From: Octopus vulgaris
Taxonomy: Eukaryota
Assembly: GCA_951406725.2 (NCBI GenBank)
Contig: OX597818.1
Coordinates: 28,954,001 to 29,018,000 of the forward strand
Direction of reading: 5' to 3'
DNA length: 64,000 nt
The position numbers were made by a program, and so were the translations under genes. The notes beneath the pieces are model-generated. The model made no database searches, was not told where the DNA came from, and was given only the letters and a program-made list of their open reading frames with translations. Below, in pieces: positions 1 through 64,000 of the stretch (the first letter of the stretch is position 1; each line of letters starts with the position of its first letter).

Positions 1-268
1 GAAGAAGCCCGTCATATATGTATATATATAGGTGTGTGTGTGTGTGTGTGTGTGTAAGTTTGTGTGTCTGTGTTTGTCTCCCAACATCGCTTCACAACTG
101 ATGCTGGTGTGTTTACATCCCTGTAAATTAGCAGTTCAGCAAAAGAGACTGATATAATAAGTACTAGGCTTTCAAAGAATGAGCTCTAGGGTTGATTTGC
201 TCAACTAAAGACGGTGCTCCAGCATGGCCATGGTCAAATCACTAAAACAAGTAAAAGAGTAAAAGAGA
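1..268 (+). mobile_element. 3' part of tRNA-derived SINE (family A, same as 36311-36719)
   Basis: Colinear with 36460-36719: gaagcccgtc-(TA/TG)n-...ggtgctccagcatggcca...aaacaagtaaaagagtaaaagag tail. Confidence 0.85.
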
Positions 269-455
269 TATCTATCTACCAACCGAAATTGCAAAGATAA
301 TCTGGAACTTGACTGAGGAAAGAAAACTCCAAATGAACCGTCCTTGTTTTCTTTGTATTGTCTATCTGGATGTTTTGTTGTCCCTTTTTTGTATCACCTA
401 ACTGTCTGGATGTTTTGTGTTCTTGTCCCATTATGTATTTATATATATATATATA

Positions 456-782
456 CAGTATTTTGGGGCATATAAGACACACCCCAATTTTAGTAGGCCT
501 AATCTACAAGAAAGAAATTACAGCTAACAGAAACTAAATATCTCATACATTCATATATAGGAGTCACAGAAAATTTGGACTGACATCTTTTGGTAGGTTA
601 AGTTACGGTAATTATGTTAACACTGCCAAATATCACCACTGACCTCCACTGTTGCCATTATTGTTCATCATTAATAATACTAATCAAGTCTACCCAAAGC
701 CTGACATTCAGCATATAAGGACAGGGCAATTTCTGAGGGAATTTTTAAGCAAAATGTGTGCTTTATATGCCGGAAAATATGG
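456..782. mobile_element. Non-autonomous Tc1/mariner/pogo-type MITE
   Basis: Imperfect TIRs (CAGTATTTTGGGGCATATAAGACAC versus the reverse complement of the right end, CCATATTTTCCGGCATATAAAGCAC), TA on both flanks, no coding capacity. Confidence 0.7.
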
Positions 783-879
783 TATATATAAATACACAGA
801 CATACCTATCAATGACAAACTTATACACATAATTTGCTTATATCTTTTAAGACTAGAAACATTTTGAAAATATAATAAC

Positions 880-1456
880 ATTATGCAGTCAAATGTGGGA
901 CAAGTCCAGTTGTCAACAGAGTCTATCATAAATATTGCCCCACCACCTTCCTTCGACTGGGACGGTGGCTATGATGAAAGAGTGTGTATGGTGGACTTGT
1001 TTGAAAGGTTTGGAGACGAATACTTTTCTCTCTGGCCAAACTGTCATCAACTTTTTTCAGTATTACTTGAAAAGGAAGATGAGAGTAGACAGGGAACTTT
1101 TGACTAATGAGAAGTTTAATAAAAGGTGGGTGAATGTAGCAAAGATGGTACGCATGAATGATGGACCCACTTTGAGCATGAACCTATAAAACTAAAAAGG
1201 AAAGGGTGTTTTGCTCTCATGTTTATTTTTCTGAGGTTACAGTGTTCTTTTCATAGGCTTTTCTTTCCATGGATAACCCTAGTCAGTGTTATATTTTCTA
1301 CCTCTTTTGCAAATTTCTACTGCTAAATCGTTACCTTGTCTTCTCTCTCTGTGTATGTCTCAAAACATTTTCAATCCCTATTGATCGATTTTGAAAAGAA
1401 AAATTCTACATTGTATTGTCCCCCCTGTGTTCAGCCCTGCATAGCCTAATAAAGAA
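880..1456 (+). mobile_element. 3' end of an L1/Tx1-type LINE (ORF2 C-terminus plus 3' UTR)
   Basis: ORF 935-1189 (AMMKECVWWT...FFQYYLKRKMRVDRE...FNKRW) has the K..IW...F..W pattern of L1/Tx1 ORF2 C-termini. A T-rich UTR follows, ending in AATAAAGAAA at about 1448-1457. Confidence 0.55.
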
Positions 1457-1464
1457 ATCTATCT

Positions 1465-1792
1465 TTTCTTTCAATCATTAGATTATGGCCATGCTGGGGC
1501 ACCACATTGAAGAATTTCAGTTGAATGAATTGATCTCAGTATCTATTGCTTTTAAGTCTGGTACTTACTCTATCAGTCACTTTTGCTGAACTGCTAAGTT
1601 ATAGGGACATACACGCACCAACATTAGTTTTCAAGTGGAGGTGATGAACAAACACATACATACATACATATATATGTGATGGGTTTCTTTCAATTTCTGT
1701 CTACCAGATCCACTCACAATGCTTTGGTTGATGAGACAATACTAGAAGACATTTGCCCAAGGTGCCACACAGTGGGACTGAACCTGGAACCA
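1465..1792 (-). mobile_element. Diverged SINE family A copy
   Basis: Reverse complement of the tail (tggccatgctggggcacc), body, and CORE-like ttgcccaaggtgccacacagtgggactgaacc. Confidence 0.75.
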
Positions 1793-1796
1793 TACA

Positions 1797-1906
1797 AAAT
1801 CAGACTGGAGTCTGGTGCAATGCCTCAGCTTACCAGCTCTGGTCAAACTGTCCAACCCATGCCAGCATGAACAGCAGATGTTAAATGAAGATAATGATGA
1901 TGATGA
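1797..1906 (+). mobile_element. RTE 3' tail fragment
   Basis: gactggagtctggtgca...tccaacccatgccagcatg...(GAT)n matches 43560-43665. Confidence 0.7.
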
Positions 1907-1957
1907 TATATATATATATATAATGTGTTTATATATATTTAGAGACACCATCAGCTT

Positions 1958-2352
1958 CATCATCATCATTTAACGTCCGCTTTCCATGCTAGCATGGGTT
2001 GGACGATTTGACTGAGGTCTGGTGAACCAGACTCCAATCTGATCTGGCAGAGTTTCTACAGCTGGATGCCCTTCCTAATTCCAACCACTCCGAGAGTGTA
2101 GTGGGTGCTTTTACGTGTCACTGGCACGAAGGCCAGTTTGGTGTTACTGGCAACGACCACACCCAAATGGTGCTTTTTCCATGCCACCTGCACAGGCGCC
2201 AGTCCAGGGCACTGGCAACGACCTCACTCGAATATTTCACATGCAACCAGCACAAGTGCTAGTAAGGCGACGCGGTAATGATCACACTTGAATGGTTGCT
2301 TAACGTGCCATCGGCACGAAGGCTAGCTTGTTGCTCTGGCAACGATCTCACT
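1958..2352 (-). mobile_element. RTE 3' UTR and tail with about 4 tandem ~60-bp units
   Basis: (CAT)n, ccatgctagcatgg, ggatgcccttcctaa, then repeated gtgcttttt-acgtg-cac-ggcac units. Confidence 0.8.
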
Positions 2353-2354
2353 TG

Positions 2355-3870
2355 TTAAATTCTTAATTTTAAATCTTAATTGTAATTTTTAATTTTAATT
2401 CCTAACTTAATCTAATTTAATTAGCATAACTCTAATTAATTAAAATGAGTTACTATAGACCCATAATTCTATTTCAAAATTAAATAAATAAGGCTATTCC
2501 CTCGGTGATAATATGATTATCTTCATTATGATAGACAATCCCCTAACACCTTTTAAATGATCTTCTAAGATTTGACCTGTAGTCCGTCAATGTATGAATA
2601 ATAACGGCAACTCCTTAAGACAATAAAATGAATAAATTAAATAAGTAAATTTTAATGACTTTTTGATAAGATTATACCTAGTTTTTCCTAATGTATTTTC
2701 TGGTGTTTTTAGCATCTGACCTCTAAACCCCTAACTGTGTTATCTCTTTAGATTCTCTTTAAATTCATAGCTGATTCCAGCAGCAATAAATTAGCTGTTT
2801 TACTGGTCAAAGAATAATATTCTCCTATAATTCCTAGATGCCTGTAAATTAAAACTAGACTTGCCGTCTACTAATTCTTCTGTATAACTAGAACCCTCTT
2901 TTTTTTTTTTTTTTCTTTTTCTTTCTTCTTTCTTCTTTTTTCTTTTTTCTTTTTTCCCTTCCTTCCCTATTTCTTTCTCTTTTCTCTTTTTCTTTTTCTT
3001 CTTCTTATTCTCTTTTTCCTTTTCTCTTCTCTTTGAGTCCCCCTCCCCCCCTTTTTTGCTCCCTCCTCCTTTATTTTCTCTCTTTTCTTCTATTCCCTTC
3101 CCTTTTCTATTCTATACAGCTCTAGAAAGCCCTTCAGCCTTTAAAAGTTAAATAGCTACAGCCTCTTGTAAATAGCAGTAATGTGATTAATGTGGCAAAT
3201 ACCTAATCATATAACAAGAATTGATACCTACCTCATTGTGTTCAACCATTGATAAATTTATCGCCTGTGAATTTGAAATTCCTTGGAAATTTACATCTAC
3301 ACCATTGGAAATTGTGCATCTATACAAAGGATTAATTCACCCTCTCTGTAATGCTAATAAGCAGGAATTGAAACCCACCTCGTTGTAATTAACAATGGAT
3401 AAATTTGTCTTCTGTGAGTATGTAATCCCTCATCATATCTCTGGAAATTCATATGTGCACTATGGATTAGGTCACCTCCTCTGTGATGCTATTAAGACTT
3501 TTTTAAAATTCTGTGATAAGACTGTACATCATCTTTAAAGAACTTTAATGAACTTTTGAAATCTGTTTATGTTACTTAATTATCTACATTACTTCATGAG
3601 TATAGCCTCAACCACTAGGATGTCTAGAGAACTCACATGTATTTTAGCTGATGAGTACGGGACACGTTTATATGCTGTAATTTTTGCAACTTTTAATAAA
3701 ACCTGTCCTTGTATGAAACGATTGTACTAAAAACCTATCCATTCTTGTTGCTTCATTCTCACTTATAATCACCCCACATTACTGTATTGTTAAATCAGTA
3801 TAGTTTTTTTTTTGGTGCATCTAAGTTAGGTACCATATTCAAGTAAATTCATTTAAATTAACTTGAATCT
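2355..3870 (+). mobile_element. Probable Penelope-like element non-coding (pLTR-type) remnant
   Basis: 3380-3760 is homologous to 22570-22950 and carries a minimal hammerhead motif. There is an internal ~155-bp tandem duplication (3215-3510), and the element abuts a long (TA)n. The left boundary is uncertain. Confidence 0.5.
3642..3732 (+). ncRNA. Minimal type-I hammerhead ribozyme motif
   Basis: ttttag-CTGATGA-gtacgggaca...tgtccttgtat-GAAA-cgattg-TA-ctaaaa: stem I, core, stem II, short stem III, GUA cleavage triplet (cut after 3726). Confidence 0.75.
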
Positions 3871-3877
3871 TTATTGC

Positions 3878-3882
<5 letters not shown>

Positions 3883-3968
<86 letters not shown>

Positions 3969-3993
3969 ATATTTAATATATATATATATATAT
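3883..3993. repeat. (TA)n microsatellite
   Basis: Direct reading. Confidence 0.95.
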
Positions 3994-4779
3994 ACATTTG
4001 TTTATTTGTATATATAAATGCCATTTCATTTGTTTTGGCTATGACAAAGATATCGTTGTGAGAACAGTTCAGAATATTTTCAGTCGATCAATCAATCGAG
4101 TGATAATACTGAAACATGAACACACACAAATACATATCAGAAACAGCTATAAGCCAATAGTAAATAAATAAATTTTTATAACCCAATACTTCTGTCTATT
4201 ATATATATATACATATATATTATAATATAGGGTAAAATCATTAATAATTTTACCAGGTGGGCAGCGTGGAAATACAAAATTACCTATAAAGTTTTTATTT
4301 CCATGCTGACCACCTGATTCTACCCTTTATTATAATTAATATTTGAAAAATTTACTCCTTGATCAAAACTGTATTAACTGCAGTCTAGATCTTGACACAC
4401 TACACATGGGTATAAAGGAAAGAAGTGAATTCTACTTTGCAGTATATTTCTACGAGTGTGGATGGATATTGGTTAGGTGATGTTGCAGCTCGCATGCATA
4501 ATTTGAGATACTCATAAATTTATGCTATGGAATACTGTCGCTAATGATAGTAATAGGTTATATTTTTTTACTTTAAGCTTGAAACAGGATCTTGTATGCG
4601 GTTAACCAAAAAGTTGTTGATTCATTATTATTCTTTTGCTCACCTACAATATAGAGTTTTATTCTCGGAGATTTTAAGCTGGTAATAGGGCATTTGGTGT
4701 CTATTTCTACAGCACGTGGTGAGGTGTAAAGCTAATCCCTTGTTACAACTATGTATATAATTATTATATATATATAGGT

Positions 4780-5275
4780 TTCAGGATGTCATAAGAACTA
4801 CCATGAAGTCATTTGGAATGGATCCAAATGCCATAGAAACCCTTGCTTTGGCTTGAGCTGGATAGTGGAGAAAGTGTGGAGTGGAGTGAAAGCATTTGAA
4901 GAGGCCAGGATAACATATGCAAGACTCAAGAGAGATTTAAAGAAGAATGTTCTGATTGAGATGGTGAATTTCAGTAACCTTTTTCTGAGCACAGTTTGTG
5001 GCAGAACATGCCCTACTTTTGCTGGGCTCAAATCTCATATGTGGACCAATGAAATACAAACCTTCACCAACTATTCTGCCTATATATCTGTGCACATCTT
5101 TCAATACTATGTATGCCATAAGGTCTAAAAATCTAATGGAGGCCTCAAAAGACATTTTATTTCCACAAAGATCGGAACTTAACTGCAGATATGCAATCTA
5201 TATGGGTGTCTTTTCAATACATCGTCTGGTTTAAAAAGCCACATCAGATGCCATGATGGATCTAAGGTGTAGGTA
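4780..5275 (+). mobile_element. 3' end of a BovB-like RTE LINE with tandem C2H2-like fingers
   Basis: W...V..GVKAFEEAR...KR then CGRTCPTFAGLKSH, VCHKV*KSNGGLKRH and CNLYGCLFNTSSGLKSHIRCH. Confidence 0.6.
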
Positions 5276-5835
5276 CAAGAGGTGGCATAAGGAGTAGACA
5301 ACCACAGAAATTGTTGAGGCAGATTTTCTAAAGCTGGATGCCCTTCCTCAGCTGATTCGAAGCAAGTTATTATTTCCTCATGATCAGACCTGTTTTTACA
5401 GAAGACTAGAAAGAAATATTGCTGCTTGTCTGATGGTGATCATTGTTTATAGCAATCACATAGCATCGAAACAAGGGTATGCATACGTATGCATGTGCAC
5501 ACACACACACACAGAGTTATGCATTTGCTATTCAGGAACAGGAGAAAGCTGCTAAATGCCTGATAAATAGGAGGGGCAAATATTCCACCAAACCTCCAAA
5601 TTGAGATAAAAAATGTTGGCTCTGCTATACCACCATGGAAGATATCAAACATATCATCAGCAGCTGCCCCAAATGTCTATAAGATAATACCTGCCCCTGA
5701 GGTATGATACAGTTGCAAAGACTATTTACAATGCAATCTGCAGGAAGGACTGTCCTGATGTATACATCAAGGGCATGTCAGAACCAGCTAGTATCCATGC
5801 CTTTCAAAATATGGAATACTGGTGAAATACCCCAA

Positions 5836-6900
5836 TCATCATCATTTAGTGTCTATTATCTATGCTGGCATGGGTTAGATAGTTTGACCGAAACTGGTAA
5901 GCTGGAGAGTTGCACTAGGCTCCTGTCTGATTTGGCGTGGTTTGTACAACTGGATGCCCTTCCTAATACCAACCACTCCAAGAATGTAGTGGGTGCCTTT
6001 TACATGTCACCAGCATGGGTGCCTTTTATGTGCCACCAGCATGAGTGCCTTTTACATGTCACCAGCATAGATGCCCTTTCTGTGACACCAGCACAGGTGC
6101 TGTTCACATGTTACAGACATGGCTGTCTTTTACATGTCTTCTCAAATACATCAAATTGTCAAAGGTCTCAATCACTTGTCATTGCATCATGAGACTCAAC
6201 ATCTGAAGATAATGCTTCACTACCTCACATCATGTCTTCGTGGGTCTACCTTTTCTACAAGTTCCCACCACAGTTAGAGATTCGCACTTCTTTATGCAGC
6301 TGTCATTGTCCATATGCATCACATGACCATACCAGTGCACTCATCTCTCTTGCACACCACGTCTGATGCCACTTATGCTCAATTTTTCTCTCAAGGTGCT
6401 TACACTGCCATAAATACACACTGACATTGCACATCCAATGAAGCATATTAGCCTCATTTTCTTTTGAGCCTTCACATGTCCTCTGAAGTCATAGCTCATG
6501 TTTCACTGCCATGTACCATAGCTGTTCCCACACAAGCATCATGCAATCTGCATTTCACTCTGAGGGAGAGGCTATTAGTTACCAACAGAGACAGAAGCTC
6601 TCTGAACTTTGCCTAGCCTATTCTTATTCAAGCAACTATGTTCTTGGAGCATCCATCACCACTGATGACTTGGTCACCCAGATAACAGAAGCTATCTACC
6701 ACTTCTAAGTATCTCCATTGACATTTGATGAAGTTTATTTTTTGTACACTTCTAGTGTTTATTGTACCTATATATGTGCCACACACAAATATTACTTTCT
6801 CTAATAAAAATATCAATTTGGTGCAAACATAACAGAACTGATATTGTTCTGTGGGACAGGGAGCAAAAGTCATGCACTGTTGCAGAGGTCAGCTGCCCAG
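5836..6900 (-). mobile_element. Decayed RTE LINE, 3' portion (PHD-type family)
   Basis: (CAT)n tail, ggatgcccttcctaa, ORF remnant LEVVDSFCYLGDQVISGDGCS. Confidence 0.85.
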
Positions 6901-7459
6901 CAGATGTCAATGTACAATAAGTCCAGGAAAAAGAGAACATTTATGTTTAGAGATGGAGAAAACATGGTTATAGCAAGTGATGGTAACAGGAAGTCGGGTG
7001 GCTGAGATGTGGGGTATGGTTGATATGTCAGAGCATAGAGAATGCACAGATAGGCATGTGAGGTATAATAGAGGGACCTGCAGTGGGTGATCATGGAGGG
7101 ATGTTGAGAAGATCGACTGTAGGGGTGTTTAGTCAGAAAACAGATTATGTGCATGAATGAGTGGGGTGCATGGTCATGATGGATCTACTTATATGTATGG
7201 ATGGCCACAATTATATTTAGCTCGATGTGTCTTTTCAAGCACAACAGATCATCAGAAATCTCAGTCCCTTGTCATCTATTTGAGGCTCAACATTGGAAGA
7301 TCATTTCTCCCCTCTTTGTCCCATGTCTTCCTGGTCTACTCATTCCAGAAGTTATATAATAATAATCATAATATTTGATGATGATGATGATAATGATAAT
7401 AATAATAATGATAATAATAATAATAATAATAATAAAGGTTTCAAATTTTAGCTCAGAGG

Positions 7460-10400
7460 CAGTACACGACATCTGATGTGGCTTGTACCCAAATTTTCTC
7501 TTAAATCATTTATACTTTGTCGTATATGCACACTAGCTTCATTCCTTTGAAGCTATCACATATCCTCTGTTGTCACAGACCATGTTTCACTGCCATGTAC
7601 TATAATTGTTCATACATAGGCATCATACAATCTGCCTCTCACTCAGAGGTAGTAGCTCTTTGAAATTTGTCCAGCTGCTCTTATTTTAGCACTTATGCTT
7701 TCAAAGCATCCTCCTCCACTGCTAACTTGGTTGTCTAAGTAGTGTAAGTTATCTACTACTTCTAAAGATGCCCTGATAGACATTTGAGGAACTCTGTTTT
7801 CAGTACATTCCTAGTGCTTATTGTACCTGCACATCCGCCACACACAAAGATGACTTTCTCTGTTTACCTTCCTGTGATACTGCAGCATTTCTTATATGTC
7901 CATAACTTGCACTGGGTACACAGTATCAGATTTCTACATACATCTTTTCTACATGTTCAGTGAGCTTTCCTATTTACTAGGACCTTGTCTTTCCTAAATT
8001 AACTCTACAACCCTTTAATTCCATACACTGCTTCTACACATGAAATTTCTTCTCTTGTTCTGACAGAGATTCAGCTATAAGGACAAGGTCATCATCGTAA
8101 AAGAGTGCCCAAGGACAGCCAGTCTTAAATTCCTCTCTTATGGTTTGGAGAACTATGACAAACAAGATGGAGCTGGCAACCAAACCTTAGTGAACTCCTA
8201 CCTGTACACTAAATTCATTAATATACTCATTGCTGACTTTCACCAAACTGACAGCATCTCTGTATGTGGATTTTACAGCTCTCACAAACCACTCATCTAT
8301 ACTGACCACCAGATATGGGAGTGGGGACCCTATCAAAAGCTCTCTCTATGTCAACAAAAGACAACTGCAGGGGTATATTTTTGGTTACTGTAAAAACCCA
8401 TGTAATTTGTGCATTTTTTCGCAAAAAATAAAAAACTTTAGGGTGCATAAATTACATGAGTAGATCGTTTCCAGAATTTTTTTTAGAAATTGTTTTTTTG
8501 TTGAAAAAAGACATACAAAATGTAAACATTTATACCAGAAATTGACTCATTTAATGTCAGAATAGGTTTTTACAGAAAAAAATAAGGGCTTAGATATAAT
8601 GAAGTTTACTTTTATTTATGCTGGATGGTATATTGCTTATGTTTTCTTTATAAATTTACTAAAACCATTAATGTTTATTAGTAATTAAACTTAATTTGCA
8701 ACACCTGTGCATATTTATCTTCTTTGTTTTTGTTAATAATTCTTATCAACAACTTTTCCTGTGATTGTATGCTAAAGAACGGACATAATCTCTTGTTGGC
8801 AAGGAAAGTAAAATAAAGTTTATTATAAACAACATAAACACTTTGTAATTTAATAGCTTTTAACGTGATACCTGTTCAACAGAAATTATTTTTATTTAAT
8901 GAAAAGTTAATAAAATCTAATCATAAGTATGTGAAATTATGCTAAATACAACTAAATTGAAAACCTTTTACCCCTGGCCTTATTGGCAATTCTGAAAACT
9001 TTTGGGTGCGAATTTTACATGAGCAGAAGCTTTTATGCTTCTCCTGCAGTTGTCTTACCAGAAAGGTAGCATTAATTGTGCTTCTTCCTGGTACAAAACT
9101 GAACTGTATCACATCTAGGCTAACTCTCTTCCCAATCATTTGGACTATGACCCTCTCTGTAACTTTCATCATCTGGTTCAGCAATTTGACACTTCTGCAA
9201 TTATTTCTGTGTAAGGTATCACCTTTACTTTTTTTGCAATTGACGAAAATGTTGCTATAACAGTCATTAGGTATGACTTCATTGTGAACAAGCTGATTAA
9301 CTATGCAGGTGATGAGGCCATATCACACTCCACCAGATACTTTAAATATCTTAGTGGTGAGTCTTGATGGGCTACAGTGTTTCCTCTCTTCACATCCTTA
9401 ATTACTTTATCTACTGAACTACTGTCAATTAGGACAGACAGCTGGTCCCTCTGTTGAGTCTGTGTTAGGCTCTTCTTTACTCATGCCTTCTCTACGTTTA
9501 ACAATCTTTGACAGTGGCATTTCAGGGCCTCTTTTTTTCCAGAAACAATAATTGCAAATGAACCATGATCAATATAAATTCATTTCTCTTCTGCAACATC
9601 ACAGTTTCCTCTGGCACACTGTATTGCTATCTGAAACACCTCAAAACTCAAGTCCTTACACTACTGAACATTGGCAGACTGCTCCCTTTCTGCTTCTTCC
9701 CTAGCTACATGTACCTTTCACCCATCTTCCTTTCTGTCTACCTAATATAGTTCTCTGATGCCACAACTCTTCCATTACTTCCAACCTGTTTCTTTGTCTA
9801 ATGGCCCTGTCTACTACACTGTTCCACAACCATGTTACCCTACATCTAGTTGGGACTTTGCACCAGGCACAAATTTGGTCAGTGGCTCTCACTAAATTAT
9901 CCTGTAGAAACTCCAAGTTGTCCTCTATGTTACATGTCTGTAACCTTTCTTCATCATATGCTTCATTTAGAGTGTCTCTAAATCACTGACTATTGAAAGG
10001 ATCCTAAAGCTTCCAAATCCTTCTTTTCTAGACTGGTCTACATCTTGGAATTCTTCTATCCCGAAGTCTGAGTTCACTAATGACTAATCTATGTTGAGGG
10101 GTACATTCTTCACCCCAGAAGGTCTTTGTATTTATGAGCAACCATGTACCTTACTTTCTGGTTAAAATGTAGTGAATCTGTCTAGTGTGGCCATCAGATC
10201 AATAGTTTATCAGGTGAAGTTGGTGTTGCAGATTCTTATTCACTTATCATTATGGGAACCAACTCTCTAACCCCCATGTACACTACTGAAGCCAACTGGA
10301 TGCTGTCCAACATGCCCACTGAAGTCACCAATCATGAAAATAAGGTCACTGGCATTTGTCCTTGAAGTAGTCTGCATAGTCGATACTATTGTTCATTTGG

Positions 10401-10800
10401 CAGATATGGTTGAGGAGCATAGGTGGAAATAATTGTTGCTGTACTACTTTGTGTAACTAATCTAAGCTTAAGTATCCTCTCTCACAGTCTGAGTACCTCA
10501 ATTACCTTATCCACCAATTAATTAAATAAAAGTATGCACACACCACCTACCCCATCATTATTGTCTTCCTAGAAGATTTTATACGTATGTTCTTTGCCTG
10601 TGAGGAACCTGGATGAAGCTCCCCTCCATCCTACTTCTTGAATGCAATACACATTGGCACACTTCCACTGAGGCATCTCAACTATCTCACCAGACCTACC
10701 TTTCAATATGCCTACAGTGACAGTGTCAACTGTGAGGAAGTGAAATGGGAGATAGGAGGGAACAGGGATGGGTGACAGCATTCAGCATCTAAAAAGAAAC
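7460..10800 (-). mobile_element. Decayed near-full-length RTE LINE, interrupted at about 8386-9030
   Basis: Endonuclease N-terminus (TVTVGILKGRSGEIVEM..VYCIQEVGWRG), LNQMMKVTERVIVQ..QFSFVPGRSTINATFLVRQLQEK, and a YDDDL remnant at about 8087-8101. Confidence 0.85.
8386..9030. mobile_element. AT-rich DNA-transposon-like insertion inside the RTE
   Basis: RTE RT sequence stops at 8385 and resumes at about 9035. The insert starts TA|CTGTAAAAACCCATGTAATT with internal inverted copies gggtgc..aatt(t)acatgag (8444-8461, 9004-9023). The right TIR is incomplete. Confidence 0.5.
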
Positions 10801-11799
10801 TTTCAACAAGCATTTGCCAGTAACACACATGTCAGTTGTCCTCACAGTTAATCGACCATTATTCATTCATGTCACACTTGCTGCATCTACTGGAGGTGAG
10901 TGTGTTTTGCAAGCCTACTTAATACTAAGATAAATAAAAATTGATTAATTGATTAGTTAATTGATAGGTTCTCTTCAGTTACATTTTGGTGCAAAGCATA
11001 CAAGCTATGGCATTTGTATTACAGTAACAGAGGTGAGACACTACTGAGAGAGAAAAAAAGGAGGGAAGAGCAAAAGAAGGGTTGTTAAGAGAGATTCTGG
11101 TACAGAAGATAGGTTTTCAGAATGAGTAAATGGTGTAGGTATAGTGGGTGGTGAAAGGGTATAGGTGTTGGGGATGGGAATGAGTAGAGTGGGTATAGGT
11201 GGTGGGGCTGGAAGGGTGGGCACATTGCAAGCAAATGAAGGATCCTAACTTTAGAAAGAAAATACAAACACCATCCAGACAATAATTAAGAGAGGATATG
11301 AAAAGCTTTTTGTGAGAAATAATCACATATATTCAACAAGTCAGACTCTAGAGCCAGTACTGAAAGTTACAACACTATGCAGATGAACATATCCATGTAA
11401 ACAATGCAAATGAAGACAGAAAAACAGGTAATGGGTGTTTATGCATACCTCAGGAGGCTACTGCTCCCTCCTCAGCACCAGTGCAACACTATTAGACAGA
11501 CCAACACACATACCAATACACAGTATATAGTACAGAGTATATATAGAATATACAATAATGACATATGTGCTTGTATATGAACACATATATGTACAACTTG
11601 CATTTCTCTTTTGTAGGTAAAAACCATTTTGTAATTTTCATAAAATAAGATTGTGTGCTGGTCTTTTACCATGACCAAACTTACAACATATAAATGGCTT
11701 AGGAATCCAACCGACTTCCATCTTGACCATATAACCACTGCATCATAATCTTAAACTACTAGAGACTATACACTACTAGGCTTATTGAATTCAATGAAT

Positions 11800-12398
11800 T
11801 TGTCGCTTATGTTTGTTACTGAACATTTAGTAGATGACAACCCATTCATATGTCTCTAGTAAATAACAAAGATCTGACAAGACGATCGCAATAAAAACAA
11901 AATACAAGTATTGCAGACTTTTGATTTTGTTACAACTGAAATTCCATACCAAGACCATAAACTTCTAACAAATTTTCCAAATGCATCACTGGCTTTCTTG
12001 ATAGGTGGGAAATTTCATTATTAAGAGTATTCGTCATTTTCACAGTACTGTCTAAATACACAAATTTTTCCACAAGCAACAATTTCTGTCCATATAGATA
12101 AACACGAGTAGGCTTTGCCTTGTGCAGATTGGTATATTATGACTGTCTTTTGTAGGCTGGTTGTTAGGCTCAATGCATTGCATGCTGTTGAAAAGGAGTC
12201 CATAAGATGCTGCATATCATTCTGGGAGTGAGCATCAAGATCAATATTAAAGTCATCAATATACAGGGATTTACATATAAGAACACTTTATTTTGGCAGC
12301 AACATCATCCCCATTGTTCAGTATCCGATATAGAAACCATGTAAGCACTCCTCAAAAGCCATCGACAACACTAAAGAAAATACAAGGCAAATGAAGTT

Positions 12399-12496
<98 letters not shown>

Positions 12497-12900
12497 TGTG
12501 TGTGTATATATGTGGCTTTGTTTAACACCATTTCAACACATACTCTCAATTCTATCATGAAAACATCTAAGCTGAGGAACACACTTAACAGGACACCGAA
12601 GCTTCAGAACACTCCATAAAGAATTTCTATTTACAGGATCAAAAGTCTTCTTCAGATCAACAGAGACTTCATACAAGTCCAGCTTCTGTTCATTGCATTT
12701 CTCTTGAAGTTGCCTGACAGGATGCAAAACAAAAATCCTATCCAATATCACTCTGCCACTTCTGAAACTACACTGAGACTCAAGAAGAAGCTCCTCAGCA
12801 ATGTTGCTGGGAAGTCAATCCAGAATGAAACAAAACCTTGCTTATAAGAGAAAGAGAAGATGATTACTGTGGAATTTCTCAACTCTCATTTGTAGACAAG
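11800..12900 (-). mobile_element. Highly decayed BovB-like RTE fragment split by (TG)n
   Basis: RQLQEKCNEQKLDLYEVSVDLKKTFDPVNRNSLW..L; MQHLMDSFSTACNALSLTTSLQKT. Confidence 0.75.
12400..12505. repeat. (TG)n microsatellite
   Basis: Direct reading. Confidence 0.95.
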
Positions 12901-12937
12901 GTGTGGTGTATGCTTATATGTATGTACATCTAAGTAT

Positions 12938-13180
12938 ATCATCATCATCATCATCATCATAACATCTGTTTTCCATGCTGGAATGGGTTGGAAAATTTGA
13001 CAGGAACTGACAAGGCTATAAGCCACAACAATGTTCATTGTCTGTTTTGGCATGGTTTCTGCAGCTGGATGCCCTTTCTGATGCGAACCACTTTACAGAT
13101 TGTATTGGTGTTTTTATGTGGCCCCATCACCAGTGCTTTTTACATGGTAACAGCATTAACAGGGTCAACAAGTACCTTGC
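12938..13180 (-). mobile_element. Old RTE tail fragment
   Basis: (CAT)n, ttccatgctggaatgggttgg, gcagctggatgccctt. Confidence 0.6.
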
Positions 13181-13333
13181 AACACAAAATACCCTACCAA
13201 CCGGGAGAGTATAGCTTTGTAGCAATTGTGAGATTTAAAGTACAGAGGGGACAGATATAGGTGTCTTGCTGTAGTAGGAATGACATGGATACGCCATGCC
13301 TTGCTGTAGAGGAGTTACATGGATATATATATA

Positions 13334-15800
13334 CATCATCATCATCATCATCATTGCTTAACATCCGTTTTCCATGCTAGCATGCGTTGGATGGTTCGAC
13401 TAGGGTCTGGGAAGCCAGGAGGCTGCACCAGGCTCCAGTCTGATCTGGCAGTGTTTCTACAGCTGGATGTTTTTCCTAACGTCAACCACTCCATGAGTGT
13501 AGTGGGTGCTTTTTATGTACCACTAGCACAGAGACCAGAAGAGGATGGTACACGGCCACGATTGGTTGGTGGTTTTCACATGTCACTGGCACGGACACCA
13601 GTCAAGGTGGCGCTGGCATTGGCCACGTTTGGATGGTGCTTTTTACATGCTACTGGCACGGGTATCGCAACTACAATTTCCACTGATTTTTATTTTGATG
13701 TAGATGTACTTAACTCAATAGGTCTCCTCAAGCACAGCAGGTTGCCCTACGATCCAAGGTAAGCACAGCAGGCCACCCTGTGAACCCTGAACTCACTTCA
13801 TTTGTTGGATCTTTACAGTCACAGCATATCTCAGGGGTCTTGGTCTTTTATCATTGCCTCTGTGAGGCCCAACGTGCCACCAACATGGGTATCACAACTA
13901 CAATATCCATTTGATTTTTATATTGATGTTGATGTATTTCACTCAATAGGTCTCCTCAAGCACAGCAGGCCATCCTGCAAGCCATGAACTCACTTCATTT
14001 GTCAGGTTTTCTCAGTCACAGCATATCTCCAGAGTTCTCGGTCTTTTGTAATGGCCTCTGTGAGGCCAACATTTAAAGGACATGCTTGACCACTTCATCC
14101 CATGTCTTCCTGGGTGTACCTCTACCCTGGATTCCTTCAACAGTTTGGGGGTGGTACTTCCTCACACATCTCTCCTCATCCATCCATAGTACATGACCAT
14201 ATCAATGCAAATGTTTCTCCTGCAAGCCACATCCAATGCTTCTTATGTACAACATTTCTCTCAGGGCACTTACACTCTGTTGTGCATGCACACTGACATT
14301 ACACATACAGTATATCATGGTAGCTTCATTTCTTTTGAGCCTACGCATGTCCTCCAGAGTCACGGCCCATGTTTCACTGCCATGAAGCATGGCAGTTCAC
14401 ATACATGCATCATGCAATCTACCTTTCACTCTGAGCGAGAGACCCTCTGTCGCTAGTAGGGGAAGAAGATTTCTAAACTTTGACCAGGCTATTCTTATTC
14501 TAGTGGTAACACTCTCTGAGCATCCACCCCCACTACTAACTTGGTTACCTAGATAGCGGAAACTATCAACTACTTCTGGAGTGTGATGGAATCTGTTTTC
14601 TGAGTATCTGTGGTATCTATTGCCCCGGTGCATCTGCCGCACACGAAAGCTATCTTCTTGGTTAATCTTACTATGATGTTGCTGCACCTCTTATGTGCCC
14701 TTAGCTTACACTGGGTACATCCTATAGAGTTTCTACCTACACCTTTTCTACAGATTGAGCAGGGCCACCTGAGGCGGTGTGGGATGTGTTCGCCTTCCTA
14801 CTTACTAGAACTTTGGTCTTTGCTACATTGATTCTAAGGCCATTTGATTCTTAACTTAGCTTCCACACACAAAATTTCTTTTCTAGTTCTGGTAGTGATT
14901 CTGCTATGAGGGCCAGGTCATCAGCATAGAAAAGCTCCCAAGAACAACCCATCTTGAATTCCCCTGTTATTGCCTAGAGGACTATGATGAATAAAAGGGG
15001 ACTGAGGATTGGTGGACACCCTACTTCTACCCGGAATTCTTCACTATACTCATTGCCAATCCTAACCTTACTAATGGCCTCTCTGTAAAGGGCCTGTACA
15101 GCTCTTATTTACCATTCGTCAATCTCCAGTTTTCGCATCGCCCACCAGATAAGGGATTGGGGGACCCTGTCAAAGACTTTCTCCAAATCCACAAAAGCTA
15201 AGTATAGGGGTTTATCTTTAGCTAGGTATTTCTCCTGCAGGTGTGGAACCAGGAATATGGCATCAGTGGTGCTTCTACCCGGCACAAAACCGAACTGCAT
15301 CTCATCTAAGGAGACTCTCTCTCTGATGAAATGGACTATGACCCTCTGATGAGATGGATTTGCACCAACCACAGACTTAGTCTGTGGCACTCAGCAAGCT
15401 GTCCTGTAGGAATTTCCAGCTACCTTCTATGTCCGATGTCTGTAACTCCTCCTCCCTCTCATCAAATTTCTTGATGAGGATGTCCCTAAATCTCTGACCA
15501 TGTGAAGGGTTCTTTAGCTTCCAAATCCTTCTCTTTTGGATTGGTCTGCTTCTTGGTATCCTCCTGGCCTAAAGTCACCAATGACTAGCCTATGCAGGGG
15601 GCGGGGGTTATTCTTCACCCGGAAGGGTCTTTGTATTTAAGAGCAACCTTGAGTCCCGCTGTCTGGTGAGGATGAAATCAATCTGGCCAGTAGAGTCCCC
15701 TGATTGATAGGTTATCAGGTGGCTGACTGGCTTCCTGAAGTGAGTGTTGCAGATTAAAAGTTTACATGCATCACAGAACTCCAGAAGCCTGGTTTCCTCA
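13334..15800 (-). mobile_element. RTE LINE (PHD-type family), internally deleted, with 3' UTR array
   Basis: QFGFVPGRSTTDAIFLV..YLAFVDLEKVFDRVP, a YADDL remnant, PHD-like cysteines, MLHGSETW, and a tail. The 5' end is lost at (TA)n 15800. Confidence 0.9.
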
Positions 15801-16042
15801 TATATATATATATATATATATATAGTTCACAGATGAGATCCAGAAAACACTTAACAGTGCTCAAAAGATTCAGACTTAGACTCTGATGTCTTTACAGGGG
15901 ATCATTTCACAATGTAAAGAAAGGCTATAAGAGGGATCTGGTTAAGCAGGTATAGAAGCAATTATGGGGATAAACAAATTGGACACATCAAATATATTAA
16001 ATACATCAAATAAGAAATATGTATAGATATAAAACAAGAGAA

Positions 16043-16075
<33 letters not shown>

Positions 16076-16081
16076 GTGTTC

Positions 16082-16131
<50 letters not shown>

Positions 16132-16860
16132 GTAGTTTTCTGTGAGTTGAGGACTTTTTGTGATTCACTTTGGATCTTGACAACAATGTTAAAACAGCAA
16201 CCTTTGAGCTGCATTTTCATCTCGGGGAAGAGATGGGAATCTGAAGATGATAAATCTGGCAAATAGGGCAGTTGCAGAAGAGGTACCATATTGCTTTATG
16301 AGAAACTCATGAGTGAGGAGAGTTCAGTGACAGTGTGCATTGTTGGCATGAAGAATCTATTTCTGCATGCTCCACAGATATGGTCACTTCCACTGAATGT
16401 CCTCCCTCAAATGCTTCAAAACATCATGGTAGAACTCTCAACTGACCATCTGGCCTTGGGGGACAAATTATCGATGCACAATGCCACATTTTTGGGGTTG
16501 ATACTTGTGGCAGATCTTCCAGAAAACTCATCATCTTACAGGGAAGTTCTACTTTTGAAGTGCCCATGCCACAAGAAACATTGCATACAACCCATTGCAT
16601 CATCACCATAAGCTTACAGAAGCATGACCAATGTTTCTTCAACAGACTTCCCAAGTTTAACACAAAATTTCCCATTGGTTCTTTGTTCTAGTCCATGAAA
16701 AAATCACAGACTACAGCATACATGTAATCACAAATCACAAATTTCACAACTTGTGAAGTAATCTGCACTCTGCCTTGTGAAAGCCATTGCTAACTTTGTG
16801 TACATAAACTGCATGCTGCCATCTGTTGGCAAGCTATGAATTTATGGCTGATTCAGCAAA
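16132..16860 (-). mobile_element. Internally deleted mariner transposon relic
   Basis: LPYLPDLSSSDSHLFPEMKMQLKG (YSPDL motif) and a KFCVKLGKS-type N-terminus; related to 51400-52495. Confidence 0.8.
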
Positions 16861-17095
16861 ATATTAATGTACAAATTATAAAATACAAAGGCAGACTACA
16901 GCATACATGTAATCACAAAAACACAAATTTCACAACTTGTGAAGTAATCGCAGTTATGTCACTCAGCACTCTGCCTTGTGAAAGCCACTGCTAGCTTTGT
17001 GTACATAAACTGCATGCTGCCATCTGTTGGCAGGCTATGAATTTATGGCTGATTCAGCAAAATACTAATGTACAAATTATAAAATACAAAGGCAG
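16708..17095 (+). repeat. Tandem duplication of a ~185-200 bp unit
   Basis: cagactacagcatacatgtaatcacaaa...tataaaatacaaaggcag occurs twice (16708, 16892). Confidence 0.9.
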
Positions 17096-17214
17096 CTATA
17101 CACAATATAAAACCGTAAAGCAAAAATTCGATTGTCTCTTATTGTGACTGAGGGTGCCAGGTAGCACATATATTGTAAGAAATAAGAGTTATAAACCTTT
17201 AGAGCTATGTTGGA

Positions 17215-18150
17215 ACAGAAGTGGGGCCCCATTTTACAAGAGGAATCTAAGACCAGCTTCACTTCAGAATTACAATATGCTGATGACCTTGCTCTCATAA
17301 CAGAATCTGTAGGAAAGTTGGAAAAGAATTCCAGGTGTGGAAGAAAACCCCGGAACTGAGTAGCCTTTAAGTGAATTTAGGAAAGACCAAGGTTCTAGAA
17401 AATAAGAATATAGATAAGACTCTACCCATTTCAGGTAAATGGCTATACTCTATATGAAGGAAAGGTATAGGCAGGAATTCCATACAGTATACCCAGTGAA
17501 AGCAATGGATAAACAAGAGATGCAGTGGAAACACAGAAAGGTTAATGGAGAGAGAAGTGTTTCTACAAAGAAAATGCATAGGAGCCATGAAGTCTACAGA
17601 TACATGAGAAATTGATTTACTGACGTGCCCAACTAGAGGTAGTAGATAATTTCTGCTATCTGACTAATTATCAGTGGAGGGAGATGTTCTGAAAGTGTAA
17701 TTGATCAAATAAGAAGAGGATGGAAGAAATCAGAGAGCTTTTATCTCTGTTGGCAACAAAAACTCTCTCTCTCTGAGTGAAATGAATGGCAATGCTATAG
17801 TGAGACATGCAAGTCTGGAGAGGAATAAAGCTAGTATGCTCCATTGGATGTGCAATACCAGTGTGTATATACAAGAAAGTGGTAATCTATTGAGTGGAAA
17901 GTTAGGTGTAAGAGGAATTAGATATAGTGTGCAAGAGAGAAGACTGCATTGATTTGATCATGGGATGCTTATGGACGAGGACAGTTGCATAAAGAAGTAC
18001 TGAGCACTTAAAGTGGATGAAACTTGTGGAAGAGGAAGACCGAGAAAGACATAGAATGATGTATTGAAGGCTGATCTCAAGATGCTCAGTCTTACAAAGA
18101 TGACAAAGGACCAAGATGATTGATGGTTTTTGTACTTAAGAAGGCCATCA
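17215..18150 (+). mobile_element. Decayed RTE LINE 3' fragment
   Basis: tatgctgatgaccttgctctc (YADDL) at 17276, PHD remnant, GRGRPRKT. Confidence 0.8.
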
Positions 18151-18969
18151 CCACAGTAGAACTGATATCCTGAAACCACATTTGTAAAGCTTGGACATGT
18201 GGAGCTCTGCCCCAACTCCATTCTCTCCCCTTCATTTAAATTTCTCTAACCTCTCATCCATTAACATTCATCACTTCTCTATCTATAGTATTACTATCTA
18301 TAATATTACTCAGCTGCTGTAATCACCTGAGAGCAAGTTCTACTCTCAGGCACATTCATCCCCTCCCTTTTGGTTATCTTCTTCCTCTTTCCCCTGGAAC
18401 CACTTCCATTTCTCACTGTTTTCACCAATTACCGCCTTTTATTGCCTTTAGCCACTGCTCTCTCTCCTCTTTGCTACACTCCATCCTTAACACTTTATTT
18501 TCTATCCTCACTCTTAATGCCTTCACATATCTACCATAGTCTTTATGCCACCCCATCTTGAGCCACTCCTATATCTCCCATGTTCACTTAATATGATCAC
18601 CTCTACCTCTCTCTACTCACACTCATATGAAATTTGCCCTTCTATTACCCACTGCCGATTCACTGTACCACTTAAGGTATATTTACCCCCCATTGTACCT
18701 TGCAGGTATGTCCCAACACATGTCTACCATCATTTCTCTCGCTCTCTCTCTTTCTCCTTTCTCTCTCTCTCTCTCTCTCAATCATACTCCCTGTCTCTCT
18801 CTTTATCCTTCTGTCTAACTGTCTCACTCTTTAATTCCTTTCTTTTCCAATAGGGTTATCGATATATCTCTTCTTCAGCAAGACACCTATATTTATTACA
18901 TGATCAAACTTTTTAAGCTCTCATCAACTAGCACAAAGCCACTTCCCTCAGTATTCCTCCTCTGGAGTC

Positions 18970-19170
18970 TTTGTCTAGTAAGTTACTTAGTGTTTCCTGT
19001 GGGGCTGGTGCAATGTAAAAAGCACCCAGAACATTGCATAAAGTGGTTAGTGTTATGAAGGGCATCAACCAGTAGAAACCATGCTAAAGCAGACAATAGA
19101 GCATGGTACAGTCCTCTGGCATACCAGATCCTGGCAAACTGTCTGACCCATGGATGTTAAAAGTTGATGA
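18970..19170 (+). mobile_element. Old RTE 3' tail
   Basis: gtaaaaagcaccc...gaagggcatc...cccatg. Confidence 0.55.
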
Positions 19171-19318
19171 TATACAAATATATACATATTACACATACAT
19201 ATACATAAATACACACATGCACACACATACACATATACACACAAATACATACATATATGCACACATATAGAAATACATTCAGACAGACAGACAGATATAT
19301 ACACACAAACACACACCA

Positions 19319-19361
<43 letters not shown>

Positions 19362-19399
19362 GTGTTAGAAATGTATAAAATTCAGAACAGATGAAATTC

Positions 19400-21340
19400 T
19401 TATGAGACAAGGAAACAGAGCAAATCCTTAAATGAAGCGAAGTTTCAGCAGGACCAAATGTGACAAAGTGGTAGAACAGTAAGGTAGATAGGGCCATAAA
19501 AACAAAGTGACAATCTTGGGAAGAGTGGGAAAATAGTGGTAGCAAAGACCTGTCAAGTTGTTGAAAGGAAAGCTAAGCAATAAATTTATTTAGAAACGGC
19601 AGAAGCAGAAAGTAAGAGGTTTGCCAGTGTCTTACAGCATGAATATGAGAGGCATGAGATACTCGGGATTGTAAGACAGTGTAAAAATGAGAATCAAGAT
19701 GTGGGAGAGATGTGTGCATAGCTGGGAAATGACATGCTTGCTCTTCGTGTTTCTGAAAAGAGAGATGCATGGAAGTGCTACTCTAAAAGGCTATTAAATG
19801 TGGAAAATGCAGAGGAGAAAGAAAGTTTCCTCAATGTTGATCTTACAGACGGACCAGCCATCCTAGCTGACAGCATTATGATAGACAAGGCAATAAAGGA
19901 TATGACTGTGGAAGCTCCTGGTCCATCAGAAATTACTGCTGAGATACTTAAAATATCTGGCAGAGTAGGTTACAGCCTAGTCACCTGTATAATTAATCAG
20001 TGTACTCAAGGTATCATAGCCAAAAACTGGTGTTGCAGCATTAAAGTCAGCTGTTACAAGGATAAAGGGAATGCCTAAAGTAATTCCAAATTACTGGACC
20101 ATATTATGAAAGCTACACAGAGAAAGAGAGAGTTACAGTCCAGTTAATCAAAAACAGAATTAAACTAGATGAGATACAGTTTGCAGAAGTATTTAGTTAA
20201 GAGTAAATCATTATACTTGGCATTTGTTGACCTGGAGAAAGCTTTGCAGAGTCCTTTGCTCTATGATTTGGTGGTTTTAGAAGAAGCTAGTGGTAGACAA
20301 ATGACTTGTGAAAGCCATACAGTAAAATGAGAGTTAGGTATGAGTTCAGTGATGAATTTACAGTACAAGTAGGGGTCCACCAAGGATTAGTTCACACTCT
20401 CTTCCTATTCACCATTGTCCTCCAGGCCATAAAAGAGAATTTTAAGACTGGCTGCCCCTGGAAACTACTATAAGCTGATGAATTTATTCTCAAAGCAGAA
20501 TCTGAAGTAGAATTAGAAAAGAAATTCCAGGTGTGGAAGCTTAACATAAAATCAAAAGGCCTTAAAGTTAACTTAGTGAAAACCAAAATTCTAGTAAGAA
20601 AACAGGACAGGTCTCTATTCTGTTCAAGTAAATGACACTTACACTTTGCTATATGTAGGAAATTATAACCAGGAATTCCATACAGTGTATACAGTGTAAG
20701 CTATGGACATACAAGAGGTGCAACTGAATGACAAGAAGGCTAATGGAGAAAACAGATTTTGCATTTGGAAGATACATGGGAGCAATGAACACCTACATAC
20801 AAGATGTCTTGAATGAACAGGAGGCAGTAGATAGTTTCTGCTATCTAGGTGACATAATTAGCCATGAGGGACAGTGTTATGACAGTATAGAGGATAGAAT
20901 AAGAATAGGATGATTAAGTTCATAGAGCTATTACCATTGTTTGCTACAAAACTTTTCTCTCTCTGAGTGAAAGAAAATTTTAAATGCAGAAGATATGTGA
21001 AGACTAGGGAGGAATAAAGCTAGTAGGCTCCATTGGATGTGTAATGTCAGTGTGCATGTACAACAAAGTACTGAGTTAATGAGTGAAAAATGAAGCCTAA
21101 AAGAAATCAGATATAGTGTGCAAGAGAAATAACTGAGCTGGTTTGGTTATGTAATGTGTATGGAAGAGGACAGTTGCATAAAGAAGTGCCAGTTACTCAA
21201 AACAGATATAACTTGAGGAAGAAGAAGGACCAGGAAGACATGGAATGTAGTAGTGAAGGCTTACCTCAAGATGTTTAGCCACTTACAGAAAATAACAAAG
21301 GACTGAGAAAATTGACTATTCACTATGCCTCAGAAGACCA
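19400..21340 (+). mobile_element. Decayed RTE LINE
   Basis: RLLNVEN..EAPGPSEITAEILK, LAFVDLEKA, VGVHQG, VDSFCYLGD. Confidence 0.85.
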
Positions 21341-21975
21341 GCCCACCACTTTTGTCTATCACTCACTACATTCACCTCTGCCTCCATCTCTAACAATATG
21401 TTACTTCTCCCTCATACTTTTACGAACTTATCCATTCTCCCCTCCCTTTCCCAGACCTACTGTCTACATCATGTCTTATGCTCACTTTGTACCTTAAGAA
21501 TTTGTCTTCACACTGCATCACTATTTTCTTTTACCACGTCCCCAACTGCTCCCATCTACCTCTATGTAATGTTGAGTAGCTATATACCTCCACTATAGTA
21601 GGACACCTGTGCTTATCCCTCTAGCATACTCTAGCCTTTCAACACCTGGTATAAAGCAACCACTCCATCTCAAATACTCTCCCCCACCACTTAGTAGCAG
21701 GAGCTTTTTCTTTCAATTTTTTCCTTGTTCTCTTGTCTTGCAAGTCACTTGGTGACCACACCAGTGCTGGTGGCATGAAAGAAGTGCACAATACACATTG
21801 TAATGTGGGTGGCATTAGTAAGCTCATCCATCTGTAGAAATCATACTAAAATTAACACTGGAACTTGGTACAGCGCTGCAATATGCTGGATCGTGCCCAA
21901 CCATCCAACCAATGCCAGCATGAAAAATCGATGTTAAATAATTATCATAATTATCTCACACACACACACACACAT

Positions 21976-22016
<41 letters not shown>

Positions 22017-22024
22017 ACACATTC

Positions 22025-22460
22025 AGTGTCTGGGCTAAATTTGACAGTTTGCATAAAATGAAAAGAAAACTCATAATCCCATCCAAAAATAAAGAATTTA
22101 AAAATATTAAGAAGAATATCTTCTAGATTATGACTGGGAGATAATAATTTACTCAAAGTAGTCACCTCTAGCTTCCATCACTGTCTCAAAATAGCTCTGG
22201 ATGACTTCTTTGATCTTGGCTACCAGCTCAGCTTTGGTGTTGCAGGCAGAGCATTTGGTGTCTTTCTCAATCATGTACCATGCATAGTAATCCCTGAGAT
22301 TACAATTGGGGAAAGTAGGAGACCTGAAACTGGAGCTGGTGAAGTCACAGGAATTTTCCAAAAACCACTTCTGACTCTTTCTGCAGATACAGCAAGGAAC
22401 TGAATCCTGCTGCTATACATATGGCCTTCCTGGATCAACCTTATCCAGTCAGGGTTTAAT
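22025..22460 (-). mobile_element. Tc1/mariner-superfamily transposase C-terminal relic (maT/DD37D-like)
   Basis: SPTFPNCNLRDYYAWYMIEKD..NTKAELVAKIKEV resembles the WPPxSPDxNPxDYxxW motif. Confidence 0.6.
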
Positions 22461-22539
22461 TAGTCTACAGCAGCTTCACATAACCAGCAGTCTCCAGTAA
22501 TTGAGCCTACCATCACAGTTATTCAATTGACTAAACTGA

Positions 22540-22955
22540 ATTTTAGAAGCCAGCTTCTATATATGGCTCATTGCGGATTAACCATGGATAAATTCATCGT
22601 CTGTGAGTATGAAATTCCTCCTCATATCTCTGGAATTTTACATCTACACTACGGATTAATTCACCTTCTCTGTGAAGCTAATAAGCTTTTTTAAAAACCT
22701 GTGATAAGACTGTGCATCATCATTAAGGAACTTCGGAAATCTGTTTACAACCTAAATCTACTTTTAATGAAATTATCTCCAATACTTCATGAGTATAGCC
22801 TCACCCACTAAGATGTTTGGAGAACTCATATGTATTTTAGCTGATGAGTACGGGACACTTTTATCTGCTGCAATTTTTGCAACTTTTAATAAAGCCTGTC
22901 TTTGTATGAAACAATTGTACTAAAAACTAATCCATTCTTGTTGCTTCTTTCTCGT
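22540..22955 (+). mobile_element. Second copy of the hammerhead-bearing Penelope-type repeat
   Basis: Colinear with 3380-3760. Confidence 0.6.
22835..22925 (+). ncRNA. Minimal type-I hammerhead ribozyme motif with palindromic stem III
   Basis: ttttag-CTGATGA-gtacgggaca...tgtctttgtat-GAAA-caattg-TA-ctaaaa; ACAATTGT is a perfect palindrome. Confidence 0.8.
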
Positions 22956-23529
22956 GTATATCTCAATATGTAGTATGGCATTTCAGGGTGTACATGTACC
23001 AATGTGTGTGCACATCAGTATATGTGGTTGGACAGATATGTGATGCAGTTATAAATTCACTCCAAATTCCTAAACAAGAATTGACAGTGGACAGAAAAGT
23101 ATGGGGAGGGGGAGGGGGAGATAACTGGACACAAGTGATATCTGTTTAATGCTTAATGACCAGTCACTCAATCTATATAGTAATCTGCTTGTTCATTCAC
23201 CCGCTGCACATTGGTTAGTAAGAGAGGTGCAGGTGTATTGCGTGAGAGGTGGAATAAAAGTGCGAGAGGGAGGAGAGAATAGAGAAGAAAGAAGTAGAGA
23301 AAGATGTATAGTAAGGCCAAATGCATCATGTGGTTAGCTGAATGGAGTGAGGAAAACGACGGTGAGAAAAAAGAGGGAGAGAGAAGTGTTAACGACATGC
23401 TGTATGATGGGGAAAGAAAGGTAAAGAGAAAGATATTTTTAGTAGACAATATTCAGTAGCGGGTGAGGTTCTGGTGGTGAGGCTAAAGAAGGGCAGGTAC
23501 AGAGGAGGCAGTGTGTGTGTGTGTGTGTA

Positions 23530-23563
<34 letters not shown>

Positions 23564-24353
23564 CAGTAGATAGCGTTGGAGAGATACATCAACAGAAAGA
23601 AAAGGATATAAACAAACAGTTGAGCTGAAATTAAATGAGCTCTGTTACTGAAAACTACAGTGATGATATTGGTGGTGATGGTGGTGGTATGTTGATAGTG
23701 AAGAGTATTTTTTTCTTCTTGAACTAAATCTCTAATATTATTCTTCTACCTGTTCATTCACACTTTATGGTTTAGTTTGTTAAAGAAGAGGAGAAGGGGC
23801 AGTGAGAGAGAGGAAGAGTGAATGTAAGAGAGAGTGAAAGAACAGATAGTCAGCTGATGCATTATGCTGTCACTCATGTGGTTAGTGGAAGTGAGAGGTA
23901 TTAAAAAAAATGGAAATGTTAAAGACATGAAGAGGGAAATTACATAGTTAAAAAGTTTGTTGGAGAGAAAAAGAGAAATATAAACTGCTAAGCAGGAGGA
24001 AATTTTGAAAATTATATAATATATTATTGTGATTGGAAGTGAAATAACTTAGCAAAATGGAAATAAAAATGCAAATCATCCTTTCTTTCTTAAATAGCCT
24101 CCCTAATCTTTTTCATTCTGTGGAATTTCTATCGTTCCCACTAGCACCTACTTAAAACATCACATGCCTTTCCCCAGGCTTTGGTTTCATATTCTATTTC
24201 ACTCCATATAATTAGGTTAACCCCTATACGAAGCCAGCAATGTCTGTAATGCATCCATTAGTATATATAATTTATTGGCATATATATCTATGCATATTTA
24301 TTATTTTTATACAAGAATGTTGTTGACAATTTCAACCAGCTAAACCATTGTCA

Positions 24354-24384
<31 letters not shown>

Positions 24385-24390
<6 letters not shown>

Positions 24391-25360
24391 AATATGGACC
24401 ATGAATGCTGAGGACATGTGTAACCTTGAAAGAAATGAAGCTAGTATGATCCGCTGGATGAGTAATGTCAGTGTACATACATGACAGAGTGTAAGTGCCC
24501 TGAGAGAAGAGTTGCCTATAAGAAGCATCAAATGTGGTGCACAAGAGAGGCGACTGCACTGGTATAGCCATATGTTACATATGCATAAAGACAGCTGTGT
24601 GAAGAAGTGCCACTCCCTAACTGTAGAAGGAACCTGAGGAAGAAGTAGACCCAGGAAGACATGGGATGAGGTGGTGAAGCATGACCTTCAAACATTGAGA
24701 CTCACAAAAACAATGACAGGAAATCGGTACCTTTGGAGATATGCTGTGATTGAGAAGACCCAGCAACTAAAGTGAGATCACAGTCATGCACGCCCTACCC
24801 TGTTAAGAATATTCTTGATGTGTCAGGCAATATGATATGCTTGAGAAGACCAGTCGAATCAGGTAAAACTAATACTGTAGCTGGGGCCAGTGCCTGCTGA
24901 CTGACTCCCATGCTGATGGCATGTAGTAAGCATCATCTGAACATGGTTGCTGCTAGGTCTGCTTGACTGGCTCCTGTGCTGGTGGCATGTAAAAAGCACT
25001 ATCCAAATGCATTCGTTGCCAGTCTCGCCTTACTGGCTCCTGTGCCAGTGGCACATAAAAAGCACCGACCAATCATGACCGATGCCAGTACCCTCTAACT
25101 GGCTCCTGTGCTGGTAGCACATAAAAATCACCATCCAAATGTGACCGTTGCCAAACCTGCCTTACTGGCTCTCATGCCAGGGACATGTAAAAAGCACCCA
25201 CTATACTCTTAGAGTGGTTGGCATTAGGAAGGACATCCAGCTGTAGAAACTCTGCCAGACTAGATTGGAGCCTGGTGCAGCCGCTGGCTCTCCAGACCTC
25301 AGTCAAACTGTCCAACCCATATCAGCATGGAAAATGGACATTAATCAAAGATGATGATGA

Positions 25361-25363
<3 letters not shown>
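24385..25363 (+). mobile_element. 5'-truncated RTE LINE with 3' UTR array, flanked by (TA)n
   Basis: SE.W...ED..RNEASM.RW..; GRPRKTWDEVVK; 5-6 tandem units at 24890-25200; (GAT)n tail. Confidence 0.9.
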
Positions 25364-25415
<52 letters not shown>

Positions 25416-25417
<2 letters not shown>

Positions 25418-25715
25418 GGTGGGACGTAAAAAGCACCATCCGATCGTGGCCATTGGCAGCCTTGTCTAGCCCCCGTGCCGGTGGCACGTAAAAAGCACCA
25501 TCCGACCGTGGCCGTTTGCTAGCCCCATCTGGCACCTGTGCGGGTGGCACGTAAAAAGCACCCACTACACTCACGGAGTGGTTGGCGTTAGGAAGGGCAT
25601 CCAGCCGTAGAAACACTGCCAGATCAGACTGGGCCTGGTGCAGCCTTCTGGCTTCCCAGACCCCAGTTGAACCATCCAACCCATGCTAGCATGGAAAGCA
25701 GACGCTAAATGATGA
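25416..25715 (+). mobile_element. Tail-only RTE copy (3 array units plus terminus)
   Basis: Very similar to 43345-43665; starts abruptly in (TA)n. Confidence 0.9.
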
Positions 25716-25744
25716 TAATAATAATATATATACATATATTATAC

Positions 25745-25781
<37 letters not shown>

Positions 25782-25784
25782 TAT

Positions 25785-27835
25785 ATATTGCCATTCTTAA
25801 TATATCAGGCATCCATCCACAATTCAATGCTAAAAATGGAAGATTTCATACATAGAAGGTTGGAATGCTGAAATAACACACTGCACCCCAGTATTTATTC
25901 CAACTGAAACCCTCCAAAATGACTTCCACATAGATGCCAAGATGAAAAATTTCATCATCATCCATGCAAATCACACTGGCCTAAACAAAAGAGGAAAAAC
26001 TATTTTACACCATGATTCCTTTGCTATGGATGCCAATGACACATTTTCTAATGGCTACTGTCAATCTATGTCATTATACAACAAAGTTAAAAGTATAATC
26101 ATTATTTGTCTTTATAGGACTCCTCAGGCATTTCTGCAAGGCTTTGAAGAGTGCCACAATGAAATCAAGTCCTTTCCACAATTCTGGAAACAAATCAATG
26201 ATAGATGATTTTTTAATATTGCTTGTGTGAATTGGACCACAAGTACACTGAAACCAGGAAATTGCATCTCAACACCATACAAAGCAGAAGCAGAATTGCT
26301 ATTTAATTTAATGGATGAATTTTTCCTACCCACACTTGTACTTAAACCAACAACAAGACAAAACAAAAATATCTAGGACTTGATATAAAGAAATCACTCT
26401 AGCTCCAAACAAAACATTTCAGCTGAAAGTACTCTTACACCAGACCATTACATGGCACTTTGCAATCTTAGTAGTATGAGAAAAAAGAAATTAGTCACTC
26501 TTTCACCCCTGCTCCCATTTGATAACATCAATTTTCATAAAGCATATACAGGAGCAATTAGACAAGATCTGCCATTTATTAACTAGTCTTTCACTCACAG
26601 ACATCCTCTGATAATGAAGCAACAACCTGATAAAGGTTTGAGAACATTGTAACCTGTACATGTTTAAAATACACCACTCCGATAAAACTCAATACACAGA
26701 CAGAAACAGACTCCCAAGAGGGAGAAAGAAAACACACATCAGGAGAATCAAAAGATTTAATAATAAAAATATTAACTAATTAAAATACTACCACCAACAA
26801 CATCCACAGTCAGCATCAATAAGAACACTTTACCCATGAAGATTTGGAAGAAGGCTTCAATACTGATGTAATATATGTTGACTTCAGCAAAGCCTTTGAT
26901 AGAGTCAACCACAACATCCTAATACTAAAATTTTTCAAGACTGGAATGCACTGGATCAAGTATTTCCTAGCGAGCAGAACCCAACAAGTGGTGTTCAATC
27001 GAATCCATGAGCACAGCAAGTCACCAGTGGTGTTCCTTGAGGGGACATTCTGAGTCCACTTTGCTTCATAGTCTGTATAAATAACATCACAACTGTCATC
27101 AAGTACATCAAAATGAAAATATTCAGAGATGACACCAAGCTTCAAAAACTTATCAGGGGAGAAGAAGACCCAGTTTGATTTGTGTGCTGTAAGTCACAGA
27201 CAGAAACAACAAGCTGTTAAATGGAGAATTTGAACTCATGCACTTTAGAAAAGAGAATGTGCTCAAACAACTTTATCTACTTCCTTCAAGAAGCACTTAT
27301 ATCAATAACAAATTCAATATAGCTTGCAGGATGAGCTCCTGCATCCTCAGAGTTTCTGGTCCAGGGCATTAAATGTTATCATTCCTCTTTTTTGTTTAGT
27401 ATAGCCACACCTAGAAAACTACTTCCCCTTATAGTCTCCCATACCAAATAAAACATTACATGAATTTAAACCCATAGAGCAATTACTAAAAAAATTAAAA
27501 TGTATGATTAATCTTGATTATTGGGACCATTCCAAATTTCTTAAACTTTATTTTTTCCAACACCACTAACAATGGAGGATATAACACCAGCATTGCCATC
27601 AAATTCAGAATTCATCTTGTGTAGGGAGTGACACATGGCACTGGGTGCCATGTGTCACTCCCTACACAATTCAGGTTCACAACACATAAACACATTGCAA
27701 CACATTTTTCTACTTAACATTAGTCCAAAACAAATCTATAAAGGAAAAGATCTCATTAATTTCATACAATATCTGGACAAATTTTCTTCAAGGAATACCA
27801 GACAAGCCACCAATACTTAAATACATCTCAGTCAA
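25785..27835 (+). mobile_element. Heavily decayed CR1-group LINE (EN and RT remnants)
   Basis: IICLYRTP, KPTTRQNK..LDL, DVIYVDFSKAFDRVNHNILI.K, an SGVP-like remnant and DDTK; related to 30775-31770. Confidence 0.75.
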
Positions 27836-27850
27836 CAACTCCTTATTTCA

Positions 27851-29238
27851 ACTAGAAAAGCACTTGGAGAGTGCAGACCTCCACCAAGCAGCTCATTTCC
27901 ACCCATATACACACATGCTGAAAATTGCCGAATTTCCAAAACCAATGCCAGCAAAAACATAACCTCCTTGGCAGGGGTAAAAAAAAAATAACACGGCCAT
28001 ATGATTTTAGGAAAAGAACCTTCTAAAAACAGGAATCATCTGAAGCAGTTATAATACATCAATGACAACAGCAAGCTAGTTTCACCATACAACTAAAAAG
28101 AAACAACAATTAACTAAAACTTAAGTGATACACACACAACGTCATGGTGGGAAAACTAACAGTTGGTTATGGTGACTTGTGGATGCTGATCCTGGTTCAC
28201 GTAAGCATGATCTAGCAGGCTTCCATAGTCGGTGGTGGGTTTTTGGACTAGTTGGTCGAATCCAAACTGGTTCATAGTTGTCAAGATCTCATGGTTAAGG
28301 GAATCAAGAAGATCCACATTGAAATCAACAAGGACAATGGTCAGATGATTCCTTGGCAGAGATCTTATAAGATGATGCAGGCTGGTGAGGAAAGGAGCAA
28401 CTGGTACGGAAGGAGATCTGTAAATGGTGATGATACTGATTTTTGTTGATGAGATGGTTACCACAACAGCAGTGTACTCTAAGCCACTGACATTCAAATG
28501 TATATCTGTGGGGGTGATCTCCTGCTTTGCAACAGTCATCACCCCATCTCCACACCCCAGTGCAGCAGGACTGTCTGCTCTTCAACTGCGGTAGGATGGA
28601 TGCTACTTGTTGATTCTGCTTCAAGAACATTTCCATGAATCAAAACACATCAACATTTTGAAGAGTGTTGTCCGCTTTCAAGTTTTGTTCATGTTCAAAG
28701 TAGGACATGATACTGAGCAGTCTAATCTGCAGTCATCCATGAGTAACTGTGGGAGCAGCAGAAGGTAAAGTTTCAGACGTTGAAGCCTGTTGATTTCATG
28801 AACAACAGATGGACGAGTGCAGATTGTTTCGCTACCATTTGTTTATGTAATTTCATCTCTTTATCCATCAGTTTCTAGTAAGATAGATAAGTAAGTAAAA
28901 TTACTAATAGAGAAACAAAAATAAACTTTGGAAACAGAAACACAACCATAGATAACATGAAAACATGAACGTGTTTTCAAAAGAGATAATCAAAGAACGT
29001 AACATTGTAATACTTCATGTAAAGCAAATATAACAAATGAAAAATCCTTCAAGAATCCGTAAAAATTCCTGGACCACTACCAAAATTTCATCATTTGTTC
29101 CTTGTGTTATTACTAAATTTTCCTGCAAGTTTCATCAACTACTGTTCACAACATTTTGAGTTATTATGCACAAAGTGGGACAGACAGACAAACCAACGCT
29201 GATGAAAACATAACCTCCTTACTTGGCAGAGGTAATAA
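27851..29238 (-). mobile_element. Internally deleted Helentron (endonuclease-bearing Helitron) derivative
   Basis: On the minus strand the 5' end is TTATTACCTCTGCCAAG..GGAGGTTATGTTTTC plus (GTCT)n. The 3' end is CTTGGTGGAGGT, then the GCACT-ctcca-AGTGC hairpin, then CTAGT. Between them is a sense APE endonuclease relic (IYRSP, LVDFNVDL, QKPTTDYGSLLDH) preceded by SVVHEINRLQ. Confidence 0.7.
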
Positions 29239-29644
29239 GCCATGATACCACAAAGCTCGACTTAAAAATGGCTTAGATTGATCTACTAAGTGGCCAAGAC
29301 CAATTTTAGCCATAATGTATTGAAGTATATATATATATTTCATTTATGTATGTATGTATGTATGTATATATGTATGCATACATGCATGCATGTATATATG
29401 AAGTATATTGACAGATCATAGTTAAGCTCCTGGTTTGGTGATTGTGCGAATAAGGAGTCGAATATAGGTTACACATCAGCATGTGTATATAAATTTTTTT
29501 TTCAGCATGAGATGAAAATCCAAGCCTTATTCGCATAATCACCAAACCTAGAGCTTAACTATGGTCTATCCATAGCAATTACTCAGCATTACCTGACACC
29601 TTTTGGTCTTATTGACACCATTACCTCTCATAACCTGTATTGAA

Positions 29645-29695
<51 letters not shown>

Positions 29696-29713
29696 TATGT
29701 ATATATGTATATG

Positions 29714-29760
<47 letters not shown>

Positions 29761-29765
<5 letters not shown>

Positions 29766-30004
29766 TAAATTAGAGATAAAACCACTATTAGGCAAATCAG
29801 TGAAAAACATAAGCCAATACATAAAATTAATTAATGCTCTTTATCTTTTATTAAACTTTTAATACTTTTGATATTTATAAAAAAAATAAAATTAAAAAAA
29901 TAAAATAAATAAATAAATAAAAAATCAATCAATAAATAAATAAATAAATAAATAAAAAATAAATAAATAAATAAAATAATATATAGATATAAAGATATAC
30001 CTAC

Positions 30005-30036
<32 letters not shown>

Positions 30037-30172
30037 TTAAATTGATAAGTTTAAATTATCTAAATAATTTTTTAAATTTTTAACTTTTATATTTTTAAAT
30101 TAATTTTATGTATTGGCTTATGTTTTTCACTGTTTGATTTGCTTAATAGTGGTTTTATCTCTAATTTAATAT
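29761..30172. repeat. Inverted repeat (~75-bp arms) in (TA)n
   Basis: tatattaaattagagataaaaccactatta...aaaattaatt versus aattaattttatgtattggc...ctctaatttaatata. Confidence 0.85.
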
Positions 30173-30285
30173 AATATAATAATATATTTATACTATAAAG
30201 TTGGATTTAATCCTAAATCTAATTTTTCCCTGTAAGTTTGGATTTATTCCCTAATATTATTATTATCATATATATATATATATAT

Positions 30286-30619
30286 GGCGCATGGCTCAGT
30301 GGTTAGAGCGTCGAGCTTACGATCGTGAGGTTGTGAGCTCGAATCCCGGACCGGGCTGGGTGTTGTGTTCTTGAGCAAGGCACTTTATTTCACGTTGCTC
30401 CAGTTCACTCAGCTGTAGAAATGAGTTGCGACGTCACTGGTGCCAAGCTGTATCGACCTTTGTCTTTCCCTTGGATAACACTGGTGGCGTGGAGAGGGGA
30501 GGCTGGTATGCATGGGCGACTGCTGGTCTTCCATAAACAACCGTGCCCGGACTTGTGTCTAGGAGGGTAACTTTCTAGGTGCAATCCCATGGTCATTTAT
30601 GACCGAAGGGGGTCTTTAC

Positions 30620-30623
<4 letters not shown>
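30286..30623 (+). mobile_element. tRNA-derived SINE, family B
   Basis: A box TGGCTCAGTGG, B-box-like GCTCGAATCCC, central ttgtgttcttgagcaaggcacttt..ccagttcactcagctgtagaaatgag domain, embedded in (TA)n. Confidence 0.85.
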
Positions 30624-30667
<44 letters not shown>

Positions 30668-30769
30668 GTGTGTATATATATATATGGATAGACAGATATA
30701 CATATATATATATATATGTATGTATGTATATATACACACATATATATGTGTGTGTGTATATATACATTA

Positions 30770-31770
30770 CTGCAAAGTGAAAATATTTGCTGATGACACT
30801 AAGTTCCAGCAAATCGTCAATGAAGAAGCAGACCGAACTCAACTCCAGTCTGATCTATATGCTGTGAGTCAATGGGCAGACAGAAACAAAATGCAACTGA
30901 ACGAGGGAAAATTTGAGCTGATGCATTTTGGAAGAAATTCCTCACTAAAACAGCCATACTCTCTTCCTTCAGGGGAACCACTCACAGCCTCTAACAATAT
31001 CAGAGACCTGGGTGTAATTGTTGATGACGTTCTCAGTTGGAGTGCACACATCAACATGAAGGTCGATATAGCTCGTAGGATGAGTTCCTGGATCTTAAGA
31101 ACTTTCCGGTCCAGAGAACAAGGTGTCATCATACCACTTTTCTCCTCCTTTGTACGGCCACACCTCGAATACTGCTGCCCACTGTGGTCTCCCCATACAA
31201 GACAAAACATCTTGAGGATTGAATCACCCCAGAGGGCACTCACTAAACGTATTGAAGGCATGGCTGCTCTCGATTATTGGGATCGCCTTAAAGCCTTGAA
31301 ACTCTACTCTCGCCAGCGTCGCCGTGAGCGGTACATCATTTGTATGATGTGGAGAATATACCGCCAACTTTGCCCAAACGACCTGAACATTAGATTCAAG
31401 GTTCATCCAAGACTGGGACCATGGGCTATACGTCCCCTGCCCAATTCAAGATCACAGCATACATGTACACTGCAACATAATTTCTTTTCCTCAACAGGCC
31501 CTGCCCTATTTTACATTGTCCCAAAAGAGATCAAAGAGGAAATGGATCCCATCAACTTTAAACGGAGTCTGGATAGATTCCTTCAAAGAATACCAGATAA
31601 GCCATCCATAATTGGATACAACTCACCCAACAAAAACTCACTACTTGAATGGACCATAAACAAAACTTGACTTAAACAGGATTTGAATAATCCTATCAGG
31701 TGGTGCTATTAAGTTAGACATGGCCTGGACCAATCTTTGGTCGAAACATATCTAAGTTTATCTAAGATTA
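30770..31770 (+). mobile_element. 5'-truncated CR1-group LINE; RT C-terminal ORF uninterrupted to the stop at 31670
   Basis: FADDTK, IRDLGVIVD, VRPHLEYCCPLWSP, YWDRLKALKLYS..RRRER; short 3' UTR with a repeated tatctaag tail. Confidence 0.9.
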
Positions 31771-31819
31771 TATATACATATATATATACACATATATATA
31801 TGTATATATATATTTTTTT

Positions 31820-32411
31820 CTCTTTAGTTTCAGCTCAGAGCTGCGGCCATGCTAATGCACCGCTGTTTTGCTACACTGTTATTACTAAGAACCTCCTCTA
31901 ATATGTGGCACTTGGTGAAGAATGGAGTTTGATATAGCTACCCTCATTTGCACCTCTTGCCGTAAGGTAGGTTCATCTGGGACTCTCGCTAGGAAGAGGT
32001 CCTGTTTTGATTTAAAAACCCCTACATCTACTTTGTGCAAGTTCCTCAGACTCTTTAGGAGAATATTAAAAAGCTGTGGGCCCTTGAAACCCAGGCTGTT
32101 GCAGTAACTGGTCCTGAAGTGTGATGGCATTGCTGGGATCTTTGGCGCTATGCAGTGTCGTCCCGTTCTGGCATTGGTTTAGCTTTCAATGCCAAAATTT
32201 GGCACAATTCCTTCCAGGATCTTCCAGATATATATTACTGCATACCTCTCCCATCTTCTCTCCAGAGTGTAGAGTCTTAGCTGTTTCAACCTTTCCCAGT
32301 AGCTGAGCTGTTGCAAAGAGATGAACTTCTTTGTGAATCTTCTCTGGATTGCTTCAAGGTCTGCTGTTAATTTCACACTGGTGAGTGACCATAGCTGTGA
32401 GCAGTAATCCA
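31820..32411 (-). mobile_element. 5'-truncated CR1-group LINE (family of 61105-64000)
   Basis: [38 protein letters not shown]; tail gcatggccgcagctctgagctgaaac. Confidence 0.9.
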
Positions 32412-32593
32412 CATATATATATATATATGAAGTATATATATACATGTATATATATATAAATATATATATGTATTGAATTATATATATTATATATACATAA
32501 ATATCTATCTATCTATCTATCTATCTATTTATATATATGTATGGCACAATACATATATATATGTCTTGAAGTGTATATATAAATATATATATA

Positions 32594-35345
32594 TTGTTGT
32601 TGTTGTTGGCATGCTTTTTGTCTTGGGAGACAATGGAGTTGCGCATAAAATAATCTAGTCCAGCTTTTACATTTCATGTCTTAATACATCTCCTGCTGTG
32701 GCTGTGTAGTCCTATCCTGGACAAACACTCCCTCTGGCAGGTGCCGCAAATGTAGCGAAGACTTTGCCTGGCTGGTTGTAATGTCATAGTTTCTTGTTGA
32801 TGTCTTTTCTTGTCTTTCCATTTCTCCTCTCTCCCTCTGTCACTCCTTTGTGTTCCCTCTTTTACGGTACGCCACAAATCTCCACAGTTGCTGGCAACTG
32901 CTTCCCAGTTGCTAATATTGATGTCGCAGGCCTTCATGTCCCTTTTGCAAACATCCTTGTATCATAAGAACGGTCTTCCCACAGACCTAGTGCACTTAGC
33001 AAGCTCTCTGCAGAGTATGTCCTTGGGGATTCTGCCATCTTCCATATGGCTAACATGTCCAAGCCATCTCGTGCGTCTTTATGTGAGGAGTGTAAACATG
33101 CTTGGTATTCCTGCTTGCTTGAGGACATCTTTGTTGGGGATATGATTCTGCCATTTGATGCCAAGGATTTTCCGGAGGCAGCGCAGGTGGAAGATATTTA
33201 GGCAACGCTCTTGGTGTGTGTATGGCGTCAAAGTCTCACTTCTATACAGTAGAATGCTAAGTACACATGCCTGGTAAATCTTTATTTTTGTGGTCTTGGT
33301 CAGCTTATTGTTGTCCCATGCCCGTTTGGAGAGTTGGGCCATCAAGCAGCTGCCTTGCCAATGCGTATATTGAGCTCGGCATCAAGGGATAGGTTGTAGG
33401 TGATGGTAGAGTCAAGATAGGCAAACTTCTCCACCTCCTGTAGTCTGTGGTCTCCAATATGTATGTTTGGGATGTCCGATGTAGCCTGACCCATGATGTT
33501 GGTCTTCTTGAGGCTGATAACTAAGCCCAAGTCACTACATGCTTCCTCAAAACAGTTGATGAGCCTTTGCAAGGCTTCTTCTGTGTGTGATACCAGAGCA
33601 GCAGCAGCAGCAAATAGCATCGCCTTGATCAGGACACTTCTGATTTTGGTCTTGGCATGCAGACGCGAGAGATTGAACGGTTTCTCATCACTTCCACTGT
33701 GCAGAAACACTCCATCATCTGATGTCTCAAAGGCATGTGACAGCAGCAGCGAGAAGAAGATGCCAAATAATGTAGAAGCAAGGACACAACCTTGCTTTAT
33801 CCCGTTTTTATTTGGAAGGTGACTGATGTTGAAACATTCTGCTGTATGGTGCCTTGCATATCATCATGGAAAGATTTGATGATCTTCAGCAGCTTTAGTG
33901 GACATCCAACTTTTTGGAGCATGATGAAGAGGCCTTTTCTACTAACCAAGCCAAAGGCCTTTGTCAGATCAATAAAGGCCATATATAATGGCATTTTCTG
34001 CTGTCTGGACTTCTCCTGAAGTTGGCGTATGGAGAATATAATGTCAATAGTTGATCTGCTTCTTCTAAAACCACACTGTGATTCTGGATAAATTTGAGAA
34101 GTAAGCAGTTGTAGCCTGAACAGGATAACGTGAGCAAAGGTCTTTCCAACAGTGCTTAGAAGAGATATTCCACAGTAATTGTTACAATCACCACGGTCAC
34201 CTTTGTTTTTGTAAAGCATAATGATGTTAGCATCCATCCCGCATATCCTGAGTGACTGTACCCTCTTCCCAGCACTGACACAGAAGCTCATGAAGGTGCC
34301 GAAGCAGGACGGTGTTTTTGCCAGCTTTGACTATCTATGAGTGGATGCCATCTTTTCCCAGAGCCTTGTTACTGGCTAGGGAGTCAATAGCCTTGGTGAG
34401 CTCTGCAATAGATGACAGACTGTCAAGTTCACACATGACTGGCAAGATCTTGACACCCTCGATTGCAGCCTCAGCTACTCTGGTCTCCCGTGAGTAGAGA
34501 TCCTGGTAGTACTCCACCCATCTATCCATTTTCTTGCTTTGGTCCTTGATGAGATCTCCAGTAGTTGATTTCAGAGGGTCTGACTTGGTTGCAAATGGAC
34601 CAAGGGCCTTCTTCTGACCAGCATACATCCCACGGGTGTCACTACTGTCAGCAGCTGACTGGATACTCTGACACATTTCTTGCCAATACCTATTTGCACA
34701 GCATCTGGCAGTCAGTTGGGTTTTATTTCTTGCCTTTCTGTGTTCTTTGAGTGTCTTTGTAGAAGAATCACTCTTGTATTGCATCAGAGCTGTGCACTTT
34801 GCTTCGATAACTGGTTCCATCTGAACCAATCTGAGTTTTGCCTTTCTCGCATGCTGAAAGTATCTATTGATGTGGTATACAAAGCTTCCCTGATATAATT
34901 CCACCTATTTTCAGCATAGGAAGTTGGGTAGCTACTGAGGGCAACCTTGATAGAAACAGCAAAACATTTTCACAGTGTAGGGTCTGAGGTTCTGGCAGTT
35001 TTAATGCATGGTCGTCCCATTTTCTTGGAGTGATGGACATTTTTAGGCAGAATCCTCACCCTGCTTTTTATTAGTGAATGATTTGTGTCACAATCTGCGC
35101 TGTGGTAACTACGGGTCAGTTGAACAGAATTTAGAAAGGATCTTCATGTTATGATGAGATCCAACTGATGCCAGTGGTGAAATCTTGGATGTCTCCAAGA
35201 TGCCTTGTGGGATGTCTTGTTGGCAAAGAATGTGTTGGTGATGCACAGGTTATGGTATGTGCAAAATTCAAGTAGTCTCTACCACTGTCGTTCATGTTGC
35301 CAATACCAAAGTGTCCAACACAAACGGGCCACAAATCGTGATGAC
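32594..35345 (-). mobile_element. BovB-type RTE LINE, frameshifted
   Basis: GHFGIGNMNDSG, LYKNKGDRGDCNNYCGISLL, PESQCGFR, AFIDLTKAF, C-terminal CGTCQRECLSRIGLHSH, (CAA)n tail. The FADD motif reads FAAAA. Confidence 0.92.
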
Positions 35346-36310
35346 TTCTTGTTCTTTCTCCGTCGCTATAGACGACATTGCGTGTTCTGCCACATAAAGT
35401 TGCTCATGTGAAAAGCATGGCTCTCCTAAATGTATGACCGCCACTGATAGTGTTCAGCCTTGGGATTTGTTGATGAACATAGCAATCTGCAGATGTTAAA
35501 CGGTATGTCTGACCTCGTGGGATAAAGGTGCATCCTTGAAATGAAAACATTTCTCCACTCCCGTTCCCCGTAACAATGGTGGTCTCAATAAAGTGGGGCG
35601 TCAGGGACTTGACTATGAAGCAGGTCTCTTTGCACTGTTTAGGCAGATAAAGTGTGTACTCTTTATCCATTTTAGTTTTATTGAATGATTGTGTAAAATT
35701 TTCTTAACAATAGGATATATTGTAAGTCTACACTCACACACACACACACACAAATATACACTTGCTGTTGTTGTTGTGATGCGTGTACTCTTTATCTCAT
35801 TTGAGTTGTTGTTTTGAGTGGCAGGAGATAAGTTTCAGCGAACTTGAATAGCATGTTTGGAACTCATTTTTAATTTTGAAATGCCACATATCAAAAAATG
35901 CTTTAAATCACATAGGAAGAAAAATGGCTACAGCACGAAGTCATCAATTTGCTTTGATTTGTTTTGATTGCTGAGAAAGAAAAAGTACGTACAGAGAATT
36001 TCATAAACAAAAATAATTAAGTTGTGGCTGAAAATAACAGTCAAATAAAGAATTTAAATATTAAAACAAACAGAAATTAAGAAACAAAATGTGCTAGTTG
36101 CTAATTACATCATCATTAGGTTTTTGTTTTCTAACTGAATAAACCAGTCTCACATGTATTATATATAGGTGAGAGAGATGGTATGTGAAAGCACATGGTT
36201 GGATGTATAAAAGACAAAAAAGAGGAAAAAACTACAGAAGGCTTGTGTAATATGGTTAAAGAATATATTAAAATCATTATGTTAGAAAAATGTTATAAAA
36301 CTTTGCGTAT

Positions 36311-36719
36311 AGGCGCAGGAGTGGCTGTGTGGTAAGTAGCTTGTTTACCAACCACATGGTTCCGGGTTCAGTCCCACTGCGTGGCACCCTGGGCAAGTGT
36401 CTTCTACTATAGCCTCGGGCCGACCAAAGCCTTGTGAGTGGATTTGGTAGACGGGAACTGAAAGAAGCCCGTCGTATATATGTATATATATATATATGCG
36501 TGTGTGTGTTTGTTTGTCTGTGTTTGTACCCCTAGCATTGCTTGACAACCGATGCTGGTGTGTTTATGTCCCCGTTACTTAGCGGTTTGGCAAAAGAGAC
36601 CGATAGAATAAGTACTGGGCTTACAAAAGAATAAGTCCCGGGGTCGATTTGCTCGATTAAAGGTGGTGCTCCAGCATGGCCACAGTCAAATGACTGAAAC
36701 AAGTAAAAGAGTAAAAGAG
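36311..36719 (+). mobile_element. Full-length tRNA-derived SINE, family A (CORE-like)
   Basis: A box TGGCTGTGTGG, B box GGTTCAGTCCC, ctgggcaagtgtctt, internal (TA)/(TG) tract, CR1-like tail plus a repeated gtaaaaga. Confidence 0.9.
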
Positions 36720-36779
36720 TATAGTAATATAATTTTTGGAGAAATAACCGGTTTCATATTTTCTTTTCAAATTTCTAAA

Positions 36780-38330
36780 TGAAACCATTAAAAAATCACC
36801 AAAGACGTACATACATATACCAAACCCAGGGGACATAAAACTACAACCAATTGTAGCTGGCCCAGCCTGTGAATCACTCAGACTAAATCTATTTATAGTC
36901 ATCCTCCTTAAACACATCAATAGCCATACCAGAGGTGACTTGGATATGTTAAAATCACCTTCCAAAAAAAGTCAAGGAAGAAACAATCATGGTTTCATTT
37001 GATATAGTTAATTTATATACCAGTATACCTCATAATTATGGCCTAGAGGCAATTCAGTTCTGGCTCGATCAATTTCCGGAAGAAATACCAAAAAGGATCA
37101 GTAAAGAATTCATAACTAAATCGATTGAATTCATCCTACAAAATAACCACGTCATGATTGACAATGCATTTTACCATTAAAAATTCAGAATTGTTATGGG
37201 TACTAGGGCAGCACCAGTCATTGCGAACCTAACAATGGGCTACCTGGAGGTAATAATATGCCAGGAATCTTTATCTACCTTTGGAAACCCCTTTTCCCAA
37301 TACATAAAAGAAAATTGGAAAAGTTTCCTAGATGACTGTTTCATAATATAGAATGAAAACAAAGAAAAACTCCTAAAATTCAAAAGCCTATTGAACGGCG
37401 TCAACCCAAACATACAGTTCACAATGGAGTACAACCAAAAGGAGCTTCCATTCTTAGATATACTAATTAAAAAAATAAACCTAAAAACAGAAATGGACAT
37501 ATTTTACAAAACCACAGACGCCAGACAATATCTATTTTTTGATTCATGCCACCCAAGACACCAAAACAAACATCCCATTCAACCTTGCAAGAAGGATATG
37601 CACAATAGTGTCAGAACAAAATACCAGAAACTTTAAATGGCAAGAACTCAAAAACACCCTAATTGACAGACACTACCCAGTTCAACTCATAGAGGATGGA
37701 ATCAGACGTGCAACACAAATCGACATAGAAACGTTAAGAAAAGTTCAACACAGCAACACACCTTCACCGAAAATACTGCCGTACATTTCCACATACAACC
37801 CCAGAAACAAAGAAGCCTTCACCATCATCACCCAAAATTTACCAATGCTACATAAGGACCCTAAATTAAAGAAAATTTTACATATACATAAAATCATTAA
37901 AAGCTACAAACAACTGAAATCACTAAAAAAGATCCTCACAAAGGCAAAATTATTTTCTAAAATAACGGATGCAAAAGTGAAGAAATGTGGTAGACCAAAT
38001 TGCACAACATGCCCCAAACCTTCTAAAAGGATCAGAATTCCTCTTCAAGAGGGACAAAAATTCAAAATCAAATCTAATTTTACTTGTGCTTCAGAAAACC
38101 TGATTTATGCCATAAGATTCTTGGGCTGCCACCAAAACTACATAGGGTCCACGGGATTATCACTCAGATGCAGATGCACTCTGCATTGACAGCAGATTGC
38201 ATTCCCAGAATACAGAATGATACCCTTTAGTGAACATATTGAGTAATGTGCAAAGCAACTACTACCACAATTTATAATCTTTCCATTCTATCAATGTACC
38301 ATTGGAACTCCAACACAAGTTAGATTAAAT
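36780..38330 (+). mobile_element. Penelope-like retroelement relic (RT plus GIY-YIG)
   Basis: SFDIVNLYTSIP, MGT..APVIANL.MG.LE, FLDDCF, IQFTME..LPFLDI, YLFFDSCHP, CGRPNCTTC, NLIYAI...YIGSTG; several stops and frameshifts. Confidence 0.92.
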
Positions 38331-38542
38331 AAGGATACCTTCTTCATTGAAAAATATAAGCCAAAACTTAACCATTTCTAACATTTTTAAATAAGGAAAC
38401 TCACCTCATTGAAAAAAATATAAAGCAAAACCTAACCACTTGTAACATTCTATTCCTTCTGAACCAAATCATGTTAAATTAGTCATTCCCAATATGTTTG
38501 ATTATCTTCTGTGTAAACTGTGGTATGGAGGTATGATATCTA

Positions 38543-39065
38543 CTATGTATATTTCCTATTTAGTATTGGGGAGGTTTCCTTTATAAGGATGTACTCCCAT
38601 ATTTGTCTGAGTGTTGGGTCTTTTGGGTGCTTGGATAAGATGTGGATGTCAAGTTGACCCAAGTTGCCTCCGTGGTGGTCTTTGGCATGTTGGTAGAGTA
38701 TGGAGGACTGTTTTTTGTCATCATATTGTCTCAGATGTTCATTTAGTTGTTCCGCAATGCTCCTAGATGTCTCCCCTATGTACATCATGTTCATGTCTTT
38801 ACAAGCACCTTCTGCGCATCTTATGTTGTAAACTACATTTCAAGGTCTACAGTTAATACCAGGGTTAATCCTACTTACCATGCAGTTATCATTGGTGCAT
38901 ATGGTATTCTCAAAGGGGTACATCCTACATAGTTGTGATCTGACGGAGTTTCCTGACTTTTCAAACCCTGGCATTAACTGTAGACCTCGAAATGTAGTTT
39001 ACAGCAGAAGATGCATAGAAGGTGCTTGTAAAGACATGAACATGATGTACATAGGGGAGATATCT
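38543..39065 (-). mobile_element. Penelope-like GIY-YIG 3' fragment with inverted duplication
   Basis: NVVY...YIGETSRSIAEQLNEH...RQIWEYILI...PILN; 38965-39066 is the reverse complement of 38764-38863. Confidence 0.85.
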
Positions 39066-40596
39066 ATATTAAGTATGCAATATGTATAAATATTAAACTA
39101 TTTCTAATATAATTTCTTTTCCTCCCTCTATTGTGGTAAAAGTTTGATATATACTCAAAAGTATTCATAAATTTCTATCTTTTGTTACAATATTATTCTT
39201 AATAATCTTTTGAATAACTTTATCTGTATACAATATAGCAACATTGTTTTATAGTATTCAACTATAGTACTACATGATAAGACTTCCCCTTTTCATTATC
39301 AATGGTCTGCTAGTGGGTGACCCCTTAATTATCAGCTAACATCTTCTTTCAAGTTTTTTATATCTTTACTGGAAAAATATATGAGTCCAATTAATTAAAA
39401 TAAAAATACTTGAAATACATCATATACTTAATTTAAGCTAAATTACTATAATTTAATCTATATTCATTAATTAATTAAATTATATATTTATTTACTAATT
39501 AAATAAACATCTAATTTGATATGATTCTAACTATGTACTAAACCCTACACAAACATGTGTACACTTATAATATATCTTATATCAACAATGCTGCAGCCAC
39601 AACCCTGCAATTTTATTTTGTATATATTTCAAAAATATACTCACAAATAATTTAAACTTATTATATAAGTAAATTAATTTATGTCTAGAAGTAATATTTC
39701 GCTCATTGATAGAATAAACAAAGTACTTATTATTATTATTAAATTCAATAGTATATAAAGAAAAAAAGAAAAAAACTTTTCACTACCTATACTGTAATAT
39801 TTTACATTACAAACTATTTCACAAAACAACCACGAAAAATACTTTTAGATTTTAGTTCTCATATAATAATTATTATAATAAGAATAATTAAATAAATGAA
39901 AGTATTTTAAATTATAATTAAATAAATAAAATTAGAAATACATATTTTTTTAATCAATAATCATATGAATTTCACCATTATTTCTTAAATAAAATGTATA
40001 CTTATTTTTTCAAAGATATTTTATGAACTAAAAAATTTTAAATTAAAACATATAACTTAGTGTTTATATGTCCAGATATAATATTACGAATATTAAGGGA
40101 ATAACGAAAGTACTTATTATTATTATTATTCAATTCAATAGTACAAAAGAAATTAAAACTTTTCATTACCTATACTATAATATTTTACATTACAAACTAT
40201 TTCACAAAGCAACCACATTTAATGCTCCGATTAAATTTAAATTTAATTGTAATTTAAATTGAAGATATGGCCACAAAATATATGTAGTCTATTTACTATT
40301 TATATACTGTTTGTTTATTTATTATTATGTACTTTATTGTGTTCTTGGTAAATGTTTTATCATATATTTTATTTTTTCTATATGGTATGATTTACGTCTA
40401 TCATTGTTTGAATTACATAATAGTGGCTTTTCTCTAATTTATATATATATATATATTACGGTGATATACTTGCATAGTGAGTGACTGGATCTGAGTTCAT
40501 GTGATGGAATGAAAACAATTGCAGTGTGGAAGGTGTTTATAAACCATTTAAGAAACACACAAAAACCGTTAGATTCACTTCAACATTTAAATTTAA

Positions 40597-40647
40597 TTTG
40601 TCAAAATATTTTCGTCGCTTTGAGACTGCAACCTGTTCACTGACAAA
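40597..40647 (-). ncRNA. Minimal hammerhead ribozyme variant (G3-C8 core)
   Basis: Minus strand: tttgtca-GTGAACA-g-gttgc-agtctcaaa-gcgac-GAAA-atat-TT-tgacaaa. Confidence 0.65.
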
Positions 40648-40704
40648 ACTTTGTGCTTATAAACACCTTCCACACTGCAATTGTTTTTATATATATATAT
40701 AAAT

Positions 40705-43665
40705 TTCCCAGGCGAAGAATGTACCCCACAACATAGACTGGTAGTTAGTGACTTTAGGATCAAGACTAAGAGGACGACCACAAGACGACCAACATGGAGA
40801 AGAAGGATCTGGAAGCTTAAAAATCCAACAAATGGATAGAGATTTAGAGACATATTACTTGAAGCCTTTGACGAAATAGAAGGGGATATAGCTTCACATG
40901 GGGCAGAAGACAACTGGAGGTCTCTAAGGGACAACCTGCTGAGAGCCACTGACCAAATCTGTGGTTGGTGCAAAGTCCTCTCAAGACCCAAAATAACGTG
41001 GTGGTGGAACAATATAGTTGACAGGGCTATTAGACAAAAGAAACAGGCTTGGAAGGACTGGAAGAACGGTGGTAGCAGGGAAGTGTATCAGACTGCCAGA
41101 AGGGAAGCTAGAAGGCAGGTGTATTTAGCCAGAGGGGAAGCAGATAAGAAAAAATTTAACAATGTTCTGCACCATGAGGAAGAAAGACTTGAGGTATTTC
41201 GTGTTGCAAGACAGAATGTGAGAGAAAATCGTGATGTGGTAGGACAGAAATGTGTTCGCATGGATGATGGTTCACTTGCGCTAAATGAGGATGCAAAGAG
41301 AGAGGTTTGGAGACGCCACTATGAAAGGTTGCTGAATAAAGAAAATGAATGGGATAAAGAGAGTCTGCCGAATGTCGACCCAACAGAGGGGCAAGCTATC
41401 CGAGTTGACAGTTCCTTGGTAGTTAAGGCAATTAGAAGCATGAAGTGAGGGAAAGCCCCAGACCCATCATAATTTAATGCAGAGATGCTCAAAATATCTG
41501 GCAGTGTCGGCTATAGCCCAGTAACCCATATAGTTAGCCAGGTGATACACGAAGGAGTCATACCCAATGACTGGTGTAGCAGCATAATAGTCAACTGCTA
41601 AAAAGTTAAAGATGACGCCCTATATACAAATAACAACAGGGGTATCAAGCTATTGGATCAGGTAATGAAGGTTACGGAGAGAGTCATAGCCCAACTAATT
41701 AGAGAGAGAGTTAGTTTAGATGAGGTGCAGTTTGGGTTCGTGCTAGGGAAAAGTACTACTGATGCTATATTCCTGGTAAGACAGCTGCAGGAGAAATACC
41801 TAGCCAAAGACAAGCCCCTGTACCTGGCTTTTGTTGACATGGAGAAAGCCTTCGACAGGGTCCTCCCATCACTTATCTGGTGGTCAATGAGGAAACTAGG
41901 GATAGATGAATTGTTAGTGAGAGCTGTGCGAGCCATGTACAGGGATGCTACTAGTAAGGTGAGGGTTGGCAACGAGTACAGTGAAGAATTCTGGGTAGAG
42001 GTTGGGGTCCACAAAGGTTCAGTCCTCAGCCCCCTCCTATTTATCATAGTCCTCCAGGCAATAATGGAGGAATTCAAGACAGGATGCCCCTGGGAGCTCC
42101 TCTATGCTGATGACCTTGTTCTAATTGCTGAGTCACTATCAGAACTGGAGAAGTTTCAGGTGTGGAAGCAAGGATTAGAATCAAAGGGCCTTAGAGTCAA
42201 CCTAGCTAAACCGAAGTCCTAATAAGTAGGAAGGTAGACAAATCACAAACGCCTTCAGGCAGATGGCCCTGCTCGATCTGTAGAAAAGGCGTAGGTAGAA
42301 ACTCTATAAGATGCACCAAGTATAAGCTATGGACACATAAGAGGTGCAGCAATGTCAAAGGAAGGCTAACTAGGAAGATAGTTTTTGTATGTGGCAGATG
42401 CTCAAGAGTAAAAACACTGAAAATGTGCAGAGACCAACTTCCACCACATTCCAGGGAGAAAAACTAGAAATAGTTGATAGCTTCCGTTACCTAGGTGACC
42501 AAGTCAGTAGCGGGGGTGGGTGTGCTGAAAGTGTAACTGTTAGAGTAAGAATAGCCTGGGCAAAGTTCAGAGAGCTCTTACCCCTGCTGGTGACAAAGGG
42601 CTTCTCGCTCAGAGTAAAAGGCAGACTATACGATGCATGTGTACGAACAGCCATGCTACATGGTAGTGAAACATGGGCTGTGACTGCTGAGGATATGTGT
42701 AAGCTCGCAAGAAATGAAGCCAGTATGCTCCGATGGATGTGTAATGTCAGTGTTCATACTCGACAGAGTGTAAGTACCTTGAGAGAAAAGTTGGACCTAA
42801 GAAGCATCAGCTGTGGTTTGCAAGAGAGACGTATGCGCTGGTATGGTCATGTGACGAGAATGGCTGAAGATAGTTGTGTGAAAATGTGCCACATCCTAGC
42901 GGTTGAGGGAACCTGTGGAAGAGGTAGACCCAGGAAAACCTGGGACGAGGTAGTGAAGCACGACCACCAAACTTTATGTTTCACCGACGAAGTGACTAGA
43001 GACCGAGACCTATGGAAGTATGCTGTGCATGAGAAGACCTGGCAGGACAAGTGAGACCATAACCCATGGCCTCTATCTGGGATGTAGCCAGTCCACTTAT
43101 GCATACCTTTCCTTCTTGGGACACAAAACTCTACTTGTGAAGACCTGTTGAGGCAAGTGGAAATCAGAATCAAAATCGAAATCGATCAACATCAATGGAA
43201 ATTGTAGCTATGATGCCAGTGCCAGGGGCACGTAAGCAAACAATCCAAACGTGGCCGTTGCCAGTAGTGCCCCGGCGGGTCTCTGTGCCGGTGGAACGTA
43301 AAAAGCACCATCCGATCGTGGCTGTTGCCTGTATCGCCTGGCCCCCGTGCCGGTGGCACATAAATAGCACCATCCGATTGTGGCCGTTGCCAGCCTGGCC
43401 TGGCCCCTGTGCTGGTGGCACGTAAAAAGCACCATTGGATCGTGGCCATTGCCAATTTCTCGCCTGGTCCCCGTGCCGGTGGCACGTAAAAAGCACCCAC
43501 TACACTCACGGAGTGGTTGGCGTTAGGAAGGGCATCCAACTGTAGAAACATTGCCAGATCAGACTGGGCCTGGTGCAGCCTTCTGGCTTCCCAGACCCCA
43601 GTTGAACTCTCCAACCCATGCTAGCATGGAAAGCGAATGCTAAATGATGATGATGATGATGATGA
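40705..43665 (+). mobile_element. Best-preserved RTE LINE copy (5'-truncated, several stops and frameshifts)
   Basis: QFGFV.GKSTTDAIFLVRQLQEK, FVDMEKAFDRV, GVHKGSVLSPLLF, LLYADDL, PHD-like insert, FRYLG, MLHGSETW, 3' UTR array, (GAT)n tail. Confidence 0.95.
43215..43500 (+). repeat. Five tandem ~62-bp units in the RTE 3' UTR
   Basis: gtgccggtggcacgtaaaaagcaccatccgatcgtggccgttgcc plus a variable ~17-nt segment, repeated. Confidence 0.9.
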
Positions 43666-44989
43666 TATATACGTCTCATGTGAATACGTACTCCTTTATT
43701 ATTTTATTTGTATCTTCCTTTACACATGCACCCTTGTATGTATGTGTATGTGTGTATCTATGTATGACTGTATATCCTTGTGATAAGTGTATACGTTTTT
43801 CTATAATTTGTAAATCAATAATTTTCTCCTTCATATATTTGTATTTGTGCTTATTCTTTTTTTATTGTCTCCCCTACCCGGGCTAGTTTTTGAGTAAGAG
43901 AACACTTCTGAGTACACTGGCCTGTCCTGTCTGAGATCATTGTTTCTCTTTGTTAAGTTTTTTTTTGTTTTGTTTTTTTCTCTGCTTGTATGTACCATTT
44001 TACTTAAATATTGTATCATTTTTAAACATAGTCTTGTCTCTCAGGTTTAAGCCTCTTGTAATATATATATATTTTCGTTTTCCATTATTAATATGTATAC
44101 ATATAATTCTCTATGGATTTTTTCTGCTAGTGAACCTGTTGCGTTATACTCTACTAGACACATGTGGGTTTGTTTATATTATACTTTGTCTCAGCCTGTT
44201 ATTATTTCTTTAAACATATCCATTAGATTTTTATTGTTATATTATAGTTTACTGCACATATAGACTTGCATACACATTGATATGTCTTTCTTTTTCTTCC
44301 CTCTCACTATTATTATTTTTCCCTTTTACAACTTGTTTGTAAATATCCGATTTTTTCCTATTACCCCATCTGTATTCTCTCTCATTGTACCTTATTTTAT
44401 TTTATTTTACTTTATTTAAAAAAATTTTTCTTTTATTGAACTTTTTTGATGTTGTTCCAAAAATTCCTCACACTGATAAGAATGACACTGCATAGATTTA
44501 ATTATAATTACTATGATTATAATTTTTTCTTACATATATTTTTGTCTTTCAAAATGTGCATATGTATTGAATTCAATATTGTATTAAATCTAATATTGAT
44601 TCAACATCATTTTTCTCCATTTTTTATACTTGTTTTTGGTATATTTATACCTATAATGAAATTTTTCAACTATATATATATGTATAAATATATATTTGAT
44701 TACCTAAGTCTGAGGAGCTAGGTTCATATGACAAGCCTACAAAACTTTAGGTTGCTTGGAGTCAAACCAAACTGTTATTAAATACTAACATACGTATTCC
44801 TAGTCAAATGCATTGAGTGCCTCTTTCTTTCGTTTCTCCAATCATTCAGTTCACTCTATAAGTTGGTTGGTGTTAGCAAGGGCATCCAGTCATAAAACCC
44901 CTGCCAAAACAGTTAGTGAAACCTGTCGCAATCTTCTGCCAAGCCAGCCTGTCAAATATCCAACCCAGATGTGAAATGATGATGATGAT

Positions 44990-47165
44990 GATTTGTGGTT
45001 GGAGCAAAGCTTTTGCCAGATCAAAGGTGATATGGTGGTGGAACAATCAGGTCGACAGGGCTATAAAAGAGAAGAAATGGGTTTGGAAAGTGTGGAAAAG
45101 GGATGGTAGCAAAGAATCATATTAGGTAGCTGAAAAGGAAGCAAGGTACCAGATTTATCTTGCTAAGGTAGAAGCAGACAGGAAGAGGTTTGCCAATATC
45201 TTACAGTATGAAGACCAGAGACTTGAGATTTTGCATATTGCTACACAGGTGCAGGAGTGGCTGTGTGGTAAGTAGCTTGCTTACCAACCACATGGTTCCG
45301 GGTTTATTGCCACTGTGTGGCACCTTGGGCAAGTATCTTCTACTATAGCATCAGGCTGACCAAAGTGTTGTGAGTGGATTTGGTAGACGGAAACTGAAAG
45401 AAACCTGTCGTATATGTGTATATATATATATATGTGTGTGTTAATGTTTGTGTGTCTGTGTTTGTCCCCCCAACATCGCTTGACAACCAATTGTGGTGCG
45501 TTTACATCCCTGTAACTTTGCAGTTCAGCAAAAGAGACCGAGAGACTAAGTGCTAGGCTTACAAAGAATACGTCCTGGGGTCGATTTGCTCAACTAAAGG
45601 CACTGCTCCATCATGGCCGCAGTCAAATGACTGAAACAAGTAAAATAGTAAAAGAGTGTGTCAGAGAGAATTGAGATGTTGTGTGAGATAAAATGTGTAC
45701 AGATAGATAATGGCATGCTAGTATTTAGTGATTTGGAAAAGAAAAATGTGTGAAAGGGCTACTGTGAAGGGCTATTAAATGTAGCGGATGAATAGAAAAA
45801 GGGAGTCTCCCCATCATGTGAACCCAACAGAGGGGCCAACCATTCATATAGACAGCAGTATGAAAAATAATGTAATTAAAGATATAGAGACTGGAAAAAT
45901 CCTTGGTTCATCAGGAGTCACTGTTGAGATGCTTAAAATATCTATAAAGAAGGATACAGTCTGGACACTGTTTAGTTAATTAGGTTATTCAGGAAGGTAT
46001 AATCCCCAATGACTGGTATACCAGGATCATAATCAGCTACTAAAACAGTAAATGAAATGCATTTAACATAATTAATTATAGAGGCCTCAAATTACTTGAC
46101 AAAGTGATAACAGTTATGGAGAGAATAATAACCCAATTAATTAGAAACAAATTAAGCTAGATGAAATGCAGTTTGGCACAGTAATGGGAAGAAGTCAGGC
46201 AAGTACAAGGGTAATATTAAGCTAAGAATAAGCTGTTGTACTTGGCATTAGTTGACCTGGAGAAAGCATTCAACAGAGCACCCTGCTCTGTAATATGCTG
46301 GTCTTTCAGGAAGCTAGAGATGGATAGATGGCTTGTGAAAAGCACTACAGGTATTATACAGGGTTGCTATAAATAATATTAGGGTTAGTCATGAGAACAG
46401 TGATAGATTTAGATAAATTTTAGGGTTAGGTGTACATCAAGGCTCAGTCCTCAGCCACCTCTTATTCAGAATTGTCCTCCAGGTCATAACAGAGGAATTT
46501 AAGCCTGGAAACCAATGAGAACTACTATATGTAAATTACCTTGCTCTCATAGCAGAATCTGTAACAAAACTAGAAAAAAGTTTCAGGTGTGGAAGCAAAG
46601 CCTGGAATCAAAGAGCCCTGAAGTTAACTTAGCAAAGACAAAAGCCTTAGTAAACAAGAAAACAAACAGGACCCTACTCACTTCAGGTAAACGGTTTTTC
46701 TCAGAATGTAAGAATGGTGTAGGCAGAAATTCATTTCAGTGTATTCAGGGCAAGCAATGGATGCACAACAGGTGCAGTGGAACAGTAGGGAGGTTAACAG
46801 AGAAAGTAGTGTCTGTATGTGGAAAATGCATAGGAGTCATAAAATCTACAAGTATACAGGAAATGGATTTTCACAAATGCCTAAGAAGGTGCTCTAAAGG
46901 TACTGGGCAATATCTGCTAGCTAGGTGACCTAATTTTCAGTGGAGGAGGAAATGAAATTGTTAGAATAAGATGGAGAAAGTTCAGAGATCTTTTACTTCA
47001 AGTAGCAACCAAAAGTCTCTCTTTCTGAGAGAAAGGAAAGTTGTGTGATGCCTGTGCAGAAACAGGAATGCTACGTGATAGTCAGCCATGGTCCCTGAAT
47101 GTAGAGGGCATGCAAAGACTAGAAAGGTATGAAGTTACTATGTTCAGTATGATGTGTAATGTTTG
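44990..47165 (+). mobile_element. Decayed RTE LINE interrupted by a SINE
   Basis: WWWNNQVDRAIKEKK, VDLEKAF, GVHQGSVLS, and a PHD remnant (ECKNGVGRNSFQCIQGKQWMHNRC..CGKC). Confidence 0.85.
45247..45656 (+). mobile_element. Full-length SINE family A nested in the RTE
   Basis: Colinear with 36311-36719; RTE sequence resumes right after it (compare 41190-41240). Confidence 0.9.
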
Positions 47166-47606
47166 TCTGCAAGGGCTCTTTCCCCTCACCATCTCCAACA
47201 TCTCAACCTTATCAACCTACAGAAGTCAATGGAGCCTGGTACAGCTCATGGCCATGCCAGCTCCAGTCAAACCATCTCACTCATACCGACATGGAAAATT
47301 GATGCTAAACGATGACAATGATGATGGTGATGATGATAATATATACTTGTGTGTATGTGCGTGTGTGCATATTCAAGAATAACATTTCTGATGACAATCA
47401 GAAATCCAACCAGTATACACACTAAAAAAGTTAATGCATTGAAAGAATGTTCATTTTAAGATACGAAGATGATGATGATGACTTCTCAGCTTTTTAGAAT
47501 AATTAATAATTTTGTTAATTTCATCAAACCAAGAATAATTTATGAATCACTTGCTAGCAACTAGGTCACTCTTCTGAAATCAAACATTTAATCTCAGTGA
47601 TAAAAC

Positions 47607-47812
47607 TGATTTCAAGTTTTGGCACAAGGCCATCAATTTCAAAGGAGTAAACTCGATTAAATCGACCCTAGTGTTCAATTGGTACTTAATTTGTCGATGC
47701 CAAAAGAATTAAAGGCAAAACTGATTCCAGCAGCATTTGAACTCAGAACTTAAAATCAAAAGAAATGCTGCAAAGAATTTTTCCTAGCACAGTAACAATC
47801 CTGCCAGCTCAG
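47607..47812 (-). mobile_element. SINE family C (diverged)
   Basis: tttcaagttttggcacaaggcc...ggtactta..gtcga..aaaggcaaa..atttgaactcagaac; same family as 49018-49235. Confidence 0.7.
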
Positions 47813-48207
47813 CCAGAATATTGCTATTTCAACAACACTGGAATAATATAACGAGGAAAATTATAAACATTAAAATATTATTGGCAGCAATATATAAACA
47901 AGTTTGTTTTTGTAGCACTGAAATGTATTATAGTACAAGTAGAAAGATATATTTTTCAACATGTAAATACTGATAGAACAACATATATAGGATAAAATAC
48001 TTACAGAGAAGAAAAATTATCATCATCTTCATCATGTATTAAAATGAACATTCTTTCAATGTATTATTGGCAGTATTAGTTTGTTACAACATTTTGTGAA
48101 TTGACTGAAACTCAAAGTTAGTATTTATAGAAATATACTTTCTTCATGGTCATAATAGATTAATATTGACAGGAAAATACATACAAATGATTTATATTTG
48201 TACTTAC

Positions 48208-48480
48208 TGAATAATGGCCTTACATGAAATCTTGTCTTCTCACCAGTGGTGCTTTCACAAACAATTGTTTGCTCAATATTTTGAAGAAGTGTGATGTTTA
48301 TGATTCTGACATTGTTAGGAAGCACATTTGCTTCAAAGTTTTTACTTTTATTAGTTCCGTTAACGACGTTTCCATCAATTTTCCAGTGTTTAAGCTTTTC
48401 CTTTCCAAAAGGACATTCAAAAGTGACTGATTGATTCGCCCTGGGAAATTTTGCACCACCCTCAATTATTCCAAGAGAAA
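48208..48480 (-). CDS. Single internal exon encoding an immunoglobulin-like domain (host gene)
   Basis: Acceptor ttttcatttccttcAG and donor GTAAGT; 273 nt, phase 1-1. Translation has VTFEC..W..IVC with the two Cys 52 residues apart and four N-glycosylation sequons (NQS, NGT, NKS, NIT). Confidence 0.75.
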
Positions 48481-49017
48481 CTGAAGGAAATGAAAATATA
48501 AAACACATACATATCATTTAATAGCTACCTTGTTATTCAAAGGAGTAATTTTTCTAATGCAAGAACAACAACTTGAAATAAATAAAAATTAAAAGGATTA
48601 ATTGAAAAATTCCTTTTAAAGTATAATTTAAAATTAAATGTGAATAGATGTACAGAGAATATTTCAGAGAGAATAAGAATCACACCCATGTATCATAGGT
48701 AATGCCTAAGGCATCAACTTTCTGTCAATGACTCAAATATTATAATGATATCATCTGCCCAAGAGAAATGTAAAAGAAACATGTCAATCAGAAGCACACA
48801 CCTACTTTATGATGTGAAATCAGACATTGAAATGTGAAGAGATATTCGGTTCCTGAACTTTATTTAAATAACACAGATGATTACCATTTTGTTTTATTTT
48901 CTGTGAAATCTGTATTTGTATTCGCATTTAGTTTTAAAATTTAAAAGATTTTATTTAATATATTTAATTGGGCAAAAATTAACAGTGGCGAGAACAATGA
49001 AGAAGACAATGAAAATA

Positions 49018-49235
49018 TTGATTTCAAATTTTGGTACAAGGCCAGGAATTTTGGGGGAGGGGATAAGTTGATCCCATTGACCTCAGTGCTCAACTAGTAC
49101 TTATTTTATTGACCTGGAAAGGATGAAAGGCAAAGTCTCAACCTCAGTGGAATTTGAACTGAGAATGTAAAGCCAGACAAAATGCCACTAAACATCTTGC
49201 TCAGTGTGCTAATGAGTCTGCCAGTTCACTGCCTT
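49018..49235 (-). mobile_element. SINE family C
   Basis: Minus strand: ggcagtgaactggcagactcattagc...gttcaaattcc...gcctttcatccttt..gtcaataaaataagtac...ggccttgtaccaaaatttgaaatc. Confidence 0.75.
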
Positions 49236-49328
49236 AAAGACAATGAGAATATTAAAAGGTAGGGAGTGGTATTAAAAGTTCCCAGATTAGTTATCTGTAT
49301 ATATATAAAAGGCATGATGTGTTTGTAC

Positions 49329-50010
49329 GTGGATGTAATTTATGCATGTTGCTCCAATTTTAGGACATTCATCATGACCCTAGCTGTATTTTTGTTAACT
49401 TATTTTTCTCAGACGCACCAGCATAGTGGTATAAATAAATTTTCAACCAAAACTATTAACAATTTTCAAGTCAGAGAAATCCACTATTGCTTACAACAGG
49501 TGTGAAGTCCCCTTCTAGCTATGAGTAAGTTTTTGTTAAGACTTTTGTTAAGTGTTTTGTTGATATGAGGGAAATACACACACACACGAACATGTAAGCG
49601 TACAAAAAACATGTATGCAATAGGCGTATGACCGTATGTGTGTGTGTGTTTGTGTATGTGGATGTAATTTATGCATATCCACAAATTAGCATGCATGTCG
49701 CTCCAATTTTAGGAGGACATTCGTCATGATCCTAGCTGTATTTTCGTCAACTTATTTTCCCAGAGGCACCAGCAAATAGTGATAAAAATAAATTTTCAAC
49801 CAAAACTTTTAGCAATTTTCAAGTCGGAGAAATCCACTATTGTTTACAACAAGAGTTAAGTCCCTTTCTAGCAACGAGTAAGTTTTTATTGACTTTTGTT
49901 AAGTGTTTTGTTAATATACAGGCAATACATACACACACACACGAACATGTATGCATACAAAAAACATGTATGCAATAGGTGTATGTACATAAGTGTGTGT
50001 ATACACACAC
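49329..50010 (+). repeat. Tandem duplication of a ~330-350 bp unit
   Basis: gtggatgtaatttatgcat...ctccaattttagga...aaacatgtatgcaatagg occurs twice (49329, 49658). Confidence 0.9.
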
Positions 50011-50039
50011 ACACGCACATACATACATACATACATACA

Positions 50040-50105
<66 letters not shown>

Positions 50106-50246
50106 TGAGTGTATTTTTACCTTGTTAACAATTAACACGGAAAAATAAATAAATAGTTACCAAGGCAGCAAAAATCTCACAAGTAAAGGTGTTGTAACTC
50201 CTTCTTTATAAAGGTAGAAACTTCGTGTTTACGTTGAATATTTTGA

Positions 50247-50579
50247 ATATATGAATAAAAAATGGAGTTAACGCAGGTGTAATAAAGTATTTTTACTTTT
50301 GACACATGTTTCAAAAATTCCACTGATACTACTCAAAAGTCTAACTGTAAATTCAATAATGTAGATAAGACTTCCAGTCGTAAAAAGAACCTACGCACCG
50401 ATACAAAGCAAATGTATCGGTGCGTAGGTTGTGCTTGTTATCAGTGGTTCTTTTGCGACTGGAAGTCTTATTTACATTATTGAATTTACAGTTAGACTTT
50501 TGAATAGTATCAGTGGAATTTTCGAAACATGTGTCAAAAGTAAAAATATTTGATTACACCTGCGTTAACTCCATTTTTA

Positions 50580-50588
<9 letters not shown>
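50247..50588. repeat. Long inverted repeat (~145-bp arms) with a nested perfect 18-bp hairpin
   Basis: 50247-50391 versus 50446-50588; aacctacgcaccgataca/tgtatcggtgcgtaggtt at 50388-50430. Confidence 0.92.
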
Positions 50589-50616
<28 letters not shown>

Positions 50617-51399
50617 TTATGTATACTTAAGACTTAGTTGTGATCTGAACGTAACCACTTCTGACACAGAGAATCGGGAGCCCCTTTGGGCATTCTATTT
50701 TCCTTGCTTGAAGGGTTCCCAACCCATGGGCAAAGGAAGGGGGTTAGATGATGGGGGTGGTGTTTTTAAAGGGCTGGCATGTGCAGCCTGATCACCTCTG
50801 GCAATCTAACTCCCAATCCATGTGCTCCCGTCGCAACATTGATTCGCAGAACTGAGTTGGGTGTGAAAACCGTTTTCAAGTATAAATATTTATGTTTTTG
50901 AATCAGCAATATTGTGTTCGGTTAAGGTCTATTTAGGGTGAAAAATCAATGAACTGATTCCTTATGGGGTTTTCCACTTAATCAGGATTTTAAAAAAATC
51001 GATAAACCAATTCCTTATAGGATTTCCCAATAAAATTGGCTACACCCCATTTTCAACCATAACTTTTACCAAATTTGATGTATTTTGTTCAAACTTGATA
51101 CCAGCATTACTTAGGACTCATGGGATCTTTGAATGCTTTAAGTTCTCCAAAAAAAACAAAAAAAAAATCGATGAGTGGAAAAAAAAAGCGATAAACCGAT
51201 TCCTTATGGGATTTCCCAATCAAGTTGTCTGCAACTCATTTTCAGCCAAAAGTTTACCAATTTCAAAGATTTGCTCAAATATAACATCGATGTTACTTAG
51301 TTTGGTTTGAAATAAAGAACTTGATTAGCTTAATAATCCTAACTTAATCCTGGGCAAAGCTGGGCTACACTGCTAGTGTTAAAAAAAAATAACTTGTTT

Positions 51400-52495
51400 A
51401 CTTAAGTTTTAACATCATCTTTTTGAAATAGTCACCTTTCACAGCAATACACTGATCCCAGCATTCCTGCCACTATTGGAATCTGGCCTGGAAATCATTT
51501 TCTGTAAGCGAGTCGAGGACTTTCTGTGATTCACTCTTAGATCATGACAACAGTGTTAAAATGGCAACCTTTGAGCTGAAGTTTTACCTTGGCAAAGAGA
51601 TGGCAGTCTGCAGATGCTAAACCTGGCAAATAGGGCAAGTGTGGGAGTGATACCATGTTGTTTTTGGCAAGGAACTCAGATAGGGAGCATTGTCATCATG
51701 AAGAATCCACTTCTGTGTGCTCAATAGATCCGGTTGTTTAGCCGAATGTCCTCCCTCAAATGCTTCACAACATCACAGTAAAATTCTCCATTGACTGTCT
51801 GGCCTTGGGGGATGAATTCTTTATGCACAATACTGGTGATGTTGAAAAAACAATGAGCATGCTCTTGATTGAGCTACAGCTCTGTCATGCCTTCTTTGGT
51901 TATGGTGATGAAGGCCTCTTCCATTGGGATGAGGTTGCTTCATCTCAGGGTTGTACCCATAGACCCAACTCTTATCACCGGTGATGATCCTTGACATAAA
52001 GGCTGGGTCATCAGTGGCCTGCCAATGGAGATCTTGACAGACTTTGACATGATGTTCTTTCTGTTCAGTAGTCAGCAGGCAGGAGACAAACTTGGTAAAA
52101 GACACACCACATGTTCAATTCAGATGTTAGGATTGCCTCCATAAACCAATATGACAAACCAGCATCAGCAATGTTGTTGTCTTCAGATGATCCTCATGCA
52201 CAAGTTGATGAATTTTACAGGCAGACATTCATGGTAGGTCACCCAGATTGCTCCTGTCTTCTTAGGATGTTCTTCCACTTTTGAAGCATCCACACTACTT
52301 GAAACTTTGTATACAACTCATTGCCTCATCGCTGTAAGCTTGCCAAAGCATGATCAATGTCTCTGTAGCAGACTTCCCAAGTTTAACGCAAAATTTCACA
52401 TTGGCTCTTGGTTCCAACTTCCAGTTTATGACAAAATTGCAAACTACAGCACAAACATGATCACAAAAACACAAATTTCACAACTTGCGAAATAA
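51400..52495 (-). mobile_element. Mariner transposon relic
   Basis: TKFV..LLTTEQKEH.V..CQDL...DPAFMSRIITGDKSWVYGYNPE (TGDE.W motif). Confidence 0.88.
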
Positions 52496-53765
52496 ACACT
52501 AGCACCGCTGAGGGTAATATGCTCTGTAGATGCACAAAAGCTTTTTTCAGAGTTATTTACTTTGAATTGTTATTATCTCCTATCTGATTAGCCTGTCCTT
52601 ACATAACATGCTTCATGATTTTAGTATACATACCTTATTAGTGTTTCCTCTTAAGTTCTATATACTCTGGGAACGTATTAAAGCCATTTGGGGCTACTTT
52701 ATTTGAATTTTACTATCAAGTAATTAATTTCATGTTATTGCATAACTGACTTCACAATTTGGGATTCCTAAAAACAGAATCCGGTGTAAGACAGTTTAGT
52801 ATTCTCAATAAATGCACAAAAAACGTTTTAACGGCTACATACTTTGTATTATTGTTATTGGATTAGCGAAACAATTATGAGAATGGAACCAAGGGATAAT
52901 CCCCGATTTCCAAGGAATTACTGGGTACATCAGCTAGTACTACATATGTGGGAAATTCTGTCTGTGGGAGTGTTTGTGGAGTTGTTAGCTAACTCCTCCT
53001 ACATTAGTTTTATCAATTTTGATGAAACTTGACATGAGAGTAAAACACATGTCTGAAAACCTCATGGCACCCTCAGATTGTTGCAAAATCGATAATAGGG
53101 TCCCTGGAAGTAGATCCTTATATATATCTAATATATTCTATTTTAAAAACCAAGGGAAATAACCCATTTGCCCCTGGAAGGGATCCTTATTTAAAGCCAA
53201 GAGAAATAACCCTTCCATTTTCCTAAATTATTTAGCAAAAATGAAATTGAGTAGGTTTATTTCTTAGTATTTGAACCGACAGAGTTATTTTCGCAATTTA
53301 TCTAGTACAACCCTGAAACAAGTAAATAGTATTTTCCTATACAATAGATCTACTTAATTCAGTTAGTGAATTATTCACGAATATACCAACACTAGTGCCC
53401 CTGAGGGTAATATTCTCTGCAGACACACAGAAGCTTTTTTCAGAGTTATTTACTTTGAATTGTTATTATCTCCTATCTGATTAGCTTGTTCTTACATAAC
53501 ATGCTTCATGATTTTAATATACATACCTTATTAGTGTTTCCTCTTAAGTTCTATATACTCTGGGAATGTATTAAAGCCATTTTGGGGCTACTTTGTTTGA
53601 AATCTTACTATCAGGTAATTAATTTCATGTTATTACATAACTGACTTCACAATTTGGGAATTCATAACTTATTGGGAATTCCTAAAAACAAGATCCTGTG
53701 TAAGACTGATACTTTGTATTGTTGTTATTGGATTAGCAAAACAATTATGAGAATGGAACAGAAGG
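52495..53765 (+). repeat. Two direct ~380-400 bp repeats (52495-52890, 53388-53760) around a ~500-bp spacer
   Basis: aacactag..ctgagggtaatat..cttttttcagagttatttactttg...aacaattatgagaatggaac occurs twice. Confidence 0.9.
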
Positions 53766-53929
53766 GACAAGCCCCACTTTCCTGGGAATTACCGGTATAT
53801 AGTTGTATATATATATGAATATATATCCATATGTATTTAAAGAATGTAGTTGTGTAAAGATGGAATAATGTGAGATGCTCACCCCTTCACGGGAAGGAGT
53901 AAATTCCATACATAAAAATTCAACTACAT

Positions 53930-54960
53930 TGACAGTCACATAAATTTGAAAATGAACACCCAGACAAGTCTGGAACCTCTCTCTGCTGGATTTCCAAATC
54001 AGGATCACAGAGGATGGTTACATCCACATGAATCTTTACAAAAGAAGCAGTGACTAGGAATCTATTCATGCATTATGATTTGGCCCAGTCCACCAGAGCC
54101 AAAACTGCACACATACAAAATGAAATAACATGCATAAGGGACAGATGCAGTGAAGTAAGTGACAAAGCCATCAGCATGAAGCGGTTCCTCAGGAACTTAG
54201 CATGCAATGGCTATCCACCATCCACAGCTAAAAGGCTGCCTCTGTGAATCATGAAAGTGGGTAAACTACACAGAGAAGCCCAAACATCAGATCAGAAACG
54301 TGCTTCCTTAGACTGCCCTACTTTGATGACAGAACATCAGCAGCTATCCAACACGCCATCTGCAGGGAGAGACTTAACATACAGCTGGTACACACCAGTC
54401 TATCCCTGAAGAAAGCTCTATCAAGGAAAAATACCTAAGGGAGCACTGTGGAGTGCACACTACCAACTGCCCCATCAATGACATCAAAACATGCAGTATA
54501 TGAGGTCGTCTGCAATAAATGTGGGGCACCCTACATAGGGAGCACTACTAGGAAACTACACATTCGAATAAACAAGCAAATGCAGATAGACACTTTGATA
54601 AAGAAACCCTCAAGAAGTGCTAAACCCAGAATTTCAAAGTTTCCATCAAGGCAACACAACACAACAGGGGTAATCTCAGAATTATGGAAGCCCTCCTTAT
54701 AAATAAATTGAAACAAGCCATTAATGACAGGAAGAAACTATACAAAGCAGACTAGTTGCTATAGCAACAGCAGTCGGCACATGTCACTTCTTCCCTCCTT
54801 CACTGCCCCACCACACACACTTCTAAGCAAGAAATTTTTTTCCAGCCACCACTTTTCTGAATTTCCTGAAGAATGGGTCTTCATGTCAAAATATAGAAAT
54901 AAAAGGGAAAACTGCAACTTTGATTTTTTTCCTTTTCAATTTGTAATTTAATTTGTACCT
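53930..54960 (+). mobile_element. Penelope-like element 3' relic (RT thumb plus GIY-YIG)
   Basis: LACNGYP, LPYFDD, HAVYEVVCNKCGAPYIGSTTRKLHIRI. Confidence 0.8.
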
Positions 54961-55039
54961 TCTTGCATTGTTCTGGCTTTACACAACTACATTCTTTAAA
55001 TCATACCTCAAAGTGCTTCACAAAATCTACCTCATTTTA

Positions 55040-55197
55040 ACACACACACATATATACATATATATGACAGGCTTCTTTCAGTTTCTATCTATGTCGGTCC
55101 GAGGCTATAGTAGAAGACACTTACCCAAGGTACCACGCAGTGGGTCTGAACCCGGAACCAGGTGGTTCGAAAACAAGCTACTTACCACACAGCCACG

Positions 55198-55199
<2 letters not shown>
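55040..55199 (-). mobile_element. SINE family A 5' half
   Basis: Reverse complement of gtggctgtgtggtaagtagcttg..gggttcagacccactgcgtgg. Confidence 0.85.
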
Positions 55200-55247
<48 letters not shown>

Positions 55248-55260
55248 TATATACGCACAC

Positions 55261-55327
<67 letters not shown>

Positions 55328-55379
55328 ATATATATATATATATATACGCACACATATGTATATATATATATATATAGAG

Positions 55380-58175
55380 AGAGGGCCATTATGAACAGCA
55401 GTGGTCCCAAAACAGTGCCTTGCGGAACACCGTTCACTATTTGCATGTCATTGGAGGTAGCCCCATTGGCTACTACAACCTGACTTCTATCCTTCAGAAA
55501 GTCATGAAGCCATTCTCCCACTTTTCCAACTATGCCAAGATCACGCAGTTTGTGACATATCATTCCATGATCGATTTTATCAAAGGCCTTGGCAAAGTCG
55601 AGATATATCACTTCCACATTTGAGTGGTTGAGCAGTTGTTTCAGCACCCAGTCATAGTGTTATAAGAGCTCAGTTAGGCAGCTTCTTCCTGGTTGGAAAC
55701 CATGTTGGGTATCAGGCAGCAAGTCATTTTCTTCAAGGAAGGCAATAATTTTCCTTCTGACTATCCGTTCCATGTCCTTGCTGATGTGTGAGGTCAGAGA
55801 GATAGGTCTGTAGTTCTTGGCCTCTCCTCTGCTACCTCCTTTATGAATAGGGCATATTTTACCCTCCTTCAATTTTCTTGGAAGTTTGCCAGTTGCAAGG
55901 AAGCTCTGAAAGAGGAACTGCAGTGGTCTTGCTAGGACTTGCTTACATACTTTTAGAAGGATTGCTGGGAATCCATCAGGGCCAGTAGCTGAGTTTGGGT
56001 TCATTTCATCTAAAGCCCTTATTACAACGTCTTCCTTTATATTGATGTAATCAATCATCATTGCCTCTGTTTTTATATCTGATGTAGTAAAGAAGTCAGT
56101 TGGATTGCTAACTTGAAAGTGCCCTAGGGGTGGAGTGAAAATACTTTTGAATTGCTCATTTAGTATTTCACTTATCCTCATTGGATTTCCTGTGAGTGTA
56201 CCATCTTTTTTAAGGAGTAGCCATATCCTGCAGTGCACCGTAGCTGTTTCTTTGGCAAATTTGTAGAAAATTCTGGGGTTAGATTTTATATTGTCTATAG
56301 CCCAGGCTTATTTGTCTGCTCCTTCTTTTTCATGGAAGAGTTGCAGACATTTTTCAATTTCCAGCAGTTTTATTTTCAGGTGGGACTTTTCACTGCTTTC
56401 AATTTGTTTGTTTAGGCGATTTGAAACTTTTGTACACCGTCTGTTAAGAATTTTCCTTACTCTGGGGATTTTGTTCTTGTGTACAGTGGCCTTTCTCTCT
56501 GGGACACATTTGTAGCATATGGCTTGCATTACAGACATGAATTGTTGAAGTTTCATGTCGATGTCTGGTGAGGAGAGACATTTAGGCCAGTTTTGTTTGA
56601 GGATCTCTTTCTCAATTTGTTTCCAGTTTGCTTTATGGAAGTTCAAGCTGGAAAGATTCTGAGAGTTTCTTGTAGGCTGCATGTCCATGCTTTCCTTTGG
56701 CCCGCACATGGTCAGCTCTACCATGCTGTGATCCGAGAGTAGCGTCGGTGTCACTTTCACATTAAGGATGAGATCCATATTATTTGTGAAGCAGAGATCC
56801 AGTATGTTACCTGCTCTGGTTGGTTGGAGTATTATTTGCTCCATGTATAGAGTGTTGATGAGGTTCAGGAGGGACCTCACCTGTCCTCGTTCGCATCATT
56901 TCATTCCTGGAAGAGAAAAGCCCTTGGGCCATCTGACATTGGGCAGATTGAAGTCTCCCATAAGAAGTATACTTATGTGTTGTTCTAATGTGACTAGAAC
57001 TTCTATTTTTGTAAGGCAGTCTTCAAACTTGCCTACATGGCTTGGAACATCTGGAGGGCAATATGTAGCACATATAACTACACTGAGTTGCCTTATACAT
57101 ACAATTAGTGTGTCACACACCAAATTTGAATATGACAAAAGGACCTGGGGTGTGATGTCCTCGCGGATGTACATAGCAACTCCACCATGACTCCTTTCTT
57201 TTCCATCGGTCCGTAATACATCATACTGTGGTATGTGTATTTCTGCATCTGCTATATCTGGTTTCAGGTGTGTTTCCGTAAGTGCTATGCACAAGGCTTG
57301 ATTGCATGCAACAAAGTCTCTCAAGAAAGGGATTTTTGTCCTGTTACTGAGTGTTAGCAGACCTCTGATGTTCAGTAGGAGCATCGAGGTGATGTGTGTG
57401 TTGTTGCCAGTGGTGTCCACCTTGGGTCTATTTGCTGTGGTGGTCTTGTGTATTGTGGATAGTCCCATCCGTGAGTTTGAGTTTGATGGAGCCAGGTTAG
57501 CTGCAGTACAATCTTTTGTGCCATACACAAAAATGATTCTTGTTCAGCAGATGCCCTTTTAATAACATGCTGATGGTTTGTAACACGCACTACATCTGCG
57601 TACCTCCATTTTGGGGCAGGTGGTGCGTAGTCCTTTCCTTTTCCTTTTGGCAGGTGGTTTCCGCCCTGTTTCATGTTTATGTGTCAGGGTCTTTGGTGTG
57701 CAAAACGGCAGCCTACACCTTCCTCTCTATGCCAGCAGACACCTTTCAGGTAGAATTTACACATTCGTGTGTGCTGTCTCTTTCTATCCTTTTTGGTATA
57801 TGGATAGTCAGGTATGCTTCTTTCCTTGGCTGTTACATCTTTTGTTTTTCTTTTACTTCTTTTTTGGCTCTTTCCTCTCCATGGTTTTGCCTGTTGATGC
57901 TGGTAGGGGTACTTGCATTTGGGTTTACTTCCAGGGCAGGTTTCTCACTTGAATCTTCTTTGTTGTCCTGGGTGTCTACCAAGTGGGGGTGACATCTTTC
58001 ATCTGCATCCATGCCTCCATCCTTGTCATCTTTGGTTTGTTCATTGTCAAAGATGGCGTCAAGAGTGCTGATATGGGATCTTATGAGTGTATAGGAGCGT
58101 ATAAACTCCTGCTTCTTTCACTCTATCTGTGCTAACGTCCTACTGTAACCATTGCTCTTCAGCGTAGCTGTAATT
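55380..58175 (-). mobile_element. CR1-group LINE copy with ORF1 remnant, EN and partial RT; 3' ~1 kb missing
   Basis: [49 protein letters not shown]; ends in (TA)n before YADD; in-frame stops. Confidence 0.93.
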
Positions 58176-58188
58176 ATATAATATATAT

Positions 58189-58239
<51 letters not shown>

Positions 58240-58467
58240 TACATATAAATATACATATATGTATATACATATATATATACATATATACATATACATATAT
58301 ATATATATACATATATACACACACATAATATATATATATACTTATATACACACACATATATATATATATACTTATATACACACACATATATATATACATA
58401 TATACACACACATATATATACATATATACACACATACATATATATATATATACATATATATACACAC

Positions 58468-58530
<63 letters not shown>

Positions 58531-58538
58531 CATATATA
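58176..58538. repeat. Compound (TA/CA)n microsatellite
   Basis: Direct reading. Confidence 0.95.
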
Positions 58539-59360
58539 TCTGACTGAAGATTGAAGGCTTCGAATGATTTGTCTGTGTTCCGTGTTCGTCCCTTCCTGTA
58601 TTTCACGTTCATTATATATAAAAACATTCATTCTTATATTATTGCGGCGTTACGTGCACCCCCCCCCCGTTTGTTTGTCCAATTTTAAACCCTGCACGAC
58701 TTCTATACACACTGTCTTTCCTACCCGCCATTGCTTCTTCACCAAACTTTTTGGCGCCCTCCGATTCTTCCCCTCTCTTCCTCCCATCCTCCTCCCCTCT
58801 TCCTCCCATCCTCCTTAATCCCTTCTTTCTCCTTTTCTCTTGGTCACTGATTCTGTCCCCTGCCTTCCACCCTCTTTGATTCCCTCTCTCTCTGTCTCTC
58901 TTTCTCTCTCTCTCCTGCAACCTGCTGCTTCTTAAACCATTCTGTTGGCCATCGTATCTCGACCAACATGTGTCCCCGCTACCGAAACGGTAATTATTTC
59001 TACGCCAGCTATGTTGTTGTTGTTTTTGTCTCATTTGGTCTAAAGTCGTATGACAACCACTGTTATATATATTTTGTTTTTTCATTACTGTTTTCAATTT
59101 CGTTTTCGTCTCTTGTATTTACATCCGTCTTGTGCGTTCACATTCCTGTCTTCTACCAAGAAATCTAATGCTTACAGCTTAGTTTTTTTTCTTAGGGCTG
59201 GCCGAGTTGGAGCAAATATCAGAATTGAACAGCGGAAATTTGCTATGATGATTCGGTGTCTGACTGAAGATTGAAGGCTTCGAATGATTTGTCTGTGTTC
59301 CGTGTTCGTCCCTTCCTGTATTTCACGTTCATTATATATAAAAACATTCATTCTTATATA
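58539..59360 (+). repeat. Element bounded by ~100-bp direct repeats
   Basis: tctgactgaagattgaaggcttcg...aaaacattcattcttatat at 58539 and 59259; pyrimidine-rich interior; a pLTR-like layout is inferred. Confidence 0.75.
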
Positions 59361-59395
59361 TATACATATATACACACACACATATTTATATCTAT

Positions 59396-59507
59396 AAGAC
59401 TGGAGCCTGGTGCAGCCTTCTGGCTTCCCAGATCCCCAGTCGAACCGTCCAACCCATGCTAGCATGGAGAACGGACGTTAAACGACAATGATGATGATGA
59501 TGATGAT
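59396..59507 (+). mobile_element. RTE tail-only fragment
   Basis: gactggagcctggtgcagcc...ccatgctagcatgg...(GAT)n. Confidence 0.85.
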
Positions 59508-59514
59508 ATATATA

Positions 59515-61103
<1,589 letters not shown>

Positions 61104-64000
61104 GATTGATTGATTGATTGATTGATTGATTCTAGTTTCAGCTTATGAGCTGTGGCCATGCTGGGGCACCGCCATTTGGTGTCGCTACTTGGTTTCACTT
61201 CATGGAGGCTTTCTAGCAACTGCTATTTGGTGCATGAGAGAGTTCGATGCAGCTGCCCTCATCTGCCCCTCCTGCCGTGAAGTTGGTTCATCTGGGACAC
61301 CTGACAGGAAGAGATCCAGCTTCATTTTAAAGACATCTGTATCCACCCCATGCAGGTCTCTCAGGTTCTTCGGGAGGATATTGAAGAGCTGTGGGCCTCG
61401 GAAGCCCAGGCTATCACAGAATCTTGTCCTACATCTTGATGGCAGGTTTGGAGTCCTAGGCACCACGCAGTGGCGCCCAGTTCTGGCGTTTGCGTAACTC
61501 TCGATGCCAAAGTTCAGGACACTTCCCTCCAGGATCTTCCAGATGTATATTATGGCATATCTTTCCTGCCTACGCTCCAGGGAATATAATTTTAATCTCT
61601 TGAGTCTTTCCCAGTAGCTTACATTCTGCATAGAGGCTATCTTCTTTGTGTAGCTTCGTTGGATCGCCTCAAGTTCTGTGATCAACTTGACACTGGATGG
61701 TGACCATAGCTGAGAGCAATAGTCAAAGTGGCTTAGGACAAGTGTCTTCCAGAGGACCATCATGGTTTCTTGTTCTCTTGTTCTAAAGGTTCTAAGAATC
61801 CATCCAGCCAGCCGTCTACATTTCATTGTCAGTTTAGCAACATGTACATGAAAGGTCGCGTCATCACTCATGTGAATACCCAGGTCACGCACTGATTGTG
61901 CCTCTGGGATTGCAATCCCTCCGGGTCCAGTGTATTCATTGGGTATTGCATTCAGTTTTGCATGCTGATAGTATAAAGCTTGAAACTTTCCAGCATTGAA
62001 CTGCATGCTATTCTTTTCAGCCCACTTGTATATTTCGTCCAGCTCACATTGCAGGTGTTTAGTGTCCTCAGGGTTCTGTATTGCCTGTGAAACTTTTGTA
62101 TCATCTGCATAACTTGTGATCGTGGCTCTCTGCGTGGCTGAGGGCATGTCTGAGAGGGCCATTATGAACAGTAGTGGTCCCAGAACAGTGCCCTGCGGAA
62201 CACCGCTCACTATTTGTGTGTTAATGGAGGTGGCCCCATTGGCTACTACCACCTGATTTCTATCCTTCAGAAAGTCATGAAGCCATTCTCCCAGTTTTCC
62301 AACTATGTTGAGATCACGCAGTTTGTGACATATCATTCCATGATCGACTTTATCAAAGGCCTTTGCAAAGTCGAGATATATCACTTCCACATTTGAGTGG
62401 TTGAGCAGCCGTTTCAGCACCCAGTCATAGTGTTGTAGGAGCTGAGTTAAACAGCTTCTCCCTGGTCGGAAACCATGTTGGGTGTCGGGCAGCAAGTCAT
62501 TCTCTTCAAGGAAGGTGATCAGCTTCCTTCTGACTATTCGTTCCATGACCTTGCTGATGTGTGAGGTCAGAGAGATAGGTCTATAGTTCTTGGCTTCCGC
62601 TCTGCTACCTCCTTTATGAATGGGGCATATTTTACCTTCCTTCAGTTTTCCTGGAAGTTTGCCAGCTGCAAGGAAGCTCTGAAAGAGGAACTGCAGTGGT
62701 CCTGCTAGGACTCTCTTACATGCTTTTAGGAGGATTGCCGGGAATCCATCGGGGCCAGTAGCTGAGTCTGTTTTCATTTCATCTATAGCCTTGGTTACAT
62801 CGTCTTCCTTTATATCGATGTAATCTATCGTCGCCGCCTCTGATTTTATATCTGCAGTGGTAAAAAAGTCAGTTGGATTGGTGATTTGGAGATGCCCAAG
62901 GGGTGGAGTGAAAACACTCTTGAATTGCTCATTCAGTATTTCACTTACCCTCATTGGTTTTCCTGTAAGTGTGCCATCCTTTTCGAGGAGTGGCCCTATT
63001 CTACAGTGCACTGTAGCTGTTTCTTTGGCATACCTGTAGAAAGCTCTGGGGTTAGATTTTATGTTTTCTATAGCCCAGGCTTCTTTGTCTGCTCTTTCTT
63101 TTTCATGGGAGAGTTGCAGACATTTTTCGATTTCCAACAGTTTTATTTTTAGGCGGGACTTTTCACTGCTTTCAATCTGTTTGTTTAGGCGATTTGAAAA
63201 TTTCGTACGCCGTCTCATTAAAATTTTCCTCTCTCTGGGGATTTTGTTCTTGTGTACAGTGGCCTTTCTCTCTGGGACACATTTGTAGCATATGGCTTGC
63301 ATTACAGACATGAATTGTTGGAGTTTCACGTCGATGTCTGGCGAGGAGAGACATTTAGGCCAGTTTTGTTTGAGGATCTCTTTCTCAATTTGTTTCCAGT
63401 TTGCCTTATGGTAGTTCAAGCTGGAAAGATTTTGAGGGTTTCTTGTAGGCTGCATGTCCGTGCTCTCTTTTGGCCCGTACATGGTCAGCTCTATCATGTT
63501 GTGATCCGAGAGTAGTGTCGGTGTCACTTTCACATTATGGATGAGATCCATGTCATTTGTGAAGCAGAGATCCAGTGTGTTACCTGCCCTGGTTGGTTGG
63601 AGTATTACCTGCTCCATGTACAGGGTGTTGATGAGGTTCAGGAGGGACCTCGCCTGTCCTCGTTCACATCTTGTCATTCCTGGGAGAGAAAGGCCCTCGG
63701 GCCATCTGACATTGGGCAGATTGAAGTCTCCCATAAGAAGCACACCTATGTGTTGTTCTAATGTGGTTAGAATTTCTTCTATTTTTATAAGGCAGTCTTC
63801 AAACTTGCCCACATGGCTTGGGGCATCTGGAGGGCGATATGTAGCACACACAACTACATCAAGTTGCTTAATATGTACAATTAGTGTGTCACACACCGAG
63901 TTTGAGTATGACAAGAGGACCTGGGGTGTGAGGTCCTCACGGATGTACATAGCAACACCTCCATGACTCCTTTCTTTCCTGTCGGTCCGTAGTACAGCAT
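61104..64000 (-). mobile_element. Young CR1-group LINE, continuing beyond the window
   Basis: Intact ORF2, short 3' UTR, (AATC)n tail. Confidence 0.95.
61200..64000 (-). CDS. LINE ORF2: APE endonuclease plus reverse transcriptase (916 aa from the internal Met; frame open to the window edge)
   Basis: [67 protein letters not shown]. Confidence 0.95.

Follow-up and report, generated by a model that had tools for sequence, protein, structure and literature searches.

The 64,000-nucleotide stretch of Octopus vulgaris DNA analysed here (the window: assembly GCA_951406725.2, contig OX597818.1, positions 28,954,001 to 29,018,000 of the forward strand) carries on its minus strand a hammerhead ribozyme motif whose core does not have the canonical C3 and G8 of CUGANGA: it has G3 and C8 instead. 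This core is the state of a whole high-copy repeat family. Taking all parts jointly, we think it probable that the stretch around the motif represents the end repeat (pLTR), truncated on its 5' side, of a Penelope-like element (PLE), joined to a short inverted copy, and that the motif, of minimal type I, would be a slow cutter that works as a dimer and is likely to be aided by a protein. PLEs with hammerheads have been described before, and among laboratory rescues the C3G/G8C swap is standard. The family-wide natural G3-C8 core is, as far as the literature searched tells, new as a variant; the PLE insertion that hosts it is otherwise ordinary.

The hammerhead motif in the window copy

Read on the minus strand, the motif has the topology of a type I minimal hammerhead. 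Stem I consists of 7 bp (5' arm 40641..40647, 3' arm 40597..40603). The core, GUGAACA (40634..40640), is numbered G3-U4-G5-A6-A7-C8-A9, with G3 at 40640 and C8 at 40635. It is followed by one extra G between A9 and G10.1 (40633), a position that is likewise G in two sister families, B and C. Stem II with its 9-nt loop occupies 40614..40632; its 5 bp (40632-40628/40618-40614) are closed by G10.1-C11.1 and include one U-G pair, which results from a C-to-U change in the window copy. The remainder (40604..40613) comprises G12-A13-A14 (40613-40611), the stem III sequence AAUAUU (40610-40605) and U17 (40604). Hammerhead numbering places the predicted cut between 40604 and 40603. The window copy keeps U4, G5, A6, A9, G12, A13, A14, A15.1-U16.1 and H17, and its G3 and C8 can form a Watson-Crick pair. 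Stems I and II, G10.1-C11.1 and the palindromic AAUAUU agree with a minimal type I PLE hammerhead.

A sequence-only reading of this DNA had described these minus-strand parts, and stem I, GUGAACA, the extra G, stem II and the predicted cut were all located as described. The palindrome assigned to stem III is also there, but the active fold uses the 6-mer given above, and the 8-mer originally proposed takes in A14 and U17. The same reading had suggested a natural G3-C8 hammerhead variant that consensus searches miss. This has held up: the core is kept across a repeat family, and searches against Rfam returned no hammerhead family, either for the whole window (E up to 5) or for 40450-40700 (E up to 10).

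The window contains a single hammerhead motif. A G3-C8 descriptor, drawn up after the motif had been seen, has this one match in the window and none in 200 dinucleotide-type shuffles. Together with the thousands of recurrences described below, this shows that the motif is not due to chance. It folds into stems I and II with unremarkable stability (z -1.29). In calculations without tertiary terms, a modelled double-hammerhead dimer reaches -19.6 kcal/mol, against -21.8 for two monomer hairpins and -24.4 for a swapped dimer.

The PLE hammerheads of Cervera and de la Pena 2014 (PMC4209133, in the portion available) resemble this motif in several respects. [quoted passage not shown] Their consensus gives the extra nucleotide as H, which is G here, where stem I is 7 bp. 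They differ in the core, which is C3-G8 or U3-A8 there and G3-C8 here. Supplement file 2 of that paper has nine places with GUGA, none of them a core. Natural core variants were also collected by Perreault et al. 2011 (PMC3088659), where, in the sections accessible, positions 3 and 8 likewise covary (U3-A8). Their filter, in contrast, disqualified any core change from C3...G8, and the same sections do not name G3-C8. Natural U3-A8 is thus already in print in both papers, as far as the available portions go. A natural G3-C8 core was not found in the literature searched, which left out Lunse et al. 2017 on PLE hammerhead variants; the accessible parts of a bioRxiv retrozyme paper (10.64898/2026.07.22.740005) and of PMC6155905 hold nothing further on the core.

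Core state in the family and its sisters

The copy count proposed along with the sequence-only reading was carried out on the genome (2.8 Gb in 227 contigs), counting exact matches in a fixed 20-nt context. GUGAACA proves to be the state of the family to which the window copy belongs (family A), with G3-C8 in 5,777 of 6,291 matches (92%). A further 339 matches have G3 with a base other than C at position 8, and 175 have a base other than G at position 3. C3-G8 does not occur among the first 100 of these 175, and a 31-nt pattern with the canonical core has no match in the genome. Because 5,777 of the 6,291 matches have G3-C8 and the canonical core was not found, G3-C8 is the master state of family A and not a product of decay in the window copy.

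The window copy itself differs from the majority of the fetched copies at 14 of 200 positions, two of which fall in stem II or its loop. In contigs from four public runs labelled as four organisms (the kinds of run are unrecorded), positions 3 and 8 show no change at a level of 5% or more. Two deep contigs of one of these runs (X20) differ at stem II positions. In a young subfamily, whose endonuclease copies are numerous and nearly identical, the core and both stems are kept and loop II is different.

One departure from the master state stands out. By hand count, G8 is present in 43 of the first 100 copies without C8. The matching change at position 3, G to C, occurs in nine of the first 100 copies without G3, far below this number. 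A G3-G8 sub-lineage is enriched on one contig (C16) and linked to ORF remnants (L099, L100, L101-L105). Because G8 is so frequent among the non-C8 copies and marks the ORF-linked copies on C16, this mismatch lineage has spread. Among the matches listed, most G8 copies have a loop variant in common with C8 copies on the same contig. This suggests that G8 was derived from C8; the family A branch in the tree leaves the direction open.

The two sister families are built on the same architecture and have other pairs at these positions. For family B there are 1,881 exact matches, and U3-A8 is present in 92 of the first 100. Family C (3,392 matches) has C3 in 98 and G8 in all of the first 100, and 95 of these also carry A9C (core CUGAUGC), a change expected to impair cutting. 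Family C (seen at L233:184-4119 (+) and L169:8310-8360) is young; two motifs enclose its intact 1,312-aa frames, of which there are many, and its stem III palindrome is imperfect. The closest protein match, P0001 from Octopus vulgaris, belongs to this family and has a 100% match in the genome. A tree built on the endonuclease region from 34 rows (21 selected among 110 genome fragments and 13 of 120 homologs) groups families A, B and C in a single clade (99/99), within which B and C are sisters (99/98). A minimal hammerhead with the canonical core CUGAYGA also occurs in a fourth repeat family (L066:7793 (+), L165:7273 (-) and L198:2167 (-)).

Across families A, B and C, two-sided changes are found at stem I pairs 2 and 3, stem II pairs 3 and 4, 15.2-16.2 and 3-8, while U4, G5, A6, G12-A14, A15.1-U16.1 and H17 are constant. 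The 3-8 pair thus covaries naturally, with a different Watson-Crick pair in each of the three families (three data points). Thousands of wild-type G3-C8 copies beside U3-A8 and C3-G8 sisters provide natural evidence for the tertiary 3-8 pair. They also show that CUGANGA descriptors and Rfam undercount such motifs. A 'cuganga' string search would miss the non-canonical core found here, in which this element differs from the PLEs of Craig et al. 2021 (PMC8557442).

The parent element

Most family A copies are short, and those that extend further at the 5' end cross a (TACA)n-rich region into sequences for a GIY-YIG endonuclease and a reverse transcriptase (RT). In the window, the copy is a 5'-truncated end repeat of 200 nt (40458..40657, minus strand). 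We interpret this stretch as the pLTR of a Penelope-like retrotransposon of roughly 4.3 kb encoding RT and GIY-YIG. The tie to a PLE made in the sequence-only reading is borne out by the longer copies, which run through the 3' UTR into the RT/GIY-YIG ORF.

The layout is best seen in the copy at L269, which reads hammerhead-AUG-ORF-3'UTR-hammerhead, with motifs at 4737 and 8998, 4,261 nt apart, and an ORF interrupted by at least one frame change. The copy at L100 also has a hammerhead in both pLTRs. Between the end of the ORF and the second hammerhead lie about 1 kb (0.94-1.43 kb). The N-terminus of the ORF is encoded within the 3' part of the repeat. The AUG that opens the ORF in full-length copies corresponds to 40545..40547 (minus strand), 56 nt after the predicted cut, and in the window copy this frame closes early. 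The segment at 40458..40511 (minus strand), a 'tail' present on one arm only of the inverted structure described below, also encodes the ORF N-terminus.

No fully intact family A ORF was seen among the copies examined. The copy at L163 has an open frame of 1,025 aa with DKSG, YVDD, a CX3CxxC linker and a C-terminal PF01541 domain. The RVT_1 profile does not match it, and matched three homologs only below its cut-off. A PDB sequence search with an RT fragment gave nothing significant (best E 0.18). CX3CxxC and CX4C are both present in the translations of L163 and L099. By the linker criteria in the available text of PMC8557442, the element would be of Neptune/Nematis type. It has the traits of PLEs with a C-terminal endonuclease (EN+): a single ORF with RT followed by GIY-YIG, pLTR direct repeats, an inverted 5'-truncated copy and a one-sided tail. 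In EN+ Neptune/Nematis elements the tail is 30-40 nt long according to the same text, compared with about 55 nt here.

Several other sources were considered and rejected. A SINE-like unit of 215 nt cannot account for all copies, as the longer ones lead to the ORF. The GIY-YIG fragment at 38546-38839 (minus strand) is not part of the parent ORF; it belongs to family B, other examples of which are found at L175-L202. A broken PLE-like ORF of another family at 36657-38230 (plus strand) lies on the other strand and is not the parent ORF either. A metazoan non-LTR retrozyme, made of head-to-tail non-coding units of a few hundred nt with a hammerhead in each, does not fit the single copy in the window or the fetched copies, which are mostly solo, inverted pairs or linked to an ORF.

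The Poseidon element of the lizard Anolis (PAc; Frangione et al. 2024, PMC11167929) is similar in that the same base swap was made in a PLE hammerhead lying at the pLTR-ORF junction, two 3' ends define a tail inside the ORF start, and targets are AT-rich. The differences concern the status of the swap and the position of the ORF. In PAc, C3G/G8C is a laboratory mutant that partly recovers the activity lost in the single mutants, while here it is the wild-type state of a high-copy family. The ORF of PAc, a member of the Poseidon clade, starts in stem II, while here the AUG is placed well after the cut and the linker is CX3CxxC.

5' ends, cutting and the inverted partner

The 5' ends were examined in 85 family A copies, selected with an anchor that lies downstream of the motif. 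One inverted two-arm insertion, multiplied passively inside another repeat, accounts for 39 of these rows. It is found at L033, L040-L042, L053-L056, L058-L060 and many of L274-L355, and the raw number of copies is inflated by it. A single copy of the 85 starts at the predicted cut site, with an ambiguous junction. The 46 copies outside the amplified insertion (including a few near-duplicates) mostly start inside the motif or slightly upstream of it: 10 start at 83-86 nt upstream of the anchor, one at 90, none at 91-112 and three further away. The cluster, about 15 nt upstream of stem I (10/46 within 4 nt), is possibly a transcription start in the pLTR. Families B and C likewise show no accumulation of 5' ends at the cut (1/30 each, by eye). 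Because only one of 85 copies starts at the cut and neither B nor C has a pile-up, uncut RNA seems to be the source of most integrated copies, as it is in the lizard element.

We propose that, in the active core, G3-C8 would serve as the tertiary Watson-Crick pair, 3-8 pairing being part of the active hammerhead fold in the accessible text of PMC3884650. Two copies would pair through AAUAUU to form stem III. Cleavage following U17 would either produce unit-length RNAs from tandem transcripts or leave a 5' end shortly before the AUG. We infer that cutting would be slow and would depend on a dimer and on protein because minimal PLE hammerheads cut weakly and as dimers (PMC4209133 and the review PMC6765202, in the parts available) and because the lizard element, whose single hammerhead mutants are dead, requires the PLE protein (PMC11167929). 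The consulted text of PMC3884650 states, with data not shown there, that a G3-C8 variant fares worse with C17; by analogy, U17 may suit G3. Cutting may be dispensable, given the scarcity of cut-site ends, the spread of G3-G8, A9C in family C and an active dimer that is not the lowest-energy fold.

A tentative extension is that this PLE clade runs a natural mutagenesis series of the core (G3-C8, U3-A8, C3-G8 with A9C, and the G3-G8 offshoot), every member of which has reached hundreds or thousands of copies. The cause would be that the ribozyme has the element's protein as a chaperone, or that the fold helps in translating the ORF, which lies 56-101 nt downstream. The role in translation is a lead taken by analogy from viral type I hammerheads, which occur in 5' UTRs (PMC13725137, in the portion available). 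These related, recently active families are in any case a ready panel on whether PLE hammerheads need to cut. If the series is real, the purpose of PLE hammerheads becomes directly testable and standard searches miss whole high-copy ribozyme families.

The most serious rival, possible but on balance doubtful, is that cleavage is negligible in this clade and that the fold is a relic or persists for a function other than catalysis (as a protein-binding site, a promoter or a translation element before the AUG). The scarcity of cut-site ends in all three families, the amplification of G3-G8 and the young, intact family C with its A9C would all fit. So would the lizard element, in which ribozyme mutants have no effect on insertion in vitro and no RNA ends were found at the cut (PMC11167929). 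Such a reading must, however, accommodate a different Watson-Crick pair at 3-8 in each of the three families, among which U4, G5, A6, G12-A14, A15.1-U16.1 and H17 do not vary, and this pair belongs to the active fold. In addition, cut-site ends are also missing in the U3-A8 family, so G3-C8 is not singled out.

It is very unlikely that the short copies are instead a non-autonomous unit of about 200 nt, free of terminal inverted repeats, transcribed from just upstream of the hammerhead and moved in trans by the PLE protein. This would be a milder version of the small PLE-related unit suggested in the sequence-only reading. The fairly sharp 5' boundary (the 10 of 46 starts noted above) is what a transcription start would give, but the copies do not differ in kind from the pLTR found in ORF-bearing copies and their inverted arms are variable. 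Internal initiation on the 5' pLTR of a full-length RNA, or ordinary truncation before the (TACA)n run, would yield the same short copies.

The inverted arms were also central to the sequence-only reading, which took a 31-bp inverted repeat to bracket a small mobile unit. The repeat exists and is perfect over 31 bp (40512-40542/40657-40687), ending one base short of the limit first given; its role as a bracket does not stand, since the arms vary from copy to copy and the element extends past the left arm, by 54 nt, and into the ORF. The right arm is part of an inverted, 5'-truncated second copy (40655..40687, plus strand), which abuts the 5' end of the main copy with a 3-nt overlap. The part of the main copy that it mirrors (40512..40542, minus strand) ends at the short 3' end of the family. 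Among 60 loci, an inverted partner of 26 to about 156 nt is present at the 5' end in 41 and absent in 19; at 12 of these loci a single insertion is carried along by another repeat, and two more are accounted for by the window copy and its duplicate, leaving 29 of 48 with a partner. Usually one arm stops at the short 3' end, the other has the tail of about 55 nt and the flanks are (TA)n. In their inverted partner, their one-sided tail and their (TA)n flanks, these copies agree with PLE insertions in the available part of PMC8557442, and PMC11167929 explains the tail by the presence of two start sites for RT within the beginning of the ORF.

We discount almost entirely that the insertion is MITE-like, with terminal inverted repeats of 31 bp, or that the motif resembles a hammerhead by chance: the perfect repeat in (TA)n, the lack of an Rfam match and the folding z of only -1.29 might suggest it, but terminal inverted repeats are not constant in length or presence, the element continues into the RT ORF, none of the shuffles fits and the families covary.

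Under the preferred reading, a truncated pLTR with an inverted partner, the element's endonuclease would have nicked a (TA)n run, of which the flanks at 40440..40456 and 40688..40701 are the likely remains as insertion target. Reverse transcription would have begun at the tail and stopped 10 nt past stem I; a further short cDNA, begun at the other start site, would have been joined to it in inverted orientation. The window copy is a dead insertion. It adjoins a broken LINE (40702-43200, plus strand; RVT_1 match at 41602-42219). The insertion and its flanks recur in inverted orientation 118 kb away, identical over the 271 nt queried (L002/L064, G000:C5:29112546-29112816), which is either a recent segmental duplication or an assembly duplicate.
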